A DNA stretch of 64,000 nt, from positions 64,001-128,000 of the forward strand of contig JBCBZT010000009.1 of NCBI GenBank assembly GCA_039815185.1, written 5' to 3'. The translations under genes were made by a program, and so were the position numbers. How positions within the stretch are numbered: position 1 is the first letter of the stretch; each line of letters starts with the position of its first letter. Under the pieces are notes generated by a model. That model was not told the origin of the DNA. It did no database searches and saw only the letters and a list, made by a program, of their open reading frames with translations. Of the stretch, positions 1 through 64,000 are shown piece after piece. This DNA comes from Cyanobacteria bacterium P01_A01_bin.123. Its GTDB lineage: Bacteria; Cyanobacteriota; Cyanobacteriia; Phormidesmidales; Phormidesmidaceae.

Positions 1-752
1 GTAACGCCGCCCCCTTCCATACCTTCGGGAAATCGCCAACCCAGACCCAAAATCAGCACAACCAGGGCGGCGGCACCAATCCCGCCTATGATGTAGAGCT
101 GGTTTTGACCCGGTTCGCCCCGTTCAACCATGGCCTTGGTACGATTACGCCAGACAAAAAATGCTGCGATCGCAGCCACAACTATCAGCCCGAGGCCAAT
201 CCAAGCCCGGGGCGTATTTTCAGGCCAAAACAGGTAGATGCCACGGTTATTCAGGAAGGCTAACCTGCCAATGCCAATTTGCTCTGCTGGCTGGGGCAAA
301 CCGCCATAGACCGCAAAGTACCAAAAAAAGAGTTGCAACAATAGGGGAACGTTGCGCACTAACCCGACATAGGCGCGGCTAATTTTGTACACCAACCAGT
401 TTTGAGAAAAACTAGCAACGCCAGCGGTTGTTCCTAGCAAGCTCGCCAGGACAATCCCTGCGGCTACTAACACTAGCGTATTGACTAAGCCCACAAATAG
501 CGCTTTGGCATAGGCATCTTGCGGCTGATAATCAACTGCACTTTCGCCAATGCTGAAGCCCGCTTGATTGCTCAGAAAAGCGAAACCGAAGTCAATGCCC
601 TGACTGGCTAAATTACTGCTGAGGTTGCCGATTAAAAAAGCAAACAATCCCACAACAATGGCGACAACAATCACCTGAAAGGCAATCTTCCAAAACCGCT
701 CATCGCGCAGGAGTTTCCCTAAACTAAATCCGTTGCTGCTACTACTTACCAT
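1..752 (-). CDS. natG: Amino-acid ABC transporter permease (NatG/AapQ-like); runs off the window start
   Basis: Not in the ORF track. Minus-strand reading from ATG at 752 gives MVSSSNGFSLGKLLRDERFWKIAFQ...FGFAFLSNQAGFSIGES...ALFVGLVNTL..., a hydrophobic permease. It lies downstream of the binding-protein gene. Confidence 0.8.
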   Translation of the reverse strand, partial: MVSSSSNGFSLGKLLRDERFWKIAFQVIVVAIVVGLFAFLIGNLSSNLASQGIDFGFAFLSNQAGFSIGESAVDYQPQDAYAKALFVGLVNTLVLVAAGIVLASLLGTTAGVASFSQNWLVYKISRAYVGLVRNVPLLLQLFFWYFAVYGGLPQPAEQIGIGRLAFLNNRGIYLFWPENTPRAWIGLGLIVVAAIAAFFVWRNRTKAMVERGEPGQNQLYIIGGIGAAALVVLILGLGWRFPEGMEGGGV

Positions 753-896
753 AAATCAGTCCTGAAGCCATGTTTGAAGCCACTTTATACAACGGCTGTC
801 CGTAAATATAACCAAAAGTGTGGAGTTACTTTAAGTCCAGTGGCTCAATATTTGATAGAACAATAAGCTAAAACCGTACCTTGGAAAAGTTTCACC

Positions 897-912
897 TGTT
901 ACAAGCGTTACA
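897..912 (-). promoter_or_regulatory. NtcA-like site
   Basis: Minus strand TGTAACGCTTGTAACA = GTA-N8-AAC with TG/CA flanks, upstream of the permease. Confidence 0.4.
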
Positions 913-952
913 TCTTCTCAGAGAATAGTTCACAAGTGTACGCAGCTATAGC

Positions 953-988
953 AAAACGGAGCAGAGAAAACTAACTCTACCCCGCTTT
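953..988 (-). terminator. Intrinsic terminator after natF
   Basis: Minus strand GCGGGGTAGAG...CTCTGCTCCGT stem followed by a T-run. Confidence 0.55.
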
Positions 989-1053
989 GTGGTGAACCTA
1001 TTGCCTACGAATTGTTCGATTTGACTCCGAGCAATCCTTGGCTAGACCAGGAT

Positions 1054-2139
1054 TTAGCGGAAAGGAGGCGCATAGAGCAAACCACCTTCGGTCCAAAGCG
1101 CATTTTGCCCGCGCTCTAGGTTGAATTCAGAGTCGGCGCCCAAGTTAGCATCAAAGATTTCGCCGTAATTGCCAACGTGGGTAATTACCCGGGCCATGAA
1201 GTCATTGGGCAAGCCCATGTCAGACCCCAGCGTGCCTTCTTCACCCAGGAAACGAGCGATGTTTGGATCGTCGCCGCCCTGAAACTCGGCAAGATTTTCA
1301 GAGGTGATGCCAAACTCTTCGGCTTGAATCAAGCCGTAGGTCACCCACTTAACCGTGTCAAACCAGGCAGAGTCGTTGTTAACCGTCACTGGGCCTAGGG
1401 GTTCCTTCGACATGGTGACCTCTAATAACACATGAGCATCAGGCTCAGGTAGAGTACTCCGACGGGCAATGAGCTGAGATTTGTCGGAGGTCATGCCTTC
1501 GCAACGACCTTCGTCGTAGGCTGCATAGGCCGCATCTGCATCCTGGAAGACCACAGGTTCAAACTCAACACCAAGCTTGCGCATTTGGTCAGTGAGGTTG
1601 AGCTCGGTGGTGGTACCAGTTTCAACACAAACCGCTCTGCCTGCAAAGTCTTCAAGTGTTTCGATGCCAGCATCTGTACGCACCAGCATGCCCTGACCAT
1701 CAAAGAAGGTAGTCGGTGCAAATTCTAGCCCTACCGACGTATCTCGGCTGACCGTCCAAGTGGTGTTACGGGACAGCATGTCCACTTCTCCACCGGAAAG
1801 AGCCGTGAAACGCTCGGTCGAATCAAGCCGACGGTATTCAACCGCCTCTGGATCGTCAAACAACGCAGCAGCGACAGCACGGCAGACATCTACGTCGATC
1901 CCAGAGTAAGCACCGCTCTCATCCACAAAACTAAAGCCAGGGATGCCACCATCAACACCACAAACCAGCTGGCCCCGATCTAAGACCGTTTGTAAAATGC
2001 TGCCGCCAGAACCTGAAGCGGCAGTTTCACCCCCATCAGTAGCACCATCATCAGACCCTGTCGTTGCCGGCTGGCCACAGGCTGTCAGGGGGACAGCGAT
2101 CGCGATCGCTGCCGCTAAATAAAGACCCCATTTACGCAT
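1054..2139 (-). CDS. natF: Amino-acid ABC transporter substrate-binding lipoprotein (NatF/AapJ family)
   Basis: Lipobox LTAC; motifs RGQLVCGV, ERFTAL, SRNTTWT, SKEPLGP and C-terminal GGLLYAPPFR. Confidence 0.9.
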   Translation of the reverse strand: MRKWGLYLAAAIAIAVPLTACGQPATTGSDDGATDGGETAASGSGGSILQTVLDRGQLVCGVDGGIPGFSFVDESGAYSGIDVDVCRAVAAALFDDPEAVEYRRLDSTERFTALSGGEVDMLSRNTTWTVSRDTSVGLEFAPTTFFDGQGMLVRTDAGIETLEDFAGRAVCVETGTTTELNLTDQMRKLGVEFEPVVFQDADAAYAAYDEGRCEGMTSDKSQLIARRSTLPEPDAHVLLEVTMSKEPLGPVTVNNDSAWFDTVKWVTYGLIQAEEFGITSENLAEFQGGDDPNIARFLGEEGTLGSDMGLPNDFMARVITHVGNYGEIFDANLGADSEFNLERGQNALWTEGGLLYAPPFR

Positions 2140-2321
2140 AGTCAAACCTCACGGTTACACACACAGTTCAACAAGAAGACACACTACTACAACTAGATGT
2201 TAAAGCGTTATCTTGCTTAACATTCCAATGCATTGGGTTTTATTTTTGCATTAAACAATACAATTTTGCGGAAGGTGACGGAGTTCGTTACGGTTTGTAC
2301 GGATAATTTAATCGCAATGAT

Positions 2322-3605
2322 ATGAAGATTTTGTGCATCAGCAATGGCCACGGTGAAGATATCATTGCGCTACAAATCCTGAAATCGCTACAGAAAGCTG
2401 ATCCCACAGTAGCCATCAGTGCGCTGTCAATTGTGGGTGAAGGCCATGCCTATCGACAGGTCAATATTCCCGTAGTCGGCCCCACCAAAACCTTGGCTTC
2501 TGGCGGCTTTCTCTATATGGATAGTCAGCAGTTAGTCCGAGATATCAAAAGTGGACTGATTTCTCTCACGCTGGGACAACTGCGGGCGATTAAACGCTGG
2601 GTTACGACTGAGGCAGGCTGTATTCTAGCGGTCGGTGACATCGTCCCTTTGTTATTGGCTTGGTGGAGTGGAGCACCCTATGCCTTTATCGGGACGGCTA
2701 AATCTGAATACCATTTGCGCGATGAACAGGGCCCCTTGCAGCGAGAAAACTGGTGGGATCAGCAAGAAAGTGCCGCCGCCTCTGTTTATTTTCCCTGGGA
2801 ACGCTGGCTGATGGCCCGACGACGTTGTCGAGCAGTTTTCCCACGCGATCGCATCACGACTGAGCGGCTATTGCGCTGGCCGATCCAAGCCTTTGACTTG
2901 GGCAACCCAATGATGGATGATTTGATGCCGACTCCAGCTTGCCTGGCAGCCAAAGCGACTCATCTTGAAACATCAGGCCGATCACACAAACCGCTAACGG
3001 TAACCCTATTGCCGGGTTCTCGTCCCCCAGAAGTCTATAAAAACTGGCAAATTATCCTCACGGCCTGCACCTGTTTGGTCGATGCAGACGCGACGCAACC
3101 CTTACGGTTTCTTGCTGCGATCACGCCTAGCTTAGACCTAAGAGCGTTTGAGTCATGCCTTGCCCAGGCTGGGTGGCAGCCTGCAAATACGCCGCTACCG
3201 GTTCTCCACGAGGGTGAAACCTACGTTACCTACACCCGAGAAGCAGCCGTACTAGCGCTAATTTCCGATGCCTATGCCGACTGTTTGCACCAAGCCAATT
3301 TGGGAATTGCTATGGCAGGCACTGCCACAGAACAATTGGTGGGCTTGGGCAAACCTGTGATTACGCTTCCCGGTCAAGGTCCCCAGTTTACCCCCACCTT
3401 TGCCCAAGCCCAGTCTCGTTTGTTGGGGTGCTCAATCGTTCATGTTGAAGATGCCAAAATGCTCCCTGGTGTAGTTAAAGACTTGATGGGCGATCGCGAA
3501 CGGCTCGACCAAATTCAGGCCAATGGCCTCAAGCGGATGGGGCGTCCAGGGGCGGCTAGGCGAATTGCAGATCGGTTGCTGGAGGTCTTTGAGGATGAGC
3601 AATAG
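2322..3605 (+). CDS. Lipid-A-disaccharide synthase-related glycosyltransferase (cyanobacterial)
   Basis: Motifs SNGHGED, LGNPMMD, LLPGSR, AMAGTATEQ, GPQFT. Confidence 0.8.
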   Translation: MKILCISNGHGEDIIALQILKSLQKADPTVAISALSIVGEGHAYRQVNIPVVGPTKTLASGGFLYMDSQQLVRDIKSGLISLTLGQLRAIKRWVTTEAGCILAVGDIVPLLLAWWSGAPYAFIGTAKSEYHLRDEQGPLQRENWWDQQESAAASVYFPWERWLMARRRCRAVFPRDRITTERLLRWPIQAFDLGNPMMDDLMPTPACLAAKATHLETSGRSHKPLTVTLLPGSRPPEVYKNWQIILTACTCLVDADATQPLRFLAAITPSLDLRAFESCLAQAGWQPANTPLPVLHEGETYVTYTREAAVLALISDAYADCLHQANLGIAMAGTATEQLVGLGKPVITLPGQGPQFTPTFAQAQSRLLGCSIVHVEDAKMLPGVVKDLMGDRERLDQIQANGLKRMGRPGAARRIADRLLEVFEDEQ

Positions 3606-3694
3606 GGGGTAGAGCTTTACGATTCTCGAAGCGTTGGCGTGGATGGAGAGCTTTCCGAATCAGTCAAGGATGAGACAATACACTGCCCAACCGC

Positions 3695-4936
3695 TTAAAA
3701 CACCGTGCCATCGCTTTCGATTTGAATGGGGGGTAAGCCGTTCCTTAACTGCTGGGCCAGTTGGCGTCCAGCACTCCAGGTGCCCCCTTGCAGGACTTTC
3801 ACCAGGGGCAACTCAGCGGGGCTGAGGTTGAGCGTTTGGCGTAGGGTGTCGGCAATTTGGTCAAGCAACACCAGGGTCAGTGCCCGCCACTCGACGATCA
3901 CTGGGGATTCGGGGCGATGGGATTGGGTCGTGATATTGGGCTGCTTAGGTTGGAGCAACCCGATGTCGAGGCAAAGGCCACCGTTACGATATTCAGCCAG
4001 GCCCGTGAGTTGATCTAAGTCGGTCAGCGTTAGCCCCAGATCTTGAAGCGGTTCTAGCAGTGAATAGGTCAACCATTGGGACAGCTTGTGGAACGGCACC
4101 AGTTGGCTGCCTAACCCCGTATCGGGGAGTTGGGGGTGGGGCCAAACGTCGCCCAGGTTGACGCCTGCGATCGCGATTCGACCGGGCCAAATCGACCCCA
4201 ACCCTTTCAAGACAGCTTGCAATACCGTGACGGCAGAGAGTTCCCCCCCAACGGCTTGAGCCCTGAGGTAGTCCACCAAATACCCCGGACGCGGGGTCGC
4301 CTGCCCAAAATAGGATGGCTGAGCGGCTAACGCCTGACCCAGCTTTTGCAGCAGTTCAACTCGCCCTGCTAGCCCCACCAGCGGATTATCGGCACTGACC
4401 TGAAAGCCTGCGGCGAGGCGTTTTGCTGTCAGTGCCGTCAAGCCCTCAGCATCCGCCTGCCAAGGATTTTGTGGATTGCTGGAAAATAGCCCCTGCTTGA
4501 AGCTATGAAAGCTGGCGATCGCGAGGCCTTCTGAACGCGTAAACACTTTCCCGGTGTTGGGTTCGACATAGTGCCAAGCAGCCCCTGCCCCAGCATCTAG
4601 CAGCACACTGGTAATCGCCAAATCAAACTTCATTCGGGCCAAGTCCAGATCGGACCAGCCTGCAAAAGAGGTCGCAACCCGCTCCAATTGTGACTGCCCC
4701 TCGACTTCAAAATGTCGCCAACGGGAGTGAAATGGCACGTCCAAATTGGGATAGGCCGATTGAATCACCTGCAATACAAAATCAGCAGCGGGTTCCAGTT
4801 GCTCAAGATCGACTCGAAAGTGAACGAGTTTATCGGCACAACCCAACTCAAATAGATGGGTGGCGCGATCGCGGATAGCTTGGGGACTTTGGAGATACGC
4901 GATCGCGTCTCGTTCACTGTTGCTAGGGTTCCACAT
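3695..4936 (-). CDS. URC4/Urg3 family protein (DUF1688)
   Basis: Motifs PFHSRWRHF, LLDAGAG, RSEGLA, PFHKLSQWLTYSL, EYRNGGL, SDGTVF. Start placed at the ATG of MWNPS. Confidence 0.88.
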   Translation of the reverse strand: MWNPSNSERDAIAYLQSPQAIRDRATHLFELGCADKLVHFRVDLEQLEPAADFVLQVIQSAYPNLDVPFHSRWRHFEVEGQSQLERVATSFAGWSDLDLARMKFDLAITSVLLDAGAGAAWHYVEPNTGKVFTRSEGLAIASFHSFKQGLFSSNPQNPWQADAEGLTALTAKRLAAGFQVSADNPLVGLAGRVELLQKLGQALAAQPSYFGQATPRPGYLVDYLRAQAVGGELSAVTVLQAVLKGLGSIWPGRIAIAGVNLGDVWPHPQLPDTGLGSQLVPFHKLSQWLTYSLLEPLQDLGLTLTDLDQLTGLAEYRNGGLCLDIGLLQPKQPNITTQSHRPESPVIVEWRALTLVLLDQIADTLRQTLNLSPAELPLVKVLQGGTWSAGRQLAQQLRNGLPPIQIESDGTVF

Positions 4937-5067
4937 ACTCCACCTGAGGCGCGGTTCTAGTCTACCGGCAATTTTGAGCCCCAAAACCGCGATCGCTGAT
5001 ATTTCTTTGTACCAGCAAATTCTCAAGATATTGCGTAAGATCTTACTTTCCGCCAAAAAGGGTGATC

Positions 5068-6396
5068 ATGACTGAACCGACGATTGCTGACTCCCCCACT
5101 CCCCCCCTTGCCCCTTCCCCCGCTTCCCCCCCGGAGCGGGCCCCATCGCCCCCCCGCACCCGCCACATCATTCTCACCTCCCACCCCAGTAACTTTGGTT
5201 CTAAAGCCTTGCCGATTCAGTGGGGTGCTGCCGATCCCTTGGTGCGGGGCCCCATTGTCGCCACAGTCAGCGATCCAGATCATCGCAACGTGATTGGTAC
5301 CCACTCTGGTTCTTACGCGGTGTATCGTGCCTTAGCCGTGGCCAGCGGTGCCCTGCAAGCTGATCATCGCCCGGATTTGACCAATACCTCCCCAGTCAAC
5401 GCCATCGGCCCCCATCCCAGTTGGGGCGACGGCAGCAAAATCGTTTCCTTTGATCCTTTTGGGGCCATCGTCGGAGATATCTATCAACCGTTGATCCAGC
5501 AGGGCTACGACATTCGTCCCACAATTGCCATCACCAAAGCCCATATTCAAATGCCCGAACTGCAAGAGGCAGTCGCCAAAGGACGGATCCAAGAAGATGG
5601 CACGCTGATGAAACCGGGGGGCGATTTGGTGGTGACTAAGGCCGCTATCGAACCTGCCTGGCACCTGCCGGGCATTGCCCAGCGGTTGGGTATTGACGAA
5701 GGGGAGTTGCGCTACGCTTTGTTCGAACAAACGGGGGGGATGTTTCCAGAACTGATCACCCGCCACGATTTGCAAGTATTCATGCCACCCATCGGCAGCA
5801 TCACGGCTTATCTGGTGGGTGATTTGGCTGCCATTACTGATCCGCATCGCCCGCTGGCCGTGCGAGTCCACGATGAGTGTAATGGATCAGACGTGTTTGG
5901 GTCAGATATTTGCACCTGCCGTCCCTACCTCGTTCATGGCATCGAAGCCTGTATTCAAACCGCCCAGCAAGGCGGGGCCGGGGTGATAGTCTACTTCCGC
6001 AAAGAGGGTCGGGCCTTGGGTGAAGTCACCAAATTTTTAGTCTACAATGCTCGAAAACGCCAGGAAGGCGGCGATCGCGCCGATGCCTACTTTGCCCGCA
6101 CCGAATGCGTGGCCGGGGTGCAAGATATGCGGTTCCAAGAAATGATGCCTGACGTCCTGCACTGGTTAGGCATTACGCGCATCGATCGATTTGTCTCCAT
6201 GAGCGATATGAAGTACAACGCCATCGTCAACTCCGGTATTGAAATTGTAGAGCGGGTGCCGATTCCCAACGAACTCGTGCCCGCCGATGCCCAAGTGGAA
6301 ATTGAAGCGAAAAAAGCGGCAGGCTATTACAGCGGCGATCGCGTCGCGATGTCCAACGCCGACTTGAAGCAGGTGCAGGGAAGGGGGTTGGACTAA
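5068..6396 (+). CDS. URC1-type GTP cyclohydrolase II family protein
   Basis: N-terminal RNVIGTHSGSY domain plus RVHDECNGSDVFGSDICTCRPYL and RKEGRALGEVTK. Confidence 0.88.
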   Translation: MTEPTIADSPTPPLAPSPASPPERAPSPPRTRHIILTSHPSNFGSKALPIQWGAADPLVRGPIVATVSDPDHRNVIGTHSGSYAVYRALAVASGALQADHRPDLTNTSPVNAIGPHPSWGDGSKIVSFDPFGAIVGDIYQPLIQQGYDIRPTIAITKAHIQMPELQEAVAKGRIQEDGTLMKPGGDLVVTKAAIEPAWHLPGIAQRLGIDEGELRYALFEQTGGMFPELITRHDLQVFMPPIGSITAYLVGDLAAITDPHRPLAVRVHDECNGSDVFGSDICTCRPYLVHGIEACIQTAQQGGAGVIVYFRKEGRALGEVTKFLVYNARKRQEGGDRADAYFARTECVAGVQDMRFQEMMPDVLHWLGITRIDRFVSMSDMKYNAIVNSGIEIVERVPIPNELVPADAQVEIEAKKAAGYYSGDRVAMSNADLKQVQGRGLD

Positions 6397-7205
6397 TGGC
6401 GTCAAATTTTTCAGGTCAAAGACCCCCGGGGCAACCCCGGAAACGCTCAACCCCGTATATCCCCTGGCGCGACGTGCTGGACTGGCTAGCCCTACTCGCC
6501 TGGGGCACAGTACTGCTCAAGTATTGGCTGACGGGCAAGATTTTTGTGCTGCTCCACCCCGATTACATGTGGCTGTCAAACTCGGCAGGCTTTGCCCTGT
6601 TGTTTATGGCGGCTATCAAGGGCGGACAGTTGATTCGCAAAATACGCTCCCCCCACCGCCTTACTGCCCCACCACCTCACTTTTCCCTACTGCCAAACGG
6701 TATCGGTAGCGCCTTGCTCCTTGCCGTCGCCGTATTTGGCCTGATCTATACCCCCCGCGCCTTTGCCAGCGATACGGCCCTGCAGCGGGGCATCACCGAT
6801 ACGCTGAATATGACGCGATCGCGCCCCCAAGAATTTCGCTTGGGCAACACGCCTGAAGACCGCACGATTATCGACTGGGTACGGACGCTGAATGTGTATC
6901 CCGAACCCGACGCCTACACGGGTCAAACAGCTACGGTAACCGGGTTTGTGATTCATCCCCCCGGTTGGCCCGAGGACTACCTGATGATTTCTCGATTTGT
7001 GCTCACCTGCTGTGCAGCAGATGCTTACCCGGTGGGGTTGCCCGTCAAGGTAGCGGCGGGCGATCGCGCTGACTATCCCCCCGACACCTGGCTCGATATC
7101 GAAGGAACCATGGTTACCGATACCCTAGACGATCGTCGGCAACTGGTGATTGAACCCACCACCCTGACCGCCGTGCCCGAACCCCGCAATCCCTATGAGT
7201 ACTAG
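6396..7205 (+). CDS. TIGR03943/DUF1980 family membrane protein (putative permease subunit)
   Basis: N-terminal TM helices and SRFVLTCCAADA motif. Confidence 0.8.
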   Translation: MASNFSGQRPPGQPRKRSTPYIPWRDVLDWLALLAWGTVLLKYWLTGKIFVLLHPDYMWLSNSAGFALLFMAAIKGGQLIRKIRSPHRLTAPPPHFSLLPNGIGSALLLAVAVFGLIYTPRAFASDTALQRGITDTLNMTRSRPQEFRLGNTPEDRTIIDWVRTLNVYPEPDAYTGQTATVTGFVIHPPGWPEDYLMISRFVLTCCAADAYPVGLPVKVAAGDRADYPPDTWLDIEGTMVTDTLDDRRQLVIEPTTLTAVPEPRNPYEY

Positions 7206-8772
7206 CTTGAAACGACCCCGAAAATTTTGGGCCACGCAGCCAATTGATAAAGTCGCGATCGCCTTGATGGCGGTTTTGACCGTGATCGTGGTGGTGCTAA
7301 TTGCCTTAGGGGGCTATGCGGCAGCGCGGGTGCGCGAATTTAGCTGGCACGAACGCCAGGTAGGAGCAGAAGACACGGCTTTTTTGTTTACCTTCAGCCG
7401 TCCGATGGATCACGTCAGTGTTGAAACCAACCTCAAAGTCAACCCCCCCTTGCAAGGCAAGTTTAGCTGGGCCGGACGCCGCATGGCCTTTACCCTAGAC
7501 GCCCCTGCCCCCTACGGTGAGTTTTATCAGGTGAGTTTGGAGACTGCACGGGATAGATACAGCGCTCAGAATCAGGGCGGTGTTCGCTTTGCCAGTTTTA
7601 AGAGCCAGTTTCAGTCCCGCGATCGCGCCCTGGTCTACATCGGTGTGGACGGTGAAGAACAGGGTCGGCTAGTCCTCTTCAATCTGACCCAACAGGACAA
7701 AGTCATCCTCACCCCGCCAGATTTAGTGGTGCTTGATTTTAAGCCTTATCCCGCAGGCGATCGCGTTTTGTTCACTGGCATTGATGCCCAATCCTATCAG
7801 CAGGGCACCCTCCAACAAGCACTTTACAGCGTCACCACTGGGATTACCGCCAACTCGCCAAAAGCACCCGGAAGTCGGACCGGACTCTTTGACTTTAACC
7901 GTGAAGCTACCGCCGCCAAACCTGCGGGAGAGATTGAGCTAATTCTTGACAGCGACCCCTACCAGAACTTCAAGTTTGATCTTTCTGCCGATGGCGAGGT
8001 GATTATCGTGCAGCGGGTTAACACCGACGACCCCACCGATTTTGGCCCCTGGATCATCCACAATGGCAACGCCGCCCCGCTCAACACCGAACCTGGTGGC
8101 GACTTCGCGATCGCTCCCGATAGCCGCACCTTAGTGATGCTGCAAGGGCAAGGCACAGCCATTATTCCCCTCCCCCTTGACGATGACGCTCCCCCATCAA
8201 ACGAACCCCTAGACTTTTTACCCAACTATGGCCGGGTGCTTGATATCAGCGCCGACGGCAGCGCTGCGGCCATGGTCAACTTCAACCAAAACAACCCCGA
8301 CGAACGCTACACCGAATCCCTATTTTTAGTGACCAACCAGGGGGAAGAAAAGAACCTGCTGACTGCCACAGGCACCATCCTATCGGCCCAGTTTGATACC
8401 ACCGGACGCAGCCTCTACGTCCTCTCCACCGAACTCCTCGACACCGAAAACTACGTAGAGCAACCCATCCTATCTGCGATCAACCTGGAGCAGGACGTCT
8501 TAAAAGATTTGCTCGCCCTCCCTCCTCAACCCACCATCAACATGAGCCTCGCCCCCGACGGCTTAGCCCTACTGTTTGATCGCATGGTGCCTGCCGATAG
8601 CCCCGACGCGGAGGGACTTCGCAGTGGTGATGGCCGAGTGTTGGAGACCAGCCAAATTTGGTTGCTACCTCTCTATAAAACGCCAGCGGAACGGTTGGCA
8701 GGTTTGCCCACCAGTGAAATTGAGCCGCAAACGTTGCCATTTACAGGGGTGCAGCCCACTTGGTTGCCGTAG
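7195..8772 (+). CDS. Membrane-anchored Ig-like plus TolB-like beta-propeller protein
   Basis: N-terminal TM helix, FSRPMD...PPLQGKFSW Ig-like motif, repeated S/APDG-type propeller turns. Confidence 0.65.
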   Translation: MSTSLKRPRKFWATQPIDKVAIALMAVLTVIVVVLIALGGYAAARVREFSWHERQVGAEDTAFLFTFSRPMDHVSVETNLKVNPPLQGKFSWAGRRMAFTLDAPAPYGEFYQVSLETARDRYSAQNQGGVRFASFKSQFQSRDRALVYIGVDGEEQGRLVLFNLTQQDKVILTPPDLVVLDFKPYPAGDRVLFTGIDAQSYQQGTLQQALYSVTTGITANSPKAPGSRTGLFDFNREATAAKPAGEIELILDSDPYQNFKFDLSADGEVIIVQRVNTDDPTDFGPWIIHNGNAAPLNTEPGGDFAIAPDSRTLVMLQGQGTAIIPLPLDDDAPPSNEPLDFLPNYGRVLDISADGSAAAMVNFNQNNPDERYTESLFLVTNQGEEKNLLTATGTILSAQFDTTGRSLYVLSTELLDTENYVEQPILSAINLEQDVLKDLLALPPQPTINMSLAPDGLALLFDRMVPADSPDAEGLRSGDGRVLETSQIWLLPLYKTPAERLAGLPTSEIEPQTLPFTGVQPTWLP

Positions 8773-8788
8773 ATTAGGATGGGTAGTC

Positions 8789-8821
8789 AGATCCCAGGGT
8801 TTTTCAAAAACCCTGGGATCT
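8789..8821. repeat. REP palindrome copy 1
   Basis: AGATCCCAGGGTTTTT-C-AAAAACCCTGGGATCT, perfect 16-bp arms, with GTAG just upstream. Confidence 0.85.
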
Positions 8822-8900
8822 TGGGCCAGACAAGAAACTGATGCAATAGTAACGTCCAGGGGAATTTTAGATTTGGGGACGCTACGGAATCGAATCATTG

Positions 8901-9473
8901 ATGCCACGTCGGAAGACAACCTTTGAGCCAGGGCGCTACTACCACCTTTACAATCGGGGCAACAATCGCCAAAATATCTTCTTCGAGCGAGACAATTATC
9001 TGTTTTTTCTGCGGCAACTGCGATGTTATTTGGTTGAAGACACGCTTCATGTCATCGCCTATTGCTTGATGCCCAATCATTATCACTTGCTGGTTTATCT
9101 GCGGAAAGAGAACTTGTCTGCGCGGATGGGATTATTGTCGTTGTCTTACACCAAGGCAATGAATCAGCGGCATGAGCGATGTGGAGCATTGTTTCAAGGG
9201 CCATTCCAGGCAATTCAGGTTGATCAGAAAGCATATCTGCTGAATTTATCTCGATACATTCATCTGAATCCAGTTAAGGCTGAGTTGGTAGAACGAGCTG
9301 AGGATTGGGAGTTTTCTAGCTATCCAGACTATGTGGAGTTACGTCGGGGGACTTTGCCCAGGTTTGCTGAGGTGCGTCGGCATGTGGGAACGGCGCAGGA
9401 TTATGAAGCGTTTGTGGGGGCGAGCGATTATCGGCAGCAAACCGCGATGCAACATTTGATGTTTGATGAGTAG
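8901..9473 (+). mobile_element. REP-associated tyrosine transposase (RAYT; Y1/HUH family)
   Basis: YHLYNRGNNR, HUH motif LMPNHYHLL, YIHLNP, WEFSSY; flanked by palindromic repeats. Confidence 0.88.
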
Positions 9474-9485
9474 CTGCGGGGTGTT

Positions 9486-9519
9486 AGATCCCTGGATTTT
9501 TCGGAAAACCCAGGGATCT
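9486..9519. repeat. REP palindrome copy 2 (variant)
   Basis: AGATCCCTGGATTTTTCGGAAAACCCAGGGATCT immediately after the RAYT stop. Confidence 0.8.
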
Positions 9520-9583
9520 TGGTCTAGTCAAAACTTTTGAGGCTGTCTTTGCCCACACCATTTATTGAGTCTTGGTGGGGGAT

Positions 9584-9689
9584 GGATTTCAGATAACTGT
9601 GGGGTGGAAGATCCTGGTTTGGGGGGATTTCAGATAACTGTGAGGTGGGAGATCCCGGTTTGGAGGATTTCAGATAACTGTGAGGTAGC
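9584..9689 (+). repeat. Tandem 40-41 bp repeat built from partial REP arms
   Basis: GGATTTCAGATAACTGTG(A/G)GGT starts at 9584, 9625 and 9665, each followed by AGATCC. Confidence 0.85.
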
Positions 9690-9722
9690 AGATCCCAGGG
9701 TTTTTGGAAAACCCTGGGATCT
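9690..9722. repeat. REP palindrome copy 3
   Basis: AGATCCCAGGGTTTTTGGAAAACCCTGGGATCT, preceded by GTAG. Confidence 0.85.
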
Positions 9723-9733
9723 TGGGCTAACGT

Positions 9734-10591
9734 TTACCCAAGAAAGCTAACCACTGCCTGATTAAACGCCTCCGGCTCAACCAAATGGGGCCAGTGATTA
9801 CCCGGAATTGAAACCGTTGTCAGATTCGTCAGATATCGCTGATAAGGCTTTAACTGCCAAGCCCTACGATTAAGGCCTTGTTCCGGCAGCATCAAACACG
9901 TAGGCGTAGACAAAGGTTCCGTCAACCCAGCGAGTCGCAACACATCTTGAAAGACCCCATTTCGAGCCGCGATCGCGAACTTACTACCCCACCGACCATC
10001 TGACTTCTGCTCCATTCCTGCTTGAAAAACCGCTGCTTGCAACGCACTCCAGCCCCGGTATTGTTTTAGGCCACGGGCCACATCCACCGCCGCCTCATAG
10101 CTTTCAAACGGCCCCATCACCTTAAGAAACGGCAGAACCCGATAAAAAATTGGTAATGTCGGTCGAAATAATTGGGGCAGTCGGTTCACAAAAAAGGGAT
10201 CCACCAATACCAAGTTGCGAATCCGCTGGGGTTGCTGCCGCGCCCAAATCAGTGCCACTTTCGTAGCCCAAGAGTGCGCCACTACATCCACCTGTTGCAG
10301 ATTGAGATATTGCGCCAATGCCTCTAAATCCGCCGCTAACAAATCGGCACTGTAGTCTGTTTCAGCGGGCTTGCTGCTCTCCCCATGGCCTCTTAAATCA
10401 GGCGCAATGCAAAGGTAAGGTGGGTGACTATCTGCTGTTGAAGCATCACTCAACGCCTCCGCCAAGCTTTGCCACACCAACCCGTGATCCGCCAATCCAT
10501 GCAACAACATCACAGGGTTTCCCGTGCCCCACGTCAGGTAAGACAGGTGTAACTCAGCCGATAGGGTTAACGTCTGACGAATTGCGTTCAT
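9734..10591 (-). CDS. Alpha/beta fold hydrolase
   Basis: LLHGLAD, APDLRGHGES, nucleophile elbow AHSWA, PGNHWPH. Start placed at MNAIRQ because the ORF-track start lies inside a REP. Confidence 0.85.
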   Translation of the reverse strand: MNAIRQTLTLSAELHLSYLTWGTGNPVMLLHGLADHGLVWQSLAEALSDASTADSHPPYLCIAPDLRGHGESSKPAETDYSADLLAADLEALAQYLNLQQVDVVAHSWATKVALIWARQQPQRIRNLVLVDPFFVNRLPQLFRPTLPIFYRVLPFLKVMGPFESYEAAVDVARGLKQYRGWSALQAAVFQAGMEQKSDGRWGSKFAIAARNGVFQDVLRLAGLTEPLSTPTCLMLPEQGLNRRAWQLKPYQRYLTNLTTVSIPGNHWPHLVEPEAFNQAVVSFLG

Positions 10592-10634
10592 CAAATAATT
10601 GTAGATGTATCCCTCGTGACTCCCAAACGTTCTC

Positions 10635-10667
10635 AGACCCCAGGGTTTTTGAAAAACCCTGGGGTCT
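10635..10667. repeat. REP palindrome copy 4
   Basis: AGACCCCAGGGTTTTT-G-AAAAACCCTGGGGTCT. The flank AACACCCC is the reverse complement of the flank of copy 2. Confidence 0.85.
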
Positions 10668-10764
10668 AACACCCCTAAACCCTACCCTCAGCATTCGACT
10701 TTCGTCGAATAGTTCAGCCGTCTCCCCTTGCCTACACTGATGGGATTCAAAACCTTGGGGCACT

Positions 10765-12702
10765 ATGGCAACTGCGATTCCCTACATTGCCCAACCCATC
10801 CTCAAAATTGATGGCAAGTCTGCGTCCGACACGCTGGTGCAAGACATTTTGCAAATCTCCGTCGAAGAGAGTTTGCATTTGCCCAGCATGTTTACCCTGG
10901 TGATTAAAAACGATCGCTTCCCCGGTCGCGATGACGACGCCGTTTGGACACACCAAAGCAGCTTTGCCATCGGTAAATCGATTGAAATTGGCTTTGTCAG
11001 CGCCGCCACCGAGTCCGACGAATTTGATGATGCCAACCAAGGCACGGTGCTGAATGGGGAAATCACCGCTATCGAAACCCACTTTACCCGCCAGTCCCAA
11101 GCACCGATTATCATTCGCGGCTACGACACCTCCCACCGCCTGCACCGGGGTCGCCAAAGCCGCTCCTTTCAAAACAAATCGGACTCCGACATTGTTAAAG
11201 AAATTGCCAAAGAGGTTGGCATCTCGACCAATACCGTGGACAGCACGGGCGGGCCATACGGCTACAACGACATCAGCGATTCTAGCGGCTACGTGTTTCA
11301 GCAAAACCAAACCAACATGGAGTTTTTGCGCCAGCTTGCCGCTCGTAATGGCTACGAGCTGTTTGTGCAAGACGACAAACTCAACTTTCGCAAACCCGCC
11401 AAAGGTGACACCCTCACCTTAGAGTGGCTAAAAGATTTGCATAGCTTTCGGGTACGGGTCAGCAGCGCCGAACAGATTAAAAGTGTGGAGGTGCGCGGTT
11501 GGGACTACAGCCAAAAGAAAGTCCTCTCCGAAACCATCAGCAGTGCCAGCAAAGTCCACACCAGCACGGACAACACCAGCACCAGCAGTGTGGTCAGCAG
11601 CCTGAAGCCCACATCGCCGTCTATGGTGGTCGTCAACCACCCGTTTGCCAAATCGACTGAGGCCAAAACCATCGCCCAGGGTCTCTATGATGAGCTTTCG
11701 GGTGAATATGTCTCCGCCGATGCTACAGCTGAGGGCAACCCCAAAATTCGCCCCGGCAAGGTGGTGAAGCTGTCAGACATGGGGAATTACAGCGGCACCT
11801 ACTACGTGACTGAAACTCGCCACCTCTTCCACGAGCGCATTTACACCACCGAATTTAGCGTGCGGGGGCTACGAGGCGGCGACTTGCTGCAAACCCTGTC
11901 TCCCCCAACCCGACTGCAACCCGGACAAACTTGCCTAGTGGGCATTGTCGCTGACAACAACGACCCTAAGGGTTGGGGGCGCGTGCGGGTGAAGTTTCCC
12001 ACCCTTACCGAAGATCACATGAGCTATTGGGCTCGGGTGGTATCGGCTGGCGCTGGCGCCAGTCGGGGGTTAGATTGTCTACCTGAAATTAACGATGAAG
12101 TCCTCGTCGCCTTTGAACATGGGGATATCCATCGCCCTTATATCGTCGGTGGCGTTTGGAACGGTAGCGATGCTCCACCGGAAAAACCTGAAAAGTCAGT
12201 CGCCGATGGGAAAGTGCGGCTGCGTACATTTAAAACCCGTACGGGGCATTCCCTGCAATTTATTGAAGAAGATAAGGACAGCAGCAAAAAAGGGGTGTAT
12301 GTTGACACCGTTTATGGCCATCAAGTTGATCTCAATGACAGCGAGAAAAAGTCGCAGATCAAAACCAAAGAAGGCCACTATATTTTGTTTGACGATAGCA
12401 ATAAAAAAATAGAAATCAAAACTAATGGCGGCCATAAAATCTTGTTAGACGAAGGCTCTAGCAAAATAGATGTAATTTCCAAAGGCAGCATAAATGTAAA
12501 ATCAGGCTCTAGCGGTAATTCTGAAAACATTGCCATTAATGGAGGAAATATTACCCTCAAGGGCAGTACTGGAATTACCCTGCAGGTGGGCAGCACATCG
12601 ATAAAGTTGACCAGCACAGGGGTCACCATTTCAGGGGCGACCATTTCGGTCAAAGCGACGGGCATTAATACCATTTCTGGCAGTATGGTCAAATTGAATT
12701 AG
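10765..12702 (+). CDS. vgrG: VgrG-related spike protein (contractile injection system type)
   Basis: gp27-like N-part (SHRLHRGR..RSFQN, QxNQTNMEFL), OB-fold DPKGWGRVRVKFP / LPEINDEVLVAFEHGD, beta-strand-rich C-terminal repeats. Confidence 0.88.
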   Translation: MATAIPYIAQPILKIDGKSASDTLVQDILQISVEESLHLPSMFTLVIKNDRFPGRDDDAVWTHQSSFAIGKSIEIGFVSAATESDEFDDANQGTVLNGEITAIETHFTRQSQAPIIIRGYDTSHRLHRGRQSRSFQNKSDSDIVKEIAKEVGISTNTVDSTGGPYGYNDISDSSGYVFQQNQTNMEFLRQLAARNGYELFVQDDKLNFRKPAKGDTLTLEWLKDLHSFRVRVSSAEQIKSVEVRGWDYSQKKVLSETISSASKVHTSTDNTSTSSVVSSLKPTSPSMVVVNHPFAKSTEAKTIAQGLYDELSGEYVSADATAEGNPKIRPGKVVKLSDMGNYSGTYYVTETRHLFHERIYTTEFSVRGLRGGDLLQTLSPPTRLQPGQTCLVGIVADNNDPKGWGRVRVKFPTLTEDHMSYWARVVSAGAGASRGLDCLPEINDEVLVAFEHGDIHRPYIVGGVWNGSDAPPEKPEKSVADGKVRLRTFKTRTGHSLQFIEEDKDSSKKGVYVDTVYGHQVDLNDSEKKSQIKTKEGHYILFDDSNKKIEIKTNGGHKILLDEGSSKIDVISKGSINVKSGSSGNSENIAINGGNITLKGSTGITLQVGSTSIKLTSTGVTISGATISVKATGINTISGSMVKLN

Positions 12703-12706
12703 TGGG

Positions 12707-12734
12707 GCAGGGACGCGATTAATCGCGTCCGTAC
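12707..12734. repeat. Second REP-like palindrome type
   Basis: Perfect 20-bp palindrome GGACGCGATT|AATCGCGTCC (12711-12730) with GCAG...GTAC flanks. Confidence 0.65.
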
Positions 12735-12759
12735 AGGGTAGATAGCAGGAGAGACAGGG

Positions 12760-13152
12760 ATGGGATTTCAGGTGGTGATGGGAGCGGTGTTGCAGTGCAG
12801 TTTTGGTTCAGCACCGACTAGTTTGATTGTGATTCCCAAGGGGCTCCCGGTGACGGCAGTAGGGCCGTTTGCAGCTACCATCATGGACTATGCCCCGATT
12901 GTGAATATTCCCACTTTTGCCATGTGCAGTTCTTTGGCGAACCCAACGGTCGCTTCGGCAACCGCAGCCGCTAGTGGGGTGTTGACACCTATGCCCTGTG
13001 TCCCTGTGATTCCGGCTCCATGGAGTCCAGGATGTTCCAAGGTGCAAATCAATAATTTCTTGGCCCTCAACGATTCGTCAAAGTGTTACTGCACGTGGGG
13101 GGGAACAATTTCGATTACCAGCCCTGGACAATATACGGTTCAAATTCCCTGA
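12760..13152 (+). CDS. DUF4280 PAAR-like spike-tip protein
   Basis: GAVLQCSFG, NIPTFAMC, PMPCVP, CYCTWGGTISITSPGQ. Confidence 0.88.
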   Translation: MGFQVVMGAVLQCSFGSAPTSLIVIPKGLPVTAVGPFAATIMDYAPIVNIPTFAMCSSLANPTVASATAAASGVLTPMPCVPVIPAPWSPGCSKVQINNFLALNDSSKCYCTWGGTISITSPGQYTVQIP

Positions 13153-13175
13153 TGCTTCAATCTGAGCAGATACAA

Positions 13176-13847
13176 TTACGGCCAAATTCTTTGCCACAAA
13201 CTTCTGAAGCATTGTGTCACTGAAGATTCTTCGCTTACAGGGGGTTCAGTATTTTCTTGCTCCACTGAGACTTTCCGCCAAGCGTCAAAACCTTCACCGT
13301 TTTTGAAGTAATAACCGTTTCTGAAGTAATAAACGTACTCATCATCTTCGTAGAACTGGCTGTAGCGATCTGAAATGTGAGTTAGCGGTAAAACCCCAGC
13401 CATATCTTGTATCGTCTTCTTTTGGATTTCCTGTGCTTTATGTAAATCCCATTTTAAGTTTTGGCTGTTGAGGTAGTTATCCTGTAGGAAAAACATCTCT
13501 GGTGATTCGTTGATTGGCCCTGATAAATCATAAATTACACAATTTTCATCGATGTAAAAGGCATCTTGGGGATTGATGTCGGCACAGTTTATAAGAATGG
13601 ATGGTGCGCCTTCCTCGTCTTCAAACAGATCAGTTTCAACGCATATTTTCCCTGGTTTAAACCAAGCTGGGCGCTCGTGAACAAGACCGAACCTGACAAG
13701 CTCAAGACCATTTCGATAAATCCTACCGCCAAATTTTCTTTGAAAATCCAACAGTTCTTCGGGATGCTGAATCCCGGCTTGTTCTAATTGTTGCTTCAAA
13801 TCTGCATAGTCAACCATAAGTCCATACCCTGCCAATTTGAGTGACAT
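13176..13847 (-). CDS. Hypothetical acidic protein, possibly SUKH-type immunity protein
   Basis: 223-aa AT-rich ORF without HIP1 sites; LLDFQRKFGG resembles the SUKH/SMI1 helix-GG turn. Confidence 0.5.
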   Translation of the reverse strand: MSLKLAGYGLMVDYADLKQQLEQAGIQHPEELLDFQRKFGGRIYRNGLELVRFGLVHERPAWFKPGKICVETDLFEDEEGAPSILINCADINPQDAFYIDENCVIYDLSGPINESPEMFFLQDNYLNSQNLKWDLHKAQEIQKKTIQDMAGVLPLTHISDRYSQFYEDDEYVYYFRNGYYFKNGEGFDAWRKVSVEQENTEPPVSEESSVTQCFRSLWQRIWP

Positions 13848-13975
13848 TGGTGGCTACCTTAGGCCTTATTTCTGATGCCTCACCTCTTATACAAACTAAC
13901 AACATTAACGACTCCCTTGACCTGGGTGGACTGCGAAGCTATGCTTGGAACTGATTGACCCGTGTCCGCTAACGT

Positions 13976-14062
13976 ATGGTGTTTGTGAATCCGCAGCGAT
14001 CGCTCCAAGTGCTCCCCGGCCTTAGCCTGGGACTGCTGCTGCTGCGCCTTGAGCGCAAATAA
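13976..14062 (+). CDS. Putative leucine leader peptide (28 aa, MVFVNPQRSLQVLPGLSLGLLLLRLERK)
   Basis: ATG at 13976, TAA at 14060-14062; four consecutive CTG codons at 14033-14044; 9 of 28 residues are Leu; lies upstream of leuA. Confidence 0.7.
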   Translation: MVFVNPQRSLQVLPGLSLGLLLLRLERK

Positions 14063-14326
14063 TTTTTCATCACACCCCGAATCTATAAAGCTTTTTGATT
14101 CCTAAATAGCCCCAAGCTGACTCCCGCCTTCGAGACGAGGAATGCCTTCAAGATGGGGATTTGTTGGGGTTTGAATACGCTACAGATTTCCCCTGCCCCC
14201 TTACCGAGGTATGGGGGTGGCGCAATCGGGGGAGCTCACCACAAATGGAACATTCCACAGGGATGAGGCGCCTCTCGTCCCTACAAAAATTCGTCGCCAA
14301 TCTACCCTCAATTATTAAACCGAACC

Positions 14327-16039
14327 ATGTTGAAAAATCCTGCCACTCGCTACCGTCCCTTCGCTCCGGTTGATTTGAGCGATCGCACCTGGCCCAACCA
14401 AACCATCGACCATCCCCCGATCTGGCTGAGTACCGACCTGCGTGACGGTAACCAAGCCTTGATTGAACCGATGAACCGCGATCGCAAGCTGCGCCTCTTC
14501 CAACTTTTGATTGACATTGGCTTCAAGGAAATTGAGGTAGCCTTTCCCTCCGCCTCTCAAACCGATTTTGATTTTGTCCGTACGTTGATCGAGCAAGACC
14601 TGATTCCCGATGACGTTACCATTCAGGTGTTGACCCAAGCCCGCGATCATCTGATTCGCCGGACGTTTGAAGCCCTACACGGAGCAAAGCGAGCGATCGT
14701 GCATGTGTACAACGCCACGGCTCCTGTATTTCGGCGGACGGTCTTCAATCGCGATCGCGCCGCTACTGTTCAACTTGCCGTAGATGCAGCCACTTTGATC
14801 AAAACCTTGGCTGCTCAGCAGCCAGAGACCGATTGGCGGTTTCAATATTCCCCTGAAACCTTTACGGCGACGGAGCTAGATTTTGCCAAAACCATCTGTG
14901 ACGCGGTGTTGGATGTGTGGCAACCCACCCCTGACCATAAAGCCATCATCAACCTACCCGCCACGGTAGAAGTCTCTACCCCCAATATCTTTGCCGATCA
15001 GGTGGAGTGGATACACCGCCATCTCGCCCGCCGCGACAGCGTCGTGCTGAGCGTCCACAACCACAACGATCGCGGGTCAGGCGTTGCCGCTGCTGAGTTG
15101 GGTCAACTGGCGGGGGCAGATCGGGTGGAAGGTTGCCTGTTTGGTCACGGTGAACGCACAGGCAACGTGGACATCGTCACCCTGGCATTGAACCTCTACA
15201 CCCAGGGGATTCACCCCGGTTTGGATTTTTCTGACATTAATGAAGTGGCCCGCATTGTTGAAGACTGTACTCAATTGCCCATTCATCCCCGTCACCCCTA
15301 TGTTGGTGATTTGGTGTTTACGGCATTCTCCGGGTCTCACCAAGATGCGATCAAGAAAGGCTTAGCCGCGCAGTCTGCCAATGGACTTTGGGAAGTCCCC
15401 TATTTGCCCATCGATCCGGCTGATGTGGGGCGCACCTATGAGTCAGTGATTCGGGTTAACAGCCAGTCGGGTAAAGGCGGAATTGCTTATCTCCTAGAGC
15501 GTGACTTTGGCTTGAGTTTACCCCGACGGTTGCAGATTGAATTTAGCCATGTGGTGCAGCGAGAACTCGATGCCCACGGCAAAGAGATGAACGGTGATGC
15601 ACTCTATAGCCTGTTTGATCGAGAATATGTACAGGCTAAGGAACCCTTTGCATACCTGAGTTATCAGTGGGATGCAGACAAAGGCTTGCTCGTTCTCAAT
15701 CTCCAACTCAACGGCCAACCTTGCCGCCTTTCTAGCCAAGGCCCAACGCCCGTGGCTGCATTACTCACCGCGTTGAATCTAGGGATTCGTATCCACCATC
15801 AATCCAATCAGCTTGTGGTTACTCGTGGGGGGGAACAACCTGATGCGATCGCTTACATTGAATTAGCGATCGACGGCTTCCACGGCACCCACTATGGCGT
15901 TGGCATCCACCCCGATGGCACTATTGCTGAATTACTAGCCGTGTTGAGCAGTCTCAACCGCGCCCTCCGCCGTGTCGATGCGGAAGCCCAAGCTAAGCTG
16001 CTAAAGCAGGGATTGTCTGACCGCCATTTGGTCTACTAA
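14327..16039 (+). CDS. leuA: 2-isopropylmalate synthase (yeast/proteobacterial type)
   Basis: [58 protein letters not shown]. Confidence 0.95.
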
Positions 16040-16101
16040 TCAGAGGAATGAAAAGGGGGCATCGGTGGGTTATTTCATCAGAAATACCAGGTAAGAAACG
16101 G

Positions 16102-16190
16102 GTAGATGCTCCCTTAAAAGCTCCCTAAAAATAGGCTGGCAGATACTCCCTTAAAAGCTCCCTAAAAATAGGATAGTAGGTGCTCCCTTG
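16102..16190 (+). repeat. 37-bp tandem repeat (about 2.4 copies)
   Basis: G(T/C)AGAT(G/A)CTCCCTTAAAAGCTCCCTAAAAATAGG at 16102 and 16139, partial copy at 16176. Confidence 0.8.
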
Positions 16191-16217
16191 GTCGTCTCCA
16201 TCAAACGTGTCTTTGTA

Positions 16218-16322
16218 TATAGCGCTGGCCAGATTGATTAATGCACCGAGTATCGCCAGGATGCTGAGTCCACAAGCAATCTGGCTCTCGATAGCGCACA
16301 AAGCTTTGTGGCTACCGCTATA
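16218..16322 (+). mobile_element. 105-bp MITE/REP-like structured element, copy A
   Basis: TATAGCG...CGCTATA termini and internal hairpins; inverted copy at 17606-17710. Confidence 0.7.
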
Positions 16323-16412
16323 CCTTAAGACCTGAGGAAACAACCTAAATAAAAGTACCGCGAATAGCCTCAGAAGCAGTTCAGTAATCTGTGAATTCAC
16401 ACAACCTTTACG

Positions 16413-17435
16413 CTATGGGGTGGCGTAGAACGCCGGATACACAAAGGCAAACGCGGTAGTACTGGGCATAACCGTTCCATCCAGTTCTTTGACAACCACA
16501 GTAGACAAGGACGCATCCCAGCGCGCCCGGATTGTCCGCCCAGCAAACTCAACTTCCTGGCTGCCTAACTGCTCTAGCTCTGTATGGACAAACTGATGGC
16601 TGTCTCCCGAAAATTGATTAAACGGGGTTTGACTATCTGGCTCCCACACGTAGCTCACAATCGTTTTGGGATGCAGGTCTCGCTGCGCTTGATTGCGTAC
16701 CGGAAAAATAATCTGTTCGTCGGTGTAGTAGGTGCCGTAGGGGTAGCGCTGATAGTCGCGGTTGTGCCCGGTGCGTGTTGAGAGAATCTGACTGTTGGGG
16801 TGCTGGGCTAGCCAGTCGTCTAAGGTTGTTTTCACCGCGGGTATCCTGTCTAGGGTTTGATTCACGTTGGCACCCACGACACCCGTCGCCCAAGGTTGGG
16901 CATACAATGTGTCGTCTGCCCGGTCATACATGATCAAACAGCTCTGGTAAAGCTTGCCCGACACCCCAAAGGTTGTGTTGCCCCGCTCGAAGGCCACAAT
17001 TGTGTCGCAGAGTGGGCAATAAGACACAGTTACATTGACGCCCCCGACGGTGTCATTCACAATCTCATGCCAGTCCATCACCCTAAAGGGGTAAGCTTTC
17101 GCTTCGCCATTAATCACAACGCCAATCACAACGGCGTCTCCATCAAATGGGGTCGTTTCAGCAGTATCAAACTGAGGCTCGTCGATACTCGGGATACCGT
17201 CTTTGGGCGGGCCACCATTTAGCAGTTCACTGAGATCGATCCGGGTCGCCGATTCAAGGTCAACATTCTGTTTTCGCAGATCATCCAATTCTTGGCCTTG
17301 ATCATGGAAAACTTGCGCTAACACTGCATACTGGAGCTTAAAATTATCCCACCCCCCAGCTTGGACGATGGCAGCACCCACGATAATCGCGGCGGTAGAT
17401 AGGGCACCAATGGCAACTCTTCTCACAAGCTTCAT
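16413..17435 (-). CDS. DUF3179 domain-containing protein (exported)
   Basis: GGPPKDGIPSI, AKAYP, WHEIVND, SYCPLC, FGVSGKLY. Confidence 0.85.
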   Translation of the reverse strand: MKLVRRVAIGALSTAAIIVGAAIVQAGGWDNFKLQYAVLAQVFHDQGQELDDLRKQNVDLESATRIDLSELLNGGPPKDGIPSIDEPQFDTAETTPFDGDAVVIGVVINGEAKAYPFRVMDWHEIVNDTVGGVNVTVSYCPLCDTIVAFERGNTTFGVSGKLYQSCLIMYDRADDTLYAQPWATGVVGANVNQTLDRIPAVKTTLDDWLAQHPNSQILSTRTGHNRDYQRYPYGTYYTDEQIIFPVRNQAQRDLHPKTIVSYVWEPDSQTPFNQFSGDSHQFVHTELEQLGSQEVEFAGRTIRARWDASLSTVVVKELDGTVMPSTTAFAFVYPAFYATP

Positions 17436-17605
17436 GGCCGTTTCCCCAGATGTTCAACGCTCTAGACTCGCTTGAAGCAATCTTCCTAAAAATCGAGCTT
17501 CTACACCGATGTAATTACCTTGAAGGATTAAACCGTTATCCAGGTTAGGATTCTCTGAGAAAACGCTGAAAATTCTCGGTTAGCGACAGGCAAGGCAGGG
17601 GTTAA

Positions 17606-17836
<231 letters not shown>

Positions 17837-17841
17837 CTAAT

Positions 17842-18447
17842 TTATCGTCTGCGCCCGCCAGACACTGGAATGGGTGGGCCGGCGATCGCGTTTAGATTCT
17901 GACACCGCAACACGTCGTTAAAACTCATACTCCGCCGACCTTCAATCCGGGCAACCGTTTCGATCGCGCTAGCCAAATGTTGGGCAGCTTCGGCTCGACT
18001 GTAGCCCCGTCGGGCTGCGACTTGAATCGCAGTTTCATCGGCGGTAATAGCGTCGCTGGGACCTCGGCTGTCACGCCACACGCGCGTGGCTGCGATCGCA
18101 GTTACGCCCCCGGCCATTAGCATGCCGACCGCATTGCCCTGAAAGGTTTCAAATAGGGTAGCTGCCACCCCCGCGATCGCCACCCCACGCGGCACATCAA
18201 GTTTAAACGGGTTGGTTCCTGTCACCCAGCCAATTTGCTGCAAAAACAGCAGATCCCGTTCTGGAATAGACAGCCTGCCCCACAGGTCGAAATTAATCGA
18301 AATCGGATAGGTTTGCTTCCAAGGTCGGCGAGATTCAGTAGTAATCACTTGAGGTTGAGCCTGGTTGCTGCGGATACGGGTTTTCATCCAGCCTGAAGCA
18401 GGCATCAGCTCTCGCAGCCGAGGAATTTCTTGATCGGGATTAACCAT
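17842..18447 (-). CDS. DUF3318 family cyanobacterial protein
   Basis: EIPRLRELMPASG, INFDLW, ADETAIQVAARRGY, LRCQNL. Confidence 0.75.
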   Translation of the reverse strand: MVNPDQEIPRLRELMPASGWMKTRIRSNQAQPQVITTESRRPWKQTYPISINFDLWGRLSIPERDLLFLQQIGWVTGTNPFKLDVPRGVAIAGVAATLFETFQGNAVGMLMAGGVTAIAATRVWRDSRGPSDAITADETAIQVAARRGYSRAEAAQHLASAIETVARIEGRRSMSFNDVLRCQNLNAIAGPPIPVSGGRRR

Positions 18448-18469
18448 GGCAAACAACGAACGCTCCAGC

Positions 18470-19675
18470 TCATAGCAACAGGGTAGCAGGGGAATCATCA
18501 AAAAACTTTTCAATGATCCTTTCGTAAACACTGCAAAGCTCGTGAATATGAGCGATGGGAATATGCTCACCAATCTGGTGCATCGTATTGTCTAAAGGCC
18601 CATACTCAACCGTGACGCAATGGGGCACGATAAACCGAGCATCGGTGATGCCACCGTCGGTGCTGAGGCGGGGGCGGCGGCCAGAAACCTCTTCAACAAC
18701 CCCCTGGACTAGGGCAACAAATTGATCTTCAGGATTAGTACGAAAGGCTTCACCACTCACCCGGAAGCGGATGTCGTATTCAGTGCCATATTCGTGGGCA
18801 ATGGGCTCAATTGTGTCACGGATCAACTGTTGCAGACCCGCCCCGGTTTGCTCGTCATTAAAGCGGATGTTGAAGCGCAGATTAACGTGAGCTGGAATCA
18901 CATTTTCCGCACAACTGGCGGTTTCAAATTGGGTGATTTCCAGGTTAGAGGGTTCAAACCACTCATTGCCATTATCCAGCGGTAAATTCTGCAACGCCGT
19001 TGCCATGGCCACTGCTGCCGGGACTGGATTCAGCACGTTGCGCTGATAGGCAACGTGTCCTTGTTTTCCCTTGACGGTGATAAAGGTGTTGATACTGCCC
19101 CGGCGACCAATATGCACACAATCGCCCATTTCAGACGGATTAGTCGGCTCACCAACAATGCAGGCATCTATTGTTTCGCCGCGCTGTGCCAAATATTCCA
19201 TCACGGGTTTAGTCCCATTGATGGCCTCATGTTCTTCATCGCCAGTAATGATGAAGCTGAACGATCCCTTGAGGTTATCCTGCCGTTTCGCCAGCCAAGC
19301 TGAAACAGCGGCAATAAAGCAACCGATGCCCGCTTTCATATCGACAGTGCCCCGCCCCCACAAAATACCGTCTCTAATTTCAGCTTTATAGGGATCTATA
19401 TCGCCCCAACGCTGGCGATCGCCCTCTGGGACGACATCAGTATGTCCGGCAAAAGCCAGGTTTGGGCTTGCGGTTCCTAACCTGGCGTAGAGATTATCCA
19501 CTTCATAACTGCCAGGGTGATTGTGAAATTTCAAACGCTCACAGGTGAAGCCCAGTCGTTCTAGGTGACGTTGAACAACATCCAACCCGCCTTCTCTGTC
19601 CGGTGTCACGCTTGGCCTTTGGATCAGTTCTTGTGTCAACGCAACTGGATCAAGCACACGAATTTCAACAGTCAT
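18470..19675 (-). CDS. dapE: Succinyl-diaminopimelate desuccinylase
   Basis: PSVTP, NLYAR, FAGHTDVVP, GRGTVDMK, ITGDEE, VGEPT, GRRGS, QGHVAY, FNIRFND, TDARF. Confidence 0.92.
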   Translation of the reverse strand: MTVEIRVLDPVALTQELIQRPSVTPDREGGLDVVQRHLERLGFTCERLKFHNHPGSYEVDNLYARLGTASPNLAFAGHTDVVPEGDRQRWGDIDPYKAEIRDGILWGRGTVDMKAGIGCFIAAVSAWLAKRQDNLKGSFSFIITGDEEHEAINGTKPVMEYLAQRGETIDACIVGEPTNPSEMGDCVHIGRRGSINTFITVKGKQGHVAYQRNVLNPVPAAVAMATALQNLPLDNGNEWFEPSNLEITQFETASCAENVIPAHVNLRFNIRFNDEQTGAGLQQLIRDTIEPIAHEYGTEYDIRFRVSGEAFRTNPEDQFVALVQGVVEEVSGRRPRLSTDGGITDARFIVPHCVTVEYGPLDNTMHQIGEHIPIAHIHELCSVYERIIEKFFDDSPATLLL

Positions 19676-19702
19676 GGCCAACTCTCCTGAAGGACTTTAT
19701 AT

Positions 19703-20623
19703 TTAGGCCGCCTGCGTTGCTGCGGTCTGTTCGGTAACCAGATGTTTATAGGCGTCAATCAGACGCGTCGTGATCGGGCCAAACGGTTCAAACTGAACTT
19801 GATCAACCCGACTAACCGACTCAATTTCACAGGTGGTACCCGTTAGAAACACCTCTTGAGCCTGGGCCAGTTCTTCCAGTTTGATTTGACGCTCGAAAAC
19901 TGGGATACCTAGTTTTTCAGCCAGTTTAATGATGGTTTGCCGAGTAATGCCGTTTAAGAAACAATCCGGTATTGGCGTCAGCAACGCCCCATCAATCACC
20001 AGAAATACATTGGATGTTGTCGATTCTGCAACCAGCCCTCGATAGTCCAGCATGAGGGCGTCATCAAACCCTTGTTTGATGGCTTCATCCTTGCTCATAG
20101 TACAGATCGGGTAGAGGCAGGCGGCTTTGCTAACCGTCGGTGCCGTCGTTGGATCCGGTTTGCGCCAGGTGACCTGACTGGTGAGTTTCAGTGGCTTTTT
20201 GGCGGTATTGGTAAACAGCGTTGTGGGGAATGACCAGGCGGCAATGCCGAGGCAAATGGCGGTATCGGGTGCATAGACTCGCAACTTTTCACTGCCCCGC
20301 CAGGCAAAGTGGCGAATGTAGCCCACCTCGATAGGGTCTTTGTCCAACAGATCGTAGGTGGCCCCGACAATAGCGTCTGTCGAATACGGAATCTCAAAGC
20401 CAAGGATATTTGCCGACTGATGCAAGCGCTGAAGATGCTCGCTCAGTAAAAACGGTTTGCCATTATAAATACGGATCCCTTCAAACACACTGCTGGCGTA
20501 GTGCAACCCGTGGGTCAGCGGGTGAATTGCGGCGTCTTTCCAAACGGTAATGTTGCCATTCAGCCACAAAAATCCCTCTTTTTGATCAAACGGTAGTAGG
20601 GACATAAAAACTTCCGATGCCAT
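19703..20623 (-). CDS. Class IV PLP aminotransferase (IlvE-like fold)
   Basis: HGLHYASSVFEGIR, SKAACLY (PLP lysine), DDALMLD, CFLNGITR, EVFLTGT. Confidence 0.88.
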   Translation of the reverse strand: MASEVFMSLLPFDQKEGFLWLNGNITVWKDAAIHPLTHGLHYASSVFEGIRIYNGKPFLLSEHLQRLHQSANILGFEIPYSTDAIVGATYDLLDKDPIEVGYIRHFAWRGSEKLRVYAPDTAICLGIAAWSFPTTLFTNTAKKPLKLTSQVTWRKPDPTTAPTVSKAACLYPICTMSKDEAIKQGFDDALMLDYRGLVAESTTSNVFLVIDGALLTPIPDCFLNGITRQTIIKLAEKLGIPVFERQIKLEELAQAQEVFLTGTTCEIESVSRVDQVQFEPFGPITTRLIDAYKHLVTEQTAATQAA

Positions 20624-20683
20624 CGAGATCTGTACACACCAAAACTCAAAGGGAGAAGGAATGAGGGAATATTCCTACCTCCC

Positions 20684-21556
20684 CTAATCCCGCAACAGCT
20701 CATTAATAGAGGTTTTGGAACGCGTTTTGTCATCAACCGTTTTCACAATAACATTGCAGTATAGGCTGGGGCCGGGGGAACCATCTGGCAGCGGTTTGCC
20801 GGGTAATGTGCCGGGCACGACAACGGCATAGGGCGGAATCTCGCCGTAGAAAATCTCACCCGTCGCACGATTCACAATTTTTGTGGATTGGCTGAGGTAA
20901 ACGCCAATGGCAAGCACTGCCCCCTCGCGCACAATCACGCCTTCGGACACTTCGCTTTGCCCACCGACAAATACATTGTCTTCAATGATGACGGGGTTAG
21001 CCTGTAGCGGTTCAAGCACCCCCCCAATCACAACACCCGCAGACAGGTGACACCCTTTGCCGATTTGGGCGCAGGAACCAACAGTCACGTAGCTATCAAC
21101 CATGGTGTCGGTATCGACATAGGCGCCAACGTTGACAAAGCTGGGCATCAACACAACATTGCTTGCCACGTAGGAACCCCGGCGCACCACACAATTGGGC
21201 ACTGCCCTAAACCCGGCATGGGCATAGTCAGCTTGGGTCCAGCCCGAAAACTTGGAGGGCACTTTGTCAAACCACGGTGCATCCCCCAGTTTGGGATCTT
21301 TCAGGCCACTGGCAATGATGGCCGAGTCGTTTAACCGGAAGGATAACAACACGGCCTTTTTGAGCCACTGATTGACAACCCAGTCGTTGCCCGATTTCTC
21401 GGCAACGCGATACTGACCGCTGTCGAGACCGCTGACAGCGGCTTCAATCGCATCACGCGTTTCGCCTGATGTTTCGGCGCTGATGGTGCTGCGGTTTTCC
21501 CAAGCTGTATCAATAATGTTGATCAGGCTTTGCGTGTTCGTAGCTTCTGTGCCCAT
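20684..21556 (-). CDS. dapD: Tetrahydrodipicolinate N-succinyltransferase
   Basis: [59 protein letters not shown]. Confidence 0.95.
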
Positions 21557-21753
21557 TAATCTTATGCTGTTTACCCGTGCAAACCGAGAGATGTCAATCT
21601 TTAAGATGGTATCGCTAACGGGGAGTCGGGGGAAGGGGCTGCGATCGCTCATCAAAGCCGCAATATCGAGAAAACATACGGTGGATTGGGCTAGCTACAG
21701 AAGATTGGGTTAGCTACAGAATAAGACGGCTTGAATTTTCTGCGCCATTAGGC

Positions 21754-22659
21754 TCATCCTTGTCCAAACAACAACCAAACGCCCCCCAAAGCCACCAAAA
21801 CCCCTAAGATGGCTCGCAAACTAATGCGATCGCCCATCAACGCCGCAATCGGCAACACAAACAGCGGACTTGTTGCCGCCAACGCCTGGGCGATGCCCGT
21901 CGCCGCATATTTCAACGCAGTCTGCTGCAACCAAATCGCCAAATAAGTGCCCAAAACCGCCGCTACAAGTATCACCGCGACCAGTCGCAATGACCGCAAG
22001 GGTTGAAAATCAGCGTTTAGCCTGCCCCGCCACAGCAATATCCCCAACAGTACGGCAATTCCCCCGGCTAACCGCAGTAGCGTACTCCACAATGGATCAA
22101 CAGCGGTCTCAGCCAATGCTGCCCGCGACAGCACTGCCCCTATCGCCTGACCCATAGCCGCCAGTAACCCGAAGACGATCCCCTGCAACGACCGGGGGCG
22201 ATCGCCAAGTACCGCTGGCACCCGTTCTGAAATCACCCAGCCGACCCCGGTCAACGTTAACGCAATCCCTGCCCAGGTGTTAAGTGATAGGGTCTCACCT
22301 AAGAAAATACCCGCTAAAAATGCCGCAATCGGTGGGGCCAAAGACTCCATTAACAACACTCGACGGGGGCCTAGCTGATTTAATGCTGCAAAGTAGGCTG
22401 TGTCTCCCAGGCCAATGCCAATGGCCCCGCTGAGTAACAACAGCATCATGGTATTGCCATCTATCCCGACCGGACGGTTACTTTGCAGCCATAGGGTGAG
22501 CAAAATGAATGCGATCGCAAAGCAGCCTTTTGCAAAATTCAGCACTGAGGGAATGAGATGTCGTCCCAGTTTGCCAAAAATCACCGTCGAAACTGCCCAC
22601 AAAAAAGCGGCTGTCAACGCCGCAATTTCTCCCCGAAATGCCACAAATGGTTCAGCCAA
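21754..22659 (-). CDS. DMT (EamA) family transporter
   Basis: About ten TM segments in two repeats; GIGLGDTAYF. Confidence 0.85.
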   Translation of the reverse strand: MAEPFVAFRGEIAALTAAFLWAVSTVIFGKLGRHLIPSVLNFAKGCFAIAFILLTLWLQSNRPVGIDGNTMMLLLLSGAIGIGLGDTAYFAALNQLGPRRVLLMESLAPPIAAFLAGIFLGETLSLNTWAGIALTLTGVGWVISERVPAVLGDRPRSLQGIVFGLLAAMGQAIGAVLSRAALAETAVDPLWSTLLRLAGGIAVLLGILLWRGRLNADFQPLRSLRLVAVILVAAVLGTYLAIWLQQTALKYAATGIAQALAATSPLFVLPIAALMGDRISLRAILGVLVALGGVWLLFGQG

Positions 22660-22926
22660 CTGAGCGACTCCTGCTTGATTTCCCTTTAGATATTTTCATG
22701 TGCCCCCTCGATCCGACAAACTACAGTGGATGAAGACTAATTGCCATTGGGCGATTGCACGGCTAACAATTTTGGGTTTTAGACTTCGTCGTGAGCGTTC
22801 AGCCGCCCCAGAGGGGCTACGATTTGCGATGTCGAGATAGATCAGCATTAAATTTTCAACAACTTACGGCTAGGACACTATTAGGCGTCTGTAGCATTGG
22901 GAAGTAACTCCGTTGGAGCGTTGACA

Positions 22927-23487
22927 ATGGATTTCCCTATTCGTTCGAATCGACTCTATTTTGCTGTGTTGTCAGTCGTATTCTCATTGGTTGGCATTAA
23001 GTCTGCGGCTGCCACAGAATCCTTTCACCCAACTCCGTTATCCTCCGATGCTCAATTCAAGGCATCACTGATCGCTCAAGAAGCCTGTCCCCGCGAGTAT
23101 CAAGAACGTCAACCCTATGCCCGCGTGATCACTGAAGATGACCCGCTGTTAGTCCGGGCGACACCAAATGGAAGCGTTATCGGTGCGATTCCTAAGGGGT
23201 GGGCAGTCGTCACCCTAGAGCTTAACAGTAATGGTCAGTGGATACGCATCACCAGTCACTGGGGTGAGGTAACCGAGTCTGATGGCACGCTTTTTGGCAG
23301 CGCTCCTGATTTCCGGAGTGGTTGGGTAGCAACCCGCTATCTAGAAGATTTGGGCGAATTTTGCGAAAAGCCGATGGCCATGTTGGAAAGTTCTCTCGCT
23401 GCAAGTGCCCAGGCTCAGCAATACATTGCCAATGAAGACTGGCTGCGATTGGGCGATCGCATTGCGTTAGTCCAACCCCAAGCCTAG
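22927..23487 (+). CDS. Secreted protein with bacterial SH3-like domain
   Basis: Signal peptide; DPLLVRATPNGSVIG...GQWIRI...GWVATRYL. Confidence 0.65.
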   Translation: MDFPIRSNRLYFAVLSVVFSLVGIKSAAATESFHPTPLSSDAQFKASLIAQEACPREYQERQPYARVITEDDPLLVRATPNGSVIGAIPKGWAVVTLELNSNGQWIRITSHWGEVTESDGTLFGSAPDFRSGWVATRYLEDLGEFCEKPMAMLESSLAASAQAQQYIANEDWLRLGDRIALVQPQA

Positions 23488-23490
23488 GCC

Positions 23491-25725
23491 ATGGCAAATC
23501 GGTCTATTGCTTACCATGAAAGCCGACTGGCGGCGATTCTGCGAGCGGCAGCAAAAGCTCCAGGTAATCGAGCCCGGTTTCAATCCGCAGGGCTGATGGT
23601 GCCGAGTTCAGGTTCTGGTATGGAACTGGTGACGGATTGGATGCAAAAGTTTAATGCCCTCGAACCGTTATCTAAAGCAACGGTTCGACGCAACCCTGGG
23701 GCGTTTTTAGCTGGGGTGTCTGATATTGTCTATCGCGGCAGCACCAGTGGTAGCCAAGACCGGGCCTATATTTACTTCGCAGATCAGCTCTGGAACCAGC
23801 AGCGGCAATGGTCTCGGGATCATTTTTTATCCTGGTGGGGTATTGATCAGCACACGCCCATTGTGACGGTAGCCAGTCGGTTACAGCCGACACGGTTAGG
23901 AGACCTTGCAATTGTAGGCCCCATTAATGCCACCCTAATTGATCGGCTGATGGCGGCGCTATCGGGGGATAAACCTGTGGCCCTGCGGGGGTATCCCAGT
24001 CGATTGGTCGAAGTCGCGAGTTTGTTAGTGGGGAAACCGTTGCCCGCGATCGCAGCTGTCATTTGTACGGGGGAACTGCTCTTTGATCAACAGCAGACTC
24101 TACTAGCGCGGGTCTTCAACGCCCCTGTGATCAACGAGTATGGCTGCCAGGAAACCGGCATCTTTGCCATGACTTGCCCAGAGCAGGGGCGACTCCACTT
24201 AGACGATGAACGCTGTTTTTATGAAGTGATTGGGGGTCATTTAGTCACAACCGATTTGTGGAACGAAACTATGCCCTTGGTGCGTTATCAATGCGGCGAT
24301 ACTCTCATCCTCCACGAAGACGCTTGTCCCTGCGGACGCCCTAGTCTGACGGTAACCCTACTGGGTCGAACAGACGATCAGATTCAAACCATGGCAGGGG
24401 CGGTACCCATCGGTAGTGTCGCCATGCCTGCGATACCGGGACTGTTGAGTTACCGGGTGCAGCGCCAAACAGCAGATAGCATCACTGTCTGGGTACGCCC
24501 CGATCCAGAAACGCCTCAGTTTTCGCCCCAACCCCTAGAGCATTGGGTCAAGACGACGCTGGGTGATCTGGCCGTTGATCTGCTGATTGAAGAAGACGCC
24601 CCCCGTAATGAAATCACCGAAGGCATTCGGTGGGATAGCGAAACCTGGTTTCGAGCTGTCACCCAAGGGCAGATGGGGAGTCGCTTAGCCATGAATCCTC
24701 TGCCGCACGGGGATGGCCAGGAAACGGCCCGTGTGTTGGTTGAGTTGTTAAATCCGGCTGTGATTGCAGTCGGGGCGCTACCCCCATCAACTCAGGCGCT
24801 GGTTGATCATCTGGCCCAAAGCCCCGTCATCGGTAATGTGGCCATTGAGCAGATGAAGAATCGGGTGCTGCTGTTAGCGAGTAGCTGTATGGCCAATGGC
24901 AGTCGCGCCCAAGCCCTCTACGACCGAGCGGTTGAACGACTGAGCATGTTGGGCGTACCTATGCCTGCGTCGATACAAACAGACCTGCTGATTCCCACGT
25001 TGCATTTACCGTCTACATCAGCCAGAGCGATTTGGTCTCGGGTGATGACGCTACATACCTCGGTACAGCTAGATCGGTTCAACGTTCATCATCTGCTAGC
25101 GGCGTTTGAAGGGGCGTTAAAGGTGCGATCGCCCCAGGATCGGGCGCCCTTAGCGCGATCGCTGTCGCCTGTGCTAGCGGTTCTGGTTGGGGATTTGACG
25201 TTTTGGGCACCCCAGTTTAGCTACGGCATCTTGGCCCACTGGGTAGAATTGATGCAGGGGCTTGATTTGCTGGAGCCGATCAAGCAGCCTCAGAACTTTG
25301 CCCAGGTTTGGCAAAATTGGCGTTGGAGTCTCCATCGGGGACGGTCGGATAGTGCTGAATGGTTGACTGAATTGAAAGCTAGGGCAAAATCGTCTGAAGA
25401 GAAAACGCGCTGTCAAATTGAGCAGGGCTACAAGGCTACGGCCAGCAGACACCCCTTGAACCCTAGTCCCTGGCTTGAGCGGATTGAAACCCATGCTCAA
25501 GTTCCGCTTAGTTCCCTTGAGCAAGATAAACCATCTGCCGATTTAACCTCCTGGATGCCGATTGTGCGTGCCCTGGTGGAACCGCTCTATGAAGATCAGC
25601 AGCCTGAACTGGCTTATCGCTGTTTGGTAGCTGCCTCGGTTGCGTCTCGACAGGGTTCGGCTTTTGATCGGCTAACGGAGACTGTTAACCGTAAGCAAGC
25701 GGTTTTGAAGGATTATTGTCATTAA
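23491..25725 (+). CDS. Phenylacetate-CoA ligase/CapK-like adenylating enzyme with a long unassigned C-terminal region
   Basis: STSGS, NEYGCQE, MPLVRYQCGD, CPCGR, GRTDD. Confidence 0.75.
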   Translation: MANRSIAYHESRLAAILRAAAKAPGNRARFQSAGLMVPSSGSGMELVTDWMQKFNALEPLSKATVRRNPGAFLAGVSDIVYRGSTSGSQDRAYIYFADQLWNQQRQWSRDHFLSWWGIDQHTPIVTVASRLQPTRLGDLAIVGPINATLIDRLMAALSGDKPVALRGYPSRLVEVASLLVGKPLPAIAAVICTGELLFDQQQTLLARVFNAPVINEYGCQETGIFAMTCPEQGRLHLDDERCFYEVIGGHLVTTDLWNETMPLVRYQCGDTLILHEDACPCGRPSLTVTLLGRTDDQIQTMAGAVPIGSVAMPAIPGLLSYRVQRQTADSITVWVRPDPETPQFSPQPLEHWVKTTLGDLAVDLLIEEDAPRNEITEGIRWDSETWFRAVTQGQMGSRLAMNPLPHGDGQETARVLVELLNPAVIAVGALPPSTQALVDHLAQSPVIGNVAIEQMKNRVLLLASSCMANGSRAQALYDRAVERLSMLGVPMPASIQTDLLIPTLHLPSTSARAIWSRVMTLHTSVQLDRFNVHHLLAAFEGALKVRSPQDRAPLARSLSPVLAVLVGDLTFWAPQFSYGILAHWVELMQGLDLLEPIKQPQNFAQVWQNWRWSLHRGRSDSAEWLTELKARAKSSEEKTRCQIEQGYKATASRHPLNPSPWLERIETHAQVPLSSLEQDKPSADLTSWMPIVRALVEPLYEDQQPELAYRCLVAASVASRQGSAFDRLTETVNRKQAVLKDYCH

Positions 25726-25864
25726 GCAAAGCTCTTTTGCCAGCACGATCGCTTGCCCTTGTAGATCGGATTGAAGGATGAAACCCGGCTCAATAACGTT
25801 TGTAGACTGCACATTTGTAGACTGCACAACTGTTAAAGATATAGATACGAAATTACCTTAATTG

Positions 25865-25915
25865 ATGGGTTACCCTTCGAGAAGGCAAAGCCTACGTTCC
25901 TCAACTCACCCTACG
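25865..25915 (-). repeat. GTAG-type REP-like repeat with a probable small nested insertion
   Basis: Minus strand GTAGGGTGAGTTGAGGAACG[TAGGCTTTGCCTTCTCGAAGGG]TAACCCAT. Confidence 0.4.
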
Positions 25916-26897
25916 GCGAGGGGCGATCGCACTTACTTTCGACGTGAGCCAGATCGGTCGCGTGTCTCGCCAATGCCTCACGGGCAGTTTCCCAGACGGC
26001 ATCTTCGTCATAGAGAGCCGAATGTAGATAGGCCGCCGTCATCCGTTGGACAATGGCCAGACGGTCCGGGTTTTCGTCGCCGGTTTCCTTTGCATCATAT
26101 CCCGCGATCCCGCCAAGCCCGTGCATTCCGCCTATCAGCGTCAAAAGGCTGTCGCAGCCGGGGCCATCGCGATAGGCAGCGGTATACCATTCTGGCCCGC
26201 GCACAGTCATGAACGGGTTCGCATCCGCATCGCCGACAACCACGAGAGATTTCGTGATCAAATGCGAGTAATCTGGGTTCAGTTCCGTGAAGTTCTCACG
26301 TGCAAAGTCACTCAGTTCATCTCCGCCATTGCCGGGAGGGGCTAGGAGAACTCCGACCTTGATCCGGGGTTCGATCACGCTGACGTCGTGGTCGGCGTCT
26401 CGCCTGGAGTCCGTCAATCGTGCACCGAGCAACATACCGACTGTCTGCCCCCCCATCGAGTGACCAACTGCAGCGATCTTTCCATGATCCAACCGTCCTG
26501 AAAGAGTGGGAATCATCCGCTCGATTTCGGGCAGATTATCCAGAATCAGTTTCATCTCGTCGACCCGCGATCGCCAGAACAGCGGTGCGCCCGGAAGATC
26601 ATGAGACAGGCCTGCGACTTTCGAGTTGGCATGTGTGGGCTGAATCACTGCGAAGCCCTGTTCGGCATAGAAGTTTGCGAGCGGACCGTACCCATCCTTT
26701 GAGGGCAGATACAGGGACGGACCATCGCCGTGAGACAAGAGGATGATCGGGAGTTCGCCCCCCTCCAAAGGGGCCGTAATTCGCATTTCGAGCGGTTGTC
26801 CGCGTTGCGGTGCGGACAGCGTTACGGGACTGATCGAGATCGTTTGGCGGGTCTCACCAACCGGAAGGTGCCGCGACTTGTCGAGAAGTTTGTTCAT
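25911..26897 (-). CDS. Alpha/beta hydrolase (chlorophyllase-like)
   Basis: LPIILLSHG, GHSMGG, HGLGGIAGYD. Confidence 0.8.
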   Translation of the reverse strand: MNKLLDKSRHLPVGETRQTISISPVTLSAPQRGQPLEMRITAPLEGGELPIILLSHGDGPSLYLPSKDGYGPLANFYAEQGFAVIQPTHANSKVAGLSHDLPGAPLFWRSRVDEMKLILDNLPEIERMIPTLSGRLDHGKIAAVGHSMGGQTVGMLLGARLTDSRRDADHDVSVIEPRIKVGVLLAPPGNGGDELSDFARENFTELNPDYSHLITKSLVVVGDADANPFMTVRGPEWYTAAYRDGPGCDSLLTLIGGMHGLGGIAGYDAKETGDENPDRLAIVQRMTAAYLHSALYDEDAVWETAREALARHATDLAHVESKCDRPSP

Positions 26898-27052
26898 TCT
26901 TCACTCCGAAAAGATGTTGGAAGGCTACATTGGACGGGAGCGCGTCAAGATTTTGTCAGAGAAGAAGATAATTATTTGATTGGTTTTCAATGATTTTTGT
27001 TGGGTTATGCTGTCGCCAATCCAACCTGCGAAGCGAGCAGTCGCATTAAAAA

Positions 27053-27655
27053 TCAATTTTGTTCAGCTTCGGTTTTCCACTGCGTCTCAGGCACACGCCA
27101 ATACTGACTCGCTTCCCGCTGCATCATATTGTATCCAACCAGCTCCCGGCGCAGCGTCGCCACATCTGGGTGAAACTGCTTCAGCAACTGATTCACCGCT
27201 TTCTCTGGGTAGTGCCGATCTTCGTCAAACTGATTCACCAACCACTTCAAGACTACCCAACGCTTCTTACGACTCGCAGGTAACTCCCGCAGGCGACCCC
27301 CATCAAAATAGCTGCGCAGGACTTTTGTCTCCCACGCATCCATATCTAAATCTGCCGTCAGCCCCGCCATCTGCTCAGACGTGAACATTGCCTTGCTCAT
27401 CGACTGCAACACCTCCTGATTGAGCCGATAAAAATGCGTGTTCTTATCCTGCCGCATCTCCACGAGATCAAGTTGCTTGAGCTTCGCCAAATGGTGAGAA
27501 ACCGTCGGCTCCTTAAGTTGCAACAGAACCGCCATTTCCTCCACACTATGCTCCTGCTGTGCCAGCAGCCCCACCAACTTCAAGCGGCTTTCATTCGCCA
27601 AAGCTTTAAAGAACGCCAACAGCGTCTCAAATTGCGGCACCGTCATCGCTAACAT
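27053..27655 (-). CDS. ArsR/SmtB HTH regulator with DUF2087-like C-terminal domain
   Basis: FKALANESRL, TVSHHLAKL; PASRKKR...YPEKAVN...HPDVATLRRELV. Confidence 0.85.
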   Translation of the reverse strand: MLAMTVPQFETLLAFFKALANESRLKLVGLLAQQEHSVEEMAVLLQLKEPTVSHHLAKLKQLDLVEMRQDKNTHFYRLNQEVLQSMSKAMFTSEQMAGLTADLDMDAWETKVLRSYFDGGRLRELPASRKKRWVVLKWLVNQFDEDRHYPEKAVNQLLKQFHPDVATLRRELVGYNMMQREASQYWRVPETQWKTEAEQN

Positions 27656-27665
27656 CACTCACCCC

Positions 27666-27709
27666 TTTTAATTAGATTGGGATCTAATTAGATTTATATC
27701 TAATTAGAT
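27666..27709. promoter_or_regulatory. Triple palindromic operator, likely ArsR autoregulation
   Basis: ATCTAATTAGAT at 27682 and 27698 plus a degenerate TTTTAATTAGAT at 27666; 16-bp period. Confidence 0.65.
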
Positions 27710-28038
27710 TAGAGGCGTCAACAACCCGCCAGCAGTCTCGCCATCAAAATAGCGCCGCAGAACTAGAACGCCTGTCGGGTAGGTAGAGACACCTGGATAA
27801 CGTTGAAAATTGCTTAATGACTCTGCCTGCTTCTGCTTTGACTGGATAGGATGAAGATGTCTTCAACCCAGAGGATCCTATGGTTCACACTCAAGAGAAC
27901 AGGATTTTACGCCGGTCATGCCCCTAAATTTGCCGTGGGTTTCAAAGCAAGCCTGTGGGGCGATCGCCTCTCCTCGGAGTCTAGCCGTTAATGCGATCGC
28001 TAAAAAAAATCTGGATTCGTGTTTTTGAGTAAAGATAG

Positions 28039-28845
28039 GTGCAGAAATTGATCACATATCATACTTACAAACCCAATAAGTACTTATCGAATTTTGTTAA
28101 ATATTATTGGCAGCTTGAACTTAATTCAAACTTGCAAACAGCTCATGCCGAAAGGGTGATTCCCTCTGGCGAACTGCAAATAATATTTCACTACAGAACC
28201 CCGTTTAGAGAAATTAGCAAGCACAATCAAAGCCTCATCCAGCCACAGTGCTTGATTTGTGGACAGCAAACGGAATATAAAGACGTCATCACTGCACCGG
28301 GCTCGGTGGGAATGCTTGCTGTCGTATTTTACCCCTATGCACTCAGCGCTTTTTTCCCAAATCCGGTTAGTGAATTTACTAATCAAAGTATTGCCCTGGA
28401 TAATTTCTTTCAATCAGAAACTAAAGAACTTCAGGAACGTATTATCGAGGCTGATGATATTCGTTTACGCATTCTGCTAGTCGAAAACTTCTTGCTTAAT
28501 AGATTATCTATACCTAATCGCTTCTCTATTGCCAGGGAAGCCGTTAATATGATTGCCGGAGCAAACGGACAAATTACTATTAGTGAAGCAGCTCGCAAGC
28601 TAAATATCAGTAAACGGCAGTTCGAAAGAATATTTTTGGAAAATGTCGGGGTGTCGCCAAAGAAGTTTGGTCGTATTATCAGGTTGAATACCGCCATCAA
28701 ACTTTTCAAGAGGGCTGACTCTTTAACAACGCTTACCTATGAGGCTGGATATTTTGATCCATCCCATTTGATTCGCGACTTCAGAGAATTTACCGGTTTG
28801 TCTCCCAAAGCGTTTTTTAGATTCCCTTGCCAGATACCAGAATAA
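28039..28845 (+). CDS. AraC-family regulator (DUF6597-like N-terminus)
   Basis: YVKYYW-type N-terminus (FVKYYW), SKRQFERIF..VGVSPK, GYFDPSHLIRDFREFTG. Confidence 0.85.
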   Translation: MQKLITYHTYKPNKYLSNFVKYYWQLELNSNLQTAHAERVIPSGELQIIFHYRTPFREISKHNQSLIQPQCLICGQQTEYKDVITAPGSVGMLAVVFYPYALSAFFPNPVSEFTNQSIALDNFFQSETKELQERIIEADDIRLRILLVENFLLNRLSIPNRFSIAREAVNMIAGANGQITISEAARKLNISKRQFERIFLENVGVSPKKFGRIIRLNTAIKLFKRADSLTTLTYEAGYFDPSHLIRDFREFTGLSPKAFFRFPCQIPE

Positions 28846-28922
28846 CGTCGCGTTCTTACAATTTTCTTTAGCAGGCTTGAGATACATTGCAGACATACGC
28901 CTCATCGACCAAGGATTATGTC

Positions 28923-30125
28923 ATGCGAATCAAAAATGAACTACTCAAGCAAATTAAACACCATATCTATGAATTATCTGTGAATATCGGCGAAAGGCCA
29001 ACCGGCTCAGCGGCAAATCACAGCGCAGAGAATTATATTAAGCAGGTCTTTGTCCAAAACGGGTTTCAGGTCAAATTACAGAGATTTAACTGCATCGATT
29101 GGGAGAAAAATGAAGCGACCTTAAACGTTGGGAATACTGAAGTGTCTGTTGAACCTTCACCATATTCGTTGCCCTGTGATATTCAAGCTGACATCGAGGT
29201 GATAGAAACCCTTTTTCAACTGGAGAAAGCTGATCTGGTGGACAAAATCGCTGTATTATGCGGTGAACTAACCCAAGAGTCACTAATGCCGAAAAACTTC
29301 AGGTTTTATAATCCTGAATACCATCAAAGAATCATTAATCTGCTTGAAGAAAAGACCCCTGCAGCAATACTAACGACTAGCTTGAATGACAACCACCTGA
29401 CGCCTGTATTTGAAGATGGTGACTTCAATATTCCATCTGCTGTATTTTTTGAAAATGATAAAGACAGGGTTAGACAAAGCGACTTGCCGATTCATTTAAA
29501 GATCAGCAGCAGCAGGCATAAAGCAGTCGGCGCGAATGTTATTGCTCGGAAAAATCAGACTAATGAAAATAAATTTGTTATCACTGCCCACTTTGATACT
29601 AAGCCAGGAACACCGGGTGCGCTGGATAACGCTGTAGGTGTTGCTGTATTGCTGACGCTATCAGAGATGTTGAAAGATACGATGCCGGTACATGTTGGCG
29701 TTGAACTAGTTGCTTTCAATGGTGAAGATTACTTCTCTATTCCGGGACAAATGGCTTATCTTGATACATACAGCAGTGAATTTAATAAGATTAAGCTTGC
29801 CATAAACTGCGATGGATTAGGATTGAAAAATAGTACAACGGGTGTATCTTTGATGGAATGTTCGGAAAATTATGTTGCCCATATTGAATCAATCAATCAG
29901 TCTTTTAGCAATATTGAAAAACTATCCCCTTGGTATCAAGGAGATCACATGCTATTTGCCTCGGCACAAGTCCCGACCCTTGCGATAACGTCCACCGGAA
30001 TATTTGAGCTGATGGATACTATTATCCATACCCAGAACGATAAACTAAACTTGGTTGATCCAGAATTGATTGGTGAAGTTTGCCTCTTCTTACAGCAGAT
30101 TATAAATTCGAGCAATTTAGACTAA
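28923..30125 (+). CDS. M28 family metallopeptidase
   Basis: IGERPTGS, TAHFDT, GALDNAVG, FNGED, GDH, IHTQND. Confidence 0.85.
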   Translation: MRIKNELLKQIKHHIYELSVNIGERPTGSAANHSAENYIKQVFVQNGFQVKLQRFNCIDWEKNEATLNVGNTEVSVEPSPYSLPCDIQADIEVIETLFQLEKADLVDKIAVLCGELTQESLMPKNFRFYNPEYHQRIINLLEEKTPAAILTTSLNDNHLTPVFEDGDFNIPSAVFFENDKDRVRQSDLPIHLKISSSRHKAVGANVIARKNQTNENKFVITAHFDTKPGTPGALDNAVGVAVLLTLSEMLKDTMPVHVGVELVAFNGEDYFSIPGQMAYLDTYSSEFNKIKLAINCDGLGLKNSTTGVSLMECSENYVAHIESINQSFSNIEKLSPWYQGDHMLFASAQVPTLAITSTGIFELMDTIIHTQNDKLNLVDPELIGEVCLFLQQIINSSNLD

Positions 30126-30199
30126 CCCTTCAACACGTCTGTATTACCGTAATCTGTAATTGAAGGAAATTGGTATATAGGTTTCAGTTGAGTAGATTT

Positions 30200-30242
30200 T
30201 GTCAGACATATTTCGTCCAATTTGAACGAAATATGCCTGACA
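30200..30242. terminator. Long hairpin between convergent genes
   Basis: TGTCAGACATATTTCGTCCAA-T-TTGAACGAAATATGCCTGACA. Confidence 0.5.
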
Positions 30243-30319
30243 CGATAATCTCGAATGTATGACAACTGCGCATTGAGTTGCCGTAGAACCTACATTTGTA
30301 GATTGAGTCGAGTCAGAGA

Positions 30320-31819
30320 TTACAAAGCGTGCACCTTCTGCTGTACTTCCGCAAACGCTTGTTCAGGACTCAAGGGTTTGTAAGTCAGATTCGACACCAC
30401 AATAAATACCACCAGGCCAATCACTGGACTAATCATTGTGGGGAGCCCATCAAACGCAGCGGTAAAGAGCGAATTGGGAATATACAGCAGTGTGTTGTCC
30501 ACCCCAAACATTGTCGGCATCAGCACAAATAAAGAAAGTCGAGTCAGTGACCCAATAATGATGCAAGCTAAAGCACCCTGCCAAGTCGCACGACGCCAAA
30601 ATAAACCCCCTGTTAAGGGCACCACTAGCCCCGCAAATCCGAGATCAAAAGCTAACAATAACAGCACCCCCGTCTGCGGTACCCGAATGGCAAAAAATAC
30701 CCCCAGCAAGGTGATAAACACCGCCATGAGTCGGGTAATCAGCAGCAGTCTATCCCCACCAGCGCCATGGGCATTACTATGTCGAATGCCTAAGACGTTA
30801 TGGGCAATGACGGATGAGGTTCCTAAAATTGCCCCATCAGCCGTGGACAACGAAGCTGACATAATCGCCGCAATCACGATCAAACTCAAAACAGGGGGCA
30901 CCACATTTTGCAGCAATGCAAAGAGCACTGGCCCATCAGCAGTTACCCCCACCTGTTCTAGGATGCGGTTGGCAGATAGGGCAATGACAGAAAAAGGAAT
31001 CCCAATGATCAATGTGCCAGCAAAGCCGATAAAGCAGGCTCTTTGAGCCGTTTCTGGACTTTCAGCTGCAAACACTCGGGCCATAAAATCAATGGCAACA
31101 ATGTCGCCTAACCCCAGTGCTAGGATGGTGGCCCAGTTAATCGTGGCTCCAGCATCTGCAACGGTGAGCTGCTCAAAGTCAAAGGGACCCATGCCCGCAG
31201 GCACCGTCAAGCCAAAGGTTGTGCCGATAAAGCCAATCAGCAACAAAGACCCCACTAAGGCAATCAAGACCTGAATCGCATCAGTGTAGGCCACGGCAAA
31301 CAATCCCCCAGAAACCGTGTAAACAAACACCAAGGAAGCAATCAGCGTTATTCCCCCGATATACCCAATGCCCAGGAAGGCTTCAAACAAATATCCCCCC
31401 GCGACTAAGTTTCCTGCAAGTAAAAATGAAAAGCTCAACACCATAATTACGGCAGCGACGAACTCTGTCGTGCGGCCATATTTGACTCGGTAAAAATCAG
31501 GCAGGGTAATTAAGCCCATTCGATTCAAAGGCTTAGCGTAGAACAGCCCCGTGAGCAGTAGACAAAGGGCGAGTCCAATGGGTAATGATGCGCCAGCCCA
31601 AAAGCCAAACGCTGCTGACAAATCGGTGTTACCTAACGTCGCGTTAGAATCCACTGACTGAGCCATCAATGTCGCCGCCGCCAGGGGTAAGGTCAGGCCC
31701 CGACCCGCTACCAAAAAATTAACGCTATCGCCTTTAATTTGCTGAGATGCCCAGACACCAACACCTAACGTGCCTAAGAGGAATACGATAATTCCCCAGG
31801 AATAAATCGTGTTTTCCAT
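30320..31819 (-). CDS. Sodium:solute symporter (SSS) family protein
   Basis: FLVAGR, TLPDFY, YTVSGGLFAVAYTD, SASLSTAD; about 13 TM segments. Confidence 0.9.
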   Translation of the reverse strand: MENTIYSWGIIVFLLGTLGVGVWASQQIKGDSVNFLVAGRGLTLPLAAATLMAQSVDSNATLGNTDLSAAFGFWAGASLPIGLALCLLLTGLFYAKPLNRMGLITLPDFYRVKYGRTTEFVAAVIMVLSFSFLLAGNLVAGGYLFEAFLGIGYIGGITLIASLVFVYTVSGGLFAVAYTDAIQVLIALVGSLLLIGFIGTTFGLTVPAGMGPFDFEQLTVADAGATINWATILALGLGDIVAIDFMARVFAAESPETAQRACFIGFAGTLIIGIPFSVIALSANRILEQVGVTADGPVLFALLQNVVPPVLSLIVIAAIMSASLSTADGAILGTSSVIAHNVLGIRHSNAHGAGGDRLLLITRLMAVFITLLGVFFAIRVPQTGVLLLLAFDLGFAGLVVPLTGGLFWRRATWQGALACIIIGSLTRLSLFVLMPTMFGVDNTLLYIPNSLFTAAFDGLPTMISPVIGLVVFIVVSNLTYKPLSPEQAFAEVQQKVHAL

Positions 31820-31867
31820 GTCCTATTCTCCTAAGTTATGAGCTGTAACCTCTAAATAGGTAGCAAC

Positions 31868-31927
31868 AACAAAGCCCGAGAGAAATTGGCGATCTCTTAA
31901 CAAGATCAACCAATATCTCCCGGGCTT
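31868..31927 (-). terminator. Riboswitch expression-platform terminator
   Basis: Minus strand GCCCGGGAGA...TCTCTCGGGC followed by TTTGTTGTT; the 5' arm overlaps the aptamer 3' end. Confidence 0.75.
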
Positions 31928-32033
31928 TTATCCCTCCGTGAACCAAGGTAAATCGCACTTAATGCATTTACCCTAGCTGTATCTCTTGGACCAGACACTC
32001 AACCGATAAGTTGAGTCGGAACCCTAGATACAA
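31916..32033 (-). ncRNA. Guanidine-I riboswitch (ykkC-yxkD motif)
   Basis: Minus strand CTAGGGTTCCG...CTGGTCCAAGAG...CACGGAGGGATAAAAGCCCGGGAG matches the ykkC subtype-1 signature. Confidence 0.92.
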
Positions 32034-32162
32034 TGTCTATAAATCGTTATTTGCAACCGCCATTTAGCAGTGAAGAAAAGATGCAGTCAAAAACGGATTA
32101 AGTTCTCGCAAGCTGCATCAATTAGTTACTCGTATTGTTATCAATAGTCCTCAGACTAATAA

Positions 32163-32176
32163 GTATTGGCTGATAC
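32163..32176. promoter_or_regulatory. NtcA consensus site
   Basis: GTA-TTGGCTGA-TAC (GTA-N8-TAC), about 130 bp upstream of the riboswitch. Confidence 0.5.
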
Positions 32177-32217
32177 GGTTATGTCTTTTAAATGTCAACA
32201 TTTCATAGTCTTTTGTC

Positions 32218-32745
32218 TTAGCAAATGAATGAACGAAGCCCCGTAGAATTCGTATAGTCTCTGGACATGATTAAAAACTGATCTTGACTGCCACGTTTCA
32301 TAAACGTCCCTACGGGCTCAAATCCTAGCTTTTGCCAGACTCGCTGTGCCCGCTGATTAAAGGCTGCGATGGTTACTCGTAGGATTGACGCACCATAGCA
32401 GGCTCTACCGTATTGCACTACTGCTTGGGCGTACTGCACACCACGCTTTTGCCCCGTTAAATCAGGTCGAATTCCCATGCCGATGTCTAAAGCGCCAGGA
32501 GGATAGCTGCCACCGGGGACTTGGCCATCCGTACCAAAGGAACAATACCCCTCTAACTCTCCATCAGGATTCAAAATGGCATAGAAAGCGTTTCTAGGGT
32601 TGAGCAAATAGGTGAGATCGTCTTCTATGGTTGTGGGACTAAAGTTATACCCCTCATAGGGTGGATCATAGTGCCAGGTGAATAAGGCCAGTGCATGGTT
32701 TTTATCAAGCGGTAGAAACTTCAAGTCCATAGCAACCGCTGCCAT
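32218..32745 (-). CDS. GNAT family N-acetyltransferase
   Basis: DIGMGIRPDLTGQKRG, AAFNQRAQRVWQKLGF. Confidence 0.85.
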   Translation of the reverse strand: MAAVAMDLKFLPLDKNHALALFTWHYDPPYEGYNFSPTTIEDDLTYLLNPRNAFYAILNPDGELEGYCSFGTDGQVPGGSYPPGALDIGMGIRPDLTGQKRGVQYAQAVVQYGRACYGASILRVTIAAFNQRAQRVWQKLGFEPVGTFMKRGSQDQFLIMSRDYTNSTGLRSFIC

Positions 32746-32755
32746 TGTAGGCGTC

Positions 32756-32989
32756 TTAAGATTGTTGCTGAAACTGCTGACTCAAAAATTGTCGGAACAC
32801 CTTTTCAGCTTCGATTTCATCCTGTTGAGCCTGCTCTAAAAACTGATACAAATATGCTTTTTCAACCCAGGGGAACGTAGGACTGCGATCGCAGTCTTGA
32901 TAAACACCCCCGTGCAACTGATAAATTCGCCATTCGCGCCCGTTGTATCGCCAGAATTCTGGTACCCCCATCGCTGCATAGAGTCGATT
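32756..32989 (-). pseudogene. 3' remnant of a Uma2-family endonuclease gene
   Basis: NRLYAAMGVPEFWRYNG...SPTFP; the N-terminal part is absent. Confidence 0.75.
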
Positions 32990-32991
32990 GA

Positions 32992-33774
32992 CTAGATATA
33001 TCGGGTTAGCTCAATTCGGTAGCGCTGTTTTTTAGTGGTGGCCACGTCGCCAATTTCCAGACGCCCCTTGCTCCGAATAGCCACTAAATCTCCCGGATTC
33101 ACTTGATAACTCGACTGGGTGACTTCCTTCCAGTTAACACGGACATCGCCACCGTTAATCAAATCGGCCATTTTGCTACGGGACATGCCAAACCCGGCGG
33201 AGGCTACCGCATCTAACCTGAGGGAGGCCTCCACTGTGGTCATTTGTTTTTTGCGCGGTTCTCGCACCCTCAGTTGGGCAAAGTCAATCGCTTGGGTTTT
33301 GACCGGCACCGATCGCACCTGGGTCAGATTCATTGCTAGAAACTCCACCAGTTCAGGCACCACAATCGCTTGGGCACCGCGTTCTCCCAGCACTAGAATA
33401 TCGCCTACCTTGTCACGCACGATGCCTGTACCCAGCAGTGACCCTAAAAAGTCACGGTGGGTGGCCGGGTCAAACAAAAAATTACCGGCAATGCTCAACA
33501 ACGCCACATCAATTTGATCGGGAGCAAGGGGAAGCTCTGTCCGAGCGATCGCCAGGCGTTGTCTTTCAGCTTGGGGGTAGCCGCCTTGAGCCACAACGTG
33601 AATGTCAGTTAACCGCTGAAAACTGCTTTGGGCTTCTGCTAACTCTGGTGGTGAGAGAAAATCGCTAACCACCACTTCCCAAGTGCGCACAGCCTGATCA
33701 GCCTGATCAATCAGGCGAGTCAGCGTTTCGCAATTTTCAGCACCCTTAAGTAAATCCTCTTTCGGAAGCAGCAT
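32992..33774 (-). CDS. Photosystem II S4 domain protein (YlmH/Sll1252 family)
   Basis: DFLSPPE, GGYPQAERQR, HRDFLGSLLG, EASLRLDAVASAGFGMSRSK. Confidence 0.9.
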   Translation of the reverse strand: MLLPKEDLLKGAENCETLTRLIDQADQAVRTWEVVVSDFLSPPELAEAQSSFQRLTDIHVVAQGGYPQAERQRLAIARTELPLAPDQIDVALLSIAGNFLFDPATHRDFLGSLLGTGIVRDKVGDILVLGERGAQAIVVPELVEFLAMNLTQVRSVPVKTQAIDFAQLRVREPRKKQMTTVEASLRLDAVASAGFGMSRSKMADLINGGDVRVNWKEVTQSSYQVNPGDLVAIRSKGRLEIGDVATTKKQRYRIELTRYI

Positions 33775-33797
33775 AGCCTTCAAACGACAAAACAGCG

Positions 33798-33821
33798 TTG
33801 GCGAAGCGTCTCCAAAGGAGA
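33798..33821 (+). mobile_element. 24-bp small dispersed repeat inserted in a HIP1 site (SDR5-like)
   Basis: GCG[TTGGCGAAGCGTCTCCAAAGGAGA]ATCGC; removing the insert restores GCGATCGC. Confidence 0.65.
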
Positions 33822-34012
33822 ATCGCCTTTAATCCGCGATTAACGTGTTTCACCATCTTATCTTTTTGGCACAGATTGCTTCTTAGCCCCTGAGACGGCA
33901 CTCAAGTCAGTCAGTCCTGGAATCTCTAATGGTAACTATGTGATCAATAACACTTTGAATCTGTTAGCCCTAACTCAATTGCCATGAACACAGATAGCTG
34001 CTTTAGAAACTG

Positions 34013-34813
34013 CTATTGAGATGTCATCAACAGATCTTGCCTGATGTATCTGATGTAAGACGAACGCGCTAAAAAACGAACAACCTCGTCATAATTAGAC
34101 ACTGAATCTGACAGCTGCCTCGGAGAAACTTTGCGGAATTGGCAAGTGACTCGACCGCGACTGATATTTAGAAAATCACAAATCTTATCAACTGTCCGTT
34201 GCTGACGCCTTTCATTAGCCATATCAGCTTCATAGGTCAACGCTAGGTGAGGGATATCACTCAACACTAGCCGCTCATATTGATTGAGCGCCTGGCTGTC
34301 TTGCATCAGCTTAAGTAGCTCATTCGTATCGATCCGAACCTTTTCGGGTTTATTCTGGCCTAATGGCAAATCGCTTACTTTTTGATGAAATCCATACTGC
34401 TTTGCGCGGATAATCGAAATAGCGTGTTGAACTAAATTATCCCTTTTGAGATAAATAATCTTGAATCCATCCTCATAGAGATCTCGTAAGAAAACCGATC
34501 CGTAGGGAATGGGTTGAATCTTTCTAATTTGGTAACTTAATATCTTGCAGCCATACACCGCCGCCGCTGATCTTTGGCACTTTGCCAAAATTTGGAAGTA
34601 GGGAAAGATGAGCGATTCCTTTAAAACCTCGCCATCACAGTGGACATTAGGTAAGGCATTCAATAAGCTGACAAGCGCTGTACTGCCCGATCTGCCGCGT
34701 CCAAAAATAACGAAACGATTTGGATCTGATACTTTTTGGCTCAACCCATACTGTGCAACTTCAAACAAATGCTGACTTTGGCGTTTAGCACTGCCTAAAA
34801 ACTGACGAATCAT
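34013..34813 (-). CDS. Sulfotransferase family protein (Stf0-like)
   Basis: PAPS-binding loop GRGRSGSTAL, KIIYLKRDNL..AIS, LTYEAD. Start uncertain (34813 or 34882). Confidence 0.75.
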   Translation of the reverse strand: MIRQFLGSAKRQSQHLFEVAQYGLSQKVSDPNRFVIFGRGRSGSTALVSLLNALPNVHCDGEVLKESLIFPYFQILAKCQRSAAAVYGCKILSYQIRKIQPIPYGSVFLRDLYEDGFKIIYLKRDNLVQHAISIIRAKQYGFHQKVSDLPLGQNKPEKVRIDTNELLKLMQDSQALNQYERLVLSDIPHLALTYEADMANERRQQRTVDKICDFLNISRGRVTCQFRKVSPRQLSDSVSNYDEVVRFLARSSYIRYIRQDLLMTSQ

Positions 34814-35193
34814 AGGTTTGTGACGATTGATAGGACATGTCCTCGAATCTCTCGCACCCTGATTATCAGCATAAACACTCATTCAGGCATCGTCCAGCAA
34901 ATAAGCATGTAAAAACAAGTGCTTTGGCCCTTGACATTGGGACTTTTCATTAAAGTGAAAATAAATTTCTAAGTATTCTGCTTCAATCTGCTAGAGCCTG
35001 ATTGAGAGAGAGGTCAGCTGCCAACGGCCTCGAAGCTTTGGCATAACTGGCTTGACTGAGCGTTCCCATAAACGTAACGCTATGGATTGACTGAGTTCTA
35101 TGGGGACAAAAAAATCCTCAAAATCTCTGAACAATCAGGATTCTGAGGAGAATAATAAGTATTTTTGCTGAAATGAGTCAGCTAAGGGTTGCG

Positions 35194-35796
35194 TTAGCAA
35201 GCTTCACAGTCGAGGGCTTGGTTGCGTTTGGCGTAGATGCTCTTAAGGTGTTTTTTAACCGTATTGATTGAAATAAACAACTGGTCGGCAATTTCCTCGT
35301 AGTTGTATTTGGCCCGGCGTAGCAACCAAACCTCAGTTTCACGCTGGGTGAGTTGATAGCGCTGGGCCTCTGCGAGCGCCGCAGTTTTGGCAGACTGGTT
35401 GCGATCCTCTAGGGTGACTAGCAAGCAGGGGTGATCGACCGCGTCAATATCAATCCACTGAACTCGGATGCGGATTAGGGTAGACCCGATGCCCCGAATT
35501 TCGTCTTCAATCACGAAGATTTGGTTGGGAAATAGCGAGCGGCTTTCTATCAGGGACTCACAAATTCGCCAGATAGCCGGAGGCAGGATGGGTAGATCGC
35601 CCTGGGTCGAGATCAACTGGCGACAGAGTTGCACAGCACAGCAGTTGGCATGCAGCAATTCGCCTCCGGGAGAGATCATCAGAATCCCATCAGAGAGGGC
35701 TTCAAGCATTGCACTCAGCAAATTAGCCGAATGCTGAGCAGCTTGCTGGGTCAGCTGAATCTTGGGTTGACGTGGCAAAGTGGCGGTTTTGGTCAT
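35194..35796 (-). CDS. LuxR-type HTH regulator with PAS-like N-terminus
   Basis: LTQRETEV...YEEIADQLFISINTVKKHLKSI. Confidence 0.85.
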   Translation of the reverse strand: MTKTATLPRQPKIQLTQQAAQHSANLLSAMLEALSDGILMISPGGELLHANCCAVQLCRQLISTQGDLPILPPAIWRICESLIESRSLFPNQIFVIEDEIRGIGSTLIRIRVQWIDIDAVDHPCLLVTLEDRNQSAKTAALAEAQRYQLTQRETEVWLLRRAKYNYEEIADQLFISINTVKKHLKSIYAKRNQALDCEAC

Positions 35797-36147
35797 AGCT
35801 TGGGGCTCAGCTTTTAAACATCGCGACCGTTTGCGGTCTTGGGTTATAGCATCAAATTCCTCCGGGTGAGCTTCGTAAAGCTTGTGCCAGAAATGGAACT
35901 GACCTTAATAGTAGATTCACAAAGAATTTGACAATTTCAGAGATGCTATGAAGACTCACCTCTAAAATCTGGGTCTCAAGGGCTGAAACCAAGGATTTAT
36001 CAATTGTTTTGAGTTTGTAAAGAAAATGCTGCGGATGGCGATCGCGATCACATGCTTTTTTTTCCGTTAGTGGATAGTTGTGCACTTTTTTGATAGTCCG
36101 GGTGCGGATTTCCCTACCCTCCAAATGAGAACTGGATGTGAGTGAAT

Positions 36148-37626
36148 TCAAAATTCAGACTGTTCCTTATGCTTAACTTCTTCTAATGCCTGGCTGCTGA
36201 TTCCTGACGCCTGACTGCCGTCTTTCCGATTCAAGATTGGTTGAACCACCGCGTAAGTTAGCAAACTAGCGGCCATCCCTGGCAAGACCTCATACAGATC
36301 ATCAGACCAGTGCAGGCCCATGCGCCAAAACAGCGCTGTAGCGACGCCAATGATCATCATGGCCAGGGCCGTCGTCGTCCTTAGCGATCGCCCCAAAACC
36401 CGGACTAGCAATAGCGACCCCAAACTCGCCGCGAGCGCCGCCCAAGCAAAGGTCACCAGCACAAACACATCACTGGGGCTGACTAAAGCCAACCCCAGAA
36501 TCACCACAACCATCACGACTGTGCCAACCTTGGCCCATAAGTAGGATTTGGCCGCGCTGGGAAATAAATCTTGGGTCAGCGCTGCAGAACAAGCCAAAAG
36601 CTGACCTTCCGCTGTGGAAATGGTGGCCGAAAATAGCCCCACTAACACTAGCCCCACAAGCCCCATCGGCAAAACAGCTTCGGCCAAGACGGGCAAAGCA
36701 AGTTCTGTGTCTCCGGTGGCTAATTCTGGGAGTAGAATGCGGGCTCCTAAACCCACGATAGTTGCCGTTAAAGACAATACGGCGTTGAGTGCCAGATAGA
36801 GATTGCGAGCTTTGTCGACCTGCTCAACGCTGTCGATAGCCATCATCCGAATCATGATGTGGGGCTGGCCGACTACGCCAAAGCCCGACACCATCCAGGC
36901 CAAAATAAAAGGGACAGCACCAAACTTAAGCCCTGTAGGCACTAGGCTGGTTAAGTTAGGGTCGATTGTATTGAGTGTCCTCCAAAAGTCTGAGATGTTG
37001 CCGACATTGGCGATCGCGACCCCAGCCAACAGCACCATAGAACCAATCATTAATATTGACTGGATTGACCCCACCCAAATTGAGGCGCGAATGCCGCCGG
37101 AGATGGCATAAATGGCTACAATCGCCGCCCCCAGGCCAATCCCGATAGAAATATCCCAACCGAAGAGGACGCTAAGGGCTTTGCTACCCGCTTGCAGTTG
37201 GGCCGCAGCGTAAACCCCTAAAAAGCAAAGGGTGAAGAGAGCCGCGATCGCCGTAATCCAGCGTCCCCCGTCAATCCCGTGGCCCAAGAATGCGGCAAAC
37301 GTTTCAGAATTGGTGGCTTCAGAATCCCGCCTGAGTCGTTTGTGTACCACCAGCCAAGCCAGCGTATCTCCCAGTACATAACCAATGGACAACCAAATCG
37401 CTGCTAAGCCAATGGTGTAAGTAAACCCAATCAGGCCAATGAACATGAACCCGCTGTTGCCCGTCGCTACCGCAGACAAAGCTGCCAACCATGGATTCAC
37501 CCCCCGCCCTGCTAGCAAATAGTCTTCGGTGGTGTCTTGTTTTTGGAATCCGGCGTAAATGCCGACGCCGATAAACAACACGATAAAGCTGGAGAAAATC
37601 CACAAAACAGGCGAACGGTCTAGCAT
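36148..37626 (-). CDS. Sodium/proline symporter (PutP-like)
   Basis: EDYLLAGR, ALSAVATGNSGFMFIGL, GQPHIMIR. Confidence 0.82.
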   Translation of the reverse strand: MLDRSPVLWIFSSFIVLFIGVGIYAGFQKQDTTEDYLLAGRGVNPWLAALSAVATGNSGFMFIGLIGFTYTIGLAAIWLSIGYVLGDTLAWLVVHKRLRRDSEATNSETFAAFLGHGIDGGRWITAIAALFTLCFLGVYAAAQLQAGSKALSVLFGWDISIGIGLGAAIVAIYAISGGIRASIWVGSIQSILMIGSMVLLAGVAIANVGNISDFWRTLNTIDPNLTSLVPTGLKFGAVPFILAWMVSGFGVVGQPHIMIRMMAIDSVEQVDKARNLYLALNAVLSLTATIVGLGARILLPELATGDTELALPVLAEAVLPMGLVGLVLVGLFSATISTAEGQLLACSAALTQDLFPSAAKSYLWAKVGTVVMVVVILGLALVSPSDVFVLVTFAWAALAASLGSLLLVRVLGRSLRTTTALAMMIIGVATALFWRMGLHWSDDLYEVLPGMAASLLTYAVVQPILNRKDGSQASGISSQALEEVKHKEQSEF

Positions 37627-37689
37627 TGAGAGTAAAGGCGATAACTTAACACAGTGTAACGAAATCCCCCCTGCTCCCCCGCTCCCCCA

Positions 37690-38619
37690 TCACCCCATCT
37701 TCCCAATAATCCCCACCACTATCTGCACCCCAATCAACCCAATCAACACCCCCACCGCTAAAAGCGCCAACGGTCGAGCCATGCCTTCTAATTGACGTAG
37801 GCTGCGTTCCAGTTCACCGTCGTAGTGTTCTCCCAGTTTGTCGAGTAAGGTGTCGAGCTGGCCCGTTTCTTCTCCCGTGCGAATCATCTGAACTGCCGTC
37901 GGGGGCAGGGTGCCTTGCAAACAGTCACTCAGGGATTCGCCCCGATCGACTTGCCGAATGGATTGGCTAATTACTCGGGCTAACTGCGGATCGGCTAAAC
38001 GAGGCACCACCAGGGCCAAAGCTTGGGGCATGGGTAACCCGCAGCGAATGGGGATAGCTAATTCGGCCAATTGAGTCAGCGATCGCGCTTCGATCACAGT
38101 CTGAAAGACTGGAATTTGGCGCAGCCAGGTATGGCCGCGATCGCCCAAATTGATTTGCAACGGCACCTGGGTTTGAAACAATAGGGCGATCGCCAACGCC
38201 CCCGCCAATCCCCACACGACGGAGCTATTCAATGCCGCTAAACCGCCAATCAACCAAGCCCCCAGCACAATCACAACCACGCCCCCGATTACCCCAAACG
38301 ACACCAGCACAGAGCCATACAGTCTGGCCCGACGGCGATAAACTTCGCATTGATGCCCCAACCTTTGACTCACTTCGATCAAAGCGCCGCTGGTTTCCCC
38401 CAGGTTCAATAACCCCAATTCCCACGGCGTAAATACGCTTTGGCCAGACTTCAGCGCGATCGCCAGCGATGCGCCCCGATCAATCCGCTGGCTGGCTTGT
38501 CGCAGGTAGCGTTGGATGGGTGCTGGAGACTTTTCTGACGCCATCGCCAAACTTTTGGCAACAGAAAACCCCGCTTTGAGCAGCGCCGCAAACTGATGAA
38601 AGAATAGGGCCTTATTCAT
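37690..38619 (-). CDS. Type II secretion system F / PilC-like protein
   Basis: Two T2SSF repeats: FFHQFAALLKAG..GETSG and MIRTGEETGQLD. Confidence 0.85.
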   Translation of the reverse strand: MNKALFFHQFAALLKAGFSVAKSLAMASEKSPAPIQRYLRQASQRIDRGASLAIALKSGQSVFTPWELGLLNLGETSGALIEVSQRLGHQCEVYRRRARLYGSVLVSFGVIGGVVVIVLGAWLIGGLAALNSSVVWGLAGALAIALLFQTQVPLQINLGDRGHTWLRQIPVFQTVIEARSLTQLAELAIPIRCGLPMPQALALVVPRLADPQLARVISQSIRQVDRGESLSDCLQGTLPPTAVQMIRTGEETGQLDTLLDKLGEHYDGELERSLRQLEGMARPLALLAVGVLIGLIGVQIVVGIIGKMG

Positions 38620-38718
38620 AGACACAATGCTGCTACTTGAGGCTTGCGGTTCACGATAGGCAATCGCGTCTGGTTAAAATCACGATAAGCTTAACGGGAC
38701 AACCGTTAGGTTAATTTG

Positions 38719-39153
38719 ATGGGATTCAAAGCGATCGCAACCCTTGTGGTTGCCTGCGTGTTTTGGCTAGTTAGCACTGTGGCGACGCCGCCAGCCTCGG
38801 CACTGACCCCGATTGAACTGACTGACCTGGACTACAAAAATTGTCCTGAAGAGCTGAGTGAAGGCATTGTGGTCAGTGGTTCAAGCCAAGAAGCTAACTG
38901 CTTCATGGTTTACGGCAAAGCAATCAACCGTTCGGGTAAGCCCGTTTATGACGCTGACATCTTTGGTCGCATATACGATGCCAACGCTAACCCGGTGATG
39001 CAAAACCGCAATCGCCTGGGGGGTATCCCTGAAGTGCCACCCGGTGAGAGCGACTTTGAGTTCCGAATTTCAGTTCCGTCTAATCAACCCACTCCGCTTC
39101 AGCTCAAGCGCTTCAAGGCTTCTGGCTTTGCTGGCGCAGTGCGGCGCTTCTAA
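38719..39153 (+). CDS. Conserved exported cyanobacterial protein
   Basis: Signal peptide; YDADIFGRIYDAN, QLKRFKASGF. Confidence 0.65.
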   Translation: MGFKAIATLVVACVFWLVSTVATPPASALTPIELTDLDYKNCPEELSEGIVVSGSSQEANCFMVYGKAINRSGKPVYDADIFGRIYDANANPVMQNRNRLGGIPEVPPGESDFEFRISVPSNQPTPLQLKRFKASGFAGAVRRF

Positions 39154-39185
39154 ATCAATTACGACGTGGGTAAAAATTTGATCAC

Positions 39186-39224
39186 TCAAAAGAGGGATAC
39201 TGCTAAATCAGCATCCCTCTTTGA
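39186..39224. terminator. Bidirectional terminator
   Basis: AAAGAGGGATACTG...CAGCATCCCTCTTT between convergent genes. Confidence 0.65.
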
Positions 39225-39262
39225 TTATTTGAGCCTCAGTAACCTACCTAGCGCACCGTGAC

Positions 39263-39544
39263 TTAGTAGACCATAGCGGCCATACCGCTAACAGCTCTGG
39301 ATAAAAACTGGAGCAAAAAGATCGCCAAGATGGGGGAGAAATCAATGCCCCCCAGGGGAGGAATAATTGAACGGAACACGTTGAGGTAGGGGTCAGTCAG
39401 CTGGCTAAGGATCGAGAAAGGCGGGCTAAACCAGTCAACATTGGGAAACCAGCTCAGCAAAATCCGAATAATCAGCAGCACAAAGTAGATCTGAAAGAAG
39501 GTTGCCAGCGTGTCTGCTAAGAGGCTAACTAGAGAAGTGCTCAT
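39263..39544 (-). CDS. YggT/YlmG family membrane protein
   Basis: RILLSWFP, TDPYL..FR.IIPPLGGIDFSPI. Confidence 0.9.
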   Translation of the reverse strand: MSTSLVSLLADTLATFFQIYFVLLIIRILLSWFPNVDWFSPPFSILSQLTDPYLNVFRSIIPPLGGIDFSPILAIFLLQFLSRAVSGMAAMVY

Positions 39545-39639
39545 GGATAGTTGAAGTCCTATCGGGTATGTTTTAGCTAGATTTAGTGTAACCGATACCA
39601 GGAATTCCTTTGGTAGGTCAAGGGGAACGGTTACACCTG

Positions 39640-40062
39640 TTATGAAGCTTGACGAAAGTTAGCCGTTTGGGGGACTAACCATCGCTGGGAAGCTTGCCAA
39701 AGATCGAAGACTAACATCTCAATCTCTTTAGGTAACTCGATGATCAGAATGCCTTCATTCTGGTGTGCTTCGGTGTGGCAACACTCGGCCCCAATCCAGT
39801 GACCGCGAACACACACTTCAGTAAACTCTGAATCGCCAATGGCTAAACTGAGCGTTTCTTGGCCGAGTCGAGCTGCGATCGTCTCTAAAACCGTCATCTG
39901 AGGCAACGCCGTCGAAACCAAAAATGACGCGGTGCTGGTTTGTACCGTAATTCGCTGTCCAGTGCGCAAGCTGAGCACCACTCGCTGGGTGATCAGGTCT
40001 TCCACACTCTGGTTGAGCCGTTCCATTTGAATTGCCGTTTCGGTGTAAGTGATTTTCAACAT
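39640..40062 (-). CDS. alr0857-like family protein
   Basis: MLKITYTE..MERL..SVEDL..RVVLSLR.G...STASFL...GHW...EG pattern, recognised from memory. Confidence 0.65.
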   Translation of the reverse strand: MLKITYTETAIQMERLNQSVEDLITQRVVLSLRTGQRITVQTSTASFLVSTALPQMTVLETIAARLGQETLSLAIGDSEFTEVCVRGHWIGAECCHTEAHQNEGILIIELPKEIEMLVFDLWQASQRWLVPQTANFRQAS

Positions 40063-40137
40063 GGCGCTGAAGAGAGAAAAAGCCAAAAAAGGTTGCAAAA
40101 TCCGGCGGTGGTTCACAAATGCACAATGAACCCACTC

Positions 40138-40170
40138 AAAACCCCCGCCTCCTAGTGGGAAGCGGGGGTT
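40138..40170 (-). terminator. Strong intrinsic terminator upstream of the alr0857-like gene
   Basis: Minus strand AACCCCCGCTTCC-CACTA-GGAGGCGGGGGTTTT. Confidence 0.75.
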
Positions 40171-40196
40171 AGACTAACCGAAAGGGTTATCTAAAC

Positions 40197-40652
40197 CTAA
40201 GTCAGTATCAGGATTCGAGACCTGATCTGCCCGCTTCGCCAAAGACGTCGCCCATCGCGATCGCCTGTGAGAAACTTAATGCCGTCTATGCCATGCCCAA
40301 ACGCTGTGACCACAGCATCAAAGCCAGAAGCTACAGCTTGGTAACGCGCTACAGATAGACCCATCCCGGTGGTGCCCGTTGATGGGGTAATGCCAAACGG
40401 GTTAGCCATGCAATAGCAGCCTGCTGGCAAACTGATTGTTTGCAGACGGTTTGCTGGCAACTGGTGACGCTGTAACGCCTGCGATAAAACTTGCGGCGAC
40501 CGGAGGAACCTAGACGCGATGGTCAAAAACCAACTCTCAAGGGCCGTTGCACTGTTGCCGAATAGACGCTCAAGCATTGCGCCCACGCCAAAGTGCATGC
40601 CGCTGCCAGCGGTGCAGTCTAGCTGTAGAGATGTGAACCAATGCTTCGACAT
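40197..40652 (-). CDS. Hypothetical 151-aa ORF, possible leader
   Basis: GAGG RBS before the ATG of MSKHW; ends KFLTGDRDGRRLWRSGQIRSRILILT. Confidence 0.5.
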   Translation of the reverse strand: MSKHWFTSLQLDCTAGSGMHFGVGAMLERLFGNSATALESWFLTIASRFLRSPQVLSQALQRHQLPANRLQTISLPAGCYCMANPFGITPSTGTTGMGLSVARYQAVASGFDAVVTAFGHGIDGIKFLTGDRDGRRLWRSGQIRSRILILT

Positions 40653-40766
40653 GTTTCGGCCCTCAGTGATGATAGACAAACCTAAATGCTCAAAAGCCAG
40701 GTGCTCTAAAAGCCAAATACCTGGACACTTGAACGCTCCAATCAACCCAAACGACCTATTCTTAGG

Positions 40767-40816
40767 TTGACATTATTGATGCTACACGTGTATTACAAAA
40801 ATGTCTACACTGTAGT
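40767..40816. promoter_or_regulatory. Divergent promoter with repeated CTACA/TGTAG operator half-sites
   Basis: TTGACA at 40767; ATGCTACA-CG-TGTATTACA and GTCTACA-C-TGTAGT. Confidence 0.6.
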
Positions 40817-40855
40817 TATCAATTTCTAGCAAATTTTTTGGAGGTGTGCCAACCC

Positions 40856-41197
40856 ATGCAAACCCTGCCCCGAACCTCAACCACAGATATGGAAGTCACC
40901 AGCATCCGTTTAGAGCGCGATTTGAAGGATCGGCTCAAAGCGATCGCGGGGAATCGGGGGTACCAAGCGCTGATTCGAGATATTCTTTGGCTGTATGTGC
41001 AGCAAAAATCCGACGATCTTCAGCCTCAAATTCGTCGTCAAGATATTCGGGCTAGCCTAGATGCGATCGCCCATCAGGAAGAACGCTGTGCGCTCACTGG
41101 AATTGCGATTCAACCCCAAGACCCGATGCTGCTGGGATGGACAGTTACTGGAGAAATGGTGCCCCTCAGCATCGACAGCCTGACGCCTGATGCCTAG
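40856..41197 (+). CDS. Ribbon-helix-helix repressor, TrcR-like
   Basis: MEVTSIRLERDLKDRLKAIAGNRGYQALIRDILW (RHH/CopG pattern); divergent from the alr0857-like gene. Confidence 0.7.
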   Translation: MQTLPRTSTTDMEVTSIRLERDLKDRLKAIAGNRGYQALIRDILWLYVQQKSDDLQPQIRRQDIRASLDAIAHQEERCALTGIAIQPQDPMLLGWTVTGEMVPLSIDSLTPDA

Positions 41198-41362
41198 CCT
41201 GAGGAAATTCCTGTTGTTCCATTGCCCCTCCGTCCCGAGGATGGAGAAGTCAGGCTAGATCTGCAAGGGCTACTCAATGAACTCTACGAGCAACTGGGAT
41301 ATGGTTATTTCATCGACTATGACCAATCGCCGCCGTCACCCTGGTCGTTGACGGAGATTTAA
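41198..41362 (+). pseudogene. 3' remnant of a DUF4058-like gene
   Basis: PEEIPVVPLPLRPEDGEVRLDLQGLLNELYEQLGYGYFIDYDQSPPSPWSLTEI*, with no start codon. Confidence 0.6.
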
Positions 41363-41481
41363 GGTCTATTGCAAAAGAAGCATTGAATCTCAGGGTTTGC
41401 CCTGTGGGTTCGTACCCCTGATCTTTGAGGCCTCCCAGTTAGGCAATCGGCTAATTTGAGAACGTCACCAAGCTTTCAAGT

Positions 41482-44400
41482 TCAGAGGCCATTGCCGATC
41501 AGGATAAAGGATGCCCAGTAGTAGGGATGACTCAAAGCAGCGTGGTTAGCATCAGCATCTCGACCGCCGTCAACGGTAATTGCAATGCCCGCTCGCTGAG
41601 CGTCTAAGACGGTTTGATCGCCGGTAATCAGGGCCATCTGTGCTGATTGCAGGGCTGCGGTTTTAGTCATACCCTGGTTCAGTGCATCGTAAAAGGCACC
41701 CATCAATATTTGGGTGCCGCGATCGCTCACCTGCCATAACGACGCCATTACCGCCTTGGCACCACTCACCTGGAACTGATAGCCCAACCCCAGCACCTCT
41801 TCCCCATTGCCCAAGCCACCCACCCCGGTTTCACAGGCGCTCAATACCACGAGGTCAACACCGTTGAGGGTCCAGTCTTCAATATCCCGTAGGGTAGGGG
41901 TGTCACCATTGCCAAACAGAATGAAAGAATCTTCAGGTACGCCGGGGACAAAGGCGGCGTGGGTGGCGAAATGCAGCACGGTGTATTCGTCCATAATCGG
42001 TCGCAGTGCTTCCAGACTAAAGTCAGCATCAAAAAATTTGCTGGTAGTGGGCAGGATTTCGACTTCATCCCCAGCTCCCGGTAACCCCTGAAACGTATAG
42101 GTATTCCCGTTCACTTCGGGGGTGTGAACCAGGCTTTCGTCGGCATAGGCGGCAGCCAGAATGCGAGGCTCGGCAGTATCTTGAGCGGTCAAGTCAGTGA
42201 CGGCAGTGGCGGTGATGTTTTGGATGCGATAGCGCTGAATCAACCACTGCTCACCATCATGGAGGGAGGCGAGGGGAATGTAGCGCAGTTGCCCATCGGG
42301 GGAGTAAATCAAGGTGTCTATCCCGGCTTCAGCTAGATCAGCTTCGATGGGTGCAATCAGCCAGTCGTAGAGTTGCTGGGCAGGTACTTCAATATCAGGA
42401 TCTCTGCTAGTGAGGGCTTCCCGGAAGGCCAAAATAGTGTGGTTGAGCTCCTCGCGCCCAATCGGAACAGTGCGGCGTAGCGGTGGCGAATCGGGGGTCG
42501 TGATCACCAGTTCAAGGCGATCTTCAAGCACCAGGGGATAGAAGATCGCCGCGTTGAGCTGTTGTAGTTCATCCCGCAGGCGATCCAATTCGTTCAGTCG
42601 CAGACTGGCATCTTGGGCTTCAAAGCTGAGTTGGGAAATCTGTTCACGGACTTCAGGGCTGCGAGAAAAATCCCGGAAATCACCATTAATGTCGTCGAGT
42701 AGGCTGGTGAGTTCGGCGATGCGCTGGTTTTGTTCGACGCTGCGATCGCCTTGGGGAATCGCTTTTAACTCGGCGAGGTCTTGTCCGATTTCAATGGCCG
42801 ATGCTTGTAGGGCGCTGTAACGAGCCAGGATCGCTTCTTCAGGACGCAGGTATTCAACTCCGCTTTCAGTTTGGGCACTGCGCTGTACGTCTTGCAGGTA
42901 GTCGTCGAGTTCTTGAATTTTCAGCAGATCGAGGACGCGCTGGGCTTCGATAATGCGGTCTTGTTGCAGCAGCAGGTCGGCCAGGAGGCGATAGGTCTCA
43001 GCCACAGTATCGGCATAGGACTGTTGTACATCAGTGTCGAGTCCCTGGATGTCCCCCCGAATCGCTTCCCGAATTTCGACAGAGGCTTTATAGAAGATAA
43101 TGGCCAGTTCTGGCTGGTCTTGAAGCGAAAAAAGTTGTCCCAGTCCACTCATTACGGAAGCCCTTTCCTCGCGACTCCCCGTTGCTTCTAGAATGGCGGC
43201 ACTTTGCTGATAGGCATCGAGTGCCTGTGGGTACTGCCCCAGTTGCACATAGGCATACCCCAAAATACCGAGTGTCCGACCTTCTCCAGTGCGATCGCCA
43301 ATGTCACGAGTAATGATGACGGTTTGTTGTGAGTAGTCAACGGCCTGCTGATATTGACCCAGCGCAAGATTTACAAACCCTAGATTGGATAAAATCGTCC
43401 CTTCAGTGCTGCGAGCGCCAATTTCATGGGCAATGGCTAAGGCCTGTTGGTAAAAGACAATGGCTTGTTCATACTGAGTTAGGGAAGCATAACCGCTCCC
43501 CAGATTGGCTAACGCATTGAGTTCTTGTTGACGAGCACCGATATTACGGGCGATCGCTAAGGATTGCTGATGGAAGTCAATGGCACGCTCATATTGACCC
43601 AGGTTACGGTAAGTTGCCCCTAGATTTCCGATGACGATTGCTTCGGCCTGGCGATCGCCGATGTCACGGGCAGTGGCTAACGACTGCTGATAAAAGTCGA
43701 TCGCCTGTTCGTACTGAGCTAAGGCAACATAAGCGCTCCCCAGGTTGCCCAAGGCGTTGAGTTCCCCCTGGGAGTAGTTGATATCGCGAGCGGCGGCTAA
43801 CGATTGTTGATAGAAATCAATGGCGCGCTCGTATTGACTTAGGTTGCGATAAGCCTCGCCGAGATTGCCCAGTACAAAAATCTCGACCTGCTGATTTTTG
43901 ATGTCGCGGGCAATCGCCAAAGATTGTTGGTAAACGTCAATGGCTTGCTCATATTGGGCTAGAGAAACATAGGCACTGCCCAGATGGTTCAGGGCTCTAG
44001 CTTCCCCGTCGCGATCGTTAAGGCTACGATGCAACGCTAAAGCTTGGGTAGAAAAATTAGCGGATTGGCGATGCTCCCCTTGCCGCAAAGCATTCCAACC
44101 CAAATGATTGAGAGCATTTGCTTCTTGTTGATCATCTTCAAGGGTTCGAGCCAGTTCTAACGCTTGCTCAAGTCGATCGGTGGCCTGACGATATTGACTT
44201 AAGGACGTGTAGGCATCTCCCAAGGCAAGTAATATCTTGACCTCTGTCTGTTGATCGCCAATCTCTTGAGTAAGGGTTAATGCTTGTTCAATCCGATCGA
44301 TGGCTTGCTCAGGTTGGTTAAGCGCGACATGGGTACCCCCTAAAGCAATGAGTATATTGATTTGCGTCTGGCGATCGCCCAGTTCTTGATACAGGGCTAA

Positions 44401-44694
44401 AGCGGCTTCCCAGGAGACGAGTGCTTCCTGAAACTGATTTTGGGTGTATTGCTGAATCCCCTGCTGCAACAAGCGATTCGCTTCAGCTTGGATCTCCCCT
44501 GCCTGGGCCTTCTGCTGCGGTACTGCCAACCATGGCTCTAACATCAAGGGCTCTCTGGATGACAATGGCAGTAGCCAAGACTGGGATGGGGTGATGCTGC
44601 TCTCTAGTCCAGCCTGCGACACTTGCGGCCAAAGTATTCCGGCGGCGGTAGTTAATGCCAAGAGCCATCCGAATTTGGTGCTGGGGTGGAGCAT
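41482..44694 (-). CDS. Exported TPR-repeat plus CHAT (caspase-like) protein
   Basis: Signal peptide, many TPR repeats, LHFATHA (His) and LVVLSACETG (Cys), SLWQVSD, HPYYWASF. Confidence 0.92.
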   Translation of the reverse strand: MLHPSTKFGWLLALTTAAGILWPQVSQAGLESSITPSQSWLLPLSSREPLMLEPWLAVPQQKAQAGEIQAEANRLLQQGIQQYTQNQFQEALVSWEAALALYQELGDRQTQINILIALGGTHVALNQPEQAIDRIEQALTLTQEIGDQQTEVKILLALGDAYTSLSQYRQATDRLEQALELARTLEDDQQEANALNHLGWNALRQGEHRQSANFSTQALALHRSLNDRDGEARALNHLGSAYVSLAQYEQAIDVYQQSLAIARDIKNQQVEIFVLGNLGEAYRNLSQYERAIDFYQQSLAAARDINYSQGELNALGNLGSAYVALAQYEQAIDFYQQSLATARDIGDRQAEAIVIGNLGATYRNLGQYERAIDFHQQSLAIARNIGARQQELNALANLGSGYASLTQYEQAIVFYQQALAIAHEIGARSTEGTILSNLGFVNLALGQYQQAVDYSQQTVIITRDIGDRTGEGRTLGILGYAYVQLGQYPQALDAYQQSAAILEATGSREERASVMSGLGQLFSLQDQPELAIIFYKASVEIREAIRGDIQGLDTDVQQSYADTVAETYRLLADLLLQQDRIIEAQRVLDLLKIQELDDYLQDVQRSAQTESGVEYLRPEEAILARYSALQASAIEIGQDLAELKAIPQGDRSVEQNQRIAELTSLLDDINGDFRDFSRSPEVREQISQLSFEAQDASLRLNELDRLRDELQQLNAAIFYPLVLEDRLELVITTPDSPPLRRTVPIGREELNHTILAFREALTSRDPDIEVPAQQLYDWLIAPIEADLAEAGIDTLIYSPDGQLRYIPLASLHDGEQWLIQRYRIQNITATAVTDLTAQDTAEPRILAAAYADESLVHTPEVNGNTYTFQGLPGAGDEVEILPTTSKFFDADFSLEALRPIMDEYTVLHFATHAAFVPGVPEDSFILFGNGDTPTLRDIEDWTLNGVDLVVLSACETGVGGLGNGEEVLGLGYQFQVSGAKAVMASLWQVSDRGTQILMGAFYDALNQGMTKTAALQSAQMALITGDQTVLDAQRAGIAITVDGGRDADANHAALSHPYYWASFILIGNGL

Positions 44695-44814
44695 AGGGAG
44701 TAACCGTGAGTAGACAAAAGCGATTGTTTATTCACCATAGGTTATTCATTGCTAATGCAGACCAACAGGGGCATTAAGCCAGAGACTGTCGGCAACCCTT
44801 GGCAAGTCGTTGAA

Positions 44815-46596
44815 TCATTGTTCGTCTAGCAAAGCAAGAACTTGCTCAGCTTCAGCTATACGGTTTTGCTGTTGCAGCAGGTTGGCAAGGAGGCGATAAT
44901 CGTCAGCGATAGACTCCAGGAAGGATTGTTGCAAATCGCCATTGAGCCCGTTAATACCGTTGCGCATTGACTCACTCACCTCTACAAAGGCTTGCAGAAA
45001 CGCAATCGCCTCCTGTGGCTGATCCTGAGCATTAAAAACTTTACCGATGTTACTGAGCACATTGGCTTCTGTGGCCCGATCGCCAACTTCGCGGGCGATG
45101 GCCAACGATGGTTCATAAAAAGCAAGTGCCTGTTCATATTGACCTAGGTCGGCGTAGGCACTGCCTAAACTGCCTAGGGTAGCCCCCTCCCTCGCCCGAT
45201 CGCCCATTTCTTGGCTGATGACTAGCGATTGCTGGTGGAAGTCAATGGCACGCTCATATTGACCCAATTTACGGTAGGCCTGGCCTAAGTTATTGAGCGC
45301 CACGCCTTCCCCAACACGGGTGCCAATTTCTCGGCTAATGACTAAATACTGTTGATAAAAATCAGCGGCCTGCTCATATTGTTCGAGGCTGAGATGGGCA
45401 TTGCCCAAACCATTCAAAGCACGGCCTTCTCCAGGGCGATTACCGATTTCGCGGTCAATGGCTAAGCGTTGCGCGTAGAAATCAATCGCCTGTTGATATT
45501 GTCCGAGGTTGTTATACACCTTGCCCAAACCACCTAGCGCTTGGCTCTCCCCAGCGCGATCGCTGATTTCCTGGGCAATCGTCAAAGACTGCTGATGGAA
45601 GGTAATGGCTTGTCCATATTGACCTAGATCGTTATAGGATTCGCCGAGATTGCTCAACGCGCTACTTTCCCCAGAACGGTTGCCCGTTTCGCGAGTAATG
45701 GCGAGCTCTTGCTCATGAAAATTGATTGCCTGCTGATATTGTCCGAGCTCCAGATAAACACTGCCTAAATTACCCAGGGCACGGCCTTCTCCGTCGCGAT
45801 CGCCAATTTCCTGCGCAATCGCTAGGTGCTGCTGAAGGAAGTCAATCGCCGATTGGTATTGCCCCAGCCTAAAGTAAGTGGCGCCCAAATTGCCTAAGGA
45901 GGTAGCTTCCCCATGACGATCACTGATATCTTGGGCGATCGCCCAAGATTGCTCATGGAGATCAATTGCCTGTTGATATTGCCCCAGACTGATGTAAATA
46001 ATGCCCAAATTACCCAAGACACTGCCTTCTAATTGACGATCACCAACTTCTTGGGCGATTGCTAAAGATTGCTGGAAGAACTCGATAGCTTGCTCATAGC
46101 GGCTGAGTCTTACGTATGCTCCCCCAAGATTATTTAAGGCAGAGCTTTCCCGGTCTTGATCGCCAATTTCACGCGCAATCATTAAAGACTGCTGATAAAA
46201 CTCAATAGCAGTCTCATACTGACTAAGGCTGAGATATCCGTTCCCCAGAGCATTCAGAGCACGGCTCTCTCCAGTGCGGTCTTGAATCTCCTGGTAGTTC
46301 GTTAGTGCTTGCTCCCATGAAATCAGCGCCTCACGAAACTGGCCACGACGATATTGCTGAATCCCCAACTCTAGTAGGCGATCTGCTTCAGTTTGTTGAT
46401 CCGCTGCCTGGGCTAACACTTGCGGTACTGCTGGGTGTGAAGCGACCAACGCTGATTTAGCTATCGACGATTCCGCCAGCGAAGAGTGGCCTAATGTTGT
46501 TGCCCCCTCTGACGCTGCTTGTGTTCCTTGAGGCCATAGTATTCCGGCTACGGTTAGTGCCAGAAGCCATCTGCGTTTATTGTTGATATGAGTCAT
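44815..46596 (-). CDS. Exported TPR-repeat protein, paralog lacking CHAT
   Basis: Similar signal peptide (GILWPQ) and TPR repeats; ends at YRLLANLL..QNRIAEA. Confidence 0.9.
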   Translation of the reverse strand: MTHINNKRRWLLALTVAGILWPQGTQAASEGATTLGHSSLAESSIAKSALVASHPAVPQVLAQAADQQTEADRLLELGIQQYRRGQFREALISWEQALTNYQEIQDRTGESRALNALGNGYLSLSQYETAIEFYQQSLMIAREIGDQDRESSALNNLGGAYVRLSRYEQAIEFFQQSLAIAQEVGDRQLEGSVLGNLGIIYISLGQYQQAIDLHEQSWAIAQDISDRHGEATSLGNLGATYFRLGQYQSAIDFLQQHLAIAQEIGDRDGEGRALGNLGSVYLELGQYQQAINFHEQELAITRETGNRSGESSALSNLGESYNDLGQYGQAITFHQQSLTIAQEISDRAGESQALGGLGKVYNNLGQYQQAIDFYAQRLAIDREIGNRPGEGRALNGLGNAHLSLEQYEQAADFYQQYLVISREIGTRVGEGVALNNLGQAYRKLGQYERAIDFHQQSLVISQEMGDRAREGATLGSLGSAYADLGQYEQALAFYEPSLAIAREVGDRATEANVLSNIGKVFNAQDQPQEAIAFLQAFVEVSESMRNGINGLNGDLQQSFLESIADDYRLLANLLQQQNRIAEAEQVLALLDEQ

Positions 46597-46839
46597 AGGA
46601 GCAATGGAATAGAAAGTGATGGGTAGCGGAGTAGATGCTTAGCAAGGGGACTATCTATCTCGCTATTGATCTACTGATTCACATTCAGGTTTAGTGATTC
46701 CTGCCTAATGACTATTTTCAAAGTTCAAGTCCAAGATTTTTGGCTTTAAAGGTCAGGTCTGTCTCCAATTACGATTGTGTCTATCCTCAAAGTGATGAAT
46801 CCTGATAATGAGACAACGATATTCAGGGTCACATCTTAT

Positions 46840-47976
46840 CTAGGGACGATGACTTGATACCCAGTGTTGGAGGACTTGTCGCCAACCCATGGGCTGAATG
46901 CGAAAGGGGGTCGAATCTGGATGCCGAAACAGACAAGGGATCAGATGAGCAGAGGGATAGGCTAAATGCTGTTCTAGTTTGAGGTGATCGCAGGCGGTTT
47001 GCAAAGCATCCTGCACGTCCTGATGGGCAACGAGAGACTGGAGAAACTGGACCAGAACATTTTTGGCGACTTGGTTATGAATCGGCTCACGCATGATGGC
47101 AACTTGACTCAAACCCATTGCAATCAGCGCTTCAGCAACGGCTAAGCCCGAGCAAGAATTGAACAGGACAAACTGTAAACCGTTGGTCTGGGCGGTTTGC
47201 AGATAGGGTTGCAATTCTCGGATGGCAAGTGTCGTTTGGGGCGCGACATAAGTGTGTCCAGCAACGACATCTGCTTCGTTACTGTGGCCTGCGAAAAAGA
47301 GGACATCCCAACCTGTTGAATCAGCGATCGCTTCGCATATCGTTTGCTTCAAAGCACCCCTGTCCTGATTGGGTGTCCAACCGACAAAGGTGATGTCCAC
47401 TAGCGATTGTAGGGATTGTAATGCGAGGCGATCGCCTGCAAAATCAAGCCCGGTTTCATCTCCCAAAATTACCAGCACTCGCGGTTTAGGTCGCCCGGGC
47501 TTGGGGGCTTGGGGCGCAACTCGAATGGTGTTGGGTGCTCTAGCAATGCGAATGTGGGTGCTACCAAACTCGGAGCCGATTTCCCAGCTTTCCCAGGGCA
47601 GCCAGGCTATTTCAATCGGTTCACAGGTGAGGAATAAATCAATAGCGGTATTTCGTGCTGCTGTGCTGAGGGCTTTACGAATGTCCGTAAGTTCCTCCTG
47701 CCGCAACCAACGGTGAAACTTCGAGAGTAGCCAAGCTTCGGCTTGTACCAGTTGACTATGTAAATCTAGGTTAGCCGTGTTGACCTGCCCTAAAGTCCCC
47801 ATCCGCCTTGGCCCAACCTGTTGATAGAAGTTTAGGTAGGTCTGCTGCCATTGCTGGTAGTGAATTTCCAAATCTGTAGGATAGGGCATCTGGGCTTGGA
47901 GCCGTTGCCCCCGTTTCCAGATCAGTTCAAATCGGCAAATGCCCTCGATTCTTTGAATGCTGAGTCGGTAGATCAT
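46840..47976 (-). CDS. CHAT-domain protein
   Basis: LPWESWE, PRVLVILGD, LFFAGHS (His), FNSCSG (Cys), MREPIHN. Confidence 0.78.
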   Translation of the reverse strand: MIYRLSIQRIEGICRFELIWKRGQRLQAQMPYPTDLEIHYQQWQQTYLNFYQQVGPRRMGTLGQVNTANLDLHSQLVQAEAWLLSKFHRWLRQEELTDIRKALSTAARNTAIDLFLTCEPIEIAWLPWESWEIGSEFGSTHIRIARAPNTIRVAPQAPKPGRPKPRVLVILGDETGLDFAGDRLALQSLQSLVDITFVGWTPNQDRGALKQTICEAIADSTGWDVLFFAGHSNEADVVAGHTYVAPQTTLAIRELQPYLQTAQTNGLQFVLFNSCSGLAVAEALIAMGLSQVAIMREPIHNQVAKNVLVQFLQSLVAHQDVQDALQTACDHLKLEQHLAYPSAHLIPCLFRHPDSTPFRIQPMGWRQVLQHWVSSHRP

Positions 47977-48037
47977 GATGGCTCATGGGTTGGGCGCACA
48001 TGACACTATGTCTCGAGGGTTATCACTTATTCAGCAT

Positions 48038-48949
48038 TTAAGATGGCGATGATTCTGCCCGTTCAAGCTGTAAGGCTTCAATGAGTTGAGCTAATTCGTC
48101 ACTGTTAGCCCGATAGACTTCACCACAAAAATGGCAAGTTGCCTCTGCCCCATCATCTTTTTCGATCATGTCTTGGAGTTCATCTTCCCCCAGCATCTTC
48201 AACGCCCCGATCATGCGTTGATAGGTACAAGGGCAGTGAAACCGGACTAATTGAGTTTCTGGGAAAATCCGTAGCCCCATATCGCCTAAGAGATTTTCCA
48301 TAATTTGGGGCAGGGTTTTGTTTTCCCGTAGCAGGGGGGTAAAGCCGGTTAACGCTGACAGGCGTGATTCTAAAGTCGAAATCAGTGCAGGGTCTTCTGC
48401 CGCCTTGGGCAACACTTGTAGCAGTAGTCCACCCGAGGCTTCTACCCCCTCAGCACTGACGAATACACCCAAAATTAAAGCAGAGGGGGTTTGCTCTGAA
48501 GTGCCCAAATAGTGGGCCAAATCGTCACCAATTTCCCCTGAAATCAACTCAACGGTGCTGGAGTAAGGATAGCCATACCCCACATCGCGCACCACATAGA
48601 TATAACCTTTGCCCACGGCACCGCCGACGTCGAGTTTGCCTTTACTGTTGAGGGGCAGTTCGATGACTGGGTTATCGACATAGCCCCGGACTGTGCCATC
48701 TACGCCTGCATCCACTAAGACCCCCCCTAAAGGGCCATCTCCTTTGATGCGGACATTGACGCGAGCCTCAGACCGTTTCATGTTCGAGGCGAGCAACAAG
48801 CCTGCAGACATCGTGCGCCCTAAGGCAGCCGTAGCAACGTAGGAAAGCTTGTGACGCGCTCTGGCTTCTTCTGTCAAACGGGTGGTAATCACCCCCACCA
48901 CGCGAATGCCGTTATCGGCTGCCGTTGCTCGGATGAGTTGATCTGCCAT
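48038..48949 (-). CDS. hslO: Hsp33 redox chaperone
   Basis: AALGRT, SEQTPS, CPC...CHFC zinc motif. Confidence 0.95.
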   Translation of the reverse strand: MADQLIRATAADNGIRVVGVITTRLTEEARARHKLSYVATAALGRTMSAGLLLASNMKRSEARVNVRIKGDGPLGGVLVDAGVDGTVRGYVDNPVIELPLNSKGKLDVGGAVGKGYIYVVRDVGYGYPYSSTVELISGEIGDDLAHYLGTSEQTPSALILGVFVSAEGVEASGGLLLQVLPKAAEDPALISTLESRLSALTGFTPLLRENKTLPQIMENLLGDMGLRIFPETQLVRFHCPCTYQRMIGALKMLGEDELQDMIEKDDGAEATCHFCGEVYRANSDELAQLIEALQLERAESSPS

Positions 48950-49047
48950 GAAAAGACCTAGCACACCTTAATATTTTGCAATATTGCCATTGTAGGATGC
49001 GGGGGCCCAGCTTGATGGCAGTTGGCTGATTAAGACGCGCCCCCCAA

Positions 49048-49086
49048 GATTAAGCGCGGTGATTAAGCGCAGTGATTAAGTGCAGT
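49048..49086 (+). repeat. 13-bp tandem repeat, three copies
   Basis: GATTAAGCGCGGT GATTAAGCGCAGT GATTAAGTGCAGT. Confidence 0.75.
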
Positions 49087-49104
49087 GCGCCAATATATCT
49101 TGCG

Positions 49105-51291
49105 CTACCAGGGACGCCAACCCTCCCAGTCGTTGTTAAAAATAGAGGTATTCGGAAACGCGGTGGGGTTGCCGTCTTGGTTAAGCCGTTGCTGTAGGGT
49201 CTCCAGCAGCGGTTCTCGGTTGGGCAAGTTATCGACTAATTCGTAGGGCAATACGCCTTGATTCAGAGCAAAGTCAATGGTGGTTCCAGTGGCGACACCC
49301 ACTGACCACTCAAAGGAGTGAACCCGATAAGCTGCTGCGGCAATCGTGCTGGCGGCAATGCTTTTGCTGGCAACTAAAAGATTGTCAATCTTTTGAGGAA
49401 TCAGCGATCGCAGGGGAATTTGAGCGGGATAGGCTTGACCATGGGCCTGGCGTACACCAGGAAATTCAATATTGCCAGGGGCTTCTGGTGGATACTCTGC
49501 CATGCAGGGATGGAAGTCAATGGCGTACTGGGCAATGCCTACCGAATCGGGATAAAAATAGGACCGGGTACGCCCTTCAATGTCATCGGCTGGGGTGTTT
49601 TCAACAATGGCATCGAGTAGGTTGAGATCGGCCAGCGATCGCCATAGATTCAAATAAGTCCGCTCCGGCAAATTGTCACGGTAGAACTCACTGTGAAAAT
49701 CGTTCCAGGAAAAATCGACTTCATTGATCCGAAACCCTTCGTCGTAGCCATAGGAGGGACGACCAATAATGCGCCGGGCTTCACGCATGTAGGGGTATTT
49801 CGACAACCCGTGGGCTGTCCCCATCGGGGCGTCAAAGCCGCTAATAAAACGGTGATTAGGGCTGGGTTCCTTGACCCCCTCGCCCAGTTGAGAGTCAGTT
49901 GTGCCTTCCACCAGCCAGTAATAGTAGCCGTAGGCGTTCTCTTCTCCCCTGCGTAGGGTTTCAGTGCGGAGGCCGCCCAGCCAGCCACCGGGGCTGAGTT
50001 GGCCTGAGTCTTGCAACTGCTGGTGAGTATAAATCAGGTTATCTTCAGCGGTGCCGGGGCGGTAATCGTTGCCCCAGGTCCAGTTCTGCATAGAAATATC
50101 ACCCGGTGCAGGCATGGCAACGCCAAAAATTCTCTCCTCCGCTCGGGGATTGGCGCTCCAAATACGACGATAGGTAAAGACAAAATCGAAGTAGTTGAAG
50201 TCTTCACCGCGATCGCGCTCATAGCTGTAATAAGGCGCATATTGCGGATAATAGGCAGGCATCACCTGGGGTTGGGGTTCCTCAGTGCGCTCCATCGTAA
50301 AGGTATAGGTAAACCCCTGAGTGCAGTAAGGATACGGCTCGGCCACTGGAGATGAGGGGTTGCGATGGCTGCGCGGATCTAGGCCGAGTTGGTAAGGCAC
50401 ATCTGCCAGGGCAACCACCTCTCCAGTTTCGGTAGCTTCAACCACATACCAGTCGGCAGGGCGAGGGGGTGCAGGCGCTGTGGCGTCTGCTTCCTCTGCT
50501 GTCACTGGCTGGGGGACAAACTGAATAATGGTTTTACTAAAGCGCTCAGAGTCTTCGTAGCGATAGGCGTCTTCAATTGTGTAGGAGAGTGGTTCGCTGT
50601 TGAGCGGCAAGGCACCAGGCGCAGGGGTGTGCTGAATCGCGATCGCGCTTTCGATCATCCGGCCATCAGCGCTAATAGCCAGGTCTTTCAACACTGTCGA
50701 AGGGAACCAATTGAGTTCGCCACCGCCGTGCCGTGCTGCATCAGCCAACATCTGGCGTAAAATCTGGTCGGCATCTTGGGGGATGAAGCAAGACACACTC
50801 ACCCAACACGAGCCAGGATTAAGTTCCCCATACCACTTTTCAATGCGATCGCGCAGTTCGTTGTAGCCCTTGGCATAGAACAGCAGTTCCCGCTGTTTGC
50901 GGGATTCATCCAGTGCTGAAGTGCCCTGAGCAGTGAGTTGGCCACCAATCCAGTCGGTGATTTCGGTGATACAGACGGTACGTCCGGCCAGTAGGCTTTC
51001 ATAGGCGGTAGCAGTCCCCGACAACCCGCCACCAATAATCAACACTTCACACTCGACCACTTGATCTGGGTCGCGCGGTAAGGCTGCGATAACCCGAGAG
51101 GGGAGTTGTTTTCCAGTAGCTTGATTCTGAATATTTGGGGTTGTAGAGGCTGTCGTGCCGGAATTTTGGGAGGCTTGGCTATCGCTCTGCTGGGCACTTC
51201 CGGGTGAAGGCAATGAACCGGATATCAGCAGCACACCTAACATCCCTACGAGGCACTGCTGAGAAAAACGCTGAACCATAGATGACATCAA
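49105..51291 (-). CDS. Exported FAD-dependent oxidoreductase
   Basis: Signal peptide, IIGGGLSG, DWIGGQLT, PYMREARR, IPLRSLIP..IDNLLV. Confidence 0.85.
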   Translation of the reverse strand: MMSSMVQRFSQQCLVGMLGVLLISGSLPSPGSAQQSDSQASQNSGTTASTTPNIQNQATGKQLPSRVIAALPRDPDQVVECEVLIIGGGLSGTATAYESLLAGRTVCITEITDWIGGQLTAQGTSALDESRKQRELLFYAKGYNELRDRIEKWYGELNPGSCWVSVSCFIPQDADQILRQMLADAARHGGGELNWFPSTVLKDLAISADGRMIESAIAIQHTPAPGALPLNSEPLSYTIEDAYRYEDSERFSKTIIQFVPQPVTAEEADATAPAPPRPADWYVVEATETGEVVALADVPYQLGLDPRSHRNPSSPVAEPYPYCTQGFTYTFTMERTEEPQPQVMPAYYPQYAPYYSYERDRGEDFNYFDFVFTYRRIWSANPRAEERIFGVAMPAPGDISMQNWTWGNDYRPGTAEDNLIYTHQQLQDSGQLSPGGWLGGLRTETLRRGEENAYGYYYWLVEGTTDSQLGEGVKEPSPNHRFISGFDAPMGTAHGLSKYPYMREARRIIGRPSYGYDEGFRINEVDFSWNDFHSEFYRDNLPERTYLNLWRSLADLNLLDAIVENTPADDIEGRTRSYFYPDSVGIAQYAIDFHPCMAEYPPEAPGNIEFPGVRQAHGQAYPAQIPLRSLIPQKIDNLLVASKSIAASTIAAAAYRVHSFEWSVGVATGTTIDFALNQGVLPYELVDNLPNREPLLETLQQRLNQDGNPTAFPNTSIFNNDWEGWRPW

Positions 51292-51787
51292 AGATTTTTT
51301 TTAGCTTAGACAACTCAAAGGTCGTATGACGAAAGAGCATCCAAAATTCATTGAAGCACGGGATCTTAGGTTTCGTTAACCTGTAAACCTATCAGTCAGC
51401 CACCGCTCGCGAGTTTGAAACAGCCTTAAATGAGTCTCATCCCTAGACCTGATCGGTTGCAGCATTTGTAACCCCTAAGTGACGATAGGTTTAGCAGCTA
51501 TCCTGGCATTGAACCAGATAGACGGATATCTATCTCAACAACGTCTATCTCAACAGTGGTTGGAAAGTTGTAGCTCTGGTCAAAATTATGGATCAAAGCC
51601 TTGCTGTGCGTAAAAGAGCACTCACCCTGCGAGCCCTTGGCAATTGAACCCTACATCTCAGATGCCTATCGGCCATGACTCCCTGCATGGTGTCTATTCA
51701 GGGGGGAATGAATAATTAGGCATCGTCAACCCCGTCTTGATCACAAACGCCTTTGCTGTTGAGGCTTTAACAGCCACCTCTTTTTGA

Positions 51788-51813
51788 GCCCCCCGAAGCG
51801 AATTCTGGGGGGC
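51788..51813 (-). terminator. Terminator after the LRR gene
   Basis: GCCCCCC...GGGGGGC stem just past the stop codon. Confidence 0.45.
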
Positions 51814-51834
51814 GTTGCTAAGTAGTCCGTTTGA

Positions 51835-53277
51835 CTAGAATTCGCAAATTGATTCAGGTTGAACGGGACATGAACCGTTCTGAAGTGGATTATCACCCAC
51901 CTTGAGGGAATACAATTCACTCAAATCTGACAAGGGGGTCAACGCTGAGACCCGGTTATAACTCAGATCGAGTGTACGCAGACTCGTCAGATTCGATAAG
52001 GAATCTACGTCTAAAATTCGATTCTTGCCGAGATTAAGCGTATACAGACTTGTTAAATTTGCCAGTGGAGCCAGCGCTACAATTTGGTTTTCCCCTAGAT
52101 GAAGGTGGGAGAGATGAGTCAAATTTGATAGCGGACTCAAGTCTGCAATGTGATTGTCATCCAGCAGGAGAACGTCTAAGTTAACAAGCTGGGATAGCGG
52201 CTCCAAGTTTGAAATTTGGTTGTCATCTAGATCAAGGTTGGTTAGACCCGTGAGGTGGGATAGCGGTTCTAAGTCTGCAATTTGGTTGTCGTCAAGATAG
52301 ATGCCCTCCAAACTCGTGAGTCTTGATAACGGCCCTAAGTCGGAAACCTGATTGTCATTGAGATAAAGTTGACGTAGCTGAGTTAACCCTGATAATGGTG
52401 CTAAATTTGAGACTTGGTTATCACTGAGATGAAGCGTCTCTAAGCTAACTAGACCTGACAAGGAATCAATTGCGGATATCTGATTATTGCTGAGTGCAAG
52501 TATTTCTAGACTAGTTAACACCGATAGCGCATCTATATTGGCGATTTGATTATTCTCAAGAGAAAGATAGTTTAGGTGAGTGAGGCCCGACAAAGATTCG
52601 ACATTAACGATTCGATTATTTCCTGATTTGAGATATTCTAATTGAATTAATTCGGAAAATGCATCTATCTCAACGACTTGATTGCCAAAGAGGGAAAGGC
52701 GAGTCAGATTCGTTAGCGCGGATAAAGCTTGAACATCGTCAACTTGGTTGAGGTTGAGGTTGAGCCAGTCTAATTCTGTGAGTCTGGATAAAGGTTGTAT
52801 GTCTGTAATTTGATTGAAGCTGAGTTCGAGCCCTTCTAGGTTTGTCAGGTTTGATAACGGTTCTATATCAGAGATTTGGTTGTCACTGAGATCGAGAACT
52901 GTAAGGTCTGTTAGGGCCGAAATCGGCGTTATGTCTGATATTTGAGTGCCATGAATCCTGAGATAGGTCAAGTTAGTCAGGACTGACAAGGGCTCTAAAT
53001 TTTCAATATTACTAATACTGAGGTCAAGCTCGCTCAAGTTACTGAGGATTTCATCAGCGCGATCGCAGTCCTCTGTTTCTGCCTTTGATAATAAAACTTC
53101 AACGGTATGGCGAGCTTCTGGTATGAGATTGTCTTGATCTTCACACCAACTCGCAAAGCTAGAATAGTTTTCAGGGTTGGATTGAGCCATCACAGGACCC
53201 GTGGCAGATCCCACAATTCATGCTGCCAGCAGACTGCTGCCTAGGGTGACTCTTAAGTTCAAATGGAAGGGAAACAT
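51835..53277 (-). pseudogene. Internalin-like LRR gene with an in-frame TGA at codon 20; rest of the frame intact
   Basis: Aligns with 53613-55064 from ATG 53277; paralog codon TTA is TGA here (53218-53220). Confidence 0.8.
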
Positions 53278-53401
53278 GGAGGCAATTTTAGATTTCAACA
53301 TTATTCAGCTTCAGCCCTAAAAATAGAAATTCCGAACTGGTTTAATCATGTTTCTCATAAAAAATGAGTTGGTATTATGCCCTTTTGGGGAATGCCAGTG
53401 G

Positions 53402-53530
53402 TTGCTAAATATTGAGGGTTAGGACGAAGCATTTGTAGGCTGGGGAGCGGAAGATCAAGACATGATCGAACGCTATTTTGCCGATGGACATCATATCTGC
53501 CGCTGCCCCCATTTGGTGTATTTACACTTC
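53402..53530 (+). pseudogene. Glycosyltransferase remnant
   Basis: LLNIEG*DEAFVGWGAEDQDMIER matches the GG(Y/F)DExFxGWGxED motif, with a TAG stop in it. Confidence 0.65.
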
Positions 53531-53612
53531 ACTATATCGTTAATTAACCGTGGCAACCTGTCGCGCTCGTTGAGGCCAAGCGACGACACTACTATGCAAA
53601 GAGAATGCCGTC

Positions 53613-55064
53613 TTAATAAAATTCGCAGGTGGAATCAGGCTGAACTGGACATGAGATATCTTCAAGCGGATTGTCGCCCACTTTAAGGGAAAATAGCCGC
53701 TCTAAATTTGCTAAGGGAGTCAACTCTGAGATTAGATTGTTGCTGAGATTAAGCGTATTTAGGCTTGTCAAATTAGCGAGAGAGCCTACGTCTAAAATGC
53801 GATTATGGCTGAGATTTAGAGTGCGCAGACGCGTCAAATTTGCCAGTGGAGCCAACTCTAAAATTTGGTTGTCAGCCAGATTCAACTCGGAGAGATTCGT
53901 CAAGCTTGATAAAGACGCTAAATCTGAAATTTGGTTGTCTTCAAGACGAAGGAACTCTAAATTAGTGAGTTGCGACAGCGGCTCTAAGTCTGAAATCTCG
54001 TTGTCATTGAGAGAGAGACTTCCTAGATTAGTGAGTTGTGCTAGCGGCGCTAAATTTGAAACTCGATTATCGTTCAGAAAAACCCCTGATAAACTCGTCA
54101 ACCCTGACAAGGGTTCTAGGTCGGAAATCTGATTATTACTGAGGTCAAGAATGTCTAATTCAGTTAACTCTGATTCTACTAGAGCATCGATAGCTGATAT
54201 GTTGTTGTTATTAAGATTGAGAAGCCCTAGACTTCTTAACTCTGAAAGGGCCTCTATATTGACAATCTCATTGTTCCGCATCCAGAGCCACTCCAGGCGA
54301 TCTAACCCTGCCAAAGGTTCTATATTGACAATTCGATTGTTGCTCAATATGAGCCATTTTAACTTATTGAGTTCAGAGAGTGAAGTGATATCAACAATCT
54401 GATTCTCCAGTAACTCAAGATGTGTTAAGTTCGTTAGTCTCGCTAAGGCTTGAACATCTTCAATTTGGTTAAGATTAAGATTAAGCTCTTTCAGATTGGT
54501 CAGCCTTGATAAAGGCTGTATGTCACCAATTTGGTTGCGCCCAAGATATAGCCATTCTAGATCGGTCAGCCTTGATAAAGGCTGTATATCACTAATTTGG
54601 TTGCGCCCAAGATATAGCCATTCTAGATTGATCAGATTTGATAACGGTTCCACATTCGAAATCTCATTATCACTGAGAGTAAGATTTGTGAGATTTGTGA
54701 GTCCTGAAAGTGGGGTTATATCTGAGATTTGATTGTCATGAAGACTCAAATCGGTCAACTGAGTCAGCACAGAGAGGGGCTCCAAATTTTCGATTTGCTT
54801 TTCGATAAGCTGAAGCTGGCTCAAGTTACTGAGGATTTCATCAGCGCGATCGCAGTCTTCTGTTTCTGCTCTTGATAGCAAAACATCAACGGTATGGCGA
54901 GCTTCTGGTGTGAGATTATCTCGATTTTCACACCAATCCGCAAAGCTAGAATAGGTTTCAGGGTTGGATTGGGCCATAACGGCACCTGTGGTAGATCCTA
55001 TAATTAATGCTGCCAGCAGACTGCTGCCTAGGGTGATTTTTAAGTTTGAACGGAAGGGGAACAT
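53613..55064 (-). CDS. Exported internalin-like LRR protein
   Basis: Signal peptide, FADWC...DC cap, 22-aa LxxLxLxxNQIxDxxPL repeats, CPVQP..C C-terminal cap. Confidence 0.92.
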   Translation of the reverse strand: MFPFRSNLKITLGSSLLAALIIGSTTGAVMAQSNPETYSSFADWCENRDNLTPEARHTVDVLLSRAETEDCDRADEILSNLSQLQLIEKQIENLEPLSVLTQLTDLSLHDNQISDITPLSGLTNLTNLTLSDNEISNVEPLSNLINLEWLYLGRNQISDIQPLSRLTDLEWLYLGRNQIGDIQPLSRLTNLKELNLNLNQIEDVQALARLTNLTHLELLENQIVDITSLSELNKLKWLILSNNRIVNIEPLAGLDRLEWLWMRNNEIVNIEALSELRSLGLLNLNNNNISAIDALVESELTELDILDLSNNQISDLEPLSGLTSLSGVFLNDNRVSNLAPLAQLTNLGSLSLNDNEISDLEPLSQLTNLEFLRLEDNQISDLASLSSLTNLSELNLADNQILELAPLANLTRLRTLNLSHNRILDVGSLANLTSLNTLNLSNNLISELTPLANLERLFSLKVGDNPLEDISCPVQPDSTCEFY

Positions 55065-55269
55065 GGGGGCGATTTAGATTTCAACATTATCCAGCTTCAG
55101 TCTTAAAAATAGAAATTCCGAATTGATTCAATCGTATTTCTCATAAAAATTGAGATCGATTGATGAATTAGATTGATGTCATTTCAGAAGTCGATAGATA
55201 CTTTAACGGAGTTTTCTAAGAAAGCTTTTTGGGTTACAAAAATTTCAACACATTTCATATCTAAAAATG

Positions 55270-55295
55270 AAGAGCAGCGCGATCGCGCTGCTCTT
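55270..55295. terminator. Perfect 26-bp palindrome centred on HIP1, likely terminator
   Basis: AAGAGCAGCGCGA|TCGCGCTGCTCTT. Confidence 0.55.
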
Positions 55296-55324
55296 TAATA
55301 CTGTTCATTAACTAAAACAGTGAC

Positions 55325-56518
55325 TTACGAATATTGGCTCGGTACTGGATAGGTCTCGTTGACAAACCAATCGCCAATCGCCTTGAACTTGTAGTCCACG
55401 GGGTCATGCAAACTAAACGTGCGTAGGTCGCGCCAATAGCGATCAAACCCATACTTAGACGCTGTTGCCCGTGCCCCCATCATGTCAAACATGTGGGTGG
55501 TAATCGTCAACCCCGTCTTGATTGCAAATGCCTTGGCTGAGGCGGCTTTGATGGCTACCTCGCCTCGTTCTTCAAAGGTTAGATCGGTATTGCGTTGCCA
55601 GGCGGTTTGCAGGGCTTCAGCGGCTTGGGTTGCCAAGGCGATCGCGGCTTGTAAATCCGTCCAATACTCGCCATAGCGATGCAAAATGTACGGATCATCA
55701 GTAGCTTGGTCTACTCCAGAGGTGAGCCAGGGGCGGGTTTGCGTTGCGGTATAGGCTTTCGCGGCGCTCAGGGCACCCTCAGCAATCCCAAGATAGGTGA
55801 ACACTTTGCCCAACTGGGAAACTAGAAAAATTAATGTCGGGAAAGCACTGGTAGGCACAGGGGGTGGCCCTACCAATTCTTCAGCGGCAACATAGACGTT
55901 CTCAAAGCTGTAGCTGCCGCTCACGGTGCGACGTTGACCCATATTGTCCCAATCGTCGTTATAGCGAATGCCCCCGCGGTCTTTGGGGATAACAAATACA
56001 TAGGGCTCGCCAGATTCTTCATGGATCGCTGCGATCGCATTCACATCTGCGATCGCAACCCCAGTGCCAAAACTTTTGGTGCCGTTGACTCGAAATCCAT
56101 CCCCATCGGAAACAATTTTGAGTCGTGCATCCCGCGCATTTAAGGCATTGGCCCAAAACAGATTATGCTCAACGGTCATTCGGTAGCTTTGCTCCGCTTG
56201 TCCGGGACGACCTAGCGCTGCTCCAGCATGGACCAAAACCACATGGTTGGCATACATCTGCCCAATCGACCCTTGGGCGGCCGCCAAAGTTTTCACCACC
56301 TGATAGGCGTCCAAGAACGTTGCTCCGCCACCACCATATTCGCGGGGAATCGGCAACGACAACAGACCTGATTGCTTGAGCAACTGGATTTCTTCGGTGG
56401 GTAGTCCAGCCGCTTCATCCAGCAGCACTGCCTGGGTCCCTAGCTGGGCTGCCACATCGTTTGCGACGGCTAGGTAATCTTTAGCACTAGAGGGTTGAAG
56501 CCCGACAACTTTAGACAT
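55325..56518 (-). CDS. Acyl-CoA dehydrogenase-fold monooxygenase (SfnB/DszC-like)
   Basis: IPREYGGGG, NGTKSFGTG, DDWDNMGQRRTVSG, FDRYWRDLRTFSLHDP. Confidence 0.85.
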   Translation of the reverse strand: MSKVVGLQPSSAKDYLAVANDVAAQLGTQAVLLDEAAGLPTEEIQLLKQSGLLSLPIPREYGGGGATFLDAYQVVKTLAAAQGSIGQMYANHVVLVHAGAALGRPGQAEQSYRMTVEHNLFWANALNARDARLKIVSDGDGFRVNGTKSFGTGVAIADVNAIAAIHEESGEPYVFVIPKDRGGIRYNDDWDNMGQRRTVSGSYSFENVYVAAEELVGPPPVPTSAFPTLIFLVSQLGKVFTYLGIAEGALSAAKAYTATQTRPWLTSGVDQATDDPYILHRYGEYWTDLQAAIALATQAAEALQTAWQRNTDLTFEERGEVAIKAASAKAFAIKTGLTITTHMFDMMGARATASKYGFDRYWRDLRTFSLHDPVDYKFKAIGDWFVNETYPVPSQYS

Positions 56519-56826
56519 GACATATCTCCTGCTGTGAAGGTATCTTGTTTGGCTACCCGCACGTTAAGATCCAATCGAGAAGAATCAGAGTAGGGTTTTT
56601 CCTGGGGCGCGTCATCAATTGAATGCAGAAAGCATTATGGCTGAACCTTGCTGGCCCGACCCAACTACACGAGCTATGAGTTATCACTGCTGCGCTGAAA
56701 GCAATGGACACTCTAATTGATAACAACCCCTGGTCTGTTCTAAACCGCGTCCACATCCAGATCCATAATTTTCCTTACGCTAAAACTCCAGGTGCCAAAT
56801 CGCATGTGGTTTAGTGCTATTGCGGG

Positions 56827-57756
56827 TTAAAAGCTACAAATTGATGCGGGTTCGACCGGACAGGTGCGATCGCTCAGCGGATTTTCTTCTAGAAACAGGA
56901 GAGACAGATTAGTAAGGGTCGAAAGCGACGAAGCATCTGTAATTTGGTTTTGAGCCAGCCTCAATACGGTCAAATCGTTTAGAGCCGACAAGGGTGTGAC
57001 GTCTGTAATTTGGTTGTCAACCAGTCCTAGCCAGAACAAATCAGTCAATGCTGCCAGCGGCTCAAGGTGAGTAATGCGATTCACACTGAGATCAAGATTC
57101 GCCAAGTTAGCCAAATTTGCTAAGGTGTCCACCGTCTCAATCTGGTTGAAACTGAGATCAAGCCAGTCCAGTTCAGATAGCGTTGACAACGGCGCGATGT
57201 CTGAAATTTGGTTGACTTGGAGGTTTAACCGGGTGAGCTGAGTCAAGGTTGACAACGGCTCTATGTCTGAAATTTGATTGCTGCTGAGATTCAGCTCTGT
57301 GAGGCTCGTCAGAGTCGAGAGGGGGGCAACATCCGAAATTTGATTCTCGCCAAGATGCAGCAAATCCAGCTGGGTTAGGTTTGAAAGGGGAGCAACATCC
57401 GAAATTTGATTCTCGTTGAGGATAAGCCAGGTGAGTTGGGGCAGCGATGCGAGGGGGGCTACCTCTGACAACTGAGTTCGACTTAGGTCAAGTTGAGTCA
57501 AGCTGCTCAGGACTGCTTCAGCGCGATCGCAGTCTTCGGTCTCTGCTGCTGTTAGTAAGACCTCAACCGTATGGTGAGCTTCTGGCGTTAGGCTCTCTTG
57601 GTTTTCACACCAATCGGCAAAGTGGTCAAACGTCCTGGCATCATCAGCCTGGGCAAACGTACAGCTCGTGATGCCTGCAGTCAAAACCGTCAGCAGACCA
57701 ACACGAGTCAGGGACTCAAACTTCAAATTAAGCGGGGGCATGGGGGATGGGGACAT
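56827..57756 (-). CDS. Exported internalin-like LRR protein (third, shorter paralog)
   Basis: Same FADWC...DCDRA N-cap and CPVEP..C C-cap, fewer repeats. Confidence 0.9.
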   Translation of the reverse strand: MSPSPMPPLNLKFESLTRVGLLTVLTAGITSCTFAQADDARTFDHFADWCENQESLTPEAHHTVEVLLTAAETEDCDRAEAVLSSLTQLDLSRTQLSEVAPLASLPQLTWLILNENQISDVAPLSNLTQLDLLHLGENQISDVAPLSTLTSLTELNLSSNQISDIEPLSTLTQLTRLNLQVNQISDIAPLSTLSELDWLDLSFNQIETVDTLANLANLANLDLSVNRITHLEPLAALTDLFWLGLVDNQITDVTPLSALNDLTVLRLAQNQITDASSLSTLTNLSLLFLEENPLSDRTCPVEPASICSF

Positions 57757-57863
57757 AAGCTTTCGACGTTATGAGACTTCATGTTCACAGTGAACAATTC
57801 CGAATCGCAAGTGTCGCGCTTATCCCGCCCACCCGTTAATCGGGGCCTCAACAGCCTTCATCT

Positions 57864-58826
57864 TCAGTAAGTTGCCTGGAGGCGACTTAACAAATACTCT
57901 CCTGATTTAATCGGCGCATAGCGGGGGGGATTGTCTTCGCTCTGGCAACTGGGAAAACAGACGATCTCCGCATCGGCATCAGGCTGACAAAAGAAGGCAA
58001 TGGAGTAGCGATCGCGACCTGCCTGGCTGCCCTGGGGCAGCGCCACCCGGTGCTGGGTCGAACGAAAGACATCATTGCTCCACCGCTGAGTCAAATCGCC
58101 AGTATTGATCAAAATTGCCTCTGGTATGGCAGGGGCCGCAATCCAGTCCCCATTGGCCAATTGCACTTCTAATCCACCGACATCGTCCTGAAATAGAAGC
58201 GTTAGAGTGCCGTAGTCGGAATGAGCACCCGCTCGAATTTGCCCCGGCTTCGGTAGGGTCTCTAAGGGGGGATAGTGCAAGAGGCGCAGCGTATAATCGC
58301 AGGACTGATGCTGATCGACAATGAAGGTTTCAGGCATCTGGAGGGCGATCGCAAACGCCCGAAAAATACGACTGGCAGCCGTTGAGCAGACGTCAAAGAA
58401 ATTGCTGAGGGTTGCTTTAAACGCATCCTGTCCATCAGGCCATTGATTGATGTCTAGGACTTGCTGACTGGCACTGCCCGCTTCTGGCGAGACTCCTCGA
58501 CCTATATTGAAGGCTTCTTTCAAATCCCCTGGTCGGGTCTCATCTAATCGCTCTCGTTCAATGCCGATATAGCCGCGATTACTGGCTTCCGTTGACCAGG
58601 CGATTTGTTGTTTTTGGGCTGACGGTAACGCAAAGAAATGGTGAGATTGCGCTAATGCCTGGTCAATTTTGAACTGAGGCACGCCATGATTTTTTAAGTA
58701 CATAAACCCGACTTCATGACAGGCATGGTAAATAGCCTGGGCAACGGTTTGCTGACCCACAGGGTCGTGTTCTAAAAAAGGGGTGAAGTCAATAACAGGC
58801 AGGTTTACAGCAGTTTCAATAGCCAC
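57864..58826 (-). CDS. 2OG-Fe(II) oxygenase, isopenicillin-N-synthase-like family
   Basis: LPVIDF, GFMYLKNHG, LRLLHYP, HSD, STQHRV, RYS. Start placed at GTG 58826. Confidence 0.88.
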   Translation of the reverse strand: MAIETAVNLPVIDFTPFLEHDPVGQQTVAQAIYHACHEVGFMYLKNHGVPQFKIDQALAQSHHFFALPSAQKQQIAWSTEASNRGYIGIERERLDETRPGDLKEAFNIGRGVSPEAGSASQQVLDINQWPDGQDAFKATLSNFFDVCSTAASRIFRAFAIALQMPETFIVDQHQSCDYTLRLLHYPPLETLPKPGQIRAGAHSDYGTLTLLFQDDVGGLEVQLANGDWIAAPAIPEAILINTGDLTQRWSNDVFRSTQHRVALPQGSQAGRDRYSIAFFCQPDADAEIVCFPSCQSEDNPPRYAPIKSGEYLLSRLQATY

Positions 58827-58893
58827 AATGAACCTTGGATGGGGGTTACAAATGCTCTGGCGATCGCGATGGTAGACCGCTGGCAGGTGAAGG

Positions 58894-59697
58894 CTAACCT
58901 TTGGCAATAGGATGGCGATTGGTCAGGTTAAAACGGTAGCCATGGGGCAGGATGTGAAGCTTAACGCCAAACACAGCCAGGGGGTCATCACGCAGCAAAC
59001 GATCGAGGTTGTTGTAGGTGGTATCTGATTCGTCCACAACGGTGACGGCTCCTTCACCAATCACTTCCAACTCGTCTCCTTCAACAATGACGGCTGTATT
59101 TTCATCAATGCCCAGACCCATGACGCTAGGCTCCATCAATAGAGCAGTGAGCAAGCGCCCTAAGCGACCCCGCTGGGCGAAATGCTGATCGACTAAAATG
59201 CCCGTCAAAAAGCCCATACCCCCGCCAAGTTCTACGGCATCAAGGCGGGGATGGGTATCTGAGTCCCCATCAATAATCATCACGTCAGGCATAATAGCGG
59301 CGCCAGCGCTGGTCCCCGCGACGACAGCCCCGTCCCGATGGCGTTTATGAATCGCATCGTCAAGTAGGGTGTCTTTGATTAATCGAATCACGCGGGACTG
59401 ATCGCCGCCCGTGAAAAAGATGCCCGTAGTCTCAGCGATCGCTTCTAGCACGTCATATTCGTCAGCATCTTCCCGTTCTTCTGTGATCACCACCTGGACG
59501 TCTTCAGCCCCTAAATCCTTAAATAGGCGGGTATACTCCTCCCCGGCTTCTCGTTGGTAGGTGGTTGCAGCAGTAATCACGGTGATCCGGGCTTTAATGC
59601 CCCCAGCACGGCGCACGAATTCCCGCAAAATTAAGCGGGTGTCCTCTCGGTCTTCTGCACCCCCAATGATCACCAAGGGGCCAGCTGCATTGCCCAT
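58894..59697 (-). CDS. cphB: Cyanophycinase (peptidase S51)
   Basis: IIGGAED, FTGGDQ, GTSAGA, DQHFAQRGRLGRL, GIDENT. Confidence 0.9.
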   Translation of the reverse strand: MGNAAGPLVIIGGAEDREDTRLILREFVRRAGGIKARITVITAATTYQREAGEEYTRLFKDLGAEDVQVVITEEREDADEYDVLEAIAETTGIFFTGGDQSRVIRLIKDTLLDDAIHKRHRDGAVVAGTSAGAAIMPDVMIIDGDSDTHPRLDAVELGGGMGFLTGILVDQHFAQRGRLGRLLTALLMEPSVMGLGIDENTAVIVEGDELEVIGEGAVTVVDESDTTYNNLDRLLRDDPLAVFGVKLHILPHGYRFNLTNRHPIAKG

Positions 59698-59915
59698 ACC
59701 GTTTGTCCTTTATTGCGGGGTTGACGGGGTCAAAGGGTTAAGTCATTCCCCAGTGTATCGGCAATAGTCAAGCATTTGACGAGACGAGACCAGGCCCTAA
59801 AAACATCTCAGCAATCTTTGGCTCACATTGTCCTATCCCGGCTATCTTTTGTTAGATTGTCAGGACGCTTTTACAAAGTCATTTAGCTGTTGCATCTAAC
59901 CGCAGCTTAAACGCC

Positions 59916-61757
59916 ATGTTCTCAAAAGAGAAATTAGACGGATTAAAAGATAAATTAAAAGACAAAAAGCTGCCGCTGCGATTAATCATGGGTACGGTGG
60001 CGCTGGGTATTGTGGGTGGGGCGATCGCCTATGGCTGGGTTGTCGTGCGTAATTTAGGCCCCAAAAATTTACCTGTAGGCGTTGAGGCCGTGCCCCAAGA
60101 TGCCCTGATGACCATGACCGTATCTACAGATACTGCCGAGTGGCGACAGCTCAGAAGATTCGGCACACCAGAGACCCAAACTCAGTGGGATGGGGTATTG
60201 GTCGAGTGGCGCGATCGCTTGTTGAGTGACAACGGGTTTGACTTTGAGACAGACATCCGCCCTTGGGTCGGGGACGATATCACCGTAGCGTTACTACCGG
60301 AGGCAACCGATGCCATCGTACCCCCCGGTGAGAATCGTGAGGGGCTGACCCAACCGTTGGTGGTGCTGCTGCCCATCGCTGATGTGGCTGCGGCCCGAGC
60401 CATGCTAGGGGAGGAAGAAGGACGACAGATTACGCCCCGTGACTACCGAGGCATCGAACTGCAAGAGATGCAGGAAACCGATGGCACAACGATGATAGCG
60501 GCGGTGTTGAGCCCCAAACTGGTGCTGGTGGCAACGACCTCAGGCGCAGCGGAAGCCGCGATCGATGCCTTTAAGGGAGGTAAGTCGATCGCAGATTTAA
60601 CGGGTTATGAGAATGCCGTGAGCCAGGCCCAAAAGAGTGAGGCGTTCGCAGAATTTTATCTAAATCTCCCCCAGGTGACCCAAGCGATCGCCCTCAATAC
60701 CGAACCGCCGTTACCGGCTGTTGGGTTGATTCCTTTCAAGCAAAACCAAGGTATGGTGGGCAGCCTTGAGCTGCGGGGAGACGGCATCCACATTCGGGGG
60801 GTGAGTTGGTTGACGGTGGGTAGCGATCGCACCTATGCCGTTGACAACAGCCCCAGCACCCTTGCCCGCAAACTGCCTGCCTCGACTTTGATGATGGCGT
60901 CGGGGCTCAATTTGCGCCAGTTTTGGATTAACTATTCCCAGGGTGCGACAGCAGGGTCATTGCTCCCTTTTAACCCAGATAATTTGCGCGTGGCCCTGCA
61001 AACCACGACAGGGCTCGACCTCGATGCAGACATTCTCTCGTGGATGGAAGGGGAATTTGCGATCGCCGTCGTAGAAGCCCCAGAATCTGAGCGATCTGCC
61101 CCAGACCCGCCCAATCAAGCGCCAGATGAAGCAGGAGCGGGAGAAGCCGTTGAACCCGTAGAACTGCCCGTAGGCTTTGCCTTTCTGGTCACCGTCAGCG
61201 ATCGCAGCGCCGCTGACGAAACCCTAGCTCAACTGGATAAAGTCGTGGGTGATCGGTATCGGTTTGACGTGGAAACAGTCGATTTAGATGGTGTTGCTGC
61301 CATCCGTTGGACCTCTCCCTTTCAGTCACTGGTGATGACCCACGGCTGGCTCGACAGTGACACTGCCTTTTTTACGTTGGGAGAGGGCGTAGCCAAGATG
61401 ATCGTCCCTAACCCCCGGCGATCGCTAGCGGAAACCAAACTGTTTCAGACCACCACTTCCCTCGCCCCCAAGGATAATAATGGTCACTTCTTTGTTGACA
61501 CTGAACAAATTTTGCAAACCGAATCCCTGTTTCAGCCGCAGGTAGATGAGTCTGGGGATGCTCAACCCATTACTAGCGTAGTTGAGGCGTTGGGGGTGAC
61601 GGCTGCGATCGCAGACAACCGCAACGTTGTTTACGACGTATATGTGCTGCTGAAAGCAGGTAGGCGCCCCGGTGCCTTGCCCGATTCAAAGCCTCAGCCA
61701 GAGCCGGAACCGGATGGAGCCACTGAAGAAGCTGATCCCCCCGCTGAAACCCCTTAA
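59916..61757 (+). CDS. DUF3352-like membrane-anchored protein
   Basis: N-terminal TM helix; DFETDIRPWVG, DILSWMEGEFA, NNGHFF. Confidence 0.7.
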   Translation: MFSKEKLDGLKDKLKDKKLPLRLIMGTVALGIVGGAIAYGWVVVRNLGPKNLPVGVEAVPQDALMTMTVSTDTAEWRQLRRFGTPETQTQWDGVLVEWRDRLLSDNGFDFETDIRPWVGDDITVALLPEATDAIVPPGENREGLTQPLVVLLPIADVAAARAMLGEEEGRQITPRDYRGIELQEMQETDGTTMIAAVLSPKLVLVATTSGAAEAAIDAFKGGKSIADLTGYENAVSQAQKSEAFAEFYLNLPQVTQAIALNTEPPLPAVGLIPFKQNQGMVGSLELRGDGIHIRGVSWLTVGSDRTYAVDNSPSTLARKLPASTLMMASGLNLRQFWINYSQGATAGSLLPFNPDNLRVALQTTTGLDLDADILSWMEGEFAIAVVEAPESERSAPDPPNQAPDEAGAGEAVEPVELPVGFAFLVTVSDRSAADETLAQLDKVVGDRYRFDVETVDLDGVAAIRWTSPFQSLVMTHGWLDSDTAFFTLGEGVAKMIVPNPRRSLAETKLFQTTTSLAPKDNNGHFFVDTEQILQTESLFQPQVDESGDAQPITSVVEALGVTAAIADNRNVVYDVYVLLKAGRRPGALPDSKPQPEPEPDGATEEADPPAETP

Positions 61758-61838
61758 TCTTTAAACAATCATCCAAGTCATGGGTAAGGCATCAGTCGGT
61801 AGCATAATAGACATATTAGAACTCAACGATTTTGTCCC

Positions 61839-62867
61839 ATGGATTTGGTCACGCTTCAGGGGTTGCTCGACAACAGCGCCTTCGCGATTTTGTTTGTCAC
61901 CATGCTGGTTTATTGGATCGGGGCTGCTTTTCCTCAGATTCCCGGACTCATTACAGCCGGGACAGGCGGTATGGCGATCGCTAACCTATGTATCGCTGCC
62001 CTGCTCATTGCTCGGTGGATCGAAGCAGGTTATTTCCCCCTAAGTAATCTGTATGAGTCGCTCTTCTTCTTGGCTTGGGGGATTACGGCGATTCATTTAC
62101 TGGCCGAACAAATGAGCCGCAGCCGTTTAGTTGGGGTCGCCACTGCTCCAGTAGCCATGGGCATTAGCGCCTTCGCGACCCTCACGCTGCCAGCTCGCAT
62201 GCAGGTGTCTGAACCCTTGGTGCCAGCACTTAAGTCCAACTGGTTAATGATGCATGTCAGCGTCATGCTGCTGAGCTACGCCACACTGCTGGTGGGCGCG
62301 TTGCTGGCGATCGCGTTTTTGATTGTCACCTGGGGCCAACCCGTGGAGCTACGGGGCAGTTCCGTCGGCACAGGCGGGTTCCGCAAAGGTCGCTATCCGC
62401 TCAAGCGTGCTGAAGACGAAGCAGTCAATCTACCTGTGACCACCCCCGCCTCCAATCCCGCTGGCAGTGCTGCGAGCGGGACAGCCGTGCTTGAGCGAGT
62501 AGAAACGGCACCCGCCACGTCAGCGCCAACCCTCTCCCCCCAGCGGCTGACCCTGGCCGACGTGCTCGACAATATCAGCTACCGCATGATTGGATTGGGA
62601 TTTCCACTGCTGACCATCGGCATTATTGCCGGAGCCGTTTGGGCAAACGAAGCCTGGGGTTCCTACTGGAGCTGGGATCCCAAAGAAACCTGGGCGCTGA
62701 TTACCTGGTTGGTATTTGCCGCCTATCTCCATGCCCGCATCACCAAAGGTTGGCAAGGCCGACGCCCAGCCATTTTAGCCGCCTCTGGGTTTGTCGTGGT
62801 TTGGGTGTGTTATCTCGGGGTGAATATTTTAGGTAAAGGACTTCATAGTTACGGTTGGTTCTTTTAA
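61839..62867 (+). CDS. ccsB: Cytochrome c biogenesis protein CcsA/CcsB
   Basis: [18 protein letters not shown] motif [27 protein letters not shown]. Confidence 0.95.
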
Positions 62868-62906
62868 CGTCCACACCGCCTAGTCTGAAATCGGATCCAA
62901 AAGCCC

Positions 62907-64000
62907 TTGAATGATCCTCTCCGCAATTCGCTAATTTCCTCTCCAGACTCCCAAGATGCCGCTGCGTTGCTCCAGGGATTTGCCCGCTTTGGGGTAGACC
63001 TGGGTCTCGATCGCATCCAAAAACTCCTGAGCGACTTGGGTAATCCTCACCAGTTGGTGCCGATCATTCACGTTGCTGGAACGAATGGTAAAGGGTCAGT
63101 TTGTGCTTACCTGTCGTCGGTGCTGACTGCTGCAGGCTACCGGGTGGGTCGCTACACCTCTCCCCATCTAGTGAGTTGGCATGAGCGCATTTGTATCAAC
63201 CAGCAGCCCATCGATGAAGCTGTGCTTAGCGCCCGACTGCATCAGGCGATCGCCGCCATTGATCCCAAAGCGCCCACCCCCACACAGTTCGAGGTGATAA
63301 CTGCGGCAGCGTGGCTCCATTTTGCCGAAGAGGAGGTGGATATTGCCGTCATGGAGGTCGGCCTGGGGGGACGGCTGGATGCTACTAACGTCTGCGATCG
63401 CCCCCTAGTCAGCATCATCACGTCGATTAGCAAAGACCATTGGCAGCGTCTTGGCCCCACCGTTGGAGACATTGCTGGCGAAAAAGCGGGCATTCTCAAA
63501 TTCCAATGCCCTGCGGTGATTGCGCCCCAGGTATCAGAGGTGCGCCAGGTGATCGAAACTAAGCTGGCCGAACTTGACTGTCCCGCAATCTGGGTACAGC
63601 CTGCAACAGCAGATCAGCAGGGACAATTGACGGCTCAAACCAGCTTGGGTTCTGTAAGCTACTCCCTAGGATTGCTGGGCGACCACCAGCGGATTAATTC
63701 TGCCGTCGCGATCGCAGCCCTTCAGACCCTAAAGCAGCAGGGTTGGAACCTTTCAGACACCGCTATCCAAACCGGGATGGCATCGGCGCGGTGGCCAGGA
63801 CGATTGCAGTGGGTGACTTGGTCGCCTAGTCACGGGCAGTCCGCCCAGGGGACAGAGTTGAAACTCTTAATTGATGGTGCCCACAATCCTGCTGCTGCCG
63901 CTGCGCTGCGGCCCTATGTAGACTATTTGCTGGCAGTAAAGGCGACCGCAAATTTCCCTAAACCCAGCGTTACCTGGATCATGGGTATGCTAGCGACCAA
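62907..64000 (+). CDS. folC: Folylpolyglutamate/dihydrofolate synthase; runs off the window end
   Basis: Not in the ORF track. HVAGTNGKGS, YTSPHL, EVGLGGRLDATN, RWPGRLQ, IDGAHNP. Start uncertain. Confidence 0.92.
   Translation, partial: MNDPLRNSLISSPDSQDAAALLQGFARFGVDLGLDRIQKLLSDLGNPHQLVPIIHVAGTNGKGSVCAYLSSVLTAAGYRVGRYTSPHLVSWHERICINQQPIDEAVLSARLHQAIAAIDPKAPTPTQFEVITAAAWLHFAEEEVDIAVMEVGLGGRLDATNVCDRPLVSIITSISKDHWQRLGPTVGDIAGEKAGILKFQCPAVIAPQVSEVRQVIETKLAELDCPAIWVQPATADQQGQLTAQTSLGSVSYSLGLLGDHQRINSAVAIAALQTLKQQGWNLSDTAIQTGMASARWPGRLQWVTWSPSHGQSAQGTELKLLIDGAHNPAAAAALRPYVDYLLAVKATANFPKPSVTWIMGMLAT

Follow-up and report, generated by a model that had tools for sequence, protein, structure and literature searches.

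In the cyanobacterial family studied here, a cassette of three genes, dapD, a fold-type IV aminotransferase gene (AT) and dapE, and the gene dapL1 are mutually exclusive across 173 genomes, and in three genera the cassette occupies the dapL1 site, with three different flanks. Diaminopimelate (DAP) is indispensable for making peptidoglycan and lysine, and the genomic evidence leaves us highly confident that, in some filamentous cyanobacteria, the cassette performs the conversion of tetrahydrodipicolinate (THDP) to LL-diaminopimelate (LL-DAP) in place of a lost DapL1. As an explanation of the whole, we favor, with a probability of roughly 55%, a re-tooled acetylase route that would have displaced dapL1. 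Cyanobacteria have been described as DapL users (PMC7133116 and PMC4176475, which, with PMC3102117, PMC5814848, and bioRxiv 10.1101/559120, form our background sources), and DapL1 (TIGR03542), although unrelated in sequence to the cassette, bridges the same metabolic gap from THDP to LL-DAP, as outlined in PMC4176475 and PMC7133116, in one step rather than three.

The cassette was detected in a stretch of 64,000 nucleotides (hereafter, the window) from a genome, G000, that is 99.99% complete and 5.99% contaminated. On the minus strand, from 21556 down to 18470, three co-oriented genes follow one another in pathway order: dapD (20684..21556), encoding a DapD-family tetrahydrodipicolinate N-acyltransferase that matches the TIGR00965 profile and whose pocket residues appear to be of the acetyltransferase type; AT (19703..20623; its homologues start at the ATG at 20602), encoding a fold-type IV PLP aminotransferase (PF01063) of apparent alphaproteobacterial IlvE (PRK07544) ancestry and a candidate N-acyl-DAP aminotransferase; and dapE (18470..19675), encoding a predicted DapE-family N-acyl-LL-diaminopimelate deacylase (TIGR01246). 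Gaps of 60 bases (dapD/AT) and 27 bases (AT/dapE) separate these open reading frames, in agreement with the closely spaced triad of the original prediction. Twenty-two bases downstream of dapE lies a native DUF3318 gene (17842..18447, minus strand), whose counterpart marks the dapL1 site in G001, a congener of G000. Upstream of dapD, a conserved element on the minus strand, TTAGCGATA(C/G)CAT (21606..21618), has its core in 12/12 aligned upstream regions, drawn from three genera and two other loci; it was not found 5′ of dapD in the carrier G163, and a sigma-70 scan did not list it; it is a probable extended −10 promoter that would move together with the cassette. A foreign composition of the cassette was ruled out: its GC content and codon use are host-like, which, together with the cyanobacterial-type genes surrounding it on a 201-kb contig, indicates an old resident rather than a contaminant.

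The exclusivity emerges from searches for DapL1, dapD, dapE, and AT in the 173 genomes of the host family, which returned 134, 22, 21, and 20 positive genomes, respectively, with an overlap of zero between the cassette genes and DapL1; one further carrier, reached separately, likewise lacks DapL1. Fisher p-values were given no weight, related genomes not being independent. When only the 116 genomes with at least 90% completeness and at most 5% contamination are considered, 101 have DapL1 and 14 have dapD, and in the one left (G162) the contig stops within the gene adjoining dapL1 in that genus. Carriers span four genera, namely that of G000 and three others of the family labeled g4, g14, and g18: dapD is present in 17/22 genomes of g4, where DapL1 is found in 0/22, and the cassette in 3/5 genomes of g14 and 1/46 of g18, when G001 (85% complete) has kept DapL1 and shows no cassette. 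Beyond the family, a class-wide sample held dapD in 3/401 genomes, every one of them from the host family. A lack of DapL1 need not call for the cassette, since G052, a 99% complete cyanobacterial genome from outside the family, shows no DapL1 and no high-scoring DapL2 either. Within the family, AT is never absent beside an intact dapD; in the two dapD genomes without AT, the contig runs out 109 and 311 bases from dapD. Among the 20 genomes with AT, the triad is complete on one contig in 15, is cut by contig ends with a compatible order in 2, and has dapD and AT together with dapE moved elsewhere in 3, so the adjacency on which the original prediction relied is conserved rather than fortuitous; the short dapE of G092 stops at a run of N and that of G192 is frameshifted near its end.

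In G000 itself, dapL1 proved to be lacking (best profile score 154.9 bits against a cut-off of 364.7), and no Ddh was found by genome search, when dapB, dapF, lysA, and argD are all present. The genome also encodes two class I DapL2/DapC-like enzymes (families PRK05942 and PRK07366), the better of which has a TIGR03540 score of 501.7, resembling the paralogue commonly present elsewhere (508–512) and not the enzymes at 557–575 in three of the four genomes from other families that lack DapL1.

With regard to the site, dapL1 and a HAD hydrolase gene are arranged head-to-head in 16/16 g18 loci examined, of 43 with dapL1; in G163, the g18 carrier, the cassette and one 757-aa open reading frame occupy the place of dapL1, in the same orientation and with both flanks shared, the far side being GDSL–glmM as in G150 and G152. 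In g14, all three carriers have a SagB-family gene directly 5′ of dapD, and this upstream flank is shared with 19 DapL1 genomes from four genera, in which such a gene lies directly 5′ of dapL1 (identified by eye, 11 of them as maps of open reading frames), with the caveat on site identity that dapL1 lies apart from SagB in the sole genome of g14 that possesses it. In the genus of G000, dapL1 is head-to-head with DUF3318 in G001, and the cassette of G000 adjoins the same gene with inverted orientation and one flank in common. The flanks of the g4 cassettes, from a genus in which no genome has dapL1, had no match among 37 dapL1 loci at 50% identity.

Because these flanks differ between genera, recombination through common flanks does not explain the replacements. 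To look for remnants of dapL serving as homology arms, 32 cassette loci were searched for dapL1 with tblastn, blastn, and nhmmer, and the one weak match, between the 3′ ends of the G163 dapE and of dapL (E 0.001–0.005 by blastn, 0.43 by nhmmer), was rejected as a remnant because alphaproteobacterial DapE accounts for the DapE tail position by position. The cassette was also dismissed as a mobile element: terminal repeats were absent at two loci, no clade member was found on plasmids or viral contigs, and the 11 matches of the plasmid search were all at just 44–51% identity. Selection may instead have favored a one-step replacement of dapL1 by the cassette. Indeed, the reverse Vmax of DapL is 17–63 times its forward Vmax (Table 2 of PMC4176475), so a host that retained the two routes might squander acyl-CoA: DapL could drain the LL-DAP made by the cassette, burning acyl-CoA in a futile cycle, such that only events removing dapL1 would pay off. 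Under this tentative scenario, the cassette would pass from one cyanobacterial genus to another by taking the place of dapL1 at the dapL1 locus.

From an evolutionary perspective, about 50 ATs sharing 72–98% identity form one clade, whose named members are cyanobacterial (Leptothoe, Adonisia, Leptolyngbya, and metagenome-assembled genomes), and beyond which identity falls to 52–58% and the named matches are alphaproteobacterial. DapD and DapE follow the same pattern, at about 70% and 50–53% identity to alphaproteobacterial proteins, which are the closest named relatives outside cyanobacteria. The horizontal origin and proteobacterial look initially ascribed to the three proteins are thereby upheld, and all three derive from Alphaproteobacteria. 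The triad itself did not turn up in the donor group, since neither dapD nor dapE was present within up to 4 kb of an ordinary alphaproteobacterial-type ilvE in any of 79 loci (42 of 80 loci being at least 6 kb long). In a midpoint-rooted tree of the three cassette proteins from 17 loci, G163 is nested within g4 (bootstrap support of 87 for its grouping with G080, and of 77, 84, 95, and 100 for the branches around it), which points to transfer between cyanobacterial genera. Six long matches considered as possible DapE–AT fusions turned out to carry LeuA, ATP-grasp-like, AlaS, or unnamed extensions instead.

The aminotransferase stands outside the fold-type I family. It matches just PF01063 and class-IV models, with PRK07544 as the best NCBIfam (372.4, under the cut-off of 396) and TIGR01122 barely over its cut-off (248.7 vs. 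245.55). A first fold computed from 21 sequences was poor (pLDDT 68.6), and a second with 149 sequences reached a pLDDT of 96.4 and retrieved solved BCATs in a fold search with a TM of 0.92. Positions were mapped by alignment onto E. coli IlvE, and Y31, F36, G38, R40, Y95, R97, K159, Y164, E193, and T257 are retained in 21/21 clade rows. Within the canonical BCAT motif set (Table 1 of PMC8401098), motif 1 (Y31xxxxF[ED]Gx[KR]40) and Y95xR97 are accordingly present in 21/21 rows, when the motif 107[LMVI]G[VL]109 is replaced by L-R-V/I and the beta-turn 256GTAA259 by GT(T/S)C, again in 21/21. The motifs of D-amino acid transaminases (FxxxxYxV[IVA][KR], HxY, and [RK]xH) are missing and the score on TIGR01121 is 124.5 against a cut-off of 277.45; the core thus appears to be of the L-specific BCAT type, in which the alpha-carboxylate sits in the P-pocket and the side chain in the O-pocket (according to PMC8320979).

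Compared with the alphaproteobacterial IlvE family (PRK07544/NF005726), the AT keeps the PLP lysine and the alpha-carboxylate residues but falls below the family cut-off, sits in a dap cluster, and has a changed pocket. The substitutions P98H, G108R, N110Y, W126F/V, Y129T/S/A, G162C, G196T/A/S, A258T/S, and A259C are fixed in 21/21 aligned clade members, at positions nearly fixed in 42 alphaproteobacterial rows, and P98H, G108R, N110Y, and A259C are present in 50/50 clade sequences. W126 and Y129 presumably line the side-chain pocket, and a wider pocket with a new arginine would suit a long acidic substrate. Two observations temper the weight of position 108: it is A rather than G in 32/42 alphaproteobacterial rows, and R or K also occurs there in 20/86 distant representatives and 5/42 alphaproteobacterial sequences, which counts against the argument. 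The gene seems to be under purifying selection like its neighbors (pN/pS of 0.11 vs. 0.08 and 0.07, by a crude count over 7–8 g4 loci), and it remained with dapD in the three split operons; the long stem of the AT was discarded as proof of a new function, the DapE stem being longer (0.54 vs. 0.84). On this basis, the AT is likely a substitute for DapC acting as an N-acyl-DAP aminotransferase; the original view of it as a succinyl-DAP aminotransferase stands in that it is the best candidate for the DapC step, when its “succinyl” part is probably wrong.

It could be argued that DapD and DapE replaced DapL1 while the transamination fell to the host's own ArgD or to one of the class I paralogues, and that the AT is a passenger with a branched-chain or side-reaction role. 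ArgD belongs to a family whose name (PRK05093) covers succinyl-DAP transamination, the two class I DapL2/DapC-like enzymes of G000 could perform this step as well, and the intact motif 1 and YxR of the AT, together with its narrow pass on TIGR01122, would befit a branched-chain enzyme. We nevertheless regard this scenario as unlikely: G000 has a separate ilvE, scoring over the PRK06606 cut-off, which settles the initial concern that the AT might be the sole ilvE of the genome, and all 15 g4 carriers of AT also retain the native ilvE; noncarrier congeners in g14 and g18 live without the AT gene; this gene lies between dapD and dapE or beside dapD in every intact locus, when its ordinary relatives are never beside dap genes (0/79); and the canonical BCAT motif 2 and GTAA turn are broken. 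In the four carriers of g14 and g18, no native ilvE of the G000 type was found and the only further stand-alone class-IV enzyme observed is a divergent one; the cassette AT may be their sole IlvE-like enzyme.

The nature of the acyl group bears most directly on DapD. By overall score, this protein is still a succinyltransferase, which counts against an acetyl reading (381.7 bits on TIGR00965, over the cut-off of 375.4; 91.1 on the DapH model TIGR03532, against a cut-off of 231.75). Its pocket says otherwise: A173, V176, and Q200 of the window DapD correspond to G160, G163, and R187 of E. coli, the succinyl-pocket residues, which it therefore lacks. In the DapD clade, A160, V163, and Q187 are found in 37, 38, and 38 of 38 proteins, and the four changes G160A, G163V, A186G, and R187Q in 37–38/38, when 81/82 other DapD proteins have G, G, A, and R, the sole exception being P0161, an 80%-identical relative. 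Two annotated N-acetyltransferases (DapH) from lysine operons have A/V/N and A/I/N at 160/163/187, and the A/V/Q of the window DapD agrees with this DapH-type combination of A160, V/I163, and an uncharged amide at 187. R104, R112, D141, S148, G166, E169, and E189 are retained; T145 and E189 are kept where the annotated acetyltransferases carry V, which counts against acetyl. Work by Beaman et al. in 2002 reportedly identified positions 163 and 187 of DapD as governing acyl choice. In Pseudomonas aeruginosa DapD, an arginine binds the succinate carboxyl and the enzyme rejects acetyl-CoA, as described in PMC3281039.

A source of succinyl-CoA was sought in one genome, G000, with E. coli queries: SucA, SucC, ScpA, and ScpC had no match at E 0.01, and the SucD match was set aside as a protein of 922 aa with, by inspection, an acyl-CoA synthetase/acetyltransferase build. 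Since G160A/G163V/R187Q resemble acetyltransferases and no enzyme making succinyl-CoA was found in G000, DapD probably uses acetyl-CoA rather than succinyl-CoA, a reading drawn from two DapH sequences, one genome, and background on structural roles. The Bacillota acetylase branch (DapH, PatA, and N-acetyl-DAP deacetylase) has A160, V/I163, and the amide at 187 in common with the cassette, as judged from the two annotated DapH proteins, but the cassette DapD is just 33–34% identical to DapH, of different ancestry, and accompanied by an IlvE-type transaminase and a DapE-type deacylase instead; the likeness would thus reflect convergence rather than descent. DapE scores 393.8 on TIGR01246, over the cut-off of 361.8, and its motifs HTD, DMK, DEE, GEP, and MHQ, whose residues we take to bind the metals, are intact and aligned with those of Neisseria DapE. 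Its fixed changes, presumably at the substrate site, include the replacement of K by H at 188 and of TS by IT at 343–344. All three cassette enzymes therefore look re-tooled.

That the cassette encodes an ordinary succinylase route, with the fold-type IV enzyme as its succinyl-DAP aminotransferase, appears improbable to us, even if DapD and DapE exceed succinylase family cut-offs, DapE keeps the GRRG and GHVAY motifs, and a succinylated substrate would be equally compatible with the extra arginine and enlarged pocket of the AT. DapD and DapE do belong by score to the families of the proteobacterial succinylase branch (DapD, DapC/ArgD, and DapE), but the cassette departs from it through the three DapD pocket changes, a transaminase of fold-type IV instead of I, and cyanobacterial hosts; G163V and R187Q, in 38/38 DapD homologues as in acetyltransferases, and the failure to find a succinyl-CoA-forming enzyme (SucA, SucCD, ScpA, or ScpC) in G000 argue against it, so the “succinylase” label first given to the operon is probably wrong. 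Less probable still is a D-amine product (acyl-meso-DAP, bypassing DapF), a cassette product other than lysine and wall DAP, or a malonyl or propionyl group. Such readings might be suggested by the fixed changes of DapE and by the new arginine, which lies in the O-pocket loop that holds the carboxylate trap of D-amino acid transaminases, but the D-specific motifs HxY and [RK]xH are missing, F36/R40/Y95/R97/T257 are kept, dapF is present in G000, and the mutual exclusion of cassette and DapL1 implicates the LL-DAP step.

In the re-tooled acetylase route that we favor, whose enzyme activities are all predictions, native DapB would supply THDP, which DapD would open and N-acylate, most likely with acetyl-CoA. 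The AT would then aminate N-acyl-2-amino-6-oxopimelate in the L-configuration, probably with glutamate as the amino donor, its alpha-carboxylate site being kept, W126F and Y129T opening the side-chain pocket, and the arginine of G108R possibly binding the far carboxylate. DapE would take off the acyl group, and native DapF and LysA would complete the route. More tentative is the fuller account in which the two proteobacterial succinylase enzymes and an IlvE were together adapted to an acetyl-CoA-driven DAP route for hosts short of succinyl-CoA, and spread by swapping at dapL1.

The cassette appears to be a variant form of the acyl-DAP pathway, with an aminotransferase of a kind apparently not known for this step. 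In our literature search, in which subscription journals were thinly covered, neither a class-IV DapC nor the occurrence of dapD in these cyanobacteria was described, and no link between a Rickettsia IlvE and DapC was found; the main text of GapMind 2026 (PMC13759103) contains neither “dapC” nor “ilvE,” and PMC9026213 counts two DapC isozymes. If our reading is true, a fold-type IV enzyme would serve the DapC step and fill a hole reported in 360 genomes without DapC, for which PMC5615194 states that the filler “awaits experimental characterization.” DapD would likewise offer a natural succinyl-to-acetyl switch that converges on DapH and is mis-annotated by current profiles. Overall, the family would then provide a clean and repeated case in which nonhomologous genes displace an essential one from the very locus it occupied.

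With regard to relatives of the cassette (dapD, class-IV aminotransferase and dapE; window 21556-18470, minus strand), a DapD protein of 255 aa encoded on a 46-kb contig (P0161) is 80% identical to the cassette DapD and has in common with it the A/V/Q pocket (residues at E. coli positions 160, 163 and 187), being otherwise separate from the 38 cyanobacterial DapD proteins of the cassette clade; P0161 may mark a sister or donor lineage. In a genome of genus g18 with the cassette at the dapL1 site (G163), a 757-aa ORF for which no Pfam match was found adjoins the cassette within the replaced dapL1 interval (L043:3773-6043). As for succinyl-CoA supply, searches of the whole P01_A01_bin.123 genome with E. 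coli queries found no SucA, SucCD, ScpA or ScpC.

Among cyanobacterial genomes of other families, neither DapL1 nor a high-scoring DapL2 was found in G052, which is 99% complete, and three more without DapL1 (G050, G055 and G059) each carry an extra DapL2-like gene scoring 557-575 bits with TIGR03540, slightly below the cut-off.

Elsewhere in the window, inspection of translations identified a VgrG-like gene (645 aa) followed by a PAAR-like gene (130 aa) on the plus strand (10765-13152), a pair that likely belongs to a contractile injection system locus. Genes for an AraC-like regulator and for an M28-like peptidase, both assigned by inspection, lie in two stretches of low GC content (0.40-0.45; 28039-30125 and about 51000-56000).

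At 2.4 kb from the cassette lies a leuA of the yeast/proteobacterial type (window 14327-16039, plus strand; TIGR00970 754.8, cut-off 697.4), possibly another amino-acid gene acquired by import; a second, distant leuA-like gene is carried by C113. Fusions of PRK07544-like aminotransferases to LeuA, ATP-grasp-like domains or partial AlaS are found in P0242, P0260, P0277 and P0292. In the family-wide search, the ilvE type of P01_A01_bin.123 had no match at E 1e-90 in genera g18, g14, g13, g9, g5, g15 and g16, and inspected members of these genera encode a divergent class-IV protein, of which P01_A01_bin.123 has no stand-alone copy. The presence of this protein where that ilvE is unmatched hints at another displacement.

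Follow-up and report, generated by a model that had tools for sequence, protein, structure and literature searches.

Structure of the locus

The window analyzed here is a 64,000-nt stretch (positions 64,001–128,000) of contig JBCBZT010000009.1 from the genome assembly of Cyanobacteria bacterium P01_A01_bin.123 [GCA_039815185.1], which is 99.99% complete and 6% contaminated. It contains a gene for an SSS-family transporter preceded by a guanidine riboswitch and a putative nitrogen-controlled promoter. The following features were recognized:

30320–31819, minus strand: gene for an SSS-family transporter (SLC5/LeuT fold) of 499 aa, a candidate guanidinium importer (Pfam SSF, structural model, context, co-occurrence)
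31828–31832, minus strand: ribosome-binding site AGGAG, 8 nt before the ATG (sequence; GGA conserved in the leader alignment)
31862–31929, minus strand: predicted intrinsic terminator whose left arm is common with the aptamer 3' end, an ON-switch layout (fold, 46 of 46 leaders, covariation)
31915–32038, minus strand: Guanidine-I (ykkC subtype 1) aptamer (Rfam RF00442)
32135–32143, minus strand: predicted extended −10 element, TG followed by a hexamer that starts with TA 22 nt after the NtcA box (sequence)
32163–32176, minus strand: NtcA box GTA-N8-TAC, a predicted activator site (perfect match; missed in the earlier note)

The aptamer 3' end and the ATG of the SSS open reading frame are separated by 98 nt. 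The downstream neighbor (28887–30125, plus strand) converges on the SSS gene, and a homologue of the upstream GNAT gene (32218–32745, minus strand) was revealed in only one of 80 related loci. For these two reasons the SSS gene is regarded as a stand-alone gene directly downstream of the switch, as the earlier note had described it, and an operon with its neighbors in the window was rejected.

The riboswitch and its terminator

The full ykkC subtype-1 aptamer claimed in the earlier note was recovered by an Rfam search: the Guanidine-I model RF00442 matched over its whole length (model positions 1–107) with 89.1 bits (E = 1.2e-14; gathering score 63), and it was the sole Rfam match within the window. 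The aptamer extends 5 nt past the end given in that note, and the promoter about 140 nt past it. In the Burkholderia aptamer the bases contacting guanidinium are G54, A55, G107, G108 and G125 (PMC8457001); by the motif and the 18-nt spacing in comparison with that structure, the contact bases of the window aptamer are G31985, A31984, G31937, G31936 and G31919. According to the same paper, the A55 position is a uridine in the ppGpp and PRPP subtypes, and alkylated guanidines are sterically shut out of the aptamer pocket. In the window aptamer the equivalent of A55 is kept as adenine (A31984); because of this, and because of the linkage to gdmH described below, a subtype 2 ligand (ppGpp or PRPP) was rejected. 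By class membership the RNA is a Guanidine-I riboswitch, and it is predicted to bind guanidine and to raise read-through in response.

The overlap of the aptamer 3' end with a terminator stem, also described earlier, agrees with the predicted fold. In the minimum-energy structure the aptamer 3' end (31910–31929) pairs with positions 31871–31889, and a U-rich but imperfect tail follows. The fold of the leader has a z-score of −6.3, none of 200 shuffles being equally stable, and the terminator hairpin by itself has −37.9 kcal/mol. The hairpin is absent from the six sites that a simple terminator scan listed in the window because its long interrupted stem falls outside the scan rule. A 3' partner strand and a hairpin of −24 to −45 kcal/mol were found in all 46 leaders.

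Covariation was analyzed in the window leader and 25 of the 45 homologous leaders. In these 26 aligned sequences the terminator helix is 84% paired, with 13 of its 25 pairs altered on both sides. For the complete window fold we obtained 84.5% paired cells and 192 cells altered on both sides, values that are favored by taking the structure from one row of the alignment. None of 500 shuffles matched the observed pairing, and slid partners reached at most 50.6%.

The NtcA box and the predicted promoter

The box upstream of the aptamer corresponds perfectly to the NtcA consensus given in section 8 of PMC12704784, where the same motif and NtcA control are described for gdmH and gimA of Synechocystis. 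Of the 46 leaders, 33 have a box of this type no more than 260 nt upstream of the aptamer, versus 3.4 expected from shuffles, and the box can also be seen in the leader alignment. In 30 of the 33 box-bearing leaders TA is located exactly 22 nt past the box. The −10 hexamer of the window is imperfect, as it is without the final T of TAN3T, which we take to be the consensus, and it was not listed in a sigma-70 scan of the window. The whole arrangement is that predicted for an NtcA-activated promoter, with GTA-N8-TAC about 22 nt before the −10 element.

Given the combination of an NtcA box with a guanidine switch, the gene is predicted to be expressed only if nitrogen shortage coincides with the presence of guanidine. 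Nitrogen shortage would switch the promoter on through NtcA; when guanidine is lacking the leader would fold the terminator, while bound guanidinium would hold the aptamer 3' end and let transcription run on. A perfect NtcA box was also found about 200 nt upstream of the gdmH riboswitch of the same genome (locus L003, 13308–13321, minus strand).

The transporter is related to choline transporters

The 499-aa protein matched Pfam SSF with 113 bits (cut-off 22.8) and was under the curated cut-off of all eight NCBIfam models matched; TIGR00813, for instance, gave 113.8 versus a cut-off of 184. The scores of PutP (111 of 515.5), PanF (87 of 328) and ActP (32 of 750) led us to reject these identities and, with them, proline, pantothenate and acetate as substrates. 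The window contains a second SSS gene (36148–37626, minus strand), located 4.3 kb away. Its product is 24% identical to the first and PutP-like by score, though below the cut-off, and Rfam revealed no match, and hence no riboswitch, at this gene; it was rejected as unrelated to the transporter considered here.

The best fold match of the predicted model (pLDDT 76, pTM 0.81) is CHT1 (TM 0.74). All top fold matches are SSS proteins, with DUR3 at rank 34 or lower, and a profile of the clade gave E values of 1e-50 for CHT1 and 1e-13 for DUR3. A quick tree of 68 rows groups 29 of them in a clade (support 99), apart from the rows with the CHT-like TW motif. By both sequence and fold the closest solved relatives are CHT1 (SLC5A7) and sfCHT (PMC13220886), organic-cation carriers with an Na2 site, and their identity to the window protein is about 22–25%.

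Residues S325 and T326, the Na2-site hydroxyls of core helix 8, align to the CHT1 motif and are invariant in all 171 clade sequences. Positions Q54, D57, N59, N137 and D/N239, placed by sequence alignment, are specific to the clade and near-invariant in the same 171 sequences; D244 and D392 are invariant in the clade but common to outside relatives. The cage aromatics of sfCHT (W99, Y126, W176, W298 and W445) align to S55, L83, L133, A242 and L387. Thus none of the five members of this cage of four Trp and one Tyr is kept, and choline was rejected as a substrate. Judged from its sequence, the protein belongs to the choline-transporter branch, with the Na2 residues kept and the cage replaced by polar and acidic residues. 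An acid/amide pocket of this kind would suit a planar, hydrogen-bond-donating cation. GimA has been modelled with two aspartates and aromatic residues (PMC12704784).

DUR3 urea/H+ symporters resemble the window protein in belonging to the SSS family and in carrying a small nitrogen solute. They are distant, however, and do not have the Na+ serine of TM8, whose loss a preprint on DUR3 ties to proton coupling, whereas the window clade keeps S325 and T326. No DUR3 chain was present among 11 single-sequence matches, and identity with DUR3 was rejected. Urea, choline and proline, which the earlier note named as solutes that would speak against its proposal, consequently look unlikely, given the distance to DUR3, the absent cage and a PutP score far below the cut-off. 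It should be mentioned that conserved Na+ residues may not guarantee Na+ coupling; S. aureus PutP is an SSS protein that keeps them and yet is not stimulated by Na+ (PMC7918813).

Loci of the close homologues

We typed by motif search and BLAST the loci of the best 80 of 209 confirmed relatives in species genomes, which are 58–87% identical and nearly all cyanobacterial. The switch is directly shared by 45 of the 80 loci, where it lies within 260 nt upstream, and in seven of these 45 a divergently oriented gdmH has a second switch, so that the two switches stand back to back. At 14 loci the gene ends a co-oriented run, 12 times after hypB (in most cases gdmH-hypA-hypB), once in the order switch-gdmH-SSS and once with a switch and a hypB remnant; at six more it is divergent from gdmH, without a switch of its own. 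Four loci with less than 350 nt upstream were left out. A switch or the company of gdmH genes was revealed at 65 of the remaining 76 evaluable loci; the other 11 have neither a switch nor gdmH nearby, and Rfam detected no guanidine switch in any of them. In locus L053 the transporter gene and ABC genes stand in one run.

At two switchless loci SMR-family genes are divergent from the transporter gene and 60 nt apart from it (L066, 5477–5941, minus strand; L068, 5102–5941, minus strand).

Most guanidine switches control exporters (PMC12186494), and no SMR family gene was found in the genome of the window, so the protein could be imagined to export excess guanidinium in place of the missing Gdx. 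We consider this extremely improbable. An NtcA box spaced as for an activator suggests that the gene is induced when nitrogen is short, and in gdmH operons the gene stands in the place of the importer genes. Uptake is the direction driven by SSS proteins (PMC7918813), and SMR genes occur right beside the transporter in two loci.

Guanidine genes in the same genome

For guanidinium uptake, the reading we prefer, the partner genes of the genome are informative. Exactly one other Guanidine-I match was found, on contig C101 (locus L003), and it precedes gdmH, hypA, a gene for a type III glutamate-ammonia ligase, hypB and an ABC system (gimABC). The GdmH encoded there, with hypA and hypB adjacent, has T, H and W at spacings of 117 and 91, and the guanidinase signature reported for N. 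inopinata is T105, H222 and W313 (PMC11410670). The guanidine hydrolase that the earlier note proposed to look for is thus present with its full signature. Urease and two UrtA copies over the cut-off are also encoded. No match over the cut-off to urea/guanidine carboxylase was revealed in the genome, and the carboxylase route was rejected.

The ligase gene (TIGR03105 over the cut-off; L003, 9843–11204, minus strand) lies inside the Guanidine-I gdmH-hypA-hypB-gimABC operon, and the same placement was found at L176, L178 and L179. We take this family to be similar to gamma-glutamylmethylamide synthetase, which would hint at the handling of methylguanidine or methylamine. The ABC permease and ATPase genes of the operon are separated by a head-on insertion (L003, 4568–6775, plus strand) of a methyltransferase-like gene and a second open reading frame, which probably form a restriction-modification pair.

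Co-occurrence in cyanobacterial genomes

In total, we analyzed 301 genomes, namely 300 drawn at a completeness of at least 90% and the genome of the window. The transporter gene was found in 36 of them (12%); 139 contain gdmH, and 160 encode a GimA-like protein. All 36 genomes with the transporter contain gdmH, versus 104 of 265 without it; the search itself revealed gdmH in 35 of the 36, and in the remaining one it is cut by a contig end beside the transporter gene. In the family of the host the corresponding numbers are 13 of 13 and 11 of 17. All these counts refer to genomes that are kin and not independent.

The search revealed no GimA-like protein in 14 of 35 gdmH genomes with the transporter, versus 7 of 104 without it (16 of 35 versus 9 of 104 with a stricter cut). 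Seven gdmH operons were inspected among the 14 transporter genomes without a GimA-like match, and none is continued by ABC genes. Among eight inspected gdmH genomes with neither the transporter nor a GimA-like protein, four have a different ABC set and four no adjacent transporter. The GimA-like query is not specific, since it matched in 42 genomes without gdmH. Both the transporter and a GimA-like protein are present in 21 of the 35 genomes, that of the window included, and L053 holds both in one run; replacement of GimABC is therefore partial, and a strict one-for-one replacement was rejected.

In genomes without GimA and without the transporter, three loci (L180, L183 and L184) contain a second ABC set under Guanidine-I, composed of an ATPase, a binding protein 24% like GimA, a type III glutamate-ammonia ligase and a permease.

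Another conceivable substrate is Ni2+, which GdmH needs as a nickel enzyme and which would account for the co-regulation. In co-oriented runs the transporter gene comes after hypA-hypB, which encode nickel chaperones, D57, N59 and M246 are near-invariant, and at least two His residues are found in one loop in 68 of 80 cyanobacterial copies; the layout of D57, N59 and M246 presumably recalls the NRAMP metal site. We regard nickel import as very unlikely, however. HupE/UreJ is equally common in genomes with the gene (28 of 36) and in gdmH genomes without it from five of the same families (30 of 43), whereas GimA-like proteins are depleted. In addition, 70 of the 75 archaeal copies and 6 of the 9 actinobacterial ones have no such His loop. 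This explanation keeps some weight for the genome of the window because HupE matches there are weak (E = 6e-6).

Predicted function and comparison with known systems

It can be hypothesized from sequence and context that the window transporter is a Na+-coupled guanidinium importer, and we put the probability of this at roughly 70%. The uptake function proposed in the earlier note is supported by the Rfam match, by GdmH and by homologues with the switch; the substrate and the ion are what we infer. The cation would be bound through Q54, D57, N59, N137 and D/N239 in the unwound helices, and the conserved Na2 site (S325, T326) would be used for coupling. Inside the cell guanidine would be hydrolysed by GdmH to urea and ammonium, with urease completing the breakdown. 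The transporter would replace or complement the ABC importer GimABC without consuming ATP.

The gdmH-ghaA-ghaB and gimABC genes of Synechocystis PCC 6803 (PMC12704784) share with the system described here the switch class, the combination of NtcA box and switch, the enzyme and the chaperones. The gdmH switch of Synechocystis binds guanidine with a Kd of about 58 µM; GimABC, whose operon is present in the window genome too, is the tested importer, and a gim mutant fails at 0.1 mM guanidine (PMC12704784). In Synechocystis gimABC has its own NtcA promoter and the switch precedes gdmH (PMC12704784), whereas in the window a single SSS secondary carrier, not an ATP-driven ABC system, has its own switch.

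The guanidine importers named in the 2025 reviews and papers, as far as their available parts go, are ABC systems, with GimABC tested, and a predicted APC permease. No paper linking guanidine/ykkC switches to SSS symporters was found in the portions of the literature covered, although such a link may appear in the gene lists of the original papers on ykkC, on guanidine utilisation and on GdmH. The word "symporter" occurs zero times in the available texts of PMC12704784, PMC12186494, PMC12623156, PMC11410670 and bioRxiv 2022.08.17.504260, and is absent from the supplement of PMC12704784 and from 12 of the 15 supplements of PMC11410670; the available parts of PMC2211319 and PMC12625717 contain no such pairing either. 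The regulon is thus already known, and the new element would be an SSS carrier in a guanidine role, which we did not find described. If our reading is correct, it would add a third kind of guanidine importer, an SSS protein that groups with the human choline transporter but has a remodelled pocket, and it would explain guanidine uptake in many gdmH strains without GimABC.

Relatives in actinobacteria, archaea and plasmids

A set of 301 genomes from the phylum to which the Rubrobacterales locus L060 belongs yielded seven matches. At five of six new actinobacterial loci gdmH and a Guanidine-I switch were revealed within 1.5-kb flanks, and at two loci Guanidine-I stands on the transporter and Guanidine-III on a divergent gdmH (L174, 2947–3234; L175, 2956–3267). 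Seven records of a plasmid collection matched, and five of them were inspected. An Acaryochloris plasmid has the order switch-SSS, a Rubrobacter plasmid has switch-gdmH-SSS beside urease, and a Nonomuraea plasmid has a divergent gdmH with no switch found; the Haloarcula and Halalkalicoccus plasmids carry a gene for an AbrB/PhoU-type regulator and a ureohydrolase 36% like GdmH, again with no switch found. In Haloarcula marismortui the ureohydrolase is RR_RS02575 and the transporter RR_RS02565. The actinobacterial arrangement switch-gdmH-SSS is of the same design as that of comammox Nitrospira, where a Guanidine-I switch, an ATP-free permease and a guanidinase are combined; that permease, predicted to be a proton symporter, is of the APC family and thus different from SSS (PMC11410670).

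A scan of the more distant subgroup yielded 80 metagenome loci, of which 75 appear to be archaeal, judging from genes for thermosome and deoxyhypusine synthase. They are mostly of low G+C content, and their transporters are about 40% identical to the window protein. A ureohydrolase is present in 42 of the 75 and urease genes in several, and a motif search of the 75 revealed no switch. At the loci of the archaeal branch (L094–L168; L085, 9956–14368; L086, 7255–11548) the transporter gene lies beside genes for the ureohydrolase, thermosome, a urease-gamma-like protein and deoxyhypusine synthase, often together with urease. The position of the GdmH tryptophan is occupied by E in all 39 archaeal ureohydrolases compared (37 near-full-length metagenome sequences and two haloarchaeal ones). 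The archaeal branch keeps the pocket residues of the cyanobacterial clade.

These neighborhoods bear on two further explanations. Urease genes flank the transporter in Rubrobacter and in several archaeal loci, and according to PMC12704784 a "urea transporter" of unspecified kind adjoins gdmH in Synechococcus WH8020, as would be expected of an importer of urea or of organic nitrogen in general that was recruited into the guanidine regulon. The far better E value of the clade profile for CHT1 than for DUR3 and the low fold rank of DUR3 make this highly improbable, as do the two UrtA copies of the genome and the production of urea inside the cell by GdmH. Moreover, in family f2 (the genomes listed are of 2.3–3.0 Mb) the transporter is present in none of 30 genomes, and four of four gdmH loci inspected there carry ABC genes instead.

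The second explanation, import of a substituted guanidine (methylguanidine, guanylurea, agmatine or similar) with free guanidine as a proxy signal, is unlikely but keeps some weight because the archaeal sister branch, with the same pocket residues, adjoins a different ureohydrolase. The ligase gene inside the gdmH operon of the window genome would fit it too, and so would the GimA-like protein already present in 21 of the 35 genomes. On the other hand, the adjacent enzyme of cyanobacteria and actinobacteria has the full signature of GdmH, which is described as highly guanidine-specific (PMC12186494), alkylated guanidines reportedly do not fit the aptamer pocket (PMC8457001), and the transporter is enriched where GimA-like proteins are missing.

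The archaeal contigs are presumably those of ammonia oxidizers, because of their gene content, and the available parts of PMC12625717 and PMC11410670 report no guanidinase in archaeal ammonia oxidizers. It is conceivable, although we think it rather doubtful, that the whole clade, from cyanobacteria, actinobacteria and haloarchaea to these contigs and eukaryote-like proteins, consists of importers of the guanidinium group, and that its archaeal branch gives these archaea an as yet unrecognised way of obtaining ammonia from guanidine or a closely related derivative. Such a branch would point to a possible organic-nitrogen route in nitrifier-like archaea, despite published screens finding no guanidine pathway.

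Seven clade proteins (P0144, P0147, P0149, P0152, P0155, P0157 and P0160) of 717–1002 aa contain long insertions, keep the pocket motif and form a supported sub-branch; by eye, they look eukaryotic.
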